64,000 bases of DNA from an uncultured Nitrososphaeraceae archaeon (GCA_963837175.1 CAWIMJ010000013.1:1-64000), one strand, 5' to 3'; counted from the first letter of the stretch, positions 1 through 64,000 are shown. Notes: a model not told the origin generated them from the letters alone. Made by a program: numbers and translations.

Positions 1-114
1 TACAGACGGCGTCTGCTCAAACAGTACACCCAATCTTCTAATCACAGCTGGTATAAGGAGTTCAGACGTTTATTTGTGTGTGAATTTTGCTCAACAATAT
101 GGACTGGACATTAA
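1..114 (+). CDS. 3' end of an ORF cut by the window edge, ending in a CxxC knuckle (FVCEFCSTIWTGH*)
   Basis: Manual translation: frame 1 is open from base 1 to TAA at 112-114. Confidence 0.3.
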   Translation, partial: YRRRLLKQYTQSSNHSWYKEFRRLFVCEFCSTIWTGH

Positions 115-263
115 GAAGGTTTTATAGAGCATAATGGTAACCAGAGCGTTTACAATCTACCAACTGGCAGACTTAATCAAATACCTATTACCTAAAATTA
201 TAGAGCGTCGAGATACCAAGTACTTGTTTATTTTCACAAATATTCTATGTGTACAAATGCTAT

Positions 264-1097
264 TTATGTATAGGTATTCATCATAGCTATTGCTGGTAGT
301 TTCTGTACTGCCATCTGTATATCCTGATTAGTGCTATAAACCAATACTGTATTCTCGTTAATCCTTCCTACCTTCTTACTATAATTAAATTCAGATAAAA
401 CAGAAAAGCCAGCTGCAGCAAAGGCACTCTTGAATTTTGGAACTAATTCGGTTGGAACATAGATAAGACCTACCGTTGTACTTCCGCTTGCTGGAGTAGG
501 GTTCACCGTAACTTTACCATGTCTTACTACACCACCTGCTACAATGTCATAACTACCAGCTGTAAGTCCAGGGAATAATGTCGTTTCTGTGTATGGAGTA
601 CTTGAATCTCCGTTTCCACCTAGACTAATTGTGTGAGTATGACCGGCATCACCATTTAATACAGCTACTGATGCACCTGCGCCTATTACAACGTTAAGAG
701 GTAGAAACTCACCATTCTTCTCACCCATTCTTTGATTTGGAGTTAGTTCATGGGCTTCGTTAGGTAAGAAAATTATAACACCTTTGACTGAGGGAGGTAA
801 CATTAGAGTCTCTGAATTATATATGGTTGATGCTGATGGAATACCTGAAGCTGATGATGATAGCTGAGTTAACGGAAGAGGAGGAGGAGAAGAAGACTGG
901 GTTATTTGCGTAGTCTGAGCTGGTGCTAAAAATGCTGTCGCAGTGAAAATATTTAACGGAGGTACTGAGGGATAACCATAGGCTGTTGGGAGACTTGCCT
1001 GTTGAAGAGGAAGAAAAGCAAGTTTAATTATTCCTTGAGAGGACAAAGAAAGAAGAGCCAGTCCTCCAATAGCTAGAAGAAGTAATACATTAACCAT
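264..1097 (-). CDS. Exported or membrane-anchored hypothetical protein with a cupredoxin-like beta domain
   Basis: Hydrophobic N-terminus and Pro/Ser linker, then NEAHE...FLPLNVVIGAGASVAVLNGDAGHTH, resembling the plastocyanin F-x-P..G..V...N-x-D..H pattern; paralog of 1558..2379. Confidence 0.65.
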   Translation of the reverse strand: MVNVLLLLAIGGLALLSLSSQGIIKLAFLPLQQASLPTAYGYPSVPPLNIFTATAFLAPAQTTQITQSSSPPPLPLTQLSSSASGIPSASTIYNSETLMLPPSVKGVIIFLPNEAHELTPNQRMGEKNGEFLPLNVVIGAGASVAVLNGDAGHTHTISLGGNGDSSTPYTETTLFPGLTAGSYDIVAGGVVRHGKVTVNPTPASGSTTVGLIYVPTELVPKFKSAFAAAGFSVLSEFNYSKKVGRINENTVLVYSTNQDIQMAVQKLPAIAMMNTYT

Positions 1098-1557
1098 GAT
1101 ACTTTATCTCTCTTTCTTTATGATATAAAATACTTATTGATAATGCTAGTCTATGATTGTTCTGCAACATTTAGTTTTGCCTTCACCTTTTAATCCTACT
1201 GAACTATAAAACAAGAAAGAGGTTAAGTAGTAGTCTAAACATAAAGAAGAATAATTATATAAAGAAAATAATGCAAGTGATCACATCAGAAAGAATTCAT
1301 TATATTGATGACTATTAAGTTTGTCAATTATTATTATAAAATGCAAAGCTCCGGTCCAGTTTATTATTTTCGGCTTTAATTTTGAGTTGTCATACTATTA
1401 TAGTGGTATATAGTTATTCTAAAGACATATGATGAGTATTGTAATTAATTATAAATATACTAGTTGAATGTAAACTGTATGCATTAAAAGATGATAAATA
1501 ATGATAGTAATCGAATAATAACAATCAAACAAAGGAATTATCCTAGTTGTCATTACA

Positions 1558-2379
1558 TTGTCCTTATCTGGACTGAATGTTCTTACAGCAGCAGAATCAA
1601 TAGCAGGATTATTATCTCCTAATAATAATATAGATCCTGTACAATCAATTCCAGTTGTTAATACTCTTCCTTCAAACCAATCAGCTATAGGACTAACTTC
1701 TGCTTCCTCTATCTATCAAACAGAGACTATGAAAGTGCCAGATAACGTTAAAACGGTGGTAATATACGCAGCTAATGAATTTCATGAAGATTGGGTTAAG
1801 GAGAAACATAAACACATATCAGATAAGAATCCCTATTTTCTACCAACTAATCTTGTAATTGCAAATGGTACTACAGTTGTGGTACATAATGCAGATGCTC
1901 CTTGGTCAACGCCACATCCGCATAACTTTGCTTTAGGAGGGACAACCAGTCCCAAATTGCCATGGGGTCAAAGTACAACAGAATTTCGTCTAGCTCCAGG
2001 AAATTATAAGCTAACATCTCCTGGATATCCTTGGGCCGTATCTAATGTAATGGTATTTTCAACTCCAGCAATAGCAGGTTCTTCGCTTATCGTAGGAACA
2101 TTCTATACTCCTACGAAACAGGTATCAGATCCTAAAGACGATGATGGTGGAATACATCCTGGCAACCTAGCCTACTTTATGCAAGAATTCCCAAAGAATG
2201 GATTGAAGATAGAATCTGTTTACAACTTTAGCTATGCTAGCTGCAATTATTGTCCTGGTAAATTCTGGCCTGACAATAAGACTGCGAATCACACTCTGAT
2301 TGTTTGGAGCAGCACCCAACCACTACCTAATGTATTAGCAGCACTAACAAAATTAACCAAAGCAAATGTATACATTTAA
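1558..2379 (+). CDS. Hypothetical protein with a cupredoxin-like domain, paralog of 264..1097
   Basis: ASSIYQTET..P, NEFHE and YFLPTNLVIANGTTVVVHNADAPWSTPHPH align by eye with the divergent neighbour; also carries a CNYC motif. Confidence 0.65.
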   Translation: MSLSGLNVLTAAESIAGLLSPNNNIDPVQSIPVVNTLPSNQSAIGLTSASSIYQTETMKVPDNVKTVVIYAANEFHEDWVKEKHKHISDKNPYFLPTNLVIANGTTVVVHNADAPWSTPHPHNFALGGTTSPKLPWGQSTTEFRLAPGNYKLTSPGYPWAVSNVMVFSTPAIAGSSLIVGTFYTPTKQVSDPKDDDGGIHPGNLAYFMQEFPKNGLKIESVYNFSYASCNYCPGKFWPDNKTANHTLIVWSSTQPLPNVLAALTKLTKANVYI

Positions 2380-3154
2380 TCTTAATCTGATTCTCTTTTA
2401 TCTTTATTTCTTGGAAGCTAAAATAGAGGACTAACAATACAATACATACAACTGCAGCAGCGATTCTCATGTACCTCATGTACATCAGAATGTTTGATTG
2501 ATTATTGTCAATGAAAGACCAATAACAGATGGTGCTGGAGGGTCTGGTTTTATAACAGTTGGGACAACACTAGAGATTACCGCTGCAATAGCTAGGTTTG
2601 AAATAGTTATGGGGGGCGTCTGAGAGACAGAACAATCTATCTTTACTGTACTACCACATGTTAACAAATAATAATTACTATTCTCTCTATCTAACATAAC
2701 TTCTAGAACCTATTTGACAACACTCTCTGGCAGGCGCTTCTTCTTCTTCATCCGATCCCAACTTGTCATCTACATTCCCAAGGCCATCAAATCGGGATAA
2801 TACATATAGGATAGAAGAACAAGGAAGTTTTCATAATAGTGAAGATGATATTGCTGATTGATCTAGTCTGAGTAAATCATCATAGAGGTTTAATATAATA
2901 GTACATAAGTTATAACCTCGAAATATGGCATTATTCTACTTTGAACAAGAGTGATGTGACGTCAAACACTCGTGATCTATCGGTTATGTGTTTTGCAATG
3001 CATTGAGAATCTATATACCTATGCCAAATCAATTTTGGACAAATATGGTTTAAGATCACTTTCTTTATTGTACGCAACTGGATAATGACAGCTAAAGATG
3101 ACAACTCAGGTATGACATGGCATGAAAGATTTAGACACATTGTATAAGGAAGGA

Positions 3155-3294
3155 TGTTTTGTTGCACAAATCTGATATTAGTCAATTAAGTTCGGAAAAT
3201 TTTAATCAATGATAGATATGACTTCTAAGCAATTCATAGTTGATCCTGAAATCAACGTATTAACAACGAATTTTCAGAATTATGCAACAAAGCA
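3155..3294. mobile_element. Putative MITE, copy 1 (~140 bp)
   Basis: Ends TTTGTTGCACAAAT / ATTATGCAACAAAGC are inverted repeats; near-identical to 58118..58251; flanks aggaagga/aagaggga resemble a decayed target-site duplication. Confidence 0.7.
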
Positions 3295-3496
3295 AAGAGG
3301 GACATAATATAGAAGCAAAGTCTTTGATGAATAAAGACTAACTTAAACTAACTGTGTGGTGTTTTGCTGTTGTTTTAATAGAAGAAGCTTTAAATTCTTC
3401 AGAAAATGTCTTAACAGCTTATTTACATAAATATATATCTTCTCTAATCTTCCATAACCCTTTAATTGTGAAATAAAATATTCATAGGATGATGAC

Positions 3497-5000
3497 TTGA
3501 TTTACATGCTCAGAATAGTTTTACTTTTAATTCTGGTTTTAACTTTCGTATTTAGTGGTTATTACTATTGTTCTTACTTATTACTACCTCCTTCTGCTAG
3601 TGCATCATCATCAACATACGTACCGACACTCAGTTATAATACTGATGAGGAAATACCATCCATCATTAATGATCCTACCTTGAAAGTAGAGGAAGTTGTA
3701 AGAGGATTGGATCTACCTACTACTATGGCATTTTTGGGTCCTAATGATATATTAGTTTTGGAGAAGGATAAGGGTACGGTTCAGAGAATCATTAATGGCA
3801 AAATACTTCCAGAACCACTGCTTGATGTTAATGTTGCGACTTCTGTTGAAAGATGTATGTGTGGAATTGCAGTATCAACGAAGAGTAGTAGTAGTAACGT
3901 TGGGTCAACAACAATAACATATGTTTTCTTGTATTTTACTGAAGCAGAAATAGCAGATAGTGAAGATGTTACTCAAGGAAAAGATCCAGTAGGCAACCGC
4001 CTATATAGATATGAATTAGATAATATTAATAATAAACTGATAAATCCTGTACTTCTTCTTGATCTTCCTGCTGTACCTGGTCCCCGTCATAATGGTGGTG
4101 CTATTATGATTGGACCTGATAATAATCTCTATATTCCTATCGGAGATGTAGACGGATGGGGTAATGGAGAAGCTTTTGAAACTAAAGCTCAGAATTATGT
4201 TAATGGAATAGAACCAGATGGAAGAGGCGGTATACTTAGAATTACTCGGGATGGTAAATCTATAGTAGGTATAGCTGGTAGTAATAGTAGTGATGAGGGT
4301 ATTCTTGGTAATACTCATCCACTTAACCTATACTATGCATATGGAATACGAAATAGCTTTGGAATAGATTTTGATCCTATTACAGGAAAGCTGTGGGAAA
4401 CAGAAAATGGTCCAGGAGAGGGAGATGAGATTAATTTGGTAGAACCTGGATTTAACAGTGGCTGGAAAGAGTTAATGGGTATGGACTCTCTTGAAGAAGA
4501 CTTCTACCCTGATACAGATTTAGAAAACTTTAATGGAAAAGGAAAATACAGTGCTCCTGAATTTACATGGAGCCATACTGTGGGTCCTACTGCATTAAAG
4601 TTTCTTAATTCAGATAAATTAGGAATGCACTATGTAAATGATATATTTGTAGGAGATGTGCATAACGGATGGATATACCATTTCAAGCTAAATGAAGCTA
4701 GAACAGATTCTAGTTCTTGGTGGTGGATTGCTAGCTGATAAAGTGGCAAACTCAGATTCTGAACTAGAAGAAGCTGCTGGTAGTAGTGGTGATGATGGTA
4801 TAATATTTGGTAAAGGTTTTGGAGGAATCACCAATCTAGAAGTGGGACCAGATGGATATCTCTATGTTGTTTCAATTGGCCAAGGCGCAATATATAGAAT
4901 AGTACCTGGAGTCAATGATGTTGGCAGTGGTGCTGATGGTGATGATGTTGAGGGTGAAGCTGATGAAGATGTCAGCGGTGGAGAAAATGAAGGCGGATAG
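3497..5000 (+). CDS. PQQ-dependent glucose/sorbosone dehydrogenase (GSDH) family protein, frameshifted near 4708
   Basis: PTTMAFLGPNDILV, HNGG, YAYGIRNSFGIDFDP, ENGP..GDEINLVEPGFNSGW; the C-terminal GKGFGGITNLEVGPDGYLYV lies in the next frame, and one extra T explains the break. Confidence 0.85.
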
Positions 5001-5403
5001 CAGGCTGCTGCTAAAGAGAAGTTTGAGAATAATATCAATAGGATTTTGAGTATTCTAAACGACTACACAATAAGGAGAAGTAGTAATAGGGTATGATAAT
5101 AATAGCAAAATAAAAACTACTCCTAATCATAGGTATCGCCATAACTGGAATATCTTTAGGACTAGGAGTATGGGCTGCAACAATGACAGCACCAACAACA
5201 GTCAAGATAATCGAATGCTTGAGTAAGAAGGACCCAAATCAAACATATGCCTATCAATGCTATCAATGGAAGGAGTACTTCAATCTTTCATACAAAGCAT
5301 TGTATTGTGATAAAACATAACCATAGTTATATTTTAGACATCTATTCTAAGATATCATAAGGGACTTTTACTGAAGTAGATAACTACCCTCTAATGTTAA
5401 ATT

Positions 5404-5712
5404 ATGATGATGAACAAACTTCAAAGTTCAACTTTGCTAATGGCTTTATTAGTATCGCTGCTGTTAATTATTATAACAGAATCGCAAGGTATAATCTCTG
5501 TTTATGCATCACCGGTAACAATATTTTCAACACGAGGTCATTTTGATACTATGACTGGCCAAGAAAACACAGGGCATAGGTTACCTACTGCTGCAGACCT
5601 ACTTAGAGAACTTAACCAACGATGTCCAGGAGAAATTGCCATATATGTTCACGGAGTTTGAGCTAGTCGTCAAAGCGCAATTGAACAAGTTCAAAGAGTG
5701 GATATATCACTA
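5404..5712 (+). pseudogene. Truncated secreted alpha/beta-hydrolase-like gene
   Basis: Signal peptide, then IAIYVHGV*ASRQSAIEQVQR with TGA where Trp is expected; fused to an IS remnant downstream. Confidence 0.4.
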
Positions 5713-5918
5713 AAAGAAGGAAAGAGAAGATATTCCATGTTTGTCAAAGCATACAATGAAGAAAGAGAACATGGTGGAATCAATGGTCACACACCATCTG
5801 AAATGTTTCTAATAAAAGGAAGATTAAATAATGATAGTAATAAAAAGAAAATTAAGAAGATAAAAAGTGTTACCCATGTTGGTAAGTGAATCTGTTACCT
5901 ATCTATGAAAGTACAACA
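5713..5918 (+). mobile_element. IS481-like right-end remnant (C-terminus of an integrase-core transposase)
   Basis: YNEEREHGGINGHTPSE motif; repeated TGTTACC subterminal motifs; ends in ...ACAACA. Confidence 0.6.
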
Positions 5919-6541
5919 ATTAAGAAATGGCAATGAAACTATCCACGACATTAAGTCATATTACAACTGTACCTAATCCTAGCATAATAGTTGTCCAAAG
6001 TTGAGTTTTACTGGCAGTGTGTTTGAAAGTAACACACTTACCATAATGGTAAATGTTATAACTGCTGTTACGTTTTGTATTGATGTACTGTCAGGAAAAG
6101 ATAGTATAAACTGTCAGTTATTGGTAATCTTTCGGTTAGTCATTTAGGTGCTTGTACCACAATATATTATACAAGGAAAAAATATAATTGCAATGATTAT
6201 ATATTATATGAAATTACATTTTAAATATCATGTTACTTTCTATGGTGAAATAAAAAACGCAAATATGGTGTGGAGATAACCAAACTTATCCGTACCACCA
6301 TCGATTGGGACGGTGGATGTTTGTTTTCGACAAATCTCATAATGATTTCATCTCTTCTCTTATACCTATATGGTAGATAAGTTCACAAAATAGATGTTGA
6401 CTACTGGAAGAATTCGTCTAAGAACTATCTTATGTCTTTTTTTACTTAGTTCTATTGCTTGTTGTTTGTTGTGAGGCATGTAACTCCTTGAATTTTTCTC
6501 TCTAATGGTATATAGCCTTGAAGTTCAGTTAATCATGCAAT

Positions 6542-7158
6542 GGCTCTGTTCACTTAACGATTTGTAATTGCTTGTTATGATAACCTATGAATAGATTTAA
6601 CCAATTCCACACATGTAATAATTTACAATTCTTCTTTCTGCAAGGGAAATAGTCATTATCAAAGCATTCGGTTCTATCTTTTATGTACTGCATTGTTCTT
6701 TCTATAATGCTTTTCTCATAAGAGGAATGGATATGATGAGGCAATCTCAAGAACCTACAAGCTTGTGGATAGATACCAAGTACCTCCATCTGTGGAAACT
6801 GGATGTTGACCATGAATCCCAACTAAGCTTGAAATAAATCGCTCAGCTAAGAGCATATTTCTCTCTTTAGTTATACTAATTCCAAGGATTTCCTTACTCT
6901 CAAGTTCAATAGCAACCCAAAGCCATATCAATTCTGAACCAATTTTTATTAATGTTTCATCGATAATGAATTCCTCGATTTTCTTTTTCCTTTCAAAGAT
7001 CTTTTTGGGTTTATACTTTTGTATCCAATTCCAGATTGATACATGATTTCTCTTTATAAAACAAGACGATAATCTTTCGGATGTCTTTCTTAATGAAAGA
7101 CCTGAAAAATAAAAATATAGACCATAGCCTATAGATTTATCGTTAAGTGAACAGAGCC
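6542..7158 (-). mobile_element. IS6-family element (617 bp) with a 5'-deleted, frameshifted transposase
   Basis: Perfect 20-bp inverted repeats GGCTCTGTTCACTTAACGAT; 8-bp direct repeat CATGCAAT on both sides; ORFs show YFSGLSLRK, IIDETLIKIG..IWLWVAI, STDGG, SIIER. Confidence 0.92.
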
Positions 7159-7269
7159 CATGCAATATAGTATATATTTATATTAGAGAAAACACCTCGT
7201 TTTTCCACGAGTCACAGAAAAACTCAGATTCTTACAGGTGTTCTACTATCATTAATTTTACTTTTAACA

Positions 7270-8677
7270 TAAGGTATCTACCAATAGCAAATCTAGCACA
7301 AGCTTCTAGCTCTTCTGATTCTCCCACTACTAGTTCTACAGATGATATCCCTACTACAATTCATAATACCAAGTCTAAACCTCTTCCGGGAGGACCTACA
7401 CTTAATGATCCTAATCTAAAATTAGAACAAATCTTTACTGGACTTGACTACCCTACTGGTATGGCATTTGTGGGTCCAAATGACATTTTGGTGACAGAAA
7501 AAAATACAGGTATGGTAAAGAGAATCATAAATGGCCAATTGAATCCAGAAGCACTTCTTGATGTGAGCGTTGCTAATCTAGCCGAGAGAGGAATGTTAGG
7601 AATTGCTGCGAGGGTAAATAATAATAGCAACACAAATACAGCGAGCAATACTATAAGCCCTACCTATGTCTTTTTATACTATACTGAATCTAGCGGCGCA
7701 ACAGATGGTGTTGACGCTGATTCAGAAGAAAATGTATTAGGCAATCGTCTTTACAGATATGAATTAGTAGACAATCAGTTAGTAAATCCAAAATTACTTT
7801 TGGATCTTCCAGCTCATCCTCCTCCTGGCAGAGAAGATGCTTCAAGAGATCATAACGGTGGTAAAGTATTGATTGACCCTACTGATAATTATGTATATGT
7901 TGGTATTGGTAATGTTGCAGTTCACAGTGGTCAAGCTCAGAATGTTCTTGATGGAACACCACTTGATGGAACTAGTGGCATATTTAGAGTGACACAGGAT
8001 GGTCAAGTACAACCAAATCCTCCATTAGGATCCACACAGCCAATGAGTTCTTACTACTATGCCTATGGTATACGTAATACTTTTGGAATGGACTTTGATC
8101 CTATAACTGGAAAATTATGGGATACAGAGAATGGTCCTACATCAGCAGATGAAATTAACCTAGTTGAACCAGGATTTAATAGCGGACATTCAAAGATTGA
8201 AGGTTTTGTTAAAGATGCAAGTACAGAAGGATCAGAAGGTGCTTCAGAAGATTCTTCATCAGAGCAACAGAATCAACAGCAACAACAATAAATCCTACTA
8301 CTGATTTAGTTAATTTTGGTTCTAATAGCCAATATAGCAATCCAGAGTTTGTTTGGACTGCACCACTTGGTGTAACTGCACTCAAATTCCTCAACTCCGA
8401 TAAATTAGGAAAACAATACCAAAATACTATGTTTATAGGTGATACTAATCTTGGCTGGCTCTATAATTTTAAATTAAATCCTGAAAGAACAGGATTGTTG
8501 TTTGCTGCTGGTAGTCCGCTTGCAGATAAAATTGCTGATGCTCCAGATGAAATGCAGGAAACAATATTTGGAAAAGGATTTGGTGTAATTACTGATATAA
8601 AAGTTAGCCCGTATGATGGTAATCTGTATGTTCTTACCTATGCTGGATCAATTTATAAAATATCGGCTTCTCTATAG
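7270..8677 (+). CDS. Second PQQ-dependent GSDH-family protein, disrupted at the 5' end and near 8290
   Basis: The frame extends upstream of 7461 (GGPTLNDPNLKLEQIFTGLDYPTGMAF); YAYGIRNTFGMDFDP; C-terminal GKGFGVITDIKVSPYDG in 8429..8677. The start position is uncertain. Confidence 0.8.
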
Positions 8678-9096
8678 AATAGATACCAAGAGCCAGTGTA
8701 GATTTTGTCTATCTAAGAAACATAATAACAATCGAAACTTTCCTTCCATCTATAGTATTTAGATTCAGGTTTGATAAAGCATATAAATCCAAAGTCTAAT
8801 TTATCATGACAAATTTGTTTCACATCCCGACGGGCCCAAAACAATCAAGTCTAGGAATTATGAATTAGTGGTAGCAATTGCAAGTTAATAGCATCATGAT
8901 ACATGATAAGAACCAGAAAACTTTAAAGCTAGTCTATTCTTATTCTGAGTTAGTAAAATCCACTTTTAGCACTCATATCGGCGCTAATCCCTCTGAACCA
9001 GAACCGATATTAAGTTCGTGAATCAAATTTAATTTCATATGTTTAATGCATTTGAAATGTGAAGATTTAAAAAGAAATTATACATAGATTTTCCTG

Positions 9097-9390
9097 ATGA
9101 CTTCATCAATACTAGACGCAGATGTAAAAGAACTTTGTATCCATGTTATGAAAAAAGTGATAGAAAAAACACAGAAGGATGAAAACGAAAGTATCAGCAA
9201 AAATGCTGTTTATGAGAAGGCTTGTGCTAAATCAAATGGAATTGGAGCCTTTGACTCCAGCAATATTACTCTAAAAAACTGTGTTTTTCAGGAACTTTTT
9301 GCAAGAGGGCATATCAGACAAGGCAATAACCCTGATGAAATCAAAATTACAGACATAGGAAAGAACTATCCAGAATACCTCAATACGTAA
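9097..9390 (+). CDS. Hypothetical protein, possibly winged-helix-like
   Basis: 97-aa ORF behind an AT-rich promoter; C-terminal LFARGHI...IKITDIG is wing-like. Confidence 0.5.
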   Translation: MTSSILDADVKELCIHVMKKVIEKTQKDENESISKNAVYEKACAKSNGIGAFDSSNITLKNCVFQELFARGHIRQGNNPDEIKITDIGKNYPEYLNT

Positions 9391-9863
9391 ATAAATTATT
9401 GTATAGACTCATTGCATTAATAATCAAAATTTGTGTAAATAGTAAATATGAAAAGGACCTTTTGATTATTTTTATAGTATGGGAGAAATGATGAAGCAGC
9501 ATTAGACAACAACAAAGCGGCTTCTAAGGTGTATATATACATGTTTTCGTATCGTCTAACACTTTGGCATCGGAACAACTACTAGAATACAAAAATATAC
9601 AAATTTAAAAAATTAAGAAAACAAGAGAATCTGAATTATCCTATTATTTTACCACAACTATTGCCTTATGAACAAAATCATACTATCGATTGTAACATAT
9701 AACTCTTCTACTAATATAAAATACTACTCCACTTGTTGTCTCTTGCTCATCGTTTCTATGGTATTCTTACATATTTTGTATAACACAATATATTTGCATT
9801 ATTCCATAGCAAATCGAAATACTAAAAAATTATAAGTCCATCATAATAATATTCATTATAGGA

Positions 9864-10205
9864 ATGAAAAAAGAATTTATCGTTTCAAGAATTGAAGCCT
9901 CTCAGGACGGCAGTCCTTACATATACATAACATTTAGTGATGCTAATGATTACAAGTCAGGAGAAAAGCAGCAGCAAAATCCCTTTGGTACAAACGTAAT
10001 GGCATTTACTTCTCCGGAGGATCTGATGAAAAATTTGCCTAAAGCGATGGCAAATATTTCTAAGATGATGGGTGGTGGGGGCCATACCGGTATGACTGAT
10101 TCACCTATATTTAGAATGAGCATGAAAGAGTATGAAGATATGGGAATAAAAGTCGGCGACAAGGTTACAATAGATGTTACAAAATTAGATAACAGCGGAA
10201 TTTAA
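9864..10205 (+). CDS. Conserved hypothetical protein, arcadin-1-like
   Basis: N-terminal beta hairpin (FIVSRI...GSPYIYI), central helix, then MSMKEYEDMGIKVGDKVTIDV; the pattern is recalled from arcadin-1 and was not searched. Confidence 0.5.
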   Translation: MKKEFIVSRIEASQDGSPYIYITFSDANDYKSGEKQQQNPFGTNVMAFTSPEDLMKNLPKAMANISKMMGGGGHTGMTDSPIFRMSMKEYEDMGIKVGDKVTIDVTKLDNSGI

Positions 10206-10546
10206 TATGTAAATTGTAAATATTTCTACTCTTATGGCAGTCCTCTACTATCTCCACTATTTTAAAAAATAACAATTTTTCTGTTATGGAATAACTTCAT
10301 AAATGCTTATTATACTATCACTAATTGATAATGTCGTCATAGGTTGCTCATCTACTTTTCCAATTCAGCTTCGACTTCAATGCATCGTTCAAGTTTTTAT
10401 TCTTCAGTTCTCTAACTTATCCATCCTTAATAATAATAATAATATTGCTCAAAGATGTTACAAGTAGATATTTGAATCTGTGCCATTTTAGAATCGAACA
10501 TGTCCAAAAATTCCTAAGAATCCACAAGCTGTTTTAAGTATTGAAA

Positions 10547-11638
10547 CTAATAGGATAAATTACACCATTTGACTAACCATTGATAATCAAATTTCCTTTT
10601 ATTATTCATACTTTGATCGTCATAATCCCTCTTCATCTTTTTTTCCAATTCTTTTGTACATTCAATCATGACATCAAATTTCTCAACAGTTATTCCTAAT
10701 TTAGAAAAGTTTAGATTAAAGTTTTCAATATGAGAATCTAAATTAGTACTATCATCGATAGATACTATTCGAGGATTGATCTTAGGTCCTCCTTCAAATA
10801 CTAAATTCTTAATAAAATTAGGAGCCGTTATATTAAATGAGTTTTGAAGATGTGTGCTAGAGATTTTAGATCCAAATAGGTCTGATATGATCTCCATAGC
10901 TTTGCTGAAAAGCATAGAATGATATTCAAAGTCTATAGTGCCGTCATCTCTCTTACGAAGATTAAGACCAAGCAGTTGTAAAATTAACCTTTCCATAGCG
11001 CATTGATTAGTTACAAGTCTTTGATCATAGTTGGATAAAGTATCTTTGAAGTAACAAGTTGTCCAATTTCCGCTGCTCCTCAGTCGAGAATTGAATGCAA
11101 TAGCCAAGGGAGTGATAAGTTGTTGAAGGTCATCCGGTAACGATTTGTAATTGGGTTTATTTATTTTTTGTATTTTCGGTTTTTTATTACTACTTCCGCT
11201 TTCCTTTTCTCTTTCTAATACCTTATAATACAATTCGATTATCTTTTCAGCTATATATCTAGGTGAATTTTTAATCTCTTCATTTTTGACCCTATAAACA
11301 TAATATCCCATATTCTGTAATGCTCTTTGACGTATTCTATCTGGGGTCTTACGGTACTCAAATTCATGGATACCACCATCAACTTCAACAATAAGTCTAT
11401 GACCAATGATAAAATCTGGCGTATACCATATACAAGCTGAGAGCCAAACTTCTGAATTTCTAATATATTTGATATTAAATGCGAATTTATCTAATGCTGA
11501 TGATAACAGATTTTCATATCTCGTAGATGTTGGTCGTTTGTAGAATGGAGAAGAAGATGAAGATGAATATTGTTGATTATTATGATTGTGATTAGAAGAA
11601 TACTGTGTTGAAGATTTTCCCTTCTTTTCTTCTACCAT
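10547..11638 (-). CDS. DUF559 (Vsr-like PD-(D/E)xK) endonuclease-domain protein
   Basis: YTPDFIIGHRLIVEVDGGIH...D.IRQRALQNMGYYVYRV.N motif. Confidence 0.8.
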   Translation of the reverse strand: MVEEKKGKSSTQYSSNHNHNNQQYSSSSSSPFYKRPTSTRYENLLSSALDKFAFNIKYIRNSEVWLSACIWYTPDFIIGHRLIVEVDGGIHEFEYRKTPDRIRQRALQNMGYYVYRVKNEEIKNSPRYIAEKIIELYYKVLEREKESGSSNKKPKIQKINKPNYKSLPDDLQQLITPLAIAFNSRLRSSGNWTTCYFKDTLSNYDQRLVTNQCAMERLILQLLGLNLRKRDDGTIDFEYHSMLFSKAMEIISDLFGSKISSTHLQNSFNITAPNFIKNLVFEGGPKINPRIVSIDDSTNLDSHIENFNLNFSKLGITVEKFDVMIECTKELEKKMKRDYDDQSMNNKRKFDYQWLVKWCNLSY

Positions 11639-12390
11639 TTTATTACTGCTCAGATAATGTTCTTATTATATGAATATATTGCATGTAATAGTGATTATAT
11701 TGTAAAAATAGTGGAGTTAAATAGCTCTCTTGTTTGCCAGAATAAGGTTTCAAATAGACAATATTTGCCATTTGTCTCTGTATACGGAATTGAGCTTATT
11801 ACCTATTCGCTTAAATCCAATACTCTATATGTACATTTTGAATACTTTTTGGTTGCTTTCGTAATATTAGTGCGAAGGCTAATTCTACAGGTGTCTTTCC
11901 TTTAGAAAATATTTCCTAAGCTTTGGCGGATATCTCTCCTTGCTATTGTCAGCGGTTATAATTTTGTCCTCTGCTACTTCTTCCTTTATGATAGCATTTA
12001 TGTCACGGGGTAACATTCTATTTCTGCGATTTCGCTGTAAGTGTTGTGCTAGTTAAAATATAGATCTATTCCCCGCTTTTTTCTTTTGTCAGTTTATTGC
12101 AAATTTAATCCCATACTATAAATAAGAAATCAATAAGGGAACGTTTCATGATACCATTTGCTTTCATCTATATATAAAAATATTTCATCATTACCATCTA
12201 CTTTCTTCTTTATAGTAACACTTCGAAAAGTACTAAGTTTGAGCACCTTTAAGATTTTACAATTATAATATTCAAAAATGGCAGAGAGCAGGCAAAAATA
12301 ACAGTAGCATACAAATCAGAGTTATTTCAACTATGCTAAGGAGATGGAAGATCAGCTGAGGAACAAAAGACCTGATCCTTCTTATTTTGT

Positions 12391-13116
12391 TTAATAGTAT
12401 GTCTGAGCATTTATCCCTACATCATAATTTTTTAAGACACATTCCTTAAGCTCGACAGCCAGCTCCCTTTCGCTTAGCCATATGCCATCATTAGTTATTC
12501 TTAAGGGAATAGAATTATAATACATACTAGCAGTAATGAAGAGTTCTTCATTTTCTATCTTAGCTTCAAAAAATAGATCCCTTGGAGTATTTCGGATCGT
12601 CAAAAAATGGTGTGGTTTGTAGCTTATCTCCCAACTTGCACTTGCTCTTTTTTCACCTGTCCAAGTATTTTCATAAACTACTGCGATCAAATTGTTTAGT
12701 TTATCAAAAAAATTAATGTCCAATAGTATATACCTATCATTTTCTTTATTGATAGTGATAATATCAAAATCATTTACTGCCAAAATTCTGGAAGTATTAA
12801 TAAATTTAGACTTACCTACATTCACAGCTATATTCTGTGAGTCTATAAAAAAGGCATCTTTTACTTGTATTTTGTTATGGGGATTCTTCTTTACATCTTG
12901 CAAATATGACTCTGAAAATTCTCCTCTATCAAAATTTGTATAATGATTAGGACAAAGAGCTATAATATTTTCAGGAAGATATGCCTGAATGTTACGATAT
13001 GGAATAATATGAGCATATATTATTATTGGACAGCCACATAAAACACATCCAAAATTAGCTTCTCGTCTAAGCTGTTTTTGAATAAGGAGTGGAATATTTC
13101 CTCCATTTAAAGACAT
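12391..13116 (-). CDS. HNH endonuclease-domain protein
   Basis: CVLCG...AHIIP...NIIALCPNH at the N-terminus. Confidence 0.75.
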   Translation of the reverse strand: MSLNGGNIPLLIQKQLRREANFGCVLCGCPIIIYAHIIPYRNIQAYLPENIIALCPNHYTNFDRGEFSESYLQDVKKNPHNKIQVKDAFFIDSQNIAVNVGKSKFINTSRILAVNDFDIITINKENDRYILLDINFFDKLNNLIAVVYENTWTGEKRASASWEISYKPHHFLTIRNTPRDLFFEAKIENEELFITASMYYNSIPLRITNDGIWLSERELAVELKECVLKNYDVGINAQTYY

Positions 13117-13578
13117 TAAGATTCAGATCACAATAAAAATATAAAAATAATTTGATTTTGCATCTAACTGTGCTTCTCAATTGATTCATTGCTAACTATT
13201 TGCCAAATTTTAGAAATTATTCGAAATTGTATCAAGTGTGATGATGCCCCAAATAATTTTATAAAATTTATTGAAGATTAGACATTATTTAGCTTTATAA
13301 ATATATGTTTACACTATCGCCATTCTAAAACAGAAATAAGAGATAGAGAATGAGAAATGTATTTCTGGATATTGATTTTCCATTGAATGTAGAAAAATAA
13401 GGAAGAATGAAGATAAAAATCTCTTAAGTTAATTGAAAAATAATTGATATTAACAAAGATGGAAGACTGAACTTAAATTTAATGCGCAAATAGTTAACTC
13501 TTAATTAGCTAATTCTCTTTTCTTATAAGTTTTTTTATCTATCACTTTCTGTATTTACTGATGACCAAAACTGTCTCT

Positions 13579-13710
13579 TTATCCTAGAAGACATTCCTCA
13601 CAAACTACAACTTCAAATCCATATGATTGTGGAAGAAGTTCATTACCACAATCTATGCATCTCTTTGCTCTTTTGTTATTATTCATTTGGTTTAGTTCCT
13701 TATTCTTCAT
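13579..13710 (-). CDS. 43-aa zinc-finger microprotein (not in the ORF track)
   Basis: Manual translation MKNKELNQMNNNKRAKRCIDCGNELLPQSYGFEVVVCEECLLG*, i.e. CxxC-x15-CxxC. Confidence 0.55.
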   Translation of the reverse strand: MKNKELNQMNNNKRAKRCIDCGNELLPQSYGFEVVVCEECLLG

Positions 13711-14375
13711 CCTAAATATATTATTAGGTATAATAATTAATAATTTTGTATAGATAACTATAAACCAACTTACGTTATAATTTGTCTATCCCAATAGTAT
13801 TGCAATTTCAGAATTACTATAATATAGTAATATAGGACATATGTTTTGTCATCAGGATTACAGTATATGATATTCACTCTCAGATTTGGATTATTGAAAC
13901 TTGTCTAATCACTATAATGAGATGACATGTAAATTATAACCATGGACTGGTTTTGTTGTTGTATAAGTTGGTTGTTGCTATTGTGATAAATATATAATAA
14001 TGGAGCAATATGACTGCATACAGTCATAATAGTTCTAACTACAAGAATGAAATGGAATCACAGATATTAAACCTTAAAGATAGGTATTGTCTGTTTGTAC
14101 TATTTTTAAAAAATTCATCAATGTCTTTTACATTACTGTTATTTATTCAATAGTAGATTTCTTTAATTCTTGCTGTAATAGTGCTTCTTGTATCTCTTTT
14201 TTTCTAAAGTGAAGCCAATTCTTGTGGAGCAACTGAAACGCATGATAGATCTGCATCTTCCTGATAATCAATCTATGACTTCTAGCTCAATCAAATAGCC
14301 ACGAATATTTGAATCTGCTAATCGGAAGTTTCATTAATAAATATTAATTATTATTATATTATCAGAATGATATAG

Positions 14376-14618
14376 TCATTGATAATCATGTAGACGCCTG
14401 TCTCGTTGTAATTCTATTTTTTTCTCAATCTCCATTTTATGATTCTTCAAGATGTGATTATCTGCACAGTTGTTGTGCATAATCCCTATTTGACAAAATT
14501 CACAAGATGTAACAAAATCGATATCCTTAAACATATGCTTACAAAATTTACACATCTCCGATCCTATATCAAAATCAGATAGTGGCTTTAACCATCCTTC
14601 ACGCCAGAGAACTATCAA
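14376..14618 (-). CDS. Small Cys/His-rich zinc-binding protein
   Basis: CKFC...CEFC...HNNC..H...H pattern. Confidence 0.65.
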   Translation of the reverse strand: MIVLWREGWLKPLSDFDIGSEMCKFCKHMFKDIDFVTSCEFCQIGIMHNNCADNHILKNHKMEIEKKIELQRDRRLHDYQ

Positions 14619-14866
14619 TTATCAATCACAATATCTTGTTATATTCTCCCTTAATGAAAGAGTATATATGTTTACTTTCAATCACTGAATATTTAGCAAC
14701 TGAAGAATGACTACTACCACTAATAAAACAATTAACAAAGCTAATGTTGCCTCTTCTTCTTCCTTTTCTTTTCCTAATAGCACAAGAGAAGAACGAGAAG
14801 AGCGAGAAGAAGAAAAAAAAATTAAAATTAGAAAGAAAAATAACTATTGCAATAGTACTGCAGCCT

Positions 14867-15857
14867 TTAGAGCTGACCTATCAGATGCATAAGTCGTGTC
14901 AGCTCATCGAGGGCGTCTTTTATCGGCACTAGAGTTACCATCAGTTCGTCCAAACCTGCTGCCAGAAGTTCGGTTAGCCGCGCAGCCACAGTGGCTTCGT
15001 TTCCGGAGACTATCAAGCTGTCTACAAGAGACTCAGGTACTAGCATCTGATCGGCTGTTAGTGGGAAACCTGCGTCAGCAAACATTTTGGCATAGAAGGG
15101 AAGCTTAGCATACATATCAAGCACTCGATGCCCTGCAGCCATCACAGAACGGCCATCTTCGCTAAGTGCTACTGAAATATGTGCCACCAATGGAGGAGCT
15201 GATCGTTCATTGGCAGCTCGCTGCTCTGCGTAATGCCGGAATTCCCGTATTGAGCAAATACGGAACAGGACACACCCATGAAAGAGCTCCATCAGCGATT
15301 TCTCCGGCCAGTTCAAATGCCTTCTTTCCTAATGTGGAAATTAACACTGGAGTCTGAGTTGTACGTGGCAACGTAATTACAACGTTAAAGAACTGTCCGT
15401 GATGATCGACCTTCCCTTCCCATAGCGCAGCACGTAGCACCTTTACATATTCGCGCAGGTGGGCTAACGGTGTTGTCTGGGATAAACCATAGATGCCCTC
15501 TATAATAGCTTGATGACTAGGGCCGATTCCAAGACATAATCGACCAGGTGCAATATCATACAAAGAGAGAGCCTGCTGTGCCATAACGAGCGGATGGCGT
15601 GGATAGGTTGGCACAATGGATGTTCCTAAGCGTATTGTGGATGTCTTTGTTGCTGCTGCTGATAGTGTAGTTAGTGTGTCTGGCCCCGAAGGTGGCTGTA
15701 CCATCCATATCTGCCGCACTCCGGAGGCTTCAGCTGCAACAATAGTTTTTACTGCAGACGCCGCATTTGCCCCATCCACAACAAGTCCAACACGTTCTCG
15801 TGTTGTTGGCAGCAGCCGATTTGGAGAAACTTCCAAACCCAAATCTTCTTTTGTCAC
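14867..15857 (-). CDS. Luciferase-like (LLM class, probably F420-dependent) oxidoreductase, frameshifted near 15220
   Basis: TIRLGTSIVPTYPRHP, PGRLCLGIGPSH, AGEIADG; the C-terminal LPFYAKMFADAGF lies in the adjacent frame; visibly GC-richer than its flanks. Confidence 0.85.
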
Positions 15858-15993
15858 ATTTCCACCTCTCGTCTTATTCGTTTATCCATTTCCAAAACTC
15901 CTGTACGAGTGATATATTATATCATATATATGATATAAAACTCCGAAACGAATCTAATAAATGCAGAATAGCTAATGTAGAAAAATTCATTGG

Positions 15994-16383
15994 CTATCTT
16001 TGGATCTTACTGATATATATGCAATGCAGGATCAACAACGTATATCTCTCGATGTTCATGCGCTGCCGAAACAACTCTCGTAGTTGGGTGTGTATACCAA
16101 AGTATATCTGGGGACAGTCATATGCTACTAATGTTTCAAGCTGATTTACCAGTTCTTCTATAATATTCATTGCTGCCTGTTGCAGCTTATCGGTAGTATC
16201 ATCAGCAGCAAAACCAGTTTGTTGTTTATGATCGCTGCAACTATCACTTATATTGCTACCGCAGCCATCGCTACCATTATTACTGCTGCTATTATTTTTA
16301 TTCTTACCTCTATTATTTTTATTCTTCCCTTCTCCTCCCTCTTCTCCTCCTCCAATTTGTTCTTCTTGTTCTTCTTTTTTCAT
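15994..16383 (-). CDS. Hypothetical protein with an EELVNxLE..VAYDCP..Y..IHTQLR motif
   Basis: ORF track; the motif recurs in the adjacent copy at 16445..16756. Confidence 0.55.
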   Translation of the reverse strand: MKKEEQEEQIGGGEEGGEGKNKNNRGKNKNNSSSNNGSDGCGSNISDSCSDHKQQTGFAADDTTDKLQQAAMNIIEELVNQLETLVAYDCPQIYFGIHTQLRELFRQRMNIERYTLLILHCIYISKIQR

Positions 16384-16444
16384 TATCTCTTTATTATTAT
16401 CATCATAAGCAACATTAACATTGACATGCTGGATCAGGAATTGT

Positions 16445-16756
16445 CTACAAGACTAACCCCAATGCGTCTTCTCTATTATAACTCCCAAGGAATATCCTGT
16501 GTCTTACTAGCTCTCAGTTGAGTATGAATGTTGAGGTATAGCCTAGGGCAGTCATATGCTACAAAGGATTCGAGTTCATTGACTAGTTCTTCTACTATTA
16601 GTGCTGTTTCTGTTGTTGTTGTTACTGTTATAGGCGTGACGGCTGCTTCTTCTTGCTCCGGTAATTTCCGGGCTGTTTTAGAGAGGAGTTTAAGCTCTTT
16701 TTGTCTTATTGAATTTTTTCAATAGGCGCTTTTCTCGCCTTGGCTTGGTTTACCAT
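16445..16756 (-). pseudogene. Frameshifted tandem paralog of 15994..16383
   Basis: Manual translation gives IVEELVNELESFVAYDCPRLYLNIHTQLR; frameshifts fall in a poly-A run and an AG repeat. Confidence 0.55.
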
Positions 16757-16790
16757 TTCCTTTATAAATCACTACTAGCATAACAGACTA

Positions 16791-17435
16791 ATGCGCATAA
16801 AGACACTATTAGGGATATTTATTATTATTATAGCCGTTGCAGTTGTAGGCCCATTGCTAGGAATAACAAATTTTGTTAATAATATTATCTATAGTCATCA
16901 TCAAGCATTTGCTACTCATATGGATACTGCTACCTCCAATGAAAAAACAATTGTACATCAGGGAATAGTTGCTTCGAGTCCAAATCCTCAGATTGTACCT
17001 CAGCCAAATAAACAAAACCAATCAGTAGTTATTTTACCTTATAGAATTGATGGCTCAATCTATAAAGGAGTTTTAACATTTACAGCAACGAAACCAGTAG
17101 AAGTAACATTTAGTCATAGAATTCCTATAGATAATACTACACTTTCACAACTGGACATGCAAAAATTTGGAAAATTATTTGTACGTCATTTGACTGCCTT
17201 TCCAGGAAACATATCTGCTATATCAAGAATTATCCCTGATTATAGAGGAGGAAGTACATCACCATATTTCTCTGCATCTATTCCTTTTGTAGCCAGTTCA
17301 GTTGTACTTCGTACAAATGAAGTGCCATTTATTGCTGCTTATGAAGTATCTGCTGATATAGTTCAACCTAAGATAATCAAGCATCTTGAAAATGCTACTA
17401 CTACTAGTGCTACCAATAATTCTACAATTAGTTAA
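16791..17435 (+). CDS. Secreted hypothetical protein
   Basis: Signal peptide ending in AFA; beta-rich 214-aa ORF. Confidence 0.7.
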   Translation: MRIKTLLGIFIIIIAVAVVGPLLGITNFVNNIIYSHHQAFATHMDTATSNEKTIVHQGIVASSPNPQIVPQPNKQNQSVVILPYRIDGSIYKGVLTFTATKPVEVTFSHRIPIDNTTLSQLDMQKFGKLFVRHLTAFPGNISAISRIIPDYRGGSTSPYFSASIPFVASSVVLRTNEVPFIAAYEVSADIVQPKIIKHLENATTTSATNNSTIS

Positions 17436-17906
17436 TGCAAAGTAAAGCAATGATAGTAGTAGCGCTATCAATATTATTGCCAATGTCCGATTTTATTCAC
17501 CGCGTCTAGTTGCAAACCACCATGCCTTCAAGTTCCTTCTCTGGATAAGATCCACTATAGCCTCAGCGCGTTGTTCTAATGTGTAATACGTTGGTATGTC
17601 ATAATGACTTACCTTGGGTGCATCGATCAGCCCTATTCTATGGCAGCATCGCTGTAGTGATTATCATTGCTGTCATTTGGATTATTGTTACTATACTCTA
17701 TAACAGAGAAAAAAAAGCCTACGTTACCATAATAATAAAAACAAGAAGCCACCAGTCCGAGTGACAAGTAAAACAAAGAATTTGATTACATGTTGCTTGC
17801 TCTGAGTTTATTACTATTGTTAGTTGGTGGATATTACTGGATTGTATATGGTGATAAGTTCATTTTAGTTGTTGTTAATATTGTTTGACTGATCTATTCA
17901 TAGGAA

Positions 17907-19016
17907 CTAAGAGCCTTTAGTAATCTGAAATATTTCATTTATGTTACTTGCACCTAGACCAGGATTAGTTGCACCTGCAATTACATAGATTTTATCTCCA
18001 ATTGTTTCAGCTGCCAATCCATGACGCGCAGTTGGCATAGGGGGCTCAGATGTCCATTTGTTAGTTTTTGGATCATATTTTTCATTATTATAGAACATCC
18101 TAATAGTCTCATTACTACCTGGAGGAATCTCTCCTCCAATTACATTAATTTGACCATTAGAAGAATTGGCTGCTGCTAATCCTCCTCTTTTTGATGGCAT
18201 TGGTTCAAGTGTTATCCAAGTATTTTTCTGTGGATCATACATCTCGTTTTTATCAAGAGTTACGATAAACGATTTGGTAGAATTATCAAGCTGCCGTCCT
18301 CCAAAGACATATAGTTTTCCATCATCTATTGCTGATGCATGATGATGTCTTGCAGTTGGCATAGGATCTTTTTCTACCCATGTGTTATTTTGTGCATCAT
18401 AGGCTTCATTTGTGTTTAATGGATTTGTAGAATTGCCGCCTATCGCATATAGCGTTCCATTAATAAAAGCAGCAGTTAAAGCACCTCTGGCTGTGGGCAT
18501 AGGTTTGCCTTCTTGCCATTTGTTAGTGGCTAAATCATAAATGAATAGTTTGTTAGAAGGATTTCTCATATTATCATAACCACCAACTACATACAATTTT
18601 CCATTATAAGCAGCTGCGGCAGCATGATCTCGTGTTTCGGGCAATGGAGCTATGGTAGTATTACTCCATTTATCTGTGCCTAGATCATAAACTTCTACAC
18701 TAGCAATATTCTTACCAGCTGCATTAAGACCTCCTATTACATAGATCTTTCCATTTAAGACAGCGGAAGTTATTTCTGATCTTGGTATATTCAATTTTCC
18801 GCCAGTTGTTATCCATGTTGATTTTTGTTGTTGTATTTGTTTTTCTGTCTGTTGAGCTGATTGCAGTGGTGATATCTGTTGTTGTCCTACTGCTGGAGTT
18901 GAAAATTCAAGAAAAATAAAAATACTATTTAAAGCAACGAGTGAGACTAAAATGCTATATGAGAACAGTGTTAAGAAAATAAAACTTTTTTTAAACATTG
19001 AAGAAAACATGTTCAA
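17907..19016 (-). CDS. Secreted Kelch-repeat beta-propeller protein
   Basis: Six repeats of GKIYVIGG...YD...W....PMPTAR. Confidence 0.92.
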   Translation of the reverse strand: MNMFSSMFKKSFIFLTLFSYSILVSLVALNSIFIFLEFSTPAVGQQQISPLQSAQQTEKQIQQQKSTWITTGGKLNIPRSEITSAVLNGKIYVIGGLNAAGKNIASVEVYDLGTDKWSNTTIAPLPETRDHAAAAAYNGKLYVVGGYDNMRNPSNKLFIYDLATNKWQEGKPMPTARGALTAAFINGTLYAIGGNSTNPLNTNEAYDAQNNTWVEKDPMPTARHHHASAIDDGKLYVFGGRQLDNSTKSFIVTLDKNEMYDPQKNTWITLEPMPSKRGGLAAANSSNGQINVIGGEIPPGSNETIRMFYNNEKYDPKTNKWTSEPPMPTARHGLAAETIGDKIYVIAGATNPGLGASNINEIFQITKGS

Positions 19017-19215
19017 TATAATTTATATTGATTGTATAACTTATAATAGAACGTAATCTGATTTACTTTCTTTCACTTACAAATAGGAAGAGGCCTCAGT
19101 CTTAATAGCGTTGATATATTTACTACTCTTTATCCGATTCCTCGCACTCCGTTCCTTATTGGTGCTTCAATTCTTATTTTATTCAGCATTTTGTAGAGAT
19201 TTGTCTGCAAATAAA

Positions 19216-19440
19216 ATGAATGATAATAACGAATCAGCGAACGAAAAAGAAAAAGCAACGTCAGCCACGCCACTACTATTAAAAATACTTGAAGATATGC
19301 TACATAATAGGATCATCAAAAGAAAAAACAGATACATAAAACCCGGAGCATAGCGGACACCGAAAGATTATGGACATAGATACGTTGCGATGGGTTACTG
19401 TTCCAGAGTCTTATCATCAGATGACAACGTTATCTAGGAA
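19216..19440 (+). pseudogene. Small-protein family copy A (LLKILEDMLHNRI)
   Basis: DNA and protein similarity to 23099..23320 and 43760..43982. Confidence 0.45.
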
Positions 19441-19743
19441 ATTATAAATAGCAAGGATAAGGACTGCGTAGGTAAATATCAGGATTGTTTGTTACCAATG
19501 AATGAAGTTAAAGATTATCGCTGCAAAAGTCATACTTCCGTCTAATATAACTACTGTCTACAACTGATTATGTTTGTAGATTCATTTGATGGGAGTATAT
19601 GATGCGGATAATAATGATTATGCTTAATAATACCATCAAACGACACTAATACTAGAAAATTGACCAAAATAAGACTCATCAGTATTCAACAATATTTTGA
19701 AATCCAAACTTAGAGAAAAACTTAAAAGCCTTCTACACGGCTC

Positions 19744-21696
19744 ATGATTGTGCGTCTAAAGTTAAAGCTCATTATAGTGTTTTCAATAGTTATTATCGCT
19801 GCAGTTTTATCTACTTCATATATATCTTTCAAATCTCTTGAATCAGCAGTAATAGACTCACAACTTCGACAAATGGGTCATGAAGTGGAAATCAAAGCGA
19901 ATTTAATTGATAATCTTAATTCCAGAGCTTCAGAGGATTTGCTATTTGCGGTCAAAAATCCGATATTTGTAAAATATTTTGAGTTACCTGATACTAAGGC
20001 AGGAGATATATACAAAAATGGTGTAATACAATTTACACCAGAACAGAGAATTCTCAAGAACGAACTTGACCAGTGGATTTATGACTTTCAGAATAAGTTC
20101 TCTATAGATGAGACTTGTTTAGTAGATAAGACAGGGCAAGAACATACTAGACTGGTCATGAAGAATGTTGCACCTGATAGTGCTCTCTCTTCTAAAGAAT
20201 CAGCTTCACCATTCTTTAAACCATCGTTTCAAAAAAATATTAATGAGGTATATTTGCAGTATCCTTATGTTTCACCGGACACTGGAAGATGGGTTTTTGC
20301 ATATACTACTCCAATAGTTCTTAGCGACGGATCAAAACCTGCATTTTATCATTTCGAAATTCCTTTGAAAACCTTTCAGGATATAACTAAAGTTGATGAA
20401 GGTAGGGCTTATGTGATTGATTCTTCTGGAAGATACTTGGTAGCTGACTCAGATCATGTTTACAATCAAAGTCTGAATTCAGCACCTTTTGGCCAGTCTC
20501 CAAAAGACTTTTTTCCTTCGATAAGTACAATTTCAACATCTTCTAAATTTAATGAAGACATCAGAAATGTATTGGCCAATAATAGTACAAATATCGGTCA
20601 TGTAACCTATTCTGCAGATGGAGAATTGCACTATATTGTCTTCAAAAGATTACCTATCTTTGATTGGATTTTAGCTTACGAAAAACCATATTCATTAATG
20701 ATGTCAGGTAACTATAACTTGCATAATCTTGCAGTTACGCTATTTGTAATATCTCTTGGTATAATTGCGGGTGGGTTGATTGCAGTATACACACTATCAA
20801 ATAGAATTATTCGCCCGATCATAGACTTTGCAAGAAAGTGTAGAAATCAAGATGTAAGTAACTTGCAAAGAATTAATCCTATAGGCAAGGACAAGGAAAT
20901 CAACCAAGTTATATATGCATTTAACGAAATGATAGAAAGAGTAAATGCTATTGAAAAACAAAAAGAAGAATTTGCTTCGATGGTTACACATGAATTAAAA
21001 ACTCCGCTTACTCCTATTATTGGATGGTGTCAGACTCTAAAGAACCCAAAATTGATAGGACAATTAAATAGTAAACAACTTAATGCAGTAGATGTAATTC
21101 ACAGGAATGCAAAAAGACTACTGCAGTTAGTTGGAGATATATTAGATGTACAAAAACTCAATCTTAATAGAATGAGGTTTGATAGTCAACCTGTAGATGT
21201 AGATGACCTATTAAACTATATGTATATTAATCTTCAAAATGTAATGGCTCAAAAGAATATTAAACAAATAAATTCTACAAAAGAGCAATTGACTGTTAGA
21301 TCAGATAGAAATAGAATAGAGCAGGTTTTAAATAATCTTATTCTTAATGCAGTAGATTTTGTTCCTTCTGAAGGTGGTAAAATTGAATATGGTGCTCAAA
21401 GTAAAGGTGATGAAATACTCTTCTACGTAAAGGATAATGGAACAGGGATATCACCTGAAAAACAAAAGAACCTTTTCCATAAATTTTATCAGATCGATAC
21501 TTCAGTTACTAGGAAACATGGAGGATCAGGATTGGGCCTAGCTATCGCAAAAGGGATTATTGAATCACTGGAAGGTAAGATATGGGTTGAAAGCGAACTA
21601 GGAAAGGGAGCAAGCTTTTATTTCACCATTCCAAAAGACAGAACTAAAACAACAATGAGCGAAAAAGTAATGGATATCAAAGAGACAGCTAGATGA
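19744..21696 (+). CDS. Membrane sensor histidine kinase (Cache-like sensor, HAMP, HisKA, HATPase)
   Basis: Two transmembrane segments, THELKTPLT H-box, NLILNA N-box, DNGTGI, GGSGLGLAI. Confidence 0.95.
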   Translation: MIVRLKLKLIIVFSIVIIAAVLSTSYISFKSLESAVIDSQLRQMGHEVEIKANLIDNLNSRASEDLLFAVKNPIFVKYFELPDTKAGDIYKNGVIQFTPEQRILKNELDQWIYDFQNKFSIDETCLVDKTGQEHTRLVMKNVAPDSALSSKESASPFFKPSFQKNINEVYLQYPYVSPDTGRWVFAYTTPIVLSDGSKPAFYHFEIPLKTFQDITKVDEGRAYVIDSSGRYLVADSDHVYNQSLNSAPFGQSPKDFFPSISTISTSSKFNEDIRNVLANNSTNIGHVTYSADGELHYIVFKRLPIFDWILAYEKPYSLMMSGNYNLHNLAVTLFVISLGIIAGGLIAVYTLSNRIIRPIIDFARKCRNQDVSNLQRINPIGKDKEINQVIYAFNEMIERVNAIEKQKEEFASMVTHELKTPLTPIIGWCQTLKNPKLIGQLNSKQLNAVDVIHRNAKRLLQLVGDILDVQKLNLNRMRFDSQPVDVDDLLNYMYINLQNVMAQKNIKQINSTKEQLTVRSDRNRIEQVLNNLILNAVDFVPSEGGKIEYGAQSKGDEILFYVKDNGTGISPEKQKNLFHKFYQIDTSVTRKHGGSGLGLAIAKGIIESLEGKIWVESELGKGASFYFTIPKDRTKTTMSEKVMDIKETAR

Positions 21697-22055
21697 AAAT
21701 ACTGGGAATAGACGATAACGCAGACATAAATGAACTGCTTGACACCATCTTAAATGGGAGTGGTCATGAATTTATTTATGTGAAGAGTGGAATTGAAGGG
21801 TTAAAATTAATGCAGGAAAAGAAATTTGATCTTGTATTACTAGATTTAGCTATGCCTGAATTCAGTGGATTTGATGTAATTAATTCGCTTCTGAAGGACG
21901 GACTTTTAACTAAACAAAAAATTATAATATTTACTGCTTCATCAGTATTAGATGCAGAAATAGAAAAACTTGTAAAAAAAGGAGTTCATTCTTGTATAAG
22001 AAAGCCTGTGGATGTAGATTTACTTTTAGAAAAATTAGAGCAGTTGCAAGTTTGA
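21693..22055 (+). CDS. Single-domain response regulator (REC)
   Basis: IDD, LLDLAMPEFSG, FTA and RKP motifs; ATGA overlap with the kinase gene. Confidence 0.95.
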   Translation: MKILGIDDNADINELLDTILNGSGHEFIYVKSGIEGLKLMQEKKFDLVLLDLAMPEFSGFDVINSLLKDGLLTKQKIIIFTASSVLDAEIEKLVKKGVHSCIRKPVDVDLLLEKLEQLQV

Positions 22056-22078
22056 TATGATATCGACGGTTTTGTAAT

Positions 22079-22903
22079 ATGGTTTTAATGACGTCTAGCA
22101 GTTCAACACAATCATATTATGAAATAGCGAATAGGATAGTAACGATTGCGTTAAGTATTACTATCATTTTTCTTGCAGAATCGTTATATTTTGGTAATCA
22201 AGCTTTGGCTGCATCATCTAATGCTAAGGATGACTGTCCAGTATTTTCAATCAAGTATGGATGTGATCTTTCTGGTTGGCTTCACTTAATTATTGATGGT
22301 TTAATAGCCGCTTTTTTGGGATTATTTTTTCATCATCTAGCACACAAACAGAGTCTAAAATTAAAAAAAATAGTTAATGAGCATGATGCCATGAAAAAAA
22401 GGAGAAGAGAATTTGCAATTCAATCATTGAAGAATCACTTTACCACATTACTGTTTTCAATGTCGTTGATAAATAAGCTAGAACCTATGTATGCTAGCGA
22501 TACAAAAAATCGTGATAATATAAAAGATCAAATTAATAGAAACTACGAAATAATCTCTCGTGTAATAAATGACATTAAAAATACATTGCTTTTCTTAAAT
22601 GATGTTCTAGAGCCACAAATTATCAATGACGTCAATAAGCTTTGCCAAACTATTCATCAAGGTTATGTAAAAGATGTAGATAAGCAATTAAGATTAATTG
22701 ACTATACTGAAACAAAGAACAAGATTAATGGCCTATGTAAAACATTTGATGAATTGCATCCTGCGGTGGTACCTGTCCAAGAATTGTTCCCACGTACTTC
22801 TTCCAATTTACAATCTAATAATAGTACACTAAAGAAATTGAACTATCAGGAAATAGCCTTATATTGTAGGCGCCTTTTTAAAAAGGTAGATTCTAACAAA
22901 TAA
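22079..22903 (+). CDS. Membrane-anchored hypothetical protein downstream of the two-component pair
   Basis: Two hydrophobic segments flank a loop with two Cys; helical C-terminus; starts 23 bp after the regulator. Confidence 0.7.
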   Translation: MVLMTSSSSTQSYYEIANRIVTIALSITIIFLAESLYFGNQALAASSNAKDDCPVFSIKYGCDLSGWLHLIIDGLIAAFLGLFFHHLAHKQSLKLKKIVNEHDAMKKRRREFAIQSLKNHFTTLLFSMSLINKLEPMYASDTKNRDNIKDQINRNYEIISRVINDIKNTLLFLNDVLEPQIINDVNKLCQTIHQGYVKDVDKQLRLIDYTETKNKINGLCKTFDELHPAVVPVQELFPRTSSNLQSNNSTLKKLNYQEIALYCRRLFKKVDSNK

Positions 22904-23098
22904 ATAAATAAATATATAGAATAAAATTACGTACTGAATACGTATATATATTTTATCCATCCTATTATCGAGAACTCGACTACTTTTCCGCTACTAGACT
23001 CGGCCTTTTATCAATTATTTGGTTCTTAAATGATAACTTCCTCTCTGATTAGTGATTAAGCTGTTATATCTAAGTCAAATCCTGTTCTAATAATTAAT

Positions 23099-23320
23099 AT
23101 GAAAAAGGAAAGAGGACAAGAAGGAGAAAAAGAACCAGCTACACCATTATTAAAAATAATGAAGATATGCTGCATAACAGAATAGCCAAGAAGAAGGTAT
23201 AGACAGACAAGTACCATGAAATAGCAGAGACAGACAGGATATGGACAGAAATAGATAGAGACATTGCAATGGGTGCTATCGCAGAGTCTTAGTATCAGAA
23301 GACGACTAGGATAGAGTGAA
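23099..23320 (+). pseudogene. Small-protein family copy B
   Basis: Reads PLLKI(.)EDMLHNRI...IWTEI..ETLQWVLSQSL across frameshifts. Confidence 0.45.
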
Positions 23321-23659
23321 TGAAGCAAGAAAAAGAAGATACTATTACTACTAGAAATAATAGACTATTATTACTATTATGATATTGTCTTTTTGACTAT
23401 CTTCTTGTGGCTATTTTATTAGGTCCTTCTATTATTTGGTTTAATAATAATACAATAATAATCAAATAAATAATTGTTATTGATGAAAATAAATAAAACT
23501 TTTTATTGTGATCTATAATAAATTCTTAAAGATACATATTGGCAAAAGCTACAAAGTCAAAGAGTACTGTAAAAAGCAAACCAAAAAAGAAGTAGTATAG
23601 TAATAAATAAATCTTTTATTTATTAACCAATTCAATTTATTTTAGCGCGTCGATATCAC

Positions 23660-24430
23660 TTAGATTTGTGCCATACCTCCATCAACGAACAGTTCTATAC
23701 CGGTGACATAACTGCTGTCATCTGACGCGAGGAACGAGACTGCTTTTGCGACTTCATCAGGACTGGCCATCCGCCCCATCGGCACGGCGGATACAATGCT
23801 TGTCTTGAGCTGCTCGATCTGTTCTTCACTCTGTGCCAGGCCATTGAAGATCGGTGTGTCTATCGGACCAGGACTGATGGCGTTGACTCGGATCTTGCGG
23901 TGTTTGAGCTCGACAGTCCAGGTGCGAGCAAACGATCGTATGGCTGCCTTGGTTGCACTGTAAACAGTTGACGTCTCCATTCCTTTGGATGCAGCGATCG
24001 AAGCATTCAGAATGATAGAACCGCCACCGTCGTCCTGAAATAGCGGAAGCGCTTTTTGCACAGTGAACAGAACCCCTTTCACATTGATCCCGAACGTCTT
24101 GTCAAAGTGAGCTTCGGTAATTGCCTCCAATGGGGCTAATTCGGCAATGCCGGCGTTAGCGAACAGAATGTCGATGCTGCCCTTCTGCTCCTTCACTGCG
24201 GCATACAACCGATCAAGATCTGCTAGATTTGAGACGTCACCCTGAACACCGGTGACGTTGTTATTATTGTTTTTGCCAATCTGCTTGACTGCTGCATCGA
24301 GTTCACTTTGGCGGCGACCGGTGATGAAAACATATGCGCCTTCCTCTGATACGAACTGCTGTGCCGTGGCAAGGCCTATGCCGCTAGTTCCTCCTGTGAT
24401 GACTGCGACTTTTCCTTCAAGTCTTTTCAT
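23660..24430 (-). CDS. Short-chain dehydrogenase/reductase
   Basis: [17 protein letters not shown] and [11 protein letters not shown] motifs; visibly GC-rich. Confidence 0.95.
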
Positions 24431-25594
24431 GAATAATGAACCACAGTTAACTCATTTAAGCAGAATGATTGAAGTTAAGGTTGCTCATTAGAATGATTAA
24501 TTTACTTCATCTTCTGTGCTAAAGGTTTTTGGCTCAGCTCCTTATTTCAGAGACAAAATTGAATCCAACAGGCAGGTATATGAAAAGAGGTCAAGGACTT
24601 CATGACAATTTCATATAATTTTGGTTTTCTTATCTTTAATCTATAAACTCTTAATGGTTTGTATCCGGTCTTTATTATTTGAGTCAATTCGTATTTGGTA
24701 CGATAATTGAAGTCCTCATCCAACTATCGGTTCACCTATAGATTGTTTTACAAGGTTTATTTTTATCTTTAATCAATTAATCACTTATCACAGGTTTTCA
24801 GTCCAAGAGGATATTTTTATCTCTCGATAGGTAGGAGTATAAATGAATACAAGTATATACTTCCCACCGCGTACTATATCTGGTTATATTCTACTTAATG
24901 TGTTGATTTAAGGTTGTTGTTGAGAATTACAAGTAATAGATTAGGATAATCTGTACACTAATTATGATATAATGACAAGGCTTGAAAATGCATAAACTAA
25001 ACTCTTCTAATAAATAAATTCAAGATAAAATTGACAATTGCAAGACATACCAAGAGTAATGAACTAATCCCTATCCAAAATCAAGTATGGAAAGATATTA
25101 AACAGTAAGAGTATATCTCCCTATCTCTATTCATTGCTTCAATAGTTATATTTTGTCATACGCGAATGGTTTCTAATATTTCAGATAAAAGAATAGAAAA
25201 ACCACTGCAATGTTTCTATCTCCATCCATAGACTGTAAATATATACTCTAATATTAGAATATGAATTTATTTGGATTCTCTCTTCAATCCCTCAAGACAT
25301 ATCATATTTTGACTTCAGCTGAAAGTGAAGCAAATAAGAAGGAAGAAAAAGGTAATTAAATTATTTTGCAACCGCTATACAATCATCAACTTCCTATAAA
25401 AGTTATATTATATTGCTATCTAGAAGTATTGCTATTCTGTTGCTATGGAGATATGTGATAGAGAGAAGTTATTCATTAAGATATCCCATATTTCAAGAAC
25501 TTCTATGAGATTAAGATGAATTAGTATCGGTCTTATAATTACCCTATCGCAGTTCATTACATCTATGCAATATTTAAAATAGATTAAAGATAAT

Positions 25595-26263
25595 TTAAGC
25601 TTTGAATGCCCTACTAAGCATAATTAATTCAGGACCGCTAGTCAAACTTCCAACAATCACAGATTTTGAATTTGCAATAATTCCTGACGATACAAATGGG
25701 ACTCCTCCATTAACGGTTACAGGTTCAACTTCTACTTGTAATGCTTCAGCAATTACTTTAATCTCTTCTTCTGTACACCTTGGATGCACTACTGCCCCTG
25801 TATTAGTAGATACAACCATTGATCCCGTCTGAACAAATCCCCCAACTGTCATAGAATGAACCGGTACACCCAATATGTCTTGAACCTGTTGGTCTATTTC
25901 ACCTTCAAAAAGAGGGGATAGCAGTGCACCGTTATCATTAGTTGAAATCAAATTTCCTATTGCTGTAAATTTACTGTTTAAACGCTCAACGTTAAGACCA
26001 CTTGCTTTTCTAAGAATATCAATCTCGTCGTCTGAGGCAATGGATGGAACTAAGATTCCATTGTTATTCATTACAGCCATGGGACCGATGAGTCTTGTGC
26101 CACCTATGGAGGCATAGACTTCATTTTCTACCTGTAAATATTCCATCAGTTTAATAGTCTTTGTTTCAGCAAAACCAAAGGGCACTATTATTATTCTATC
26201 ATTAGCTCTTACAAATAATCCAATATTGGGGCTTTTATATACATCATATTTGTAAATTCCCAA
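25595..26263 (-). CDS. eif6: Translation initiation factor 6 (aIF6)
   Basis: SPNIGLF, TAIGNLISTNDNGA, VHP, TVNGGVPFVSSG, TSGPEL. Confidence 0.93.
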   Translation of the reverse strand: MGIYKYDVYKSPNIGLFVRANDRIIIVPFGFAETKTIKLMEYLQVENEVYASIGGTRLIGPMAVMNNNGILVPSIASDDEIDILRKASGLNVERLNSKFTAIGNLISTNDNGALLSPLFEGEIDQQVQDILGVPVHSMTVGGFVQTGSMVVSTNTGAVVHPRCTEEEIKVIAEALQVEVEPVTVNGGVPFVSSGIIANSKSVIVGSLTSGPELIMLSRAFKA

Positions 26264-26540
26264 ATGTTAAATTTTTATAAAAATGTGCATATGAACCTAT
26301 GGATTTTGTGATTTTCTGAAAGAAGATTATGCAGTTGCAGACATGATAAGGTATATAGACTTAAGCCAGACTTATAGTAAAATTTTTTTCTTGACAAATA
26401 AAAAGATTATAAGTAATGCCATATAGCACCTCAAGAATCGAGTAGCTATTAATCCACTTGGGCAATTTATAATAAGGATTAACTTCTTAATCTTTATTAT
26501 AGAACCTTTTCGTTAGATAGAAAGGAGATCATGAGATAAT

Positions 26541-27480
26541 ATGACCACTAATCAGTTTTACAATAGAGACATTGTTTCAATTAAGGATTTCAACAAGCAA
26601 GATCTTGAATTTATTTTCTCCACTACAGATAAAATTAGTGGCCTGAAACCAAATGAAAAGAGTGAACTTGGAAAGGGAAGAACACTTGGATATATCTTTT
26701 ATGAACCTAGCACCAGAACTCGAATGAGTTTTGAGGCGAGCTATGGCATCTCTAGGTGGAAGTTCTATTGGTATCTTTGATCCTAAATCCTCTTCTATTG
26801 AAAAAGGGGAGAGTCTTGCTGATACTATTCGAACAATGGATCTTTACTCTGATGTCATTGTATTACGACATCCACTTGATGGTTCAAGTAGATTTGCAGA
26901 AGAATTATCCAAGAATCCAATAATTAATGCAGGCAGTGGAAGTGAAGAACACCCTACACAAGCAATGCTTGATCTGTATACAATAAATAAAGAAAAAAAG
27001 AAAATTGATGGTCTTGCGATAAGTATTGTTGGCGATTTAAAATATGGAAGAACAGTATATTCATTATTATATGGTCTGGCAAATTACAAGGTAGATGTTC
27101 ATTTAGTGTCGCCTCCTACCTTATCAATCAGAAAGGAATCCATTTATGATATTGAGAATAAATTAAATATTTATGAGCACAGCCAACTTGACGATGATCT
27201 TTTGTCTAAACTTGATGTAATTTATGTCACGAGAATACAAAGAGAGCGTTTTCCGGATTTACAAGAATATGAAAAAGTACAGGGTACATATACCATCAAT
27301 AGTGAAACACTCGAGAAGTCAAAATCAGATGTCTCCATAATGCATCCAATGCCTAGGATGGAAGAGATTTCTCACTCTATTGATAATACAAATAATGCAA
27401 TCTATTTCAAACAGGCTGCATATGGTAAGGAATTGAGAGCGGCTCTGCTTACATTAATATTAAACGAAAGCGTAGTATAA
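26541..27480 (+). CDS. pyrB: Aspartate carbamoyltransferase catalytic subunit, with a single-base frameshift near 26739
   Basis: FYEPSTRTRMSFE, KGESLADT, EHPTQ, GDLKYGRTV, TRIQRERF, HPMPR; removing one G restores the frame. Confidence 0.93.
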
Positions 27481-28282
27481 AAGAAGTAGTATTAAATATG
27501 AGAAAAATAGGGCGGCATATTTTTTTGCCAGTCAAATAATGTTCTATCTTTATCTTATTAGGATGAAAAACCTTTATCTTAAGATATGTAATTTGAATTG
27601 TTAATATTTGACAGTATATTCGAATGTGTCTTGTCCACGTGTTTTGTCTATGCGATCTAGTTTAGAGCGATCTACAATATTAAGTTATAATACAAAACAG
27701 TAGGCTTTAGAACTAGTAAACTAATGGGCATATCTCCCAAAAACGTTACCAATCAATAGCAATAACAATTAGCTAAAAAATAGTTATAAGTCACAGATCA
27801 AGAATGTGTCAGTATTTACAACAGTTTGATATAATGTACTATAATTGTATCAGAGAGTGTGTGTATTGCATGTGAGTATAGATATCTTGTGATACTTATC
27901 AAACCTTTTATTATCAATGATCATAAAACTACTCATAAGCAACAAACTGATGCGTTCTTTCTACTAAATATGAAAAACGAGCAGTAATTTAGCAGTAGTT
28001 GGTTCCATCACAACAACAATAACAATGTAAATCCAAAAATAATAATAATCTTTCCTGTTTCTACCTGAATCTCATAACAACTGTAATGAGTATAGTATAA
28101 ACAAAATAGCTTTTGTAGATGGCCATCTATTTCTTTTTGGATATATCAATATAACAAATAGGGTATATGCTCAGCAAACCCCTTTCCTTAGGTCAACAGA
28201 CCCTCAAATTCTATACATGATTATAAGGGTTATATAGATATAATTTTAAATCGAGTTGTTAATAAGATGATAATACCTCATA

Positions 28283-28885
28283 ATGATCTCTAATTTAGAA
28301 GGAGAGCAATTAGTAAAATTGGCACGAAAAGCTGTACAGAAATACCTCGGAGAGTCTGTTGATATTGACATTGATAGCCTCGAAAGGTTTTCACAGAAGA
28401 CAGGAATATTTGTTACATTAACCTCTGTGAGAAGCAAAGAAGAACAACTAAGAGGGTGTATAGGTTTTCCTCTTCCTGAAAAAAAATTGTATCAATCGGT
28501 CGTTGAAGCGGCTATTGCGGCAGCTACACAGGATCCAAGATTCATCCCAGTAAAGAAAGAAGAACTAGCAAGCATAATTTTTGAAGTTAGTATACTTACT
28601 CCACCTGAAGAAATTAGAGTTCAAAATCCAAATGAATTTCCAAGCCATATCAAGCTTGGGAGAGATGGTTTACTCCTAAGATGGAAATATGGTACAGGAT
28701 TACTCCTTCCACAAGTTCCCATAGAATTGAAGTGGGATATTTATGAATATCTTGCAAATATTTGCTTCAAATCAGGCGCTCCACCTGATGTGTGGTTTAT
28801 GCCGGAATCAAAGCTTTATCGGTTTCAAGCAATTATATATAAAGAATCTGTCCCTAATGGGACAGTAATAAGAGTTGAACTGTAG
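28283..28885 (+). CDS. AMMECR1-domain protein
   Basis: GIFVTL, LRGCIG, DPRF, EVSILT, GLLLPQV. Confidence 0.93.
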   Translation: MISNLEGEQLVKLARKAVQKYLGESVDIDIDSLERFSQKTGIFVTLTSVRSKEEQLRGCIGFPLPEKKLYQSVVEAAIAAATQDPRFIPVKKEELASIIFEVSILTPPEEIRVQNPNEFPSHIKLGRDGLLLRWKYGTGLLLPQVPIELKWDIYEYLANICFKSGAPPDVWFMPESKLYRFQAIIYKESVPNGTVIRVEL

Positions 28886-29290
28886 CCAGGAATTGTCATG
28901 ACTGTAGCGTCCCCGGGCTATATTTAGTATTTCTAAACGTATTACCAATCTTTCCAGGACTATGTGAGATGATTATCTGAAAATGATTGATCAGCAGGTG
29001 CCCGAATTGATAGCGCGATCAAATTAAAATGTCTTTAAGAAGACGATGAGTAAACTATAATTTTTAAACCTTCTTGCTTCAGAAGTTCAGAGAGACATCA
29101 GAGAAGAGCAGAATATAGGCCAAGAATAGAAGCAAGTGGAAGGATTGCTAATTCATTGTGAAAGCTAACCTTAGATTTTTATATATTACAAACGTTAGGC
29201 AACTTTTACAGTTCTTACAAAATATATTTGGAAAGATGATGATAGAGGTGTGAACTAGTAAGTTAACCTATTCATGCTAGGTATGTTTGC

Positions 29291-30895
29291 TTAACCTATG
29301 CCAATAGATGCAAATGCCAAGTGCTTGAATTTTGACCTGTCGAGCATTCCCCGACCATCGTAAAGTGGGATTCCACCAAGATCAGCAGGTGTCAAAGTTC
29401 GATACTCTGGATGATCTGCAATAAGCATTATTAAATCTGTACCTTGTATAGCTTCATTTAGATTTGATGTCAGAATAATATTATTCTGTTTTCCTGATAA
29501 AGCAGGATCATTAATTACCAAAGGATCATGGACACGAATCTCTTTTACTTTCATCCGTTTCTGAAATTCATCAATGACCTTATAAGTAGGTGATGAACGT
29601 GTATCTGAAACTCCCCCTCTAAAGGCAAGACCAAGTAAAGTGATAATAACTTCATCCATCCCCTTATTTACAAAACTTCTTTTTTTCAACTGTTCTCTTC
29701 CATGCTTTTTGATATTGTTCTTTTCTTCTTTTCCTTCTTCTAGTAATTCTATGGCCTGTTCTACACAATAAGCAGCCATAGAATCGTTGATATTTCTGCT
29801 CATGCGAGTAATACTACAATCGATCTTCATCCTATCTGCAGTATGAAGTATAAATTGGGGATAAATAGGTATACATGCACCGCCAACACCTACACCTGGT
29901 TTATGGATATGGCAGAATGGTTGGGAGTTTGCCGCGTTCCTTGCTTCCCAAAAATCAACACCTACTTTTTCACAGAATTTTGCAAGTTCATTTGCAAGAG
30001 CAATATTTACATCCCGATATACTCCTTCAAGCAGCTTTTCGGTTTCAGCAGTTCTTATACTACTCATTGCTATTACACCTTTCTTAAATATTATAGAGTA
30101 TATCCTGACCCCTATATTGATACTTCTAACACCAGTTCCTGAGACTATTGCTGGATATCTCTGCTCGATATCTTCTATCGCCCTTCCTTCATAGATTCGT
30201 TCCGGATTGTATATCATGTAAAAGTCTGTTTCGGCTTTAAAACCACTTTCTTTCTCTAGAATTGGTAATACGATCTCTTCAGTTGTTCCCGGAGGAACAC
30301 TAGGATTTAGAGCTACAACATCAAACTTTTTCAATCCTTTTCCAATTGATGTTGCTACATCCTTTATCGCTGTCAAATCCGCTGATCCATTTGCAGCTAA
30401 CACTGGTACGCAAATCATTTTAAAATACGAATCTAAAGATGCTTTTACTAAGTCTTCATATATCTTGAAACGATTGTCCTCTATACCCTTTGTAAATGCC
30501 TCATTTACCCCTGGTTCTAGTTGGAGATGCGTCTTTCCTATTCTTGCATTTTTTAATACCTTTGAAGATTTATCGACTCCTATAACATGTGCTCCTCGTC
30601 GAAGCCATACAGAAGCTAGTGGAGCACCAATATGTCCTAAACCATAAACTGCTATTTTAAAGGCACCAGATTTTATTTTCTTTTCGATATCTTTTGGGCT
30701 GTATCCATATTCATAACCATAATTGTTGTTATGGTTATTGTTATTGACATCACTACTGCTTCTGGCACTATTGTTATTAACAATAATATTATTGGTATGA
30801 TCACCAGTTTTATTGATATCAGAGTTAGTAGTGGTAATATTAAAAGTAGTATTAGAAGAATATAGAGTTGGTTTCATACGACTTTTAGTTTTCAT
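29291..30895 (-). CDS. UDP-sugar (UDP-GlcNAc/ManNAc-type) dehydrogenase
   Basis: GLGHIG, SVPPGTT, PERI, KLLEGVYRDVNIALANE, GGACIP, DTRSSP; the N-terminal Asn-rich extension makes the start uncertain. Confidence 0.9.
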   Translation of the reverse strand: MKTKSRMKPTLYSSNTTFNITTTNSDINKTGDHTNNIIVNNNSARSSSDVNNNNHNNNYGYEYGYSPKDIEKKIKSGAFKIAVYGLGHIGAPLASVWLRRGAHVIGVDKSSKVLKNARIGKTHLQLEPGVNEAFTKGIEDNRFKIYEDLVKASLDSYFKMICVPVLAANGSADLTAIKDVATSIGKGLKKFDVVALNPSVPPGTTEEIVLPILEKESGFKAETDFYMIYNPERIYEGRAIEDIEQRYPAIVSGTGVRSINIGVRIYSIIFKKGVIAMSSIRTAETEKLLEGVYRDVNIALANELAKFCEKVGVDFWEARNAANSQPFCHIHKPGVGVGGACIPIYPQFILHTADRMKIDCSITRMSRNINDSMAAYCVEQAIELLEEGKEEKNNIKKHGREQLKKRSFVNKGMDEVIITLLGLAFRGGVSDTRSSPTYKVIDEFQKRMKVKEIRVHDPLVINDPALSGKQNNIILTSNLNEAIQGTDLIMLIADHPEYRTLTPADLGGIPLYDGRGMLDRSKFKHLAFASIGIG

Positions 30896-31419
30896 AAGAT
30901 GTATTTTATTATTATATTTATATTATATATCATGCGCTTGAACGTTGTTCTTTTATTTATTGCATGTAAATGAGATTTGAATTATCTTTATATATTATAC
31001 TCTTTCCCAATTGGAATTATATTATGCCTCAATAAGCTGAATAAGACTAATAGATAATATAATTACATTATAGCTAATGCAATCGGCAATAATTGTTCAT
31101 ATTAGATATCATCTTATTATCTAGTGTTTATAGTAACGATCTTTTAAGATGTTACATTTCTTTGCAATAGGCAATAATATAGTTATTCTTTTGTAACTGA
31201 GGATAGTAATATACAAGTTTATGGTTTGTTCAGAGCAGCCTAATAAGTGAAGTTGCATAAGAAAAGGATATGTACTTTCAACCACATCATAGTTTATGGA
31301 TTAATTTTATGTGAGTAATATATATCTGTTCTAAAATTATGTTGATAAGTATTATATAATAAAATAATATATATAAATGAAGTTAAGGTTATTATACTCT
31401 TCTTACAAATTGATTTAAC

Positions 31420-31435
31420 AAAAAAGACTAAATAT
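31420..31435 (+). promoter_or_regulatory. Putative BRE/TATA element driving the candidate ncRNA
   Basis: Purine run AAAAAAG followed by CTAAATAT, about 20-27 bp upstream of 31455. Confidence 0.4.
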
Positions 31436-31454
31436 CCTCCATACACATAAATAT

Positions 31455-31692
31455 TGTTCGATTAGCCGAAAGAGAAGAATGATACATCATATAGGTCTAG
31501 GTTGCAAGTAAAGGCTTGCAACTCCCACGGGAATGATGATATGTCGTCTTAGGCTAGTAGGTTAACCTGTATTCTTAAATGATGCAGGGGAGTCCAAGTC
31601 TAAGTTGATAAGAGTATACCACAGGGCTGCTTTGGAACTTATCGTAGTAGTCTTGCAGGGAAAACTACATGTCTTCGAATGCTAGTCGAACA
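31455..31692 (+). ncRNA. Candidate structured non-coding RNA (~240 nt), family unknown
   Basis: Terminal helix TGTTCGATTAGC/GCTAGTCGAACA, at least five internal stems, G-U pairs favouring the + strand, locally raised GC, no ORF. Confidence 0.6.
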
Positions 31693-31958
31693 TTACTTTT
31701 CTTATACTTATTCAATATATCATTACGCCTTAGTACAAAGGATGAGTTTTTGCTGATAGTTTATCCTTCCTCTCCTTTTGTTTTCTGGGTTGTGCCTATA
31801 AACTATTCATTGTATTATTATTTTATTATTTTATTATTTTTCGTTAATATTGCAAAATCGTATTAATTATAATACCGAAGTAATTACATTACTGTATATT
31901 ATTACATTTTATTTCCTGTGCGTTTTCCTTTTTATCTGTAGTTGGAATGCCTGTTTTG

Positions 31959-32189
31959 TTAGGTTATTAAGGCGGCACCAAACTTGCGATACAGAGTTTT
32001 TCCTTCCCTTGTAACTAAAAAAATTCTATTCGGTGGAATAATTTCAAAATTCTCCGAAAGCTTTAAGAATTCTGGCAACGACACCTTAATGATAGAGTTA
32101 AATTCGCGATAGCTTACTGAATAGAGGCCAGCATTATCTGCATACAAAGCTTTACTAAAAATTTCTTTGAGTCGACCTTTCCGCGTCAT
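31959..32189 (-). CDS. DUF504-like small protein
   Basis: Basic 76-aa ORF with Y-R and IP.NRI motifs. Confidence 0.6.
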   Translation of the reverse strand: MTRKGRLKEIFSKALYADNAGLYSVSYREFNSIIKVSLPEFLKLSENFEIIPPNRIFLVTREGKTLYRKFGAALIT

Positions 32190-32922
32190 GTTTTAAATTT
32201 TATTATCGTTTCTTCCATTGCGAATGTTGTCGACATTATCTTAATTATAATATTAGTATATAGGTTCATAACATGTATTGACTTGACATAATATATAAAA
32301 TTTCATAGAGGGCGCATAAAATCTTGTATATGAAGTATGATAGTATATTTAAAAACAACTTTTTTTCTACTGCTCATGCCAATACCCAATGAGATATCGA
32401 ATCCAAAAACACTTATGTATTGGCAAACCTAAATGGAAGGCATATGTTAGATTTGGTATACTTACGCTTCTGATGGATAACTATCAGATATGTAAATTAT
32501 ATGAAACAAAATCAATCTACTTCTTCATAGTTTTTCTCTGTATCTATAGGTAAGGTAAACTAATTACACAATAGATTAACATATGGTTATGATCTCCCCA
32601 CTGTGTAGTAGAGAAATGAAATGATTAGATATACTATTTTTCGTTTCAAAGCTTGGTAATCTGAATTGGCTACCTTGAATAACCTGGCCTATATCTTATA
32701 TTGCCGTTGTCATTATGCTAGCATAAAACCATTTTATAGGTATGGCAGACAATCATAGACTTTATATCTGTTGGTCATTCTATCCCAGGAATTAGTATTA
32801 TATACTAGAAATGATATCATATTAATGATTTAGTAATACTTTTAGTACTGCTTAATAATAAAATATTATATATAGTATGTAGAGCTAGCTTTTTAAACTA
32901 AAATCTTCCAATAAAGAAAGGG

Positions 32923-35652
32923 ATGGCAGGAGTAACCGAGTTTAATGACTCGAAAGAGAACTTAATCATGAATATTAAAAAAAGAGACGGCAGAGTTGTT
33001 AGTTTTACGCATTCTAAGATATCAAATGCAATTTACAAAGCGCTTGTAGTGACTGGTAAGCCAGATTATCCATTAGCAGAAAGGTTGGCAAATAACGTGG
33101 TACAGAAAATGGTTCAGAGTGGTTACGGATTGAGTGGAAAAGTTGCAATCGCAAGTGTTGAAGATGTACAAGATATGGTAGAGTCTATCCTCATCGAACA
33201 AGGATTGTCTGAAACGGCTAAGGCATACATCTTGTATAGGCATGAGAGGCGCAAAGTTAGAGATGAGAAGATGAGAGTTCTAAACAAGAAGGTGCTTGAT
33301 GAAGTTGACAAGGTATTTGATATTAATTCCCTTAGAGTTTTAGCTGCACGTTATTTGTTACGAGATAACAACGGCGAGATTATAGAAGGTCCAAAACAGA
33401 TGTTTGAAAGAGTAGCAATTCTGGTTGCACTTGCGGATATATTGCATGATTCTCAATTGTTCAATTTAGCAGGTGGACATAACCAAAATATCGAAGAAGC
33501 AGAGAAATATTATGCGAAAATGGATGACTTTGATCTAAAATTAAAGATAGGAGATTACTATCTGAACAAATATCACTTTGAATGTCTTATTCGACACTAT
33601 GTGTATCTAGCAAAGATGGGTTGTATGAAAGTTGGCTTTAAGGAACTACTTCGAATGATGGCTGAAAGCAAGTTAAGCGTATACGAAGAGAGAATCAAAG
33701 AATACTATAATTTAATGGTATCAAGAGATTTTCTACCGAATACACCAACATTGATGAATGCAGGTGCAAGGCTTGGTCAATTGTCAGCTTGTTTTGTTCT
33801 TGATATGTCAGACGACATGTATAAGATCATGCAATCATCAACTGATGCAGCCATGATTTTCAAATCAGGTGGAGGTGTTGGAATAAATTATTCTGACCTA
33901 AGACCAGAAGGAGATATCGTTGCCTCTACATCTGGCGTTGCATCAGGCCCAACCTCTTTTATGAGAATCATTGATACTATAACCGATGTAGTAAAACAAG
34001 GCGGAAAGAGGCGTGGCGCAAATATGGGTATATTAGAGGCATGGCATCCAGATATTGAAAAGTTTGTGACGGCCAAGACAAAACCTGGCGTATTCGAGAA
34101 CTTTAATGTCAGTGTTGGGGTCTGGGAAGATTTTTGGAAGTCTCTTGTAAATAAGGATAACCACAAGTATACATTACGTAATCCGAGAACTCATGAGCCT
34201 ATAAAGCAGATCGATTCCTATCAATTAATGGATCTGATAGCATTTAGCGCATGGAAAAGTGCGGAACCAGGTGTTATCTTCTTTGATAATATTAACAAAT
34301 ACAATCCATGTATAAATGCAAAGGGCGGACCTTTGCGTGCAACAAACCCCTGCGGTGAACAATCGTTATATCCTTATGAATCATGTAATCTAGGTTCGAT
34401 AAATCTTGCAAATTTTGTAAAGCGCAAGGCAGATGGAATGTTTGAATTTGATTGGCAGAAATATGAGCAGGCAATAAGGGTGTCATCCAGATTCTTAGAT
34501 AATATTATAGATATGAATAAGTATCCAGTGGAAGAAATTGATATCAATACAAAACTGACAAGAAGAATAGGCCTTGGTATAATGGGTATCGCTGACTTGC
34601 TATTCCTACTTAGAATTCCATATGATTCAAATGATGGCTATGAATTCATGTACAAACTGGCAGAAGCAGTATCATACTATAGTATGGAAGAAAGTGTTGC
34701 TATTGCAAAGGTAAGAGGACCATTTCCCTTATTCAAAGAGACAGATTATGTAAAGGGTAAGATACCTATCTCAGGTTATTATGAGTTACCAACAGAAACA
34801 CATGCATACAATTGGGATTCCTTAATCAAAAAAATTCAAAAACATGGAATACGAAACTCTTGGACATCTACTATTGCTCCCACCGGTACATTATCTATGA
34901 TTGCAGATACTTCAAATGGTGTTGAACCGATGTTTGCGTTAGTTTTCGAGAAACGCGTGACAGTTGGTAGGTTCTTCTATACTAATAGGATTTTTGAAAA
35001 TGTGTTGAAGGAAAACGGCCTTTACACTGATGAAATACTTGCAAAAGTTGCGAATAATTATGGTTCAGTTCGTGGTTTGTCTGAAATTCCAGAATGGATT
35101 CAGAAAACGTTTGTTACTGCAATAGATATACACTGGACTGATCATATAATGGCGCAGGCCGTATGGCAGAAATGGATTGGGAATGCCATTGCAAAAACAA
35201 TCAATATGCCAGGAGACGTCACTGCAGAAGATGTAAAGTATGCATATCTACTGTCACATGAACTTGGATTAAAAGGAGTTACAGTATACAGAGATGGCTC
35301 ACGACATGAACAAGTTCTCCATATCACTGGTAATGAAACAAAGGAAAAGAAATTCATTACAAGGCCAAGCAAATATGCCGTAGACTATATTCGTGCAAAC
35401 GTTAAAGAATTATATGTCAGAGAACAAATAGAAAAAATCTTTGAACAAACCAAGATCGAAAATGAAGAAGAAATACCAACAGAAACAATTTCAACATCCA
35501 TACTACTGGATACGCCTACCAAGACAACACACACACCCTTGCTGGAATCAAATGAGGATAATACCTGTCCATCATGCAAAGCGAGATTAATAATCACTGA
35601 AGGTTGCAATTTGTGTATAGAATGCGGCTTTAGTAGCTGCATTTCAGGCTGA
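32923..35652 (+). CDS. nrdJ: Class II (adenosylcobalamin-dependent) ribonucleotide reductase with an N-terminal ATP cone
   Basis: IKKRDGR cone, PNTPTLMNAG, SACFV, TNPCGEQ, CNLGSINL, IAPTGT, YRDGSR, C-terminal CPSC/CIECG. Confidence 0.95.
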   Translation: MAGVTEFNDSKENLIMNIKKRDGRVVSFTHSKISNAIYKALVVTGKPDYPLAERLANNVVQKMVQSGYGLSGKVAIASVEDVQDMVESILIEQGLSETAKAYILYRHERRKVRDEKMRVLNKKVLDEVDKVFDINSLRVLAARYLLRDNNGEIIEGPKQMFERVAILVALADILHDSQLFNLAGGHNQNIEEAEKYYAKMDDFDLKLKIGDYYLNKYHFECLIRHYVYLAKMGCMKVGFKELLRMMAESKLSVYEERIKEYYNLMVSRDFLPNTPTLMNAGARLGQLSACFVLDMSDDMYKIMQSSTDAAMIFKSGGGVGINYSDLRPEGDIVASTSGVASGPTSFMRIIDTITDVVKQGGKRRGANMGILEAWHPDIEKFVTAKTKPGVFENFNVSVGVWEDFWKSLVNKDNHKYTLRNPRTHEPIKQIDSYQLMDLIAFSAWKSAEPGVIFFDNINKYNPCINAKGGPLRATNPCGEQSLYPYESCNLGSINLANFVKRKADGMFEFDWQKYEQAIRVSSRFLDNIIDMNKYPVEEIDINTKLTRRIGLGIMGIADLLFLLRIPYDSNDGYEFMYKLAEAVSYYSMEESVAIAKVRGPFPLFKETDYVKGKIPISGYYELPTETHAYNWDSLIKKIQKHGIRNSWTSTIAPTGTLSMIADTSNGVEPMFALVFEKRVTVGRFFYTNRIFENVLKENGLYTDEILAKVANNYGSVRGLSEIPEWIQKTFVTAIDIHWTDHIMAQAVWQKWIGNAIAKTINMPGDVTAEDVKYAYLLSHELGLKGVTVYRDGSRHEQVLHITGNETKEKKFITRPSKYAVDYIRANVKELYVREQIEKIFEQTKIENEEEIPTETISTSILLDTPTKTTHTPLLESNEDNTCPSCKARLIITEGCNLCIECGFSSCISG

Positions 35653-36119
35653 CAAACAAAAACCTTAATCTTTATTGTTTATACTTATCATGTGATATCC
35701 ATCAGTGATGATGTTCTATCCATGTTCTAACATCGCCAAAAAAACTTAAAGACTATGAATAAAAATTGGTGAAGGGATAAAAATTGTTTAAAGCATTGAT
35801 AGAAGATTGTGTATGATCATCAGAAGAAGATAAATTGACTAAAGTTTCTAGAAAAATAAAATATGGAAATATTTTTTTAATTCTCCAACAACTTTGACTA
35901 TTTTTTTATCAATATAAACTGATATACTGGATTTAAGATCAATATGATGTTATCTATAAAAAAATTTAATGTACCAAGTAGTATAATATTGTATGAAAAG
36001 AAAAATTAAAAAGTCTAGTATTTGAAGAATTGTTGTTGTTGATTTGTCGTTGATGTTACAGAAAACAATCCCAATGCAGGCTTTACCATATCCATGTTTT
36101 CTTTTGCTGTGCCAACTAA

Positions 36120-36398
36120 ATGCTTAACATATATTACAAGTATATAATAGTATATATATTTAATACAATAATGAATCGTCTATCAAAAGACAAAGATACT
36201 AGCAAGAAAAATCAGCAGGAGCGGTCGGCAGACAACACGCAAGGCGAACGAATAGAAGATATGACAATAGATGAACTTCCTGATCATAAGTCTAAAGTTA
36301 TAGTTTCAAAAATTAGCAAATTTGCCCATGGGTTTAAAATTCCAGATGATAAAAAGCCAAAAATAAAAAGTAAATCAAAAGTTCATAAGAAAAATTAG
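36120..36398 (+). CDS. Hypothetical basic protein (true start probably at the internal Met, about 36171)
   Basis: ORF track; charged composition. Confidence 0.45.
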   Translation: MLNIYYKYIIVYIFNTIMNRLSKDKDTSKKNQQERSADNTQGERIEDMTIDELPDHKSKVIVSKISKFAHGFKIPDDKKPKIKSKSKVHKKN

Positions 36399-36771
36399 TA
36401 CTTGTAATGTTTTTGGGGTCAATTTTAAGATATTAAAATAGTATTGTAGGACAATAATAGATCTTTAATGCTTTATGCAATTATAACCAAAATGATACCG
36501 TTGTGAATCTGGATCATTGTCATTTAGAGCTCATTATAATACATACTTGTACAAAAAAACAATTAATTCAATATCTGCAATTCATATATCGCATCTAATG
36601 CTCGACTTTACGAATGAGAAAGTGGATGTGACTTTATATTTCTAATGATGATGGTTCAGATGGCAGTTGCCTTCGTTATGTCAGTTATAAAGACAATTAC
36701 TTTTTAGATTATTAAATGTTATAAAGAAATTATAAATAAATAATTCTTAAACTGATGCTTAAAATATCTGA

Positions 36772-38154
36772 TTGGGTATTGAAATTTATATGCAGTCATT
36801 AGCACACCAAAACAGCAGCTCTTATTATGTTTCTTCCATGAAAAGTATACTGGAGGATAATTCACTTACGTTCGCTGAGAAGGCAATTAGCATAAAGAGC
36901 TTAACAGTAAAAAGTAAGCAGAGCCAAGTGTCCAAACCATCTGTGGCTGGCGATATTGCAATTATAGATGTAGATCTTGCTATGGCGCAAGACAGTACGG
37001 GTCCTTTGGCAATACGTTCATTAAATGAAATGCGAGTGGATAAACTCTTTAATCCTTCAAGGGTTTTGTTAGTAATAGATCATACATTTCCTGCAGCAGA
37101 TGAAAAGGTTGCAAATCTACATGCTATGATGAGAAGTTTTGCTTCGAAGCATAGCTGTATGTTGGTTGAAGGTTCTATATCGCATCAGCATATTCTTGAA
37201 TATCTTGCTGCTCCGGGTATGATGATACTCGGTGCAGATTCTCACACATGTCAAGCCGGATGTATCTCGGCATTTGCAACTGGAATTGGAAGTACTGAAC
37301 TAGCAGCTGTGTGGGCTACAGGCCAAATGTGGTTACGCGTACCTGAAACAATAAAAATTAAACTATCGGGCAATTTTAGAAAAGGGGTTTTTGCCAGAGA
37401 TCTAATACTCGATTATATTGGAAAGGTTGGTGAAGATGGAGCTAATTACAAGGCTTTGGAGTGGACATATGCAAATGACAATACTAGAAAGGAGTTTAGT
37501 ATTGACTCAAGAGCATGCATAAGCAATGCTGCAATGGAATGCGGTGCCAAGATTTCCGTATTCCCTACCGATGAGCTAACTAGAACTTATTTAAATCAAA
37601 ACCCAAGAATTATTAAAGACGTGCCAGAAATTGATATTCATCCTGGCAGCTCTGCTAAGTATGTAGATGAGATAGAGATAGAATGCGATAAGATAGAACC
37701 AATGGTGGCTGGTCCAGACCATCCAGATATAGTACATTCAGTTGAAGAAATAGGCGGAATAGAAATCAATCAGGCTTTCATAGGTTCTTCTACAAATGGA
37801 AGAATAGAAGATCTTGAAATAGCAGCCCGTATTCTTAAGAATAAAAAGGTGCACAAAAATACGAGATGTGTAGTTACTCCTGCATCGGTCAAAGTATATG
37901 AAGAGGCCATTAAACGTGGGTATGTAGAGACTTATCTTGAATCAGGAGCAGTATTTACCAATTCTACATGTGGAGCATGTGTGGGTACTCATCTTGGTGC
38001 GTTAGGAGAAAATGAAATATGCATATCATCATCTTCAAGGAATTTTGTCGGAAGAATGGGAGCTCTATCATCAAAAGTATATCTATCATCTCCTGCTACT
38101 GTTGCCGCATCTGCAATTGAAGGAAAAATAATTGATCCAAGGAGGTTTCTCTGA
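36772..38154 (+). CDS. LeuC/HacA-type aconitase-family large subunit with an atypical GSSTNGR motif
   Basis: DH, GADSHT, GSSTNGRIEDL, TCGAC, RNFVGRMG, SPATVAASA. Confidence 0.9.
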   Translation: MGIEIYMQSLAHQNSSSYYVSSMKSILEDNSLTFAEKAISIKSLTVKSKQSQVSKPSVAGDIAIIDVDLAMAQDSTGPLAIRSLNEMRVDKLFNPSRVLLVIDHTFPAADEKVANLHAMMRSFASKHSCMLVEGSISHQHILEYLAAPGMMILGADSHTCQAGCISAFATGIGSTELAAVWATGQMWLRVPETIKIKLSGNFRKGVFARDLILDYIGKVGEDGANYKALEWTYANDNTRKEFSIDSRACISNAAMECGAKISVFPTDELTRTYLNQNPRIIKDVPEIDIHPGSSAKYVDEIEIECDKIEPMVAGPDHPDIVHSVEEIGGIEINQAFIGSSTNGRIEDLEIAARILKNKKVHKNTRCVVTPASVKVYEEAIKRGYVETYLESGAVFTNSTCGACVGTHLGALGENEICISSSSRNFVGRMGALSSKVYLSSPATVAASAIEGKIIDPRRFL

Positions 38155-38155
38155 C

Positions 38156-38764
38156 ATGAATAATAAATCAACTCCGGCGGAACCTTCGTCGTCACACTCT
38201 TCGCCATTAATACCATCTCCACCACCAGGAACAGTGCCTTCACCAGTCGCTACTACTGCCATTTTGCATGGAAAAGCTTGGGTTTTTGGAGATGACATTA
38301 ATACGGACATAATTATACCGTTCAGATTCAAAAGCAGGACCAACGATCCCTATGAGATGGCAAAATATGCTATGTATGGGATTGATCCAGATTTTCCAAC
38401 AAAGATATCCAAGGGTGACTTTATAGTTGGAGGAAAAAATTTTGGAGGCGGCTCCAGTAGAGAACAGGCTCCAGTAGCATTAAAGTATGCAGGAATATCT
38501 ATTGTTATAGCAGAAAGTTTTGCTCGCATATTCTATAGAAACGCATTTACCATAGGACTCCCAGCTCTAGAAATTTCAGAAATAAAAGGCAATGTAGTTC
38601 AGGGAGACGATCTTAAGGTGGACATTGGAAACTTTACTGTAGAAAATATACGAACAAAAGGAATATTTCATGCAAAGAAGGTTCCAGAATTTATGCAACA
38701 GATGTTGTTAGAAGGCGGATTAGTTGAATATTATAAGAGAAACAAACGATTTCCATGGATGTGA
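38156..38764 (+). CDS. LeuD/HacB-type small subunit
   Basis: [32 protein letters not shown]; ATG at 38156, just after the large-subunit stop. Confidence 0.9.
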
Positions 38765-38964
38765 TTCAAGTATAGATTTATGTCAGAGACATTTTTATTC
38801 ATGATGTCTCTTTGTAGCATGTTGTAATGTATAGAAAAATAAAGAAAGAGAGAGATAAAATATAGTGTATACTTTAACATAAATTCGAGCACGATATGAA
38901 TAATAATAATGATGTTTCTGACCGATAAAATTTAATTTCCGAGTGGACAACTCAGTTTGTTAAT

Positions 38965-39816
38965 ATGACATCTATAGTAGAAAAAAACTGGATAGGCCTA
39001 CGCCGCAGCGGATTGAGAATAGTGCTCCTTGGCGTATCCTCTCTGATTGTGGCCTTTATAATCTATGGCCGGTTGACAACTCCTTCAGGTGAGCAACCAG
39101 TTATGATTACACCTTATCTTATGAATCTTGCAAATGCTATTTTTACAATTATTTTTGTATCAATGTTATTTGTGGGCTATGGAATATACAGAATTTTCAA
39201 AGCTGAGCAACGGCTAACAGCTAATACTAATAGTTTAGTATTCTATATTACAACCGCATTTTTGGACAATAAATATTGGAAAATGATGGCAATATTTGCA
39301 ATTGTATATGGCATTTTTTTTGGATTTCTGTCCCAAATATTCATTTATAGGTATGACGTTTCATTTTCTGAACAAGGAATTATTATTCCATCTGCTAATG
39401 TGATTCCATGTTGCAATCTGCCAGGTTATGTTCCTATGCTGACTGTATTTCCTACAGATCACTTTCTAATCATGATTATACCGATCAATATTATTCTAGC
39501 AGTAGTTGTATCAGTTATGGTCGGATTCAATATTTCTTTAGCACTCTATGCATTCAATTTAGAGAAAGCACAGAATACTAAAAAGATGTCTTTTGTTGGA
39601 AGTGTAGGAGCAATCGCTGGGTTATTTGTTGGCTGTCCAACCTGTGCAGGCAGTTTGTTTTCTGTGCTCTTAGGTTATGGTGTGGGAACAACAATGGCAG
39701 TTCTTGCTCCATTACAAACCCTTTTCATTTTAATAAGTATACCATCTTTAATACTTGCTCCATTTCTTATGGGTCGCGGAATTCGAAGCAGATGTAGTTG
39801 CAAGTTAGCCCACTAA
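38965..39816 (+). CDS. Polytopic membrane protein with CC and GCPTC motifs
   Basis: About six hydrophobic segments; PCC, GCPTCAG and C-terminal CSC. Confidence 0.75.
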   Translation: MTSIVEKNWIGLRRSGLRIVLLGVSSLIVAFIIYGRLTTPSGEQPVMITPYLMNLANAIFTIIFVSMLFVGYGIYRIFKAEQRLTANTNSLVFYITTAFLDNKYWKMMAIFAIVYGIFFGFLSQIFIYRYDVSFSEQGIIIPSANVIPCCNLPGYVPMLTVFPTDHFLIMIIPINIILAVVVSVMVGFNISLALYAFNLEKAQNTKKMSFVGSVGAIAGLFVGCPTCAGSLFSVLLGYGVGTTMAVLAPLQTLFILISIPSLILAPFLMGRGIRSRCSCKLAH

Positions 39817-41514
39817 TGCCCTCTCTTGTCTTTCCTTGGATTTGCTACTAAATTTTGTTCTATTGTTGGTAGTGTTTTTGAAATACTATCTAGATACATT
39901 TGCACATGTGGTTCTGCGATCCACATTTTTTCATTTTCAAATAGATAGCCATATCTCTGTGAGCTACCTATTTTTTCGCGTGATAGAAGCGCATCAAGAT
40001 ATTGTTTAGAAATAGTGGATTCATCAAATCCATGTTTTGTTGCTATTGCATCGAATACATCATGCATACCTGAGCCATGTTGTGCTGCCTTCCTTTATAC
40101 GATATGCGATATTCCTTGGAATACCAAGTTTCTGGGCAAGTTTTCTGTGTACATGTTTTCCAAAGTCATCGTTTGCACCTTTTACATTCAGTTTCATATC
40201 GATATGCATCGAAAGTGCAATTACTTTTAAGTCAAGAAATGGCTCACGCATCTCTATGCTGTGTGCCATAGTGATTTTATCTTCTCTCTCCAAAGTTTCT
40301 CTGTAAAGTAAAAGCATATCTTCGGTCATGTGGTCACGTAATTTCTCATATCCTTCCTTTTCAACTACCTTTGTATACCAAGAATACCCTCCGAAAAGTT
40401 CGTCTGCTCGCCTGCCCTGAAAACATTACATTAATTCCATCCTCATGTGCAAGCTTTACTGCAGCATATACGGGAACTGCAACCTCTACCTGTCCAGCAT
40501 TTGTATCTTCTATTGTATTAATAACCTCTGGAATCATCTGTTCTACTTCATCCTGAGTAAGCTCATTAACTCTTAGTTTAAGATTGAGTCTCTTTGCTAT
40601 CATTCTGGCAAACGCAATATCGCTAGAACCCTGAATTCCACCAGTATAACAAATAACTTCTCGTACCATTTTCTTTGCAAGCCAAGCAATAATTACACTG
40701 TCAATACCCCCTGAAAATATTATTCCGACTCTATCAAAATCCTGTGTGCGCTTTTTCATGGATGCAAGTAATGCTTTTTCATATGCATTAACAGCCGAAT
40801 CCATTGTTTTGTAGATTATTTTCTTTGAATGTATTGGCGGGTGAGCTACTTTGAATTTTTGTATTGAACCATCCGATGTGATAATTGTTGCATGTCCAGG
40901 TAATACCCTATTTGTAGGTTCTTTTATTCCAGCTTTCCATAATGCTTTACGTTCAGATGCAAATGCGATAAAACGATCATTTTCGCCATAGTAAATTTGT
41001 CTTACACCGATTTTATCTCTGACCAATGCTATATTTTCTGTCTCTTCATCCTTGATAACTAAAGCATAAACACCATCGAGTTCAGCAACAGTCTTTCTTA
41101 TTGCATATAATAAATCATTGTTTTTGTTAAAATGATCCTCTAACAAATGGACAATAACTTCACTGTCTGTCTGTGTAACAAATTGATGATGACGTTTTAT
41201 TAGCCTTCGCCTAATTTTCTTATAGTTGTAAATTTCTCCATTGTGCTCTAGAGTAAACTTTCTATTGCAGCTATGGAAGGGTTGCTGTCCATGAGTACCA
41301 CCAACGATCGCCAGCCTCACATGACCCAAAGCATTATTACTAGAAAGTTCATGATATTCTAAATTTGCAAGAGAATCTGATTGTATAATAGAGTCAGCGA
41401 GCTGCTATTCCTGCCCCGTCAGGACCACGATTTGTCATGCAAGAAAGCATTTTTCCAACTACCGGTACATACATTTTCTCCTTTTTTACTTAATATCCCT
41501 GCTATTCCACACAT
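39813..41514 (-). CDS. asnB: Asparagine synthetase (glutamine-hydrolysing), several frameshifts
   Basis: Manual start MCGIAGI at 41514, RGPDG, HNGEIYN, TDSEV, SGGIDS and EMREPFLD spread over several frames. Confidence 0.88.
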
Positions 41515-41801
41515 ATATCATATTTCTCCAAATTTTAGAATCAATCAATTTTCTATCCTATGGATAGATAAATCACTTGATTTCAACTATAATATAGTTA
41601 TGTACAATGGCTTAAAAGTGTTACATTGATATATATTATTCTCATTTTCTTTGTCACTTCATATATAGGATGATGATAACAATAATAATGTATAGGTCGG
41701 GTAGCTTTTTGTATCACTTTATCCAAGATTAATTATAATAAACTGTGTACTTTGTATTTAGGAAACATTATAAGTTTTATGTATCTAAAGTAACGCAATA
41801 G

Positions 41802-42731
41802 ATGCAAAATCTGATTTCGTGGTTCCTAAAAAACTCAGAAGGAATAACTATATTCGATAAATGCATACTGTTTGTATTAAAAATTATTTATTTAGGTTTA
41901 AGGATTGTACTTAGATTAGTTTTAGGTAAGAAAAGAAGAGATAGGCTATATGTTGGACGAGGACTTGACTTTGGAGTTTTTTGGTATAAATCTTTCAAAT
42001 TTTTGAGGCCTGGCAACTCCTCTTTGTTAAAATTCAGAGTACCAAAATACAATTATGAATTCTATTGTAGAGTTAATAAAGATGATTTCAAAATTATGAC
42101 AATTCATGAAGATGAAATAATAGAACATTTTACTCCTAAGCAAGGAGATATAGTTGTAGATATTGGTGCACATATAGGTCTTTATACAATAATAAGCTCA
42201 AAACGAGTTGGTACAAATGGAAAAGTAATTGCTATTGAGGCAGATCCCGGCAATTTTGAAATGTTAAATCGTAATATCAAACTAAATCAGTTAACTAATG
42301 TTATAGCTTTGAATTATGCAGCATATTCTAAAGAAACAAAAATAAAACTGTATTTGCCTAGTGGAGAATCAGGTTTTACTAAATACAATACTATCGTGTC
42401 AGACTGGGCAAATAATGAAGATAAATTTGTAGAAGTAAATGCTAACACATTGGATTATCTATTACAATTAAATCAAATAAGAGAAGAAGAAGTAAATTGG
42501 ATTAAAATTGATGTGGAGGGAGCAGAATTTGAAGTGTTAAAAGGGGCTACTAATGTACTATCCAAAAGTAAAGATATTGCACTTCTTATGGAATTACATG
42601 GACCGCCGAATGTTTATAGACCAAAAGTGCAAGAATTTCTTAATTTATACAATTTCAAAATAGAACTTGAAAAGAGTTATGATGAAAATGGCTCGATGCA
42701 TATAATTGTACAAAAATCTACTGTTTCATAA
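41802..42731 (+). CDS. FkbM-family SAM-dependent methyltransferase
   Basis: VDIGAHIGLY and IKIDVEGAE motifs. Confidence 0.92.
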   Translation: MQNLISWFLKNSEGITIFDKCILFVLKIIYLGLRIVLRLVLGKKRRDRLYVGRGLDFGVFWYKSFKFLRPGNSSLLKFRVPKYNYEFYCRVNKDDFKIMTIHEDEIIEHFTPKQGDIVVDIGAHIGLYTIISSKRVGTNGKVIAIEADPGNFEMLNRNIKLNQLTNVIALNYAAYSKETKIKLYLPSGESGFTKYNTIVSDWANNEDKFVEVNANTLDYLLQLNQIREEEVNWIKIDVEGAEFEVLKGATNVLSKSKDIALLMELHGPPNVYRPKVQEFLNLYNFKIELEKSYDENGSMHIIVQKSTVS

Positions 42732-43414
42732 TATAACAAAAATATATATATATTTTATATATAAACAAAAATGTGTACTAGATTTTACACATATTTCGCA
42801 ATTGTACACACCATTTAAACAAACATATCTATTCAATAGGAACAAACAAAATTATATATTGATAATTTATGTGAGATAACTACATTATGTTATTAATTTG
42901 GTTTGGTTGGTTTACATTTTGAGTTATCTTTACTATTCCTAACTTTGGTATTATTATCAGAATAGGAGTGTGTGAGAATTGTTTTCCAAGAAGACGACCC
43001 TTATCTGACCATTTATATTTAAGATAGAAAATTATTTGAAAATATACTAAATGATTGTTACAAATATGCTGCTGCAATTAATGTGAAAGGCGAACCATTC
43101 CCAGCAGGACCATTACTTATGGCATTACTGTTGCTTTCATAACATAAAATGATTGACTGGTTAACAAAACAAATTTCAAAGTATGAATCATTTGTTAATA
43201 ATAATAATACTAAAGAAGTTAACAAAGCCAAACAACTAGAAGAACAAGACTTAGGTATAGAAAATACGATTCTGGTAACTTTCGTAGTTTAGAGCGAAAT
43301 TGAGCTGTAGTTTCTTAATAACAACGCGCTATACTTATAGGTTAATTAAATATATAATCATCCTCTATGAATATGTCTTAGTCTAGTCTTTGCTACTATG
43401 ATGGGGTAGCATTA

Positions 43415-43606
43415 GTGACAGCGACTGTAGTTGCAGTGGTAAGTATAACACCTTCAGCAAATGCAGATAGTAGTTCTGATCAGACATTAGATAAATTCAA
43501 CAAGAAATGTAAAGCAGCAGAAAAGGGTAGTCAGAAAAAGGCAGATCAAGCAGAAGCCCAAGCTGAACGCCACGGGACTGTTTCTGCCTTCTGTGATATA
43601 TCATAG
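43415..43606 (+). CDS. Small secreted protein, 5' end uncertain
   Basis: Signal-like ANA site, two Cys. Confidence 0.35.
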   Translation: MTATVVAVVSITPSANADSSSDQTLDKFNKKCKAAEKGSQKKADQAEAQAERHGTVSAFCDIS

Positions 43607-43759
43607 AATATAGACTATTAGATGCAAAATGACAATCTATCTATAGATAGATGACCCCATTAGCAAAAATGAATATCTCTCTGACAGAACCTACTTTTCC
43701 TTTCATTTTCTTTTGATTTCCCTGGGTTCAAAGAGAATCTTTATGAGGCTGCTGTTGAT

Positions 43760-43982
43760 TGTAGCAGGCAGCGTGAGTATTTGGGCCAAAACCCATTTCA
43801 GTGTTTCTATCTCTGTCAGTCCACAGGCTATCAGTATAGGACTATTATTAGACTTGTGCATTTTCTTTTCTTCTGTATGATTCTGTTATGGAGTATCTCT
43901 TGTAGTGTTCTTAATGGTAGTGTTGATGGTGATACTGATGATGGTGATTTGTTAGAGTTCAATATGTGCTATCATTTATCAT
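43760..43982 (-). pseudogene. Small-protein family copy C
   Basis: Minus strand reads PLRTLQEILHNRIIQKK...EIETLKWVLAQIL. Confidence 0.45.
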
Positions 43983-44492
43983 GTAAAAATAAGACTTGAT
44001 GCACAAAAGAGACATCGAGTGAGAGAGGAGAAACTATAGATGCTGTAAAGTTAATTTAACTTTAGATCTAGATAATTTTGAACAGAAAATTCTACTACAA
44101 AAGCTATATCTTTTGTAGATAATAAAATATATCATTACATGTTACAACAAAGACAAATTATTAGAGGCTTAGGTAAACAAATAGGTAGAGAAATCTAGCA
44201 TTCGTGAAATATCCTATTAGAAGTTTTCAATCTATAGACTGGATACTCATATTTGTGAACGTTAGCTAGGATGTTAAGTAAAGTAAGCCGAGGATAAGAA
44301 ACGCTGAAAAAAACATAAAGCAAGAGTGCGCCGTTTAAAATCTACAATTCAAAGGTGGTGAAAAGAAGCAATATAGATGCATGTACTCAGAACTTTAGTT
44401 GAAGAGTCATGGACGCAAAACTCAATATGAAAGAAGTTCTATCTACTACAAGCTTTATTATTTAGATACACAACCTTTAAGAGAATGCTATC

Positions 44493-45603
44493 TTGTCCTT
44501 TAGATTAATGTATAATGATGTTAATGATGATGATAGATCAAACTTAACGAAAGTAGTAATTATGGCTATGATCTCGGCAACATTTGTTACTAGTTTGATA
44601 ACTTTTAGCTGTAATGCAGAAGCTCAAACTTTTGGTGCTAATAACGATAATAATCATATTAATCCTACATTACTAACTGAATTATTTACAAACGATAAAC
44701 AATCAGCAGTCACAGTTAACATTGCCACTACAACAGATCCTTCTAATGCTATGATAAAAGTTGTGCCATCCCTTATTACTACAAGGTCTTATGTGCATTC
44801 ATATATTGATAACACGAAAGGACTTGGCGCGACACCAGGGATTGTAGAAGGCAGCAATAGGATCACAAGAAACACGAGGTTTTCATGTAACTGATGCTAC
44901 TACCGGCGAAGGTCCTGCTGCTAAAGCACGATTAGTAGGCGGCGATTCACTTACTGACATAAAAGGAAGATATATAGAAGTATCAAGAATTATTAATATT
45001 CCGAAAAATATTCCTAACAGTAGTAGCATACCTGACAGTAGCAATCAAACAACTACTAATATTCCTAGCAGTAGCAATCAAACAACTACTAATATTCCTA
45101 GCAGTAGCAATCAAACAACTGATATATTGACATATCAGAACAGTTCTTATGGTATAACAATTCAGTATCCGGCAAACTGGACAAAAGACGAACGAGATTA
45201 TAGTCCTAATAATACTGTCACTAATATTGTTGCATTCTTCTCTCCAGTTGAAAATACATCTGATACCTACCCAACAAGCCTTGCCATATATATGGAAAGA
45301 TTAACTAACCAAAATATGACTCTAGAAGAATATGCTGCCTCACAAATTACCTACTTTAATAAAACATTAACAGATTTCAATCTTATTGAATCAAATACAA
45401 ATATCACTTTGGGAGGAGGTAATAATCCTGCATATGGATTAATATATACTGATAGAGAAGATGGTAATAATTATAAAACAATGGAAATTGGAACTATAAT
45501 TGGAGACAGAATATACTTCATTAAGTATAGTGCTGAAGAAAAGCAGTATTCTAATTATTTACCAACTATACAGATGATGATCAATTCACTTCAAATAACA
45601 TAG
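44493..45603 (+). CDS. Secreted protein with a C-terminal PsbP-like domain, frameshifted
   Basis: Signal peptide in 44493..44894; TYQNSSYGITIQYPANW...YLPTIQMMINSLQI in 45127..45603, with the frame open further upstream. Confidence 0.65.
45037..45120 (+). repeat. 33-bp tandem repeat (about 2.5 copies, SSNQTTTNIPS)
   Basis: Unit agtagcaatcaaacaactactaatattcctagc repeated. Confidence 0.85.
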
Positions 45604-45699
45604 TGGTGATGATAAAACCTCCTCCTCTTTTATATAAGAGCAACAACTTTGTCATTGAAAAGTCTCATCCTTAATTCCAAACATGGATGATAATATAAA

Positions 45700-46003
45700 A
45701 TATGTACTTTAAAGAAAGTAATTAAATTAGTAGCTGTAATAGTTGGATTATTCTTGATTGGATTAGCATATCTTCAATATTATCAGATAGCTATCATAAA
45801 CTGGAATAGACTTCAGCAGATGTCAGAAGGTGCTATCACAACGGTTTCGAATGTAACAATACTAATTCTAGGTATTAGTGGTAGTATTAGTGTCGATAGC
45901 AGTCATGCTCCTGTATCAGCCTCATTATTGACAATGACTAACTTTGGTATCCCATTAACTGGCAGCATGTCAGCTGGATTTACTCGGATTTATTAAAGGA
46001 TGA
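45700..46003 (+). pseudogene. FUN14-family membrane protein fragment
   Basis: LKKVIKLVAVIVGLFLIGLAYLQY..IA.INW...GSMSAGF; the 5' part is missing. Confidence 0.6.
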
Positions 46004-46796
46004 TAGGAGAGAGTACTAATCTAACTAGCATATTTTGGTGTATGCGCTCAATAGTGTGAATTAGATAAGACAGTAACACATTCATAGGTGATTATATCTT
46101 CCATCCAAATATACTGGACTGAGAACAGCATAGAGGTATAACCATAATGCAAGCTAAAACTGTTTGTTATCAATCTTCTGATAGGAGTAATGATAGTTAG
46201 TTTAATACTTTTCAGTCAAGTATTTACAGCATTAACAGCATCATCATCATCAGACCAGACAGATAAAGAACCTAAAGAATAAAGATATCAAACAGAAATC
46301 AAAGTCAAGTGATACAAAACCCAATGATGAGGATACTATAGGGAAACAAGAAGAAGACGCAGAGAAGCAAGAAAGCAATGATGATACCAGAGAAAGAGAA
46401 TCACAAGATAATGTTATGATAGACGATGATGATATATTAATTCATCTGAAGATGATGATGTACCTTTAGAATTACCCTTTGATAATACAATACCATTTCC
46501 TTAAGTGCCATATATTATTGTTAATTTATGTAATGTACATCACATATTTATGGTAGTTCCTTTCTTTGGAATGACATGTAAATTCAGATTCATATTATAA
46601 ATAATAATTTGATTTGATTCTAGTCCTTGTTTCAATCCTATACTATTACCAATACTGTGGTGGAGACATTTGTTGCTTAACTTCAATTGTAATTTGTTGA
46701 TAATATGTTCTTTTTTGTAATTATGCGGCTATAAAATTAATGATATTCTTCTCTGCTGCATCTCCTCTCTACCTACTCAACCTGTTGTGGTTGTTT

Positions 46797-47402
46797 CTAT
46801 AGATATACCTGATGCATTTGCTCACTTTTTAATTCCTGATCCACACTATTCAATGCCTTCATGGCATTATCTTTATTGTTACTATCTATTGCGGTCATGG
46901 CGTCTTGTACATGGCTCATAATCATTTCCATTGAATTTTGAGGAATCATTACCATAGCACTTTGGTTGACTGCACCACCACCTTCCCCACCTGTCTGATT
47001 AGCTGCTTCGCCGCCATCTGCTGTATCCAAAGCTGGTGGAGTAGTTGGTGATGGTGGTGAGTTCCTGATGATGGACTACCTCCTGGTGATGCCGGTGTTG
47101 GTGGTGCTTGTAATGCTGATGGTGGTGGAGTTCCTGATGATGGACTACCTCCTGGTGATGGCGGTGTTGGTGGTGCTTGTAATGCTGATGGTGGTGAAGT
47201 TCCTGATGATGGACTACCTCCTGGTGATGCCGGTGTTGGTGGTGCTTGTTGACTGTTGCACTTGACCTTGTACTTTAATTTGTAATGTGGGGACAAGAAA
47301 TATTCCGGTTATTAATATAATAGATAATCCCATAACTAATAATTTTGACATATTATGTGTTTTAAGATTATGCTGATGATTATGCATCGATATGTTATTC
47401 AA
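46797..47402 (-). CDS. Secreted Pro/Ser/Gly-rich protein split over three frames
   Basis: Signal peptide, repeat linker and helical C-terminus fall in consecutive overlapping ORFs. Confidence 0.55.
47050..47250. repeat. 69-bp tandem repeat, about 3 copies
   Basis: gttcctgatgatggactacc starts at 47061, 47130 and 47199. Confidence 0.9.
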
Positions 47403-47639
47403 GGAGTAATTAATAAGATTATTGATAATTATTATTCATATAATAGTGATTATATAACATGTCAAGTTTGTAATATACAATTTTCATTTTCATAAGACAT
47501 TATTCAATGGAAGAATTTAAAATACAAATTGATTGTCTAAAGTATTATTATCATTCATAATTGTTGTCACAGAGAAATAAAATTAAAAGGAATTATAGCA
47601 ATCATCCAGTTCCATTATGAGGAATGTATTACGGTGCTG

Positions 47640-47841
47640 GGTGACCGCGATCAACTCTTCCTCCTGTTCCTGGAGTGCCATGACCTCATCCAGACCCAAA
47701 TGTAATTGTACCAGTACCTATTGTATTTTGCACTGCCACTACATCTATTCAATTGAGTTTGTTTGAAACTGACTTTCGTACTGGCTGCTGCATTTGCTTC
47801 TTGTGTAACAAGTACTAGAACTGACAGCGCTAGCGTACTTA
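47640..47841 (-). pseudogene. Small secreted protein gene cut by the IS5 insertion
   Basis: Reads STLALSVLVLVTQEANAAASTKVSFKQTQLNRCSG... starting at the IS boundary. Confidence 0.4.
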
Positions 47842-48475
47842 GAGCCTATCCCAAAATAGATAAACATTTAGCTTGAAAATGCGCTGTTTACACATATGTG
47901 GCTTACAAGACAATCAAACATCTTCAAACTATCAGAAAAATCCCTGATGAGTTATGGGATGAGATAAGACTAATACTTCCACCAGAAAAACCAAATAAGA
48001 CTATAGGACGTCTAGTTCTACCATTTAGAAAGGTTCTTGATGGCATTCTCTATGTTTTAAGAACTGGATATCAGTGGAAGATGTTACCAAAGGAATATGG
48101 CTTTGGTTTTACTACATACATGTCATCATAGACGATTTCTTCAGGAATGGTCAACATCTATGGTATTCCAAAAATTATGGACTAGGCTACTACTACAAGT
48201 CTATGATGATCACGTAGTAGGTATTCAATGGAGATGGCAATCAATCACTTGATAGTATATGTGTGTGAAAGCTCCTTTAATAGGGGTGACTTGACTGGTC
48301 CAAATCCAACTGATAGAGGTAAACTAGGAACAAAACGTCATGTACTAACAGATCAATATGGAATTCCATTATCTGTTCTTCTTATTACTACTACTGCCAA
48401 TACACATATGACATGAAAAGTGCACCAGCAAAAACAACACTTGATAACATAGTAATCATCAAAAGAAGAAGAGAA
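47842..48475 (+). mobile_element. IS5-family element, 3'-truncated and degenerate
   Basis: Left end GAGCCTATCCCAAAAT after TTA; GILYVLRTGYQWKMLP, NPTDRGKLGTKRHVLTD; no right end visible. Confidence 0.85.
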
Positions 48476-48588
48476 TACTAGTTTGCTAGATAGTGATCTA
48501 ATGTAGGTTACCTATTAAAGTCAAAATGTATTATTATTTATGATTTACTTATTAAAAATAATTATTTATTTTATCCTATGGCTAGAAA

Positions 48589-49333
48589 GGCTCTGTTAAC
48601 TTAAGTAAATAGCTATAGCTGCAGATGCTCTCTCTATTCTTCATATTGCTTGCTTTATAGAAAAGGAAATAGAACATCTGTAAAGGATATAGGCTATAGT
48701 TTATACTTACTTATACTTTTTAGGTTTATCATATACAGAAATACTGCAAAAGTACTATCAAAGAGATTTTACAAAAAGAAGTCACATATTTCTATATGAA
48801 AGTGGGTTCAGAATTACAAACCAGAAAAGAAGATATTCTACAATAGCAGGAAGAAAATTTCTGAATTTATAGTTGGTGATGAAACACAAATTAAGATAGG
48901 TAAAGACTATTTCTGGATTTGGGTTGCAATAGAAGAATTGGACAATAAGACTATTGTAGATAGGAATATAATACATCTTTATTTCTATAGAAAGAAATAT
49001 GTTAGTTAGTAGCAGAGCAGTTTCTGCTAGCAAAATATAATAAAAATAAAAAATATGGAAAACATCCAGTTTCATCAGATGGAGGTGTACATTTTACCCA
49101 CACCAGTATGTAAATTTCTGAAATTAAAGCACATCATATCAATTCATCATATGAAAGAAAAGCATCAAGAAAGGATTATTCAATATATTATCAAAGATAG
49201 AACACAGAATTTTGATAACTATTTTCCATGTAATAAGAAGAACAAATGTAAACTAGAGCATGTTGTAAACTGGTTTCAACTATTTGTTGATTAATATAAT
49301 AAGAGGAGGCGATTTGCTTAAGTTAATAGAGCC
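48589..49333 (+). mobile_element. IS6-family element (745 bp) with a degenerate transposase
   Basis: Inverted repeats GGCTCTGTTAACTTAAGTAAAT (20/22 match); 8-bp direct repeat GCTAGAAA; DETQIKIG..YFWIWVAI and DRTQNFDNYFPC fragments. Confidence 0.9.
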
Positions 49334-49605
49334 GCTAGAAATGTAGAGATATAGGTATGTATGAGTGAAGAAAATAGCAATGAGGGTCTTGTAAGTTGAG
49401 AACAAAATAATAGACGCTTTAGATAAATTCTCAAATCCCTCTGTAATAACATTGCGATAAATGTGAGAGTTTTTAGTGCATATGTATGTGTGTTTATATA
49501 TTTATATTGTAATACTCAAATTATCGAAAATATTGAAATATGCTACCAAAATCCAATTTTCAGCATTTTTAAACTTTTGAATAGTATGCGAGTGTCACAT
49601 ACAAT

Positions 49606-49908
49606 CTACACAAACATTAATGAAAGTTGATAGTTATTAACCACTGGACTGATTAGAATGCCATTACCAATCCCATTGGGTAGACTAGGATTATCATTGG
49701 GTAGACTAGGATTATCATTGGGTAGGCTACTACTACTGTTAGGCATATCTTTTGGTATGTTAATAATTCTGCTTACTTCTGAATAGCTTCCTGTTGTTTG
49801 AGCTAACGCTGGAGTGATATGAGCAGCCTCTATTATTATGGTGAATGCTAATATTGCTGATATAAAACAAATACTAACAATTGTGAATTTAGAATTATAC
49901 CTATTCAT
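49606..49908 (-). CDS. Small secreted protein with a 21-bp repeat (LPNDNPS)
   Basis: Signal peptide; shares Y.EVSRIINIPK..PNSSS with the 44.5-45.6 kb gene. Confidence 0.5.
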   Translation of the reverse strand: MNRYNSKFTIVSICFISAILAFTIIIEAAHITPALAQTTGSYSEVSRIINIPKDMPNSSSSLPNDNPSLPNDNPSLPNGIGNGILISPVVNNYQLSLMFV

Positions 49909-50111
49909 ATTAATCTAATACTGACTTAATTTCTATATATATGTAAAGGTTAGCAAAAATTAGACTGGTTTATAATAAGCATATATTGATATATTTGGGC
50001 ATATAGATATTCATTTTTCTAGAATTAAAAAACGATGGGATGCAATCAATGGTCAATAATGATATATATTAAAAACTGCAACTTTTAATAAGTATTTGAT
50101 AATGTTACTTA

Positions 50112-51008
50112 GAGCCTATCCCAAAAATAGATAGACATATAGCTTGAAGATAATCTGCTTATACATGTGACGTATAGGAAAAAGAAACATCTTCCAACCA
50201 TCAGAAAGATTCCAGATGATTTATGAGATGAGATCAAGATAATACTTCCATCAGAAAAACTAGATAAAACTATAGGACGTCCAGTTGTACCATTTAGAAA
50301 AGTATTAGATGGCATTCTCTATGTTTTAAGAACTGGATGTCAGTGGAAGATGTTGCCTGAGGAGTATGGTTCTGGTTCTACATGTCATAGACGATTTCAG
50401 GAATGGACAGTGTCTAAAGTATTTCAGAAATTGTGGGTTAGGCTGTTGGAAGTATATATGATAATCTCAGAGGTATTAGTTGGCTTTGGCAGTCCCTTGA
50501 CAGTGTGTCTATAAAGACACCTTTAGGGGGGACATGACTGGTCTAAATTCAACTGATAGAGGAGGCAAACTAGGAACAAAGCGTCACGTACTAACAGACA
50601 AGAAAGGTATTCCATTATCTGTTCTTATCACTGCTCAAATACACATGATATGAAGGCTGCAATAAAAACAATAGATGGATGGTATTTTGATAAAAAGAAG
50701 AAGAATATCTTCACAGAAACAGAACCTGTGTCTTGACAAAGGATATGATTTTCAGGAGATAGAACATGAGTCTATCAAAAGATACTATATACCACACATA
50801 CGTCAGAGAGGAGAAGATAGTAGCTTGATTAAGAATAATGATGGATTTCATGTGAGTAGAAGATGGGTTGTTGAAAGAACAAACTCATGGCATAACAAAT
50901 TCAGGAAACTACTTGTAAGATATGAAAAGAAAGCAGAGAATTACCTTGGATTGGTACAATTAGCTTGTTGCATTATAGTATCTAGGAGGATAATTTTGGG
51001 ATAGGCTC
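50112..51008 (+). mobile_element. Full-length IS5-family element with an inactivated transposase
   Basis: Inverted repeats GAGCCTATCCCAAAA / TTTTGGGATAGGCTC; TTA 3-bp duplication; internal TGA and frameshifts; DKGYD, RWVVERTNSW. Confidence 0.92.
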
Positions 51009-51117
51009 TTAAATATGAAATAAAGATGTATAATCTTCGCAGGAAAGGCTTTTATATTCTTATACCTTTAACCAGATAGTGATTCTACAGAATTTCACTA
51101 TATATCTAGCAGAATTC

Positions 51118-51786
51118 ATGTTATTCAAAAAGGATTACTTATAAGACAATCGATTTCTTTAGCGTTATTGTTACTACTTGTTGGAGGAGGCGGAGTAGGC
51201 GTATTATTACCAGTACCAACCGTATCAGCGCAGAAGTCAAATTTTGAAAATAATGAGGATTTTGACCATACGCAGGATACTGATAATGGAGAAAGAAAAG
51301 TTATTACTACAGGACCTAATGTAGTGACTGGCCAACACACTGCCAACAACACATGGAGATGATACAATAACAGGTAACAATGATGGTGATGAGATAAGAG
51401 GAACCGATAATGATGATACCATAATTGGTACATTTCTTAATGACATATTAGTAGGTCGTGGTGGAGACGATACCTTGAATGGTGCCTATGGTTCAGATAC
51501 AATAGAAGGTAATGATGGCGACGATACAGTACAAGGAGCAGAACTAGATGATCAAATCTATGGAGGCAAAGGAAATGATGTCCTTTCTGGTGGACTCGGA
51601 AATGACTATATCTCAGGTGGAGATGGAAAAGATGAATTGTATGGTGACTTTCTTGACGATACTCTAAGAGGAGGACCTGGTCCAGATTACTTTGACTGTG
51701 GAGATGGTTTTGATGTAATATTAGACTATGACAAAGCTGAAGGTGATGTCTATACAATGAACTGTGAAGTAATAAATAGCGTGTAA
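51118..51786 (+). CDS. Secreted calcium-binding (RTX-like GGxGxD repeat) protein, copy 1, frameshifted near 51340
   Basis: GGKGNDVLSGGLGNDYISGGDGKD; the N-terminal part lies in a different frame. Confidence 0.7.
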
Positions 51787-52849
51787 TAGTAAAGTATAGT
51801 AGTAAATATACATAAGTATATTTATACAATTTTTTTATAACATTCTACTATCTCTATATTATTGTCCAGTGTACACTTACATAAATATGAAGGCTTATTA
51901 TTTTCTTATAGAAAAATTACTGACCTTGTGCCAGTAACAAAAGAGAACGCCAGATAATCAGAAAAGAGACTATTCCTTAAATAATATTATTGATATACTT
52001 CTAACTAACTATGGTTATGTTTATTATTAATTTTATAAAAATATATATATCTGTTATGAATTCAGTATTATTTTAAGTAAATATATTATTAATACTTCAA
52101 AGGAGATATATAAACAACTCAACTTTAGTAATGGTGCAATCTTAGGTTGTAACAAACTATAGTAACACTAGTTGTGCCACCTATTGCATGCACCAAGTGC
52201 ATCCTATGCGACATCAATTTCAGACAATTTTAGGAGAATGAATGCAGTAGCGTTAGGACTATGTAACTACTGGCACAATAATAATGGTTAGAAGTTAAGA
52301 ATAACTGCAAGTCACAATTCTAATTTTTTTAAATAATTATCTACGATTATAGCAATGGCAGTTTTTTAAATCCTCAATACAATATTAAAATCTTATTCAA
52401 CAAGTAAGAGTTTTTAATAAACTGTGAAAACTGATATGCTAGGGATCTATATTTTTGTCCCATGTTCTGTGTAGGGTTCATAAGTAATATCAGGTTATAT
52501 CAGAAATATAATTGTTCTTTTGATAACTTCCTCAATGCTTTTCTATAAAATATCTATTCTAATAGACAATTAGACTTATTCTAATACTCTTAATCTCTTC
52601 ATCTTGAATTTAAGATGTGATATCATTTTATTAAAGGAATAGATCATCCCTTCACAGGTAATCTTATTTTTTATGTTCATTATAGTGTGATTTCTTATTG
52701 AAGAAGAGGAGTGTGTTATAACTATAGACATTAAAAGTAATAAAATAATTAAACTAGTTTCGTATAATATTGTCTATCCTATTTCTCATATTTATATTTT
52801 AGGTGATATGATTCGAATCAGTTATTATCTATGAAAGATAGCTATCTCA

Positions 52850-53578
52850 ATGTCAGGAAGCTTTCCTTCAACAACAGCAATGATGATAATAATAACAATA
52901 GTTGTTGGCTCAATATTGATACTTGTTGCATTTTCATTACCATTTGTTGTAGTTGTATCAGCTGATGATGGCTCAAATGGAATGAGTGTACCATCGGTTG
53001 TAAGTAGTGTATCATCTCTTGTTATAGACAATAATCATGAAGACTTTGATAATTTTGATCACACTCATGATACTGGTAGTACTGAGAGAAAAGTTATTAC
53101 TACAGGACCTGGTGTAGCAACTAGCAACACACTACCAACACATCCAGGCGATAATACAATAACAGGTAACAATGATGGTGATGAGATAAGAGGAACCGAT
53201 AATGATGATACCATAATTGGTACATTTCTTAATGACAGATTATTTGGTCTTGATGGAGACGATACCTTGAATGGTGCCTATGGTTCAGATACAATAGAAG
53301 GTAATGATGGTGACGATACAGTACAAGGAGCAGAACTAGATGATCAAATCTATGGAGGCAAAGGAAATGATGTCCTTTCTGGTGGATTCGGAAATGACTA
53401 TATCTCAGGTGGAGATGGAAAAGATGAATTGTATGGTGACTTTCTTGACGATACTCTAAGAGGAGGACCTGGTCCAGATTACTTTGACTGCGGAGATGGT
53501 TTTGATGTAATATTAGACTATGACAAAGCTGAAGGTGATGTCTATACAACGAATTGTGAAGTAATAAATAGTGTGTAA
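52850..53578 (+). CDS. Secreted calcium-binding (RTX-like) protein, copy 2
   Basis: Signal or transmembrane segment followed by nonapeptide GGxGxD repeats; near-identical to copy 1. Confidence 0.85.
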   Translation: MSGSFPSTTAMMIIITIVVGSILILVAFSLPFVVVVSADDGSNGMSVPSVVSSVSSLVIDNNHEDFDNFDHTHDTGSTERKVITTGPGVATSNTLPTHPGDNTITGNNDGDEIRGTDNDDTIIGTFLNDRLFGLDGDDTLNGAYGSDTIEGNDGDDTVQGAELDDQIYGGKGNDVLSGGFGNDYISGGDGKDELYGDFLDDTLRGGPGPDYFDCGDGFDVILDYDKAEGDVYTTNCEVINSV

Positions 53579-55238
53579 TAGTAAAGTATAGTAGTAAATA
53601 TACACAGACGTACTAATGTAAATTTTTTATATCTTATATTCCTATACATGTCTTATTTAAAAATGTGTATTATAAGACCTTCAAATATAAAAAATAGTTG
53701 ATGAAAAATATTCCATATATTTTAAAGCAAAAAGGGAAGGATATTCTTAAAAGCTAGGAGTTGAGATAAAAGAAGAGAGAGTCGCAAAATAGTTAAGTTT
53801 TATTAAAGATGGATAGTTAACCTTAATGTAACCTGTTAAAGGCTTCAAGATATTGGTGATTTTGTTGTCAGTAAACCGGAATTATATTTTGTATATTCTT
53901 AATGAGCGTAAATATTATTTGCAATCTAATCTAATGCTTATATCCATCAGAGATAACTTAATTTTCTAAAAGTATTTTGTCTGTCTATAAACAAGACGGG
54001 GGATCTTGTTTTAATGTTTGCTGATAGGACTGGAACTTGTTGGTATTATGTCACATGCACTTTCAACCAAATGAAGCAGAAAGGGCTGGAGATCCAAAAA
54101 AATTCTGCTTCAAATGCAAAATGAATTGAAGTGAGTTGAAGTTAACAAAAGTAATAATAAATGATTATGTCGTAATGTCTCATTGCTGCTGAATATATAT
54201 ACTAACTAACAAAAGTTCGTTTACAGATTTTTCTTAATATGTAAGGTTTACTATGCTTAAAAAATCCTTTTACTTGGTTTTAAAAGATATACGAAATTAT
54301 GTTAGGCAGTATAGCTAATGATAATCGTAGCGTCGCTACTATCACGACGGTCCCAGCCACTGTTTCCGATGGAGTAAGATTGATTTAGATAACTCTGCAG
54401 ACGTTGCTAACATTTATAAAATCAGATATCCAATTTAAGCAACAAAAGAAATAGAAACAATAAATGCGAATTGGGCCGGCTTGATTATTGTTAAATGTTA
54501 TCGATACTATTTGTGGGCCCATGAGATTGTGAATCATATGTTTGAGATACTTCATATACAACAATGATAGTAGTCAAAATACATTTTCTCATGAGGCTAT
54601 GATTTCTTTATAAAAAGTAGGATTTCTGTTGCTTAATTCTTCATTTAAAAAGCTGTGTGAACGTGACTATGATACTCTCTCAGAAGTAATCAATTAGCCG
54701 TCTTTGATATCTAAATCTATTGATTATTTTCTTTACTTGTTATGTTTTTCTTGCTGCCATTATAACTGTTATGTCTAATCTATACACCGGGAGCTATAGC
54801 AGGATCCCAATCTGGATTGCAGTCTTCATCTAGGTCAGAAGTACTATCGACGCATTTATAGTCCGATTTGTCTTCTTCAGATCGTGAAGCATTTGACTTA
54901 TGTGTTCAAATCAAGAGTAGTTCTATCAACATAAACAAATTCTTTATACAGCCATTTTATGGTTTTAAGAAGTAAAAATTTTGGAGTCATATTTTTATAA
55001 AGGATCGAGTGGGATTCAAAATAAAATTGACGAATATTTTGGCCCATGATTGAGATAGATTGGAATAGTTTTAATTCAGAAGACTATATTTTTCCATTTT
55101 AATAAATAACTGGTTCATGTTCGGTGAGGGAATGCAAGACAAATTTGACTCTATTTTGCAACTCAGAACTGTATTGTAGACCCATTGCATAGGTTAAGAA
55201 CTGCTTTAATTCCTCAAAAAAATAAAAAGATAATAGAA

Positions 55239-55407
55239 TTAAGATCTCTTAATATGGGATCTTATTTTCTGTCTTAATTCAGGGATCATCAAGTCTTCTG
55301 TCTTATATCCATATCTCTTATAGCATGTTCTTCAGTAGTTCTAATAATTTCCTCGTCTGTTTCATCCTTGTAACGTAGTCACAGTCCATTCTTACCTCGT
55401 GGGTCAT
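55239..55407 (-). pseudogene. DUF1059-like small metal-binding protein remnant
   Basis: Manual translation MDCDYV..ETDEEII...EEHA...ELRQKIRSHIKRS across frameshifts. Confidence 0.5.
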
Positions 55408-56159
55408 GAGATAGTTAACATTATTTCTTTGTTAAGACTAGCTATAACAAATTAATATAAATAAATCTACAATGACACAAAGTAAATGCTTACTGCAAAA
55501 TTCTGCAGGTTCGATGAGATTAGTTCCCTGCATGTAAAAGAATTATGTTGATCTATTTTGCATTTATACATTGCTTTAGAAGTGAAAACATCTTCACAAA
55601 AAGCAGGAACAGAACTTAAGGTTAAAAAAGCAGATTGACTTTTATTTCTACTTCTAAATCATCTTTTTATCAATAGCTGGGTTAAAATTTTTAGGATCTA
55701 AATGTATTATCCATTAATCGTATATTCTTAATAGTCTAGATGTTATATCTTCTTATTTCTGATCTTTTTAAAAGTTTTAGATATTTCAATTCAGTGGGAT
55801 AAATAACTGCAGGAAGATTAAACCAATAATGTTTCAGGTTCATGATCCACCTGCTAGTGCAATAATAAAAGTCTTGGAATAAATACTGATCTCACATTAA
55901 GTCTAGACAAAATCTCATGAATTCTAATATAGTTGGAATATTTCAAGATTCCCCATTTATAGATATAACTATTTATTTTTCAATTACGGAAACCATCTGC
56001 GGGATATATGATTTGTTTTCTGATTTTGAATTAATCTTTGCTAACAGTGTACTTTCATTTTGGACTTTTACCTTTTTAACATGGTTGGCTATTTACGGGA
56101 TAAATAAATGCTACAACAAAATAGTTTGAATTTGATCGTTGCCTATTGTAGCGTAAAGT

Positions 56160-57080
56160 TTACCTGCTTTTAGATTCACAGCAATACCAGATGGGCCTTC
56201 TGATGGTGCTCGCGGCCAAGTTCAGCTTATCATCAAAGCCCTTTAATCCCCACTTTGTAATGAATTTACCATCACCGGTAAACTTTTGAATGCGATTATT
56301 GTTCTGATCGACTACGTACACATTACTTAAGGAATCTACAGCAATACCGCCATCTGGATACCAGAATTCTCTGTCACCTGGACTTGGACATACTCCATAA
56401 AATGTAGGATACAATGGAGGTGAAATGCATTTAGATCCCCACTTTGTAATGAATTTACCATCACCGGTAAACTTTTGAATGCGATTATTGTTCTGATCGA
56501 CTACGTACACATTACTTAAGGAATCTACAGCAACGCCTTTTGGATTAATAAATTGACCATCATCAGAGCCATGAGAGCCCCACTTTGTAATGAATTTACC
56601 ATCACCGGTAAACTTTTGAATGCGATTATTGTTCTGATCGACTACGTACACATTACTTAAGGAATCTACAGCAACACCAGTAGGAAAGCGGAATTGACCA
56701 TCATCAAAGCCCTTTAATCCCCACTTTGTAATGAATTTACCATCACCGGTAAACTTTTGGATTCTGTTGGTAGCAACATCAGATATGTATACATTACCTG
56801 AAGAGTCGATAGCAATACCAGTAGGAAAGAGGAATTGACCATCATCAGAGCCATGAGAGCCCCACTTTGTAATGAATTTACCATCACCGGTAAGCTTTAG
56901 AATGAGATCATTCCAAGAATCAATTACATATACATTACCTGAAGAGTCGATAGCAACACCAGTAGGATAGTAGAGTAGTATGTAATCCTCTTTTGTTGAA
57001 TATACCATGGAAATACCACTTATTGTAGATCCAACCAAAACTAAAGCCAGTAAGAAGAACAATATTATTTTCTTTTTCAT
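56160..57080 (-). CDS. Secreted NHL-repeat beta-propeller protein with an abrupt C-terminus
   Basis: Repeated PTGVAVDS..NVYV.D..NNRIQKFTGDGKFITKWG; 141-bp DNA periodicity. Confidence 0.9.
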   Translation of the reverse strand: MKKKIILFFLLALVLVGSTISGISMVYSTKEDYILLYYPTGVAIDSSGNVYVIDSWNDLILKLTGDGKFITKWGSHGSDDGQFLFPTGIAIDSSGNVYISDVATNRIQKFTGDGKFITKWGLKGFDDGQFRFPTGVAVDSLSNVYVVDQNNNRIQKFTGDGKFITKWGSHGSDDGQFINPKGVAVDSLSNVYVVDQNNNRIQKFTGDGKFITKWGSKCISPPLYPTFYGVCPSPGDREFWYPDGGIAVDSLSNVYVVDQNNNRIQKFTGDGKFITKWGLKGFDDKLNLAASTIRRPIWYCCESKSR

Positions 57081-57466
57081 GAAATAGCACCAATTGTCAG
57101 TAGCTCTTCAACAATGGCCCTATATACTAACACTTTTAAATTAATTTCTTGTATTATGTTTGCTATTCTGTGAAAGTGAAACATAACAGACTTGGGTGTC
57201 AGAGGTGAATAGTAATCTATCTGAGCTTGATAACTATGGATTATATCAAAATCATACTTGCTAATATTATTAGATGTCAGACTTCTAAATTTCTTTAAAT
57301 TAACCTTTTCTTTATTATCCGTAGAGTTTAGATCAAAGGAAAATGGCCCAATTCCTACATTATAGCCTATTTTGTTAAGTCCATTACAAAGATTATTGAT
57401 AACAACTTCCACTCTACCTGCCCTAAAGTAATTTGAAACTATCATGAGAATGGATGCTTTATCCAT
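57077..57466 (-). pseudogene. Glycosyltransferase family 4 N-terminal fragment
   Basis: ILMIVSNY...G.VEVVINNLC.GL.KIGYNV and FDIIH motifs; no C-terminal domain. Confidence 0.55.
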
Positions 57467-57664
57467 AGACCCTAATTCTAAACTAAATATGTCCGTATTT
57501 ATTAATTATTGGTTGTCATCAATTGGCAAACTATGCTAGTTATTATTTTATGAATCCGGAGTATACAATATATGCTATTTATTTATTTTATAAAATTTGA
57601 CAATTTGTTATTATCTATGTTCAGCATTCTCTAAAAGACTTTTTTTATAGTAATACTCAATAAG

Positions 57665-58350
57665 TTAATGAATCTGTATGGTTAGATTCAAACCTTCCTC
57701 TATGCTGATAGTAGGTTTCCAATTGAATGCATTGGAAACTTTTGTTAAGTCAGCTGTCATCTTGACTAGAACATCGGATCTACATTATTATTGCTATAGC
57801 ACATGTTATTTTCTTATTCAGTAATTTGGCTGTTATCTCTGGCACTTCTTTAAGAGTGTGGCTTGTTACATAACCTATATTATAGAGATTATATCTAGTT
57901 GGGAATTTACTCCACATAATTGCTATAGGGCCTATAAAATCGGCAATAAAAGTAAGTCTGTATATTTTCCACTAACTAACACCTTTAAATTTTCTTGATT
58001 TGTTAAATAACAGCATGAATAAAAGTAATGGTTCAAATTCAGGTTCATATAAATTAGACCGAATCTGACACCATAAATCCCAAACTTTTGTGAATAATTT
58101 TGAGTTGTTCAGCGAGCTGATTTGTTGCACAAATCTAATATTAGTCAATTAAGTTCGGAAAACTTTCAAATGATAGATATCACTTCTGAGCCATTCATAG
58201 TGATCCTGAACTCACCTAACAAACAATTTTTCCGAATTATGCAACAAAGCGCAGCAGGCAATTTTCTTTTATTGTAAGGAGAATAAGGATTATCGGATGT
58301 TTTTTGTCAAGAGTATATTCTAGTTGCTCGTAGACATAAGAGCCGACGTA
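57665..58350 (-). pseudogene. Decayed NAD-dependent epimerase interrupted by a MITE
   Basis: Fragments YNIGY and ADLTKVSNAFNWKPTISIEEGL; many stops. Confidence 0.55.
58118..58251. mobile_element. Putative MITE, copy 2 (~134 bp)
   Basis: Same ends and core as 3155..3294; flanks cagcgagc/cagcaggc. Confidence 0.7.
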
Positions 58351-59307
58351 AATTAGTTTCTAGATATTCTCAACTTAGATTTACAATAAGTTTAACGTTC
58401 TCAATGGTTAGTATTATAAGTTACATGAGGGTTTATTCAGTGAATTCTTAATAGATGTCTCTGCAGCGAGAGTTGCTTAGGATAAGCCTTAAAGTTTATT
58501 TCAAAAGTCTCTTCAGGGTTTATAATAGAACGATCACGTGAATTTTGCGGCAAGGTGGATTATAGTATCGAAATCGGTAGCAAATCTATGATATTCTTTA
58601 TCTGGATGAATATCGTTATGAATGAAATTAAAGTTGTTTGTATTTAAGAGAGTACGGGTATTGGGTATTGAAATGTTTCTGTTAATCAAATTATCAAGCG
58701 CGTAAACCGTGTAGCCGTCACGAACATTATCTTTGAGACAAACGACTTCCTAAGAAACCTGCAGCACCAAGTTATCAGAATTTTCATAGTTTTACTTGAA
58801 ACTCAGTTAAACAATATAGATACATTTCTGTATATATTATATATTCGCGTTATTACACATTTAACATCCCACAGATGGACTTTATACCTAGTCGAGAACG
58901 ATTTTTATTAACTTGCTTTATATTGGGAACGCATCATTATATGAATTAGGATCTAATTTCTCATTAAAGCATTTAAGCGATATAATTTATCAAATTTGGA
59001 TTGATCACTAGGTACTGTTTTTCTATTCATTTTTTATAGTCTAACATGGTCTATATTTTACATTTGTGCATATAGAAAATGCCTCAACAATAAAATAGCT
59101 ATGAGTTTTGGAAGAGTCCAATAAAATATCAAATTCTTATGAAGTCTTAACATACATAAACTATTGTTATGATATGCTTATCTCTATAATATGCAAACCA
59201 ATGCTTGTGAACATATTTTATTTTTCTTCATTCTAATTCGCCTCTATCCACTATCTCCCATTAGTTGTGTTATTAATGAATTATGGTCTTATTGTAGTTG
59301 AGTTGTC

Positions 59308-61385
59308 TTATTTTACAACTTCATAGACTGCAGATGGACCGACTTGTTTAACAACTTTTAAAAAAGGCATTCGGCTAAATATTCCGCTATATTGGAATGC
59401 ATCAAATCTTTTAGGATGAAAAAGACCTTCACCTCCTATTCCTGGTATATCCAAATAATTCCATTCAGAATTTAGAACTATGTACTTTACATCATATTTA
59501 TCAATAAATTGTCTTAGAAGTTCCGGTCTGTTCCATGTAATTGTACTATCTTTAGCCCGTTCATACTCGATTGGTGAATCAGGATACCATTTAGCTGTAA
59601 CATTTTTAAAAGAAAATGAATAAATAAAGGAGCTTGTAAACGAATAATCAGTCATTAAAAGAGCACTTGAATTTATATTATGGCTGATCCATGCCAGCAA
59701 ATCATAATCCATCCTAAACCAATCTGATCTTGGAAACCAACCCCAGATATTGGCTTGTTCAAGCCTTATATGTGATATAAAAGGCGATAAGAATAGTATA
59801 GATATTAACACTAAAGATATTGCTGCCCGTGAGGTATGCAAAACATTCATACAATTAATATATTTTCTATTAATAGCCTTTAACGATATTTTGTTGGTCG
59901 ACCAGCTTACAAAGTCGCCTGTATACGTTGATAACATTATTGTGTCAACGATAATTAGAAGCGGAAATAATCGCTTTGACAAGATGAACCACATATAATC
60001 AGCGGTTATATTCCAAGTAGATAGAAGTATAGAACCAGAGAATAATAAATAGAATATACTCAAATTCCAACGATTCCTTTTGATTAATGATATACCAGCT
60101 AATAGCATAGTCAAGCATGTTAAAATAAAGCCAGTGAAATCGGAAAAGAGATCTATTGGTTTGAGATTATAACCCGAGGACAACGAGTTAACTGCCTGAA
60201 TTATCTTGGAAATTGTCCAAATTATTTCATGAAAACCTGTATTTTCAAAATGTATCACAAATGCTATAGAGAGAACTAATAATATTCCAATTATAATCAT
60301 CTGTCTAGGTTTGATGGATATATTGCTTCTAGACATGTGATGAAAATACTTGTTCATCTGTTTTTTCCTCTAGCTTATGAAAGTTAGATATATAAAAAAA
60401 TCTATGCAGCAAACGAAGTGCAGCTTTAAATCTATAACGTAAATGAAATATGTACCATGAAGATATATAGAGAAAAGGCAGGATAGCTAAGGGTGTGTAT
60501 GTTATTCCAATGCCAAGTATAGATATTAAAACTATTATTTTGAATTTGATATCTTTCCGATATCCATCGAATATTATAAACACGCAGGCCATAAAAACTA
60601 ATAAGGCTAAGTAACCAAAAAGATTAGCATAAGTTCCGTTATAATAGTATCCAAGTAACCAATACTCCAAATTACTGCCGGGATAAATGTAAAAACCGGA
60701 TGTCAATGCTAATATGGAAAGTGCAGTAGATTCTGGTTAGAAAGTAGACTAGCGAGTAAATTAGTACTAAAATTAAAATAACAATTACTGTTGCAAGAAT
60801 AAAAAGACCCTCTCCTGGAAATAATCCGAAAAGCAAAGATAAGTTAGCAGACATTACATGTAACCCAAAAGGTTCAAACCACGGCTCAGAAGGGGCAATT
60901 GGTGCCAAAGTAGTTTGTAATCTATGATTATGGACTAGAATACTTATGAGTAATCCATGGTTTGATGCGTCCCCAGCTGGAGGCCATCCCATATACCCAG
61001 CAACCAGCGAAAAATGGATAATAATAAAGACAAAGACCAATACGGAGACAGAGTATGGCACATATTCTGATGGCTTTGGCTTTATCGAGGAGAAGAATTT
61101 GAGTATATTAAAACCTGAATTTGATTTATGTAATCGAAAAATTAGTAACCCATAAGAAATAATACCATATGCAATAAACCCTGCACTTCCAATATACACA
61201 ATACCTATCATTGAAAGCACAATGGTAGTTATTATTAGACCAAAAGAGATATAGATTGGAAACTTCACAATGACTGGAAGAGACCTCATTTTGCCATTCA
61301 AAACTAAAAATCCTGAAGGAAAGTAAAGTAAAAATTGTAATAAGATATATAAAAATGCGCTATTTTGATTTAAAAGAGAGTCCAA
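59308..61385 (-). CDS. Large polytopic membrane protein (GT-C glycosyltransferase-like), split into three frames
   Basis: Contiguous overlapping hydrophobic ORFs; WPPAGDASNH, PFGLH, D..LLAWI..N and KYDVKYI motifs; next to NDP-sugar genes. Confidence 0.6.
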
Positions 61386-61858
61386 TTTTAAAATCCCTTT
61401 TATCGACTAATACAGATTATCTTCTTTTATTAATGTAACTATACTGTAACCATATCCTCACTTTCAGATTTGCCGTAGTGAAAATGCTGATTACATACTT
61501 CCTTCAGAGCTCTATTTTCTAAATTGTTTATGATAAAGAATTGAAATATTACCAGTAGAATATATTTAAACCTTGAATCCATTACAACCCATCCAGCAGA
61601 TGTAAGTTCTAACTCTTCCGAAGATCATCACATATTTGAAGCATGTATAAACTCAAACTCATCTCTAGAAATTAATGATTATTTATGATATTGCGCATGA
61701 ATCGTCAAGCCTTTGTAATAGTAGCAGTTGACCACACCTCTAATCAGAGTCAAGGTACGTTAGACTAGAAAACATATGACGTTCAGTATTTTGATTAAAT
61801 CAATTTTTTTACACTTTATAGTTTGATATAAATCAAATATTATAGTTGCATCATACCT

Positions 61859-62803
61859 TTAGTCAATTAGATCATTATATTCTGAATTAAACCATTTTAT
61901 CGTTCTCCTTAATCCTTCTTTTAGGATCACAGAAGGCCTGAAGCTTAATTTTTCTTCCGCCCGCTTGGTGCTGACACAACGTCTCGGCTGACCATTTGGT
62001 TTTGAAGTATCCCAGTTTATTGTTCCTTTATAATGCATTAATTTACTAATAGTAATAATCAAATCTTTGATCGATACTTCTTGTCCTGAACCTAAGTTTA
62101 TTGGTTGTATATCATCATATTTTTCTGCTGCTAGAATGATTCCTCTGGCGGCATCCTCAACATATAGAAAATCCCTTGTTGGAGATCCATCACCCCATAG
62201 TGATATTGTTTTAAAGTTGTACTTATTCGCATTGTGAATTTTTAGAATTAATGCAGGAATGACATGAGAACTATTCGGATCGAAATTATCTTTGGGGCCA
62301 TAAAGATTGGTAGGAAAAACAACTATGGATTTGAAATTGTACTGCTGTCGATATGCTTGGGACTGCACTAGGAGCATTTTCTTGGCTAGACCGTAAGGTG
62401 CATTAGTTTCTTCAGGATATCCATCCCATATGGATTCTTCAGAGAATGGAAGTGGAGTGAATTTTGGGTAGCTACATATTGTACCTAGCGCAATAAATTT
62501 TTCAACATTAGCTTTTTTGGCTTCATTCATTAGTTGTATTCCCATTAAAAGATTATCATAAAATAACTCTGCTGGTTTTTCTCTATTTAATCCTATACCG
62601 CCGACTTTAGCAGCAAGGTGGAATACAATATCAACATCTTGCACAACCCGTTTACAATTGGATATTTTAGTCAGATCGCATTCTTTTGATGTGGGTGCAA
62701 TTATTCTTTTTGCTTTTTTTCTCTGTAAAAGGTCGACGATAAAAGATCCTAAGAATCCCTTACCACCTGTAATCAATACATTCTTTTTGCTCCACTCTAT
62801 CAT
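61859..62803 (-). CDS. fcl: GDP-L-fucose synthase
   Basis: GGKGFLG, HLAAKVGGIG, CSYPK, YGLAK, NLYGP.DNF, SHVIPAL, WGDGSPTRDF. Confidence 0.9.
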   Translation of the reverse strand: MIEWSKKNVLITGGKGFLGSFIVDLLQRKKAKRIIAPTSKECDLTKISNCKRVVQDVDIVFHLAAKVGGIGLNREKPAELFYDNLLMGIQLMNEAKKANVEKFIALGTICSYPKFTPLPFSEESIWDGYPEETNAPYGLAKKMLLVQSQAYRQQYNFKSIVVFPTNLYGPKDNFDPNSSHVIPALILKIHNANKYNFKTISLWGDGSPTRDFLYVEDAARGIILAAEKYDDIQPINLGSGQEVSIKDLIITISKLMHYKGTINWDTSKPNGQPRRCVSTKRAEEKLSFRPSVILKEGLRRTIKWFNSEYNDLID

Positions 62804-62818
62804 ATCTAATTCTCATTA

Positions 62819-63832
62819 TCAATTATTAAAATTTACCCTATAAGTTGCCGGCCAACCCTTAAACGCTGTCTTTAAATGAATTCCATTCTTCCTAGCCCAC
62901 TCAATCGTGAGTTCTAATCCTTCTGTCATGCTAACTGTTGGGTGCCATCCAAGTAGTCGTGATGCTTTACTATAGTCGCAAACTAAAGTTTCTACATCAC
63001 TAGGTCTTATGCGCGAAGGATCTATTGTTATTGAAAAATCCTTAGAAAGGATTCCTGCAATTAATTCTACTAATTCTTTTATTGTGACTGCCCGCTCACT
63101 GCCTAGATTTATTGTTTCACCAGTTATCCCCTCTGCAATTAAAGACATGATTATTCCACGTGCAGTATCAGAAACAAAAGTAAAATCACGCTTACTATTG
63201 ATATTACCAAGCCTTACTTCTTTATTCCCATTTAGTAGCTGGCCTGTAACCTCTGGTATTATATATGGTTGAGTTATATTTGGACCGAATGAGTTGAATG
63301 GTCTAATTATGACTGCAGGCAAATTATGTTCCTTATAGATAGTATAAATCACTCTTTCCGCTGCGAGTTTGCTAACAGAATATGTAGATTGAGGAATTAT
63401 CGGATGATTTTCATCCATCGGAGTATAGCGCGCACTACCATATACTTCACTTGAAGAAACATAAACAAACCTCTTTATTTTTGGTATTGCCGCTGATGCC
63501 AAATTGATTGTTCCATTGACATTGACGTCAAAAAAATCCTTTGGATAATAATATGAATCTGGGATAAAAGGTAGAGCAGCCAGATGTATTATGTATTCTT
63601 TGTTTTCTACCGCCGACTTTACGATAGCATCGTCAGTTAAATCACCTTTTATTAAATTTACATCGGCTAATCCTTTTATGTATACTTCGCTTCCTGATGA
63701 TAAATTGTCAAGCACAGTAACTCTTGCGCCTAGAGATGATAATTGTTTGGTTACCTCGGATCCAATAAAACCGCAACCTCCAGTTACTAATATTTCTCTT
63801 TTTTTTAATGTGTCAGCGATATTTTTTAACAA
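62819..63832 (-). CDS. NAD-dependent nucleotide-sugar epimerase/dehydratase
   Basis: TGGCGFIG, SSSEVYG, YSVSK, RPFNSFGP. Confidence 0.92.
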   Translation of the reverse strand: MLKNIADTLKKREILVTGGCGFIGSEVTKQLSSLGARVTVLDNLSSGSEVYIKGLADVNLIKGDLTDDAIVKSAVENKEYIIHLAALPFIPDSYYYPKDFFDVNVNGTINLASAAIPKIKRFVYVSSSEVYGSARYTPMDENHPIIPQSTYSVSKLAAERVIYTIYKEHNLPAVIIRPFNSFGPNITQPYIIPEVTGQLLNGNKEVRLGNINSKRDFTFVSDTARGIIMSLIAEGITGETINLGSERAVTIKELVELIAGILSKDFSITIDPSRIRPSDVETLVCDYSKASRLLGWHPTVSMTEGLELTIEWARKNGIHLKTAFKGWPATYRVNFNN

Positions 63833-64000
63833 CTCTTGCTATTAAACTATTTTAAGATTATAAATTTTTCGTCTTGAGATTACTAACTAATATATCCTTT
63901 AATTGAAAATATTGAAAATACGTATTTAAATCCTGAAGAATTTAATTCTAAATATTATTAGATTGAACAACTTATGATCAAAATATATACATATATACAC

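Follow-up and report, generated by a model that had tools for sequence, protein, structure and literature searches.

What does a folded island of some 240 nucleotides represent in an otherwise AT-rich gap of an archaeal genome, and in which form does its product exist? The island occupies positions 31455–31692 of the window, by which we mean the whole analysed stretch of 64,000 nucleotides from an uncultured Nitrososphaeraceae archaeon. An earlier note had read it as an independently transcribed, structured non-coding RNA of an undescribed kind. This core reading holds, and the RNA is neither a MITE nor a member of a known Rfam family. What had been thought to be a linear RNA of about 240 nt is, judging from a joint in RNA contigs, most likely a circle of 207 nt in its mature form. 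We regard it as very probable that the locus is a stand-alone gene and that its product is a circular, highly structured non-coding RNA.

A strand-specific fold in a gap between genes

The G+C content of 31455–31692 is 0.40–0.45 versus 0.15–0.28 in the flanks, and only short open reading frames overlap it, which bears out the description of a GC island in an ORF-free, AT-rich gap. The upstream neighbour is a divergently oriented gene for UDP-glucose dehydrogenase (29291–30895, −). Downstream lies a frame of 909 amino acids (32923–35652, +) that had been named nrdJ, 1.2 kb away; it does encode a ribonucleotide reductase with an ATP cone, but no link between this gene and the RNA was found, and other copies of the RNA lie in unrelated neighbourhoods. 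The gene once called DUF504-like corresponds to a 76-residue frame (31959–32189, −) for which Pfam has no match at E≤0.01; whether it encodes a small orphan protein or no gene at all, the DUF504 assignment is not confirmed. AT-only low-complexity repeats of the TATTATTTTATT type are found on either side of the RNA gene, at 31347–31374 and 31809–31842. Both the TATA-like box upstream and the T tract downstream, already pointed out earlier, are present (Table 1). Among the homologs inspected, a TATA-like box after an A-rich tract ends 20–24 nt upstream of the closing helix, and T tracts occur 3' of this helix in many homologs.

The plus strand of 31455–31692 folds with a minimum free energy of −80.4 kcal/mol and a z-score of −5.35, and none of 200 dinucleotide shuffles was as good, as the reading of a structured RNA had led one to expect; the minus strand reaches −2.73. 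The folding signal is strand-specific. A scan of the whole 64-kb window against Rfam 15 gave no match at gathering score, rRNA models included, again in agreement with the original reading, and a permissive scan of 31300–31850 returned nothing beyond two C/D snoRNA matches with E>6. ARAGORN found no tRNA genes in the window. Read by eye only, the internal loops hold no G-A/A-G signature of a K-turn.

Is this fold maintained by selection? From 19 homologs aligned with MAFFT, RNAalifold predicts 61 consensus pairs, and compensatory changes occur in 37 of them. In a larger set of 45 homologs, from which unpublished loci were left out and which was aligned to the covariance model and is hence biased toward the structure, 91.3% of the cells are in standard pairs versus 29–39% when the partners are slid by one to three columns. 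Changes on both sides occur in 62 of 67 pairs, and no shuffle out of 500 reached the observed values. The result from the 19 homologs, which is independent of the model alignment, points the same way.

The individual helices contribute to this signal in different ways. The outer helix (helix 1) is 94.4% paired, and all ten counted pairs have changed on both sides, G-U pairs included, while its sequence varies freely; its closing pair 31466–31681 is standard in 36/45 homologs. The terminal pairing proposed in the earlier note, together with its CGAA/TTCG extension, thus covaries. Within arm P3, pairing reaches 86.6% in helix 3 and 92.9% in helix 4, with both-side changes in 14/15 pairs. Helices 5–7 of P4 and P5 reach 91.4%, 73.3% and 94.5%, and 18 of 18 pairs have changed on both sides. 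Values of 94.1%, 100% and 90.8% apply to helices 9–11 of P6. The pseudoknot that had been suggested between TCCAAG and TTTGGA is 77.3% paired, with four of its six pairs changed on both sides. Long unpaired stretches are near-invariant. The inner stems that had been drawn fared unevenly: CATCAT/ATGATG, GGTTGCAAG/CTTGCAACT and CCTGTATT/GATGCAGG are backed by covariation, whereas AAGA/TCTT (61% paired), GATAAG/CTTATC (70%) and GTAGT/ACTAC (52–61%) fail, with three to eight double-changed cells each among the 45 homologs; their bases belong to other covarying helices.

As a side observation, arm P4 of the window copy carries an A-A mispair (31541/31611) and a U-U mispair (31547/31605). Contigs of an expressed relative read T instead of A at 31541 and A instead of T at 31605; each change restores a standard pair.

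Table 1 Features of the RNA gene, by position in the window
Feature	Position	Strand	Remark
BRE-like A-rich tract and TATA-like box	31420–31435 (TAAATAT 31429–31435)	+	putative promoter, ~20 nt upstream of closing helix
Outer helix h ('P1'), 5' strand	31455–31466	+	pairs with 31681–31692; would remain in 5' leader after cutting
BHB central 4-bp helix, 5' strand CGAA	31467–31470	+	pairs with UUCG 31674–31677
5' three-base bulge AGA	31471–31473	+	cut between 31472 and 31473
Excised and ligated circular RNA, 207 nt	31473–31679	+	three 237-nt contigs with joint
Junction helix, 3' strand in circle, GAAGA	31474–31478	+	pairs with 31672–31676 across ligation site
Arm P3	31486–31537	+	base 31486–90/31533–37, apical hairpin 31500–09/31514–23, invariant loop region GUAAAGG
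Arm P4	31541–31611	+	31541–53/31599–611; encloses conserved internal loop and hairpin P5 (31567–71/31583–87)
Pseudoknot, 5' strand UCCAAG	31593–31598	+	in P4 internal loop; partner 31631–31636
Arm P6	31613–31666	+	31613–15/31664–66, 31619–20/31659–60, 31622–30/31647–55; apical loop 31631–36 is pseudoknot 3' strand
UCUUCG	31672–31677	+	31674–77 is BHB 3' strand in precursor; 31672–76 is junction helix 5' strand in circle
3' three-base bulge AAU	31678–31680	+	cut between 31679 and 31680
Outer helix h ('P1'), 3' strand	31681–31692	+	would remain in 3' trailer
T-rich tract TTTTCTT	31697–31703	+	putative terminator

The terminal stem and a joint in soil RNA

What had been taken for a plain terminal stem with a CGAA/TTCG extension is very probably a bulge-helix-bulge (BHB) processing site, and the circular product was overlooked. 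The central helix has all four pairs in 43/45 homologs (helix 2, 99% paired), and its CAAA/UUUG and CAGG/CCUG variants are compensatory. The 5' bulge reads A-N-A in 42/45; of the other three, two are divergent paralogs with UUC and one has a gap at the middle position. For the 3' bulge, A-R-N is found in 43/45. On the inner side the motif is bounded by a weak helix h', made of G31474–C31673 in 43/44 and one A-U pair in 29/45, and on the outer side by helix h of 10–12 bp; relaxed BHB motifs with one weak helix are known (PMC4090602).

How does this site compare with the one in tRNA? The canonical tRNA intron site lies between positions 37 and 38. The motif that the archaeal splicing endonuclease recognises is a 4-bp helix with a 3-nt bulge on either side, and this helix takes in the first two bases of the anticodon (PMC4090602). 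Combined with the intron position, this geometry implies that tRNA is also cut after the second bulge base. The ends that are joined in the RNA described here likewise fall after the second base of each BHB bulge, and the strand arrangement is the same as in the tRNA motif. The genome contains two genes with the endonuclease domain PF01974, at G000:C41:35700-35930 (+) and G000:C50:224579-224833 (−), in frames of 193 and 216 amino acids; two such genes would presumably fit a two-subunit endonuclease of broad specificity. There is one gene for an RtcB ligase (PF01139) in the genome, at C37:15341-16651 on the same contig as the SRP RNA.

Contigs of four soil metatranscriptome runs were mapped onto 30300–33300. 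Three runs from three studies (X16, X17 and X19) contain the joint 31679→31473, where the contig goes back 207 positions. Each of them yielded one 237-nt contig, that is 207 nt plus a 30-base overlap, with start points at 31504, 31473 and 31489, respectively; such an overlap is what an assembler would deliver for a circular template. The window locus and the 45 genomic homologs are all collinear and free of tandem copies, which would place the joint in the RNA. The predicted rings of the homologs measure 194–217 nt. As these lengths do not keep to multiples of three and the window ring has stop codons in all three frames, the ring is taken to be non-coding. From the fourth run, X15, came a contig of 227 nt that belongs to the type of the copies on contigs C9 and C34 and equals their predicted ring of 197 nt plus 30; the single letter that it shows ahead of the first ring base agrees with the joint and not with the precursor, a thin support.

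These contigs show that the joined form exists and say nothing of its share relative to the linear form, of the strand or of the ends. All full-length RNA contigs recovered are circular. They differ from the window copy at 9–11 of 207 positions, hence they stem from close relatives in those soils, and it is these relatives that are seen to be expressed. The flanks 30603–31410 and 31714–32925 are covered by no contig in the four RNA runs, which is not a sign of silence. Contig depths, which are unfit for ranking genes, are 15–58.7 for the circular contigs, 180–450 for short shared pieces and 5–6.5 for the reductase gene; the highest values belong to short contigs of the C9/C34 sequence type.

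Does the ring differ from its precursor in more than topology? A helix that spans the ligation site, the junction helix, is 78.8% paired, and three of its pairs have changed on both sides. Two homologs, the most distant ones, have exchanged every one of the five pairs for another complementary pair, and in one of them the helix is nine pairs long. One position is mispaired in 14/45, and a sixth pair is mostly unpaired. The bases at the joint (G31677, A31678, A31679 and A31473) give a G-A-R-A loop in 43/45 homologs. The circular minimum-free-energy fold of the window ring holds the junction hairpin, with a z-score of −3.44 against 200 shuffles. Because it covaries, appears in the circular fold and is kept linearly by paralogs without a BHB motif, we infer that the junction helix belongs to the mature fold, which circularisation would complete in the main types.

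Spread of the family and its paralogs

A BLAST search of the same genome found two further copies, on C9 and C34, which are ~73% identical to the window copy, and matches were obtained in 20/36 genomes of the same taxonomic family. With a covariance model built from the MAFFT alignment of 19 homologs, the RNA family is detected in 68/151 sampled genomes of the archaeal family (66/149 without the two unpublished genomes G063 and G101) and in 14/18 genera, with 1–11 matches per genome and more than 140 matches listed in total. Within one genus, three genomes that consist of a single contig have one copy apiece. The model finds no match in the remaining 83/151 sampled genomes, with 0/21 in each of three genera and 0/2 in a fourth. 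Its absence from three well-sampled genera means that the family is not essential for the group. The earlier assignment to the core genome is therefore only partly right: the window copy is syntenic within its genus, but the RNA is multi-copy, with five matches in this genome, and patchy in its presence. In a class-wide sample of 151 genomes, two additional matches came from beyond the family, one scoring 77 bits and the other 52; none of the 80 genomes of the largest other family in that sample had a match.

A 17-base pattern was used for searches as well. At least 16 of the loci that it gave in genome contigs were confirmed by the model, the other 64 of 80 listed being bacterial chance matches; among the matches listed, the confirmed loci come from Nitrososphaera sp., Nitrososphaeraceae archaeon, Ca. 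Nitrosopolaris sp. and Thermoproteota archaeon. The same pattern occurs without a match to the RNA model in at least ten genomes of Pyrinomonadaceae (L110, L112, L117, L123, L129, L132, L138, L139, L141, L143), where it presumably belongs to a conserved part of some bacterial gene unrelated to the RNA. The pattern was also found in 32 stretches of viral sequence, none of which matches the RNA model.

The source genome has five copies, three of which are 73% alike or closer. Apart from the window copy, they fall into two types. Type B comprises G000:C9:55864-56104 (−) and G000:C34:143707-143947 (−) (L002, L003), with the shorter ring mentioned above. These two share a common 540-bp unit at 96% identity that spans promoter, gene and trailer, which is a duplication of the whole transcription unit. 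Type C comprises G000:C23:8879-9127 (−) and G000:C35:1467-1716 (+) (L073, L074), which sit in a 2.2-kb stretch that is 98.7% identical between them. With four more in relatives of the genus (L078–L081), there are six type C paralogs in all; they score 77–88 bits and have a mean identity of 92% across five genomes of the genus. Their CGAA strand is missing, and with it the BHB motif, and a search for a shifted motif in these paralogs found none. The inner arms are kept, and so is the GAAGA/UCUUC helix, here in a linear arrangement that places it between closing stem and core. Type C could be a linear counterpart of the RNA or a decaying form of it.

Maturation, function and competing readings

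A route from gene to ring can be proposed. Transcription from the gene's own TATA-type promoter would give a precursor of ~250 nt, whose ends would form the helix of 10–12 bp that runs into the BHB motif, with CGAA/UUCG between the bulges AG^A and AA^U. A tRNA-splicing endonuclease would then cut after the second base of each bulge, at positions that the joint reveals, and an RtcB-type ligase would join 31679 to 31473 to close the 207-nt ring; the joint is seen in RNA, and the two enzymes are putative. Cutting would remove the CGAA strand and free UCUUC to pair with GAAGA across the joint. The ligated bases would thereby become a G-A-R-A tetraloop, and circularisation, to judge from the covariation, would complete the mature fold: a ring with three arms (P3, P4/P5 and P6), a loop-loop pseudoknot and near-invariant unpaired stretches.

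What might such a ring do? Multi-paralog RNAs include Y, vault and 6S. By analogy we would tentatively guess at a long-lived, trans-acting RNA that binds protein, either as the RNA part of an RNP or as its decoy; the guess stems from the diverged paralogs per genome, the constrained unpaired bases and a form that is proof against exonucleases. The ring might instead act as a ribozyme or as a sensor; for a selfish cassette the likelihood is lower. A bolder version, to which we give rather less credence, holds that the ring is the RNA core of a new RNP, or a ribozyme, of ammonia oxidisers among the soil archaea, in a dedicated multi-copy family whose active fold arises only after circularisation as an obligatory maturation switch. 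If true, circularisation would be such a switch and not a by-product or a mere stabiliser, with ligation building a GNRA-capped helix in place of the BHB helix.

The family is of interest for several reasons. Nitrososphaeraceae are major nitrifiers of soil, and very little is known of their non-coding RNAs. As an orphan RNA the family is large (~200 nt, three arms and a pseudoknot), with very strong covariation and occurrence in soil metatranscriptomes of several studies. It would be a clear natural example of a gene made only for a circular RNA by way of the tRNA-splicing machinery, and it raises the questions of what a dedicated circular RNA does in an archaeon, which proteins bind it and whether its function depends on its being circular. 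The compact cassette of promoter, BHB stem and cargo may also interest those who engineer circular RNAs. In the literature searched on circular RNA and BHB motifs in the Nitrososphaera group and in Thaumarchaeota, which takes in few subscription journals, no description of this RNA family was found.

Maturation by such a route has precedents; what is new, as far as the searched literature goes, is the cargo and its role. BHB-dependent circular RNAs of archaea have reportedly been described by Danan et al. 2012 and Schwarz et al. 2020. The archaeal BHB circles that derive from tRNA and rRNA introns and pre-rRNA intermediates share with the present ring the cut geometry and the same putative enzymes, EndA and RtcB. 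In their case a host gene for tRNA, rRNA or mRNA gives rise to the circle as a by-product or an intermediate; in the present case there is no host gene, and it is the circle itself that is conserved and covaries. A circular 23S rRNA is reported from this archaeal class (PMC12918454). For Thermoproteus tenax, Plagens et al. 2015 (PMC4731332) report a circular SRP RNA, in which the cargo is a permuted known RNA whose order is restored by circularisation; the cargo described here matches no known family, a normal SRP RNA is present, and there are several paralogs. Another likeness is to large orphan RNAs of bacteria. OLE, GOLLD, ROOL and raiA are long, intricately folded bacterial RNAs with strong covariation that lie in G+C-rich or structured intergenic islands and whose biochemical function is not known. 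They are in Rfam and, to our knowledge, linear, whereas the present RNA is archaeal, circular and absent from Rfam 15.

Could the circle be beside the point? One reading would make the linear multi-stem RNA of ~240 nt the functional form and the circle a minor product of processing or decay. The closing helix does covary, the six paralogs that lack the BHB motif have otherwise retained the fold, whence a linear version can exist, and the ratio of circle to linear form is not given by the contigs. For a plain closing stem, however, the bulge sizes, the 4-bp helix and the G-A-R-A bases would be superfluous, and yet they are kept in 43/45 homologs; the helix across the junction covaries although it can form only once the CGAA strand has been removed; and the full-length RNA contigs recovered are all circular. 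We therefore consider this reading unlikely. It is quite improbable, too, that we are dealing with a selfish or mobile BHB cassette, an orphan relative of archaeal introns whose ring is an excised 'intron' without a cellular role. Archaeal BHB introns of rRNA genes do form stable circles, the family is patchy across genera, many of the 1–11 matches per genome lie at contig ends as repeats do, and the duplicated unit of C9 and C34 would fit as well. But no host tRNA, rRNA or ORF is interrupted, every copy inspected has a promoter-like box, no gene for a transposase, integrase or homing endonuclease was found nearby, the window copy is syntenic in its genus, and the 32 viral stretches with the pattern include no member of the family. 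Moreover, the paralog types, ~73% alike, are each kept across genera with compensatory changes, which argues for selection on the fold and not for recent spread.

Two further readings were weighed. A circularly permuted gene for a known RNA, put back in order by circularisation as in Thermoproteus, has a precedent (PMC4731332), and the altered order would hide a family from Rfam models; the genome nevertheless has a standard RNase P RNA gene (174 bits, G000:C50:267429-267708 (−)) and a standard SRP RNA gene (110 bits, G000:C37:30136-30451 (+)), the permissive scan gave no partial Rfam match better than E 6, and one would not normally expect such an RNA to have a number of diverged paralogs in one genome. 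This makes the permuted gene highly improbable. Scarcely credible, finally, is a useful product in the form of the ligated leader and trailer, a hairpin with a 12-bp stem and a 7-base loop, with the ring discarded. BHB cutting normally joins the outer parts too, as in tRNA, and the closing helix is conserved as a structure, but sequence and covariation are constrained chiefly within the ring, which holds 53 of the 67 pairs counted and every long stretch without variation, and the sequence of the outer helix is free.

A number of more familiar identities were considered for the locus and rejected. Models for RNase P RNA (RF00373) and SRP RNA (RF01857) have no match there, their genes being elsewhere in the genome. 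An intron of a tRNA or rRNA was set aside, with no tRNA genes and no Rfam matches in the window and with a promoter-like box and a T tract as flanks. For a C/D box sRNA, only sub-threshold matches came up, scoring 14.2 and 11.9 bits where 37 and 35 would be required; the AUGAUGA present in the window copy is not retained in homologs, which have, for example, AUGCAUGG in L018 and L034, and a reading of the window ring finds no CUGA. As for a MITE or IS, only three of the five copies in this genome reach a likeness of 73% or more, what looks like an inverted repeat covaries in the manner of an RNA helix with G-U pairs, no transposase was found nearby, and the flanks differ between copies, with the single exception of the 540-bp duplication. 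A riboswitch or cis-regulatory leader of the reductase gene does not agree with the downstream genes at 38 loci, which differ and are often on the opposite strand.

The surroundings of these 38 loci (19 + 19) comprise 88 flanking frames (42 + 46), which encode varied housekeeping proteins. No transposase, integrase, homing-endonuclease or virus gene was found among the 88 frames, nor was there a recurring neighbour or partner gene. The window copy is syntenic with the UDP-glucose dehydrogenase gene in five loci of the genus. Two neighbours in other genomes catch the eye: a Clp1-type P-loop protein of the polynucleotide kinase family beside one copy (L049:2883-3254 (+)) and an NYN-domain nuclease beside another (L064:2567-3247 (−)). 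Both are single, non-recurring cases and probably due to chance.
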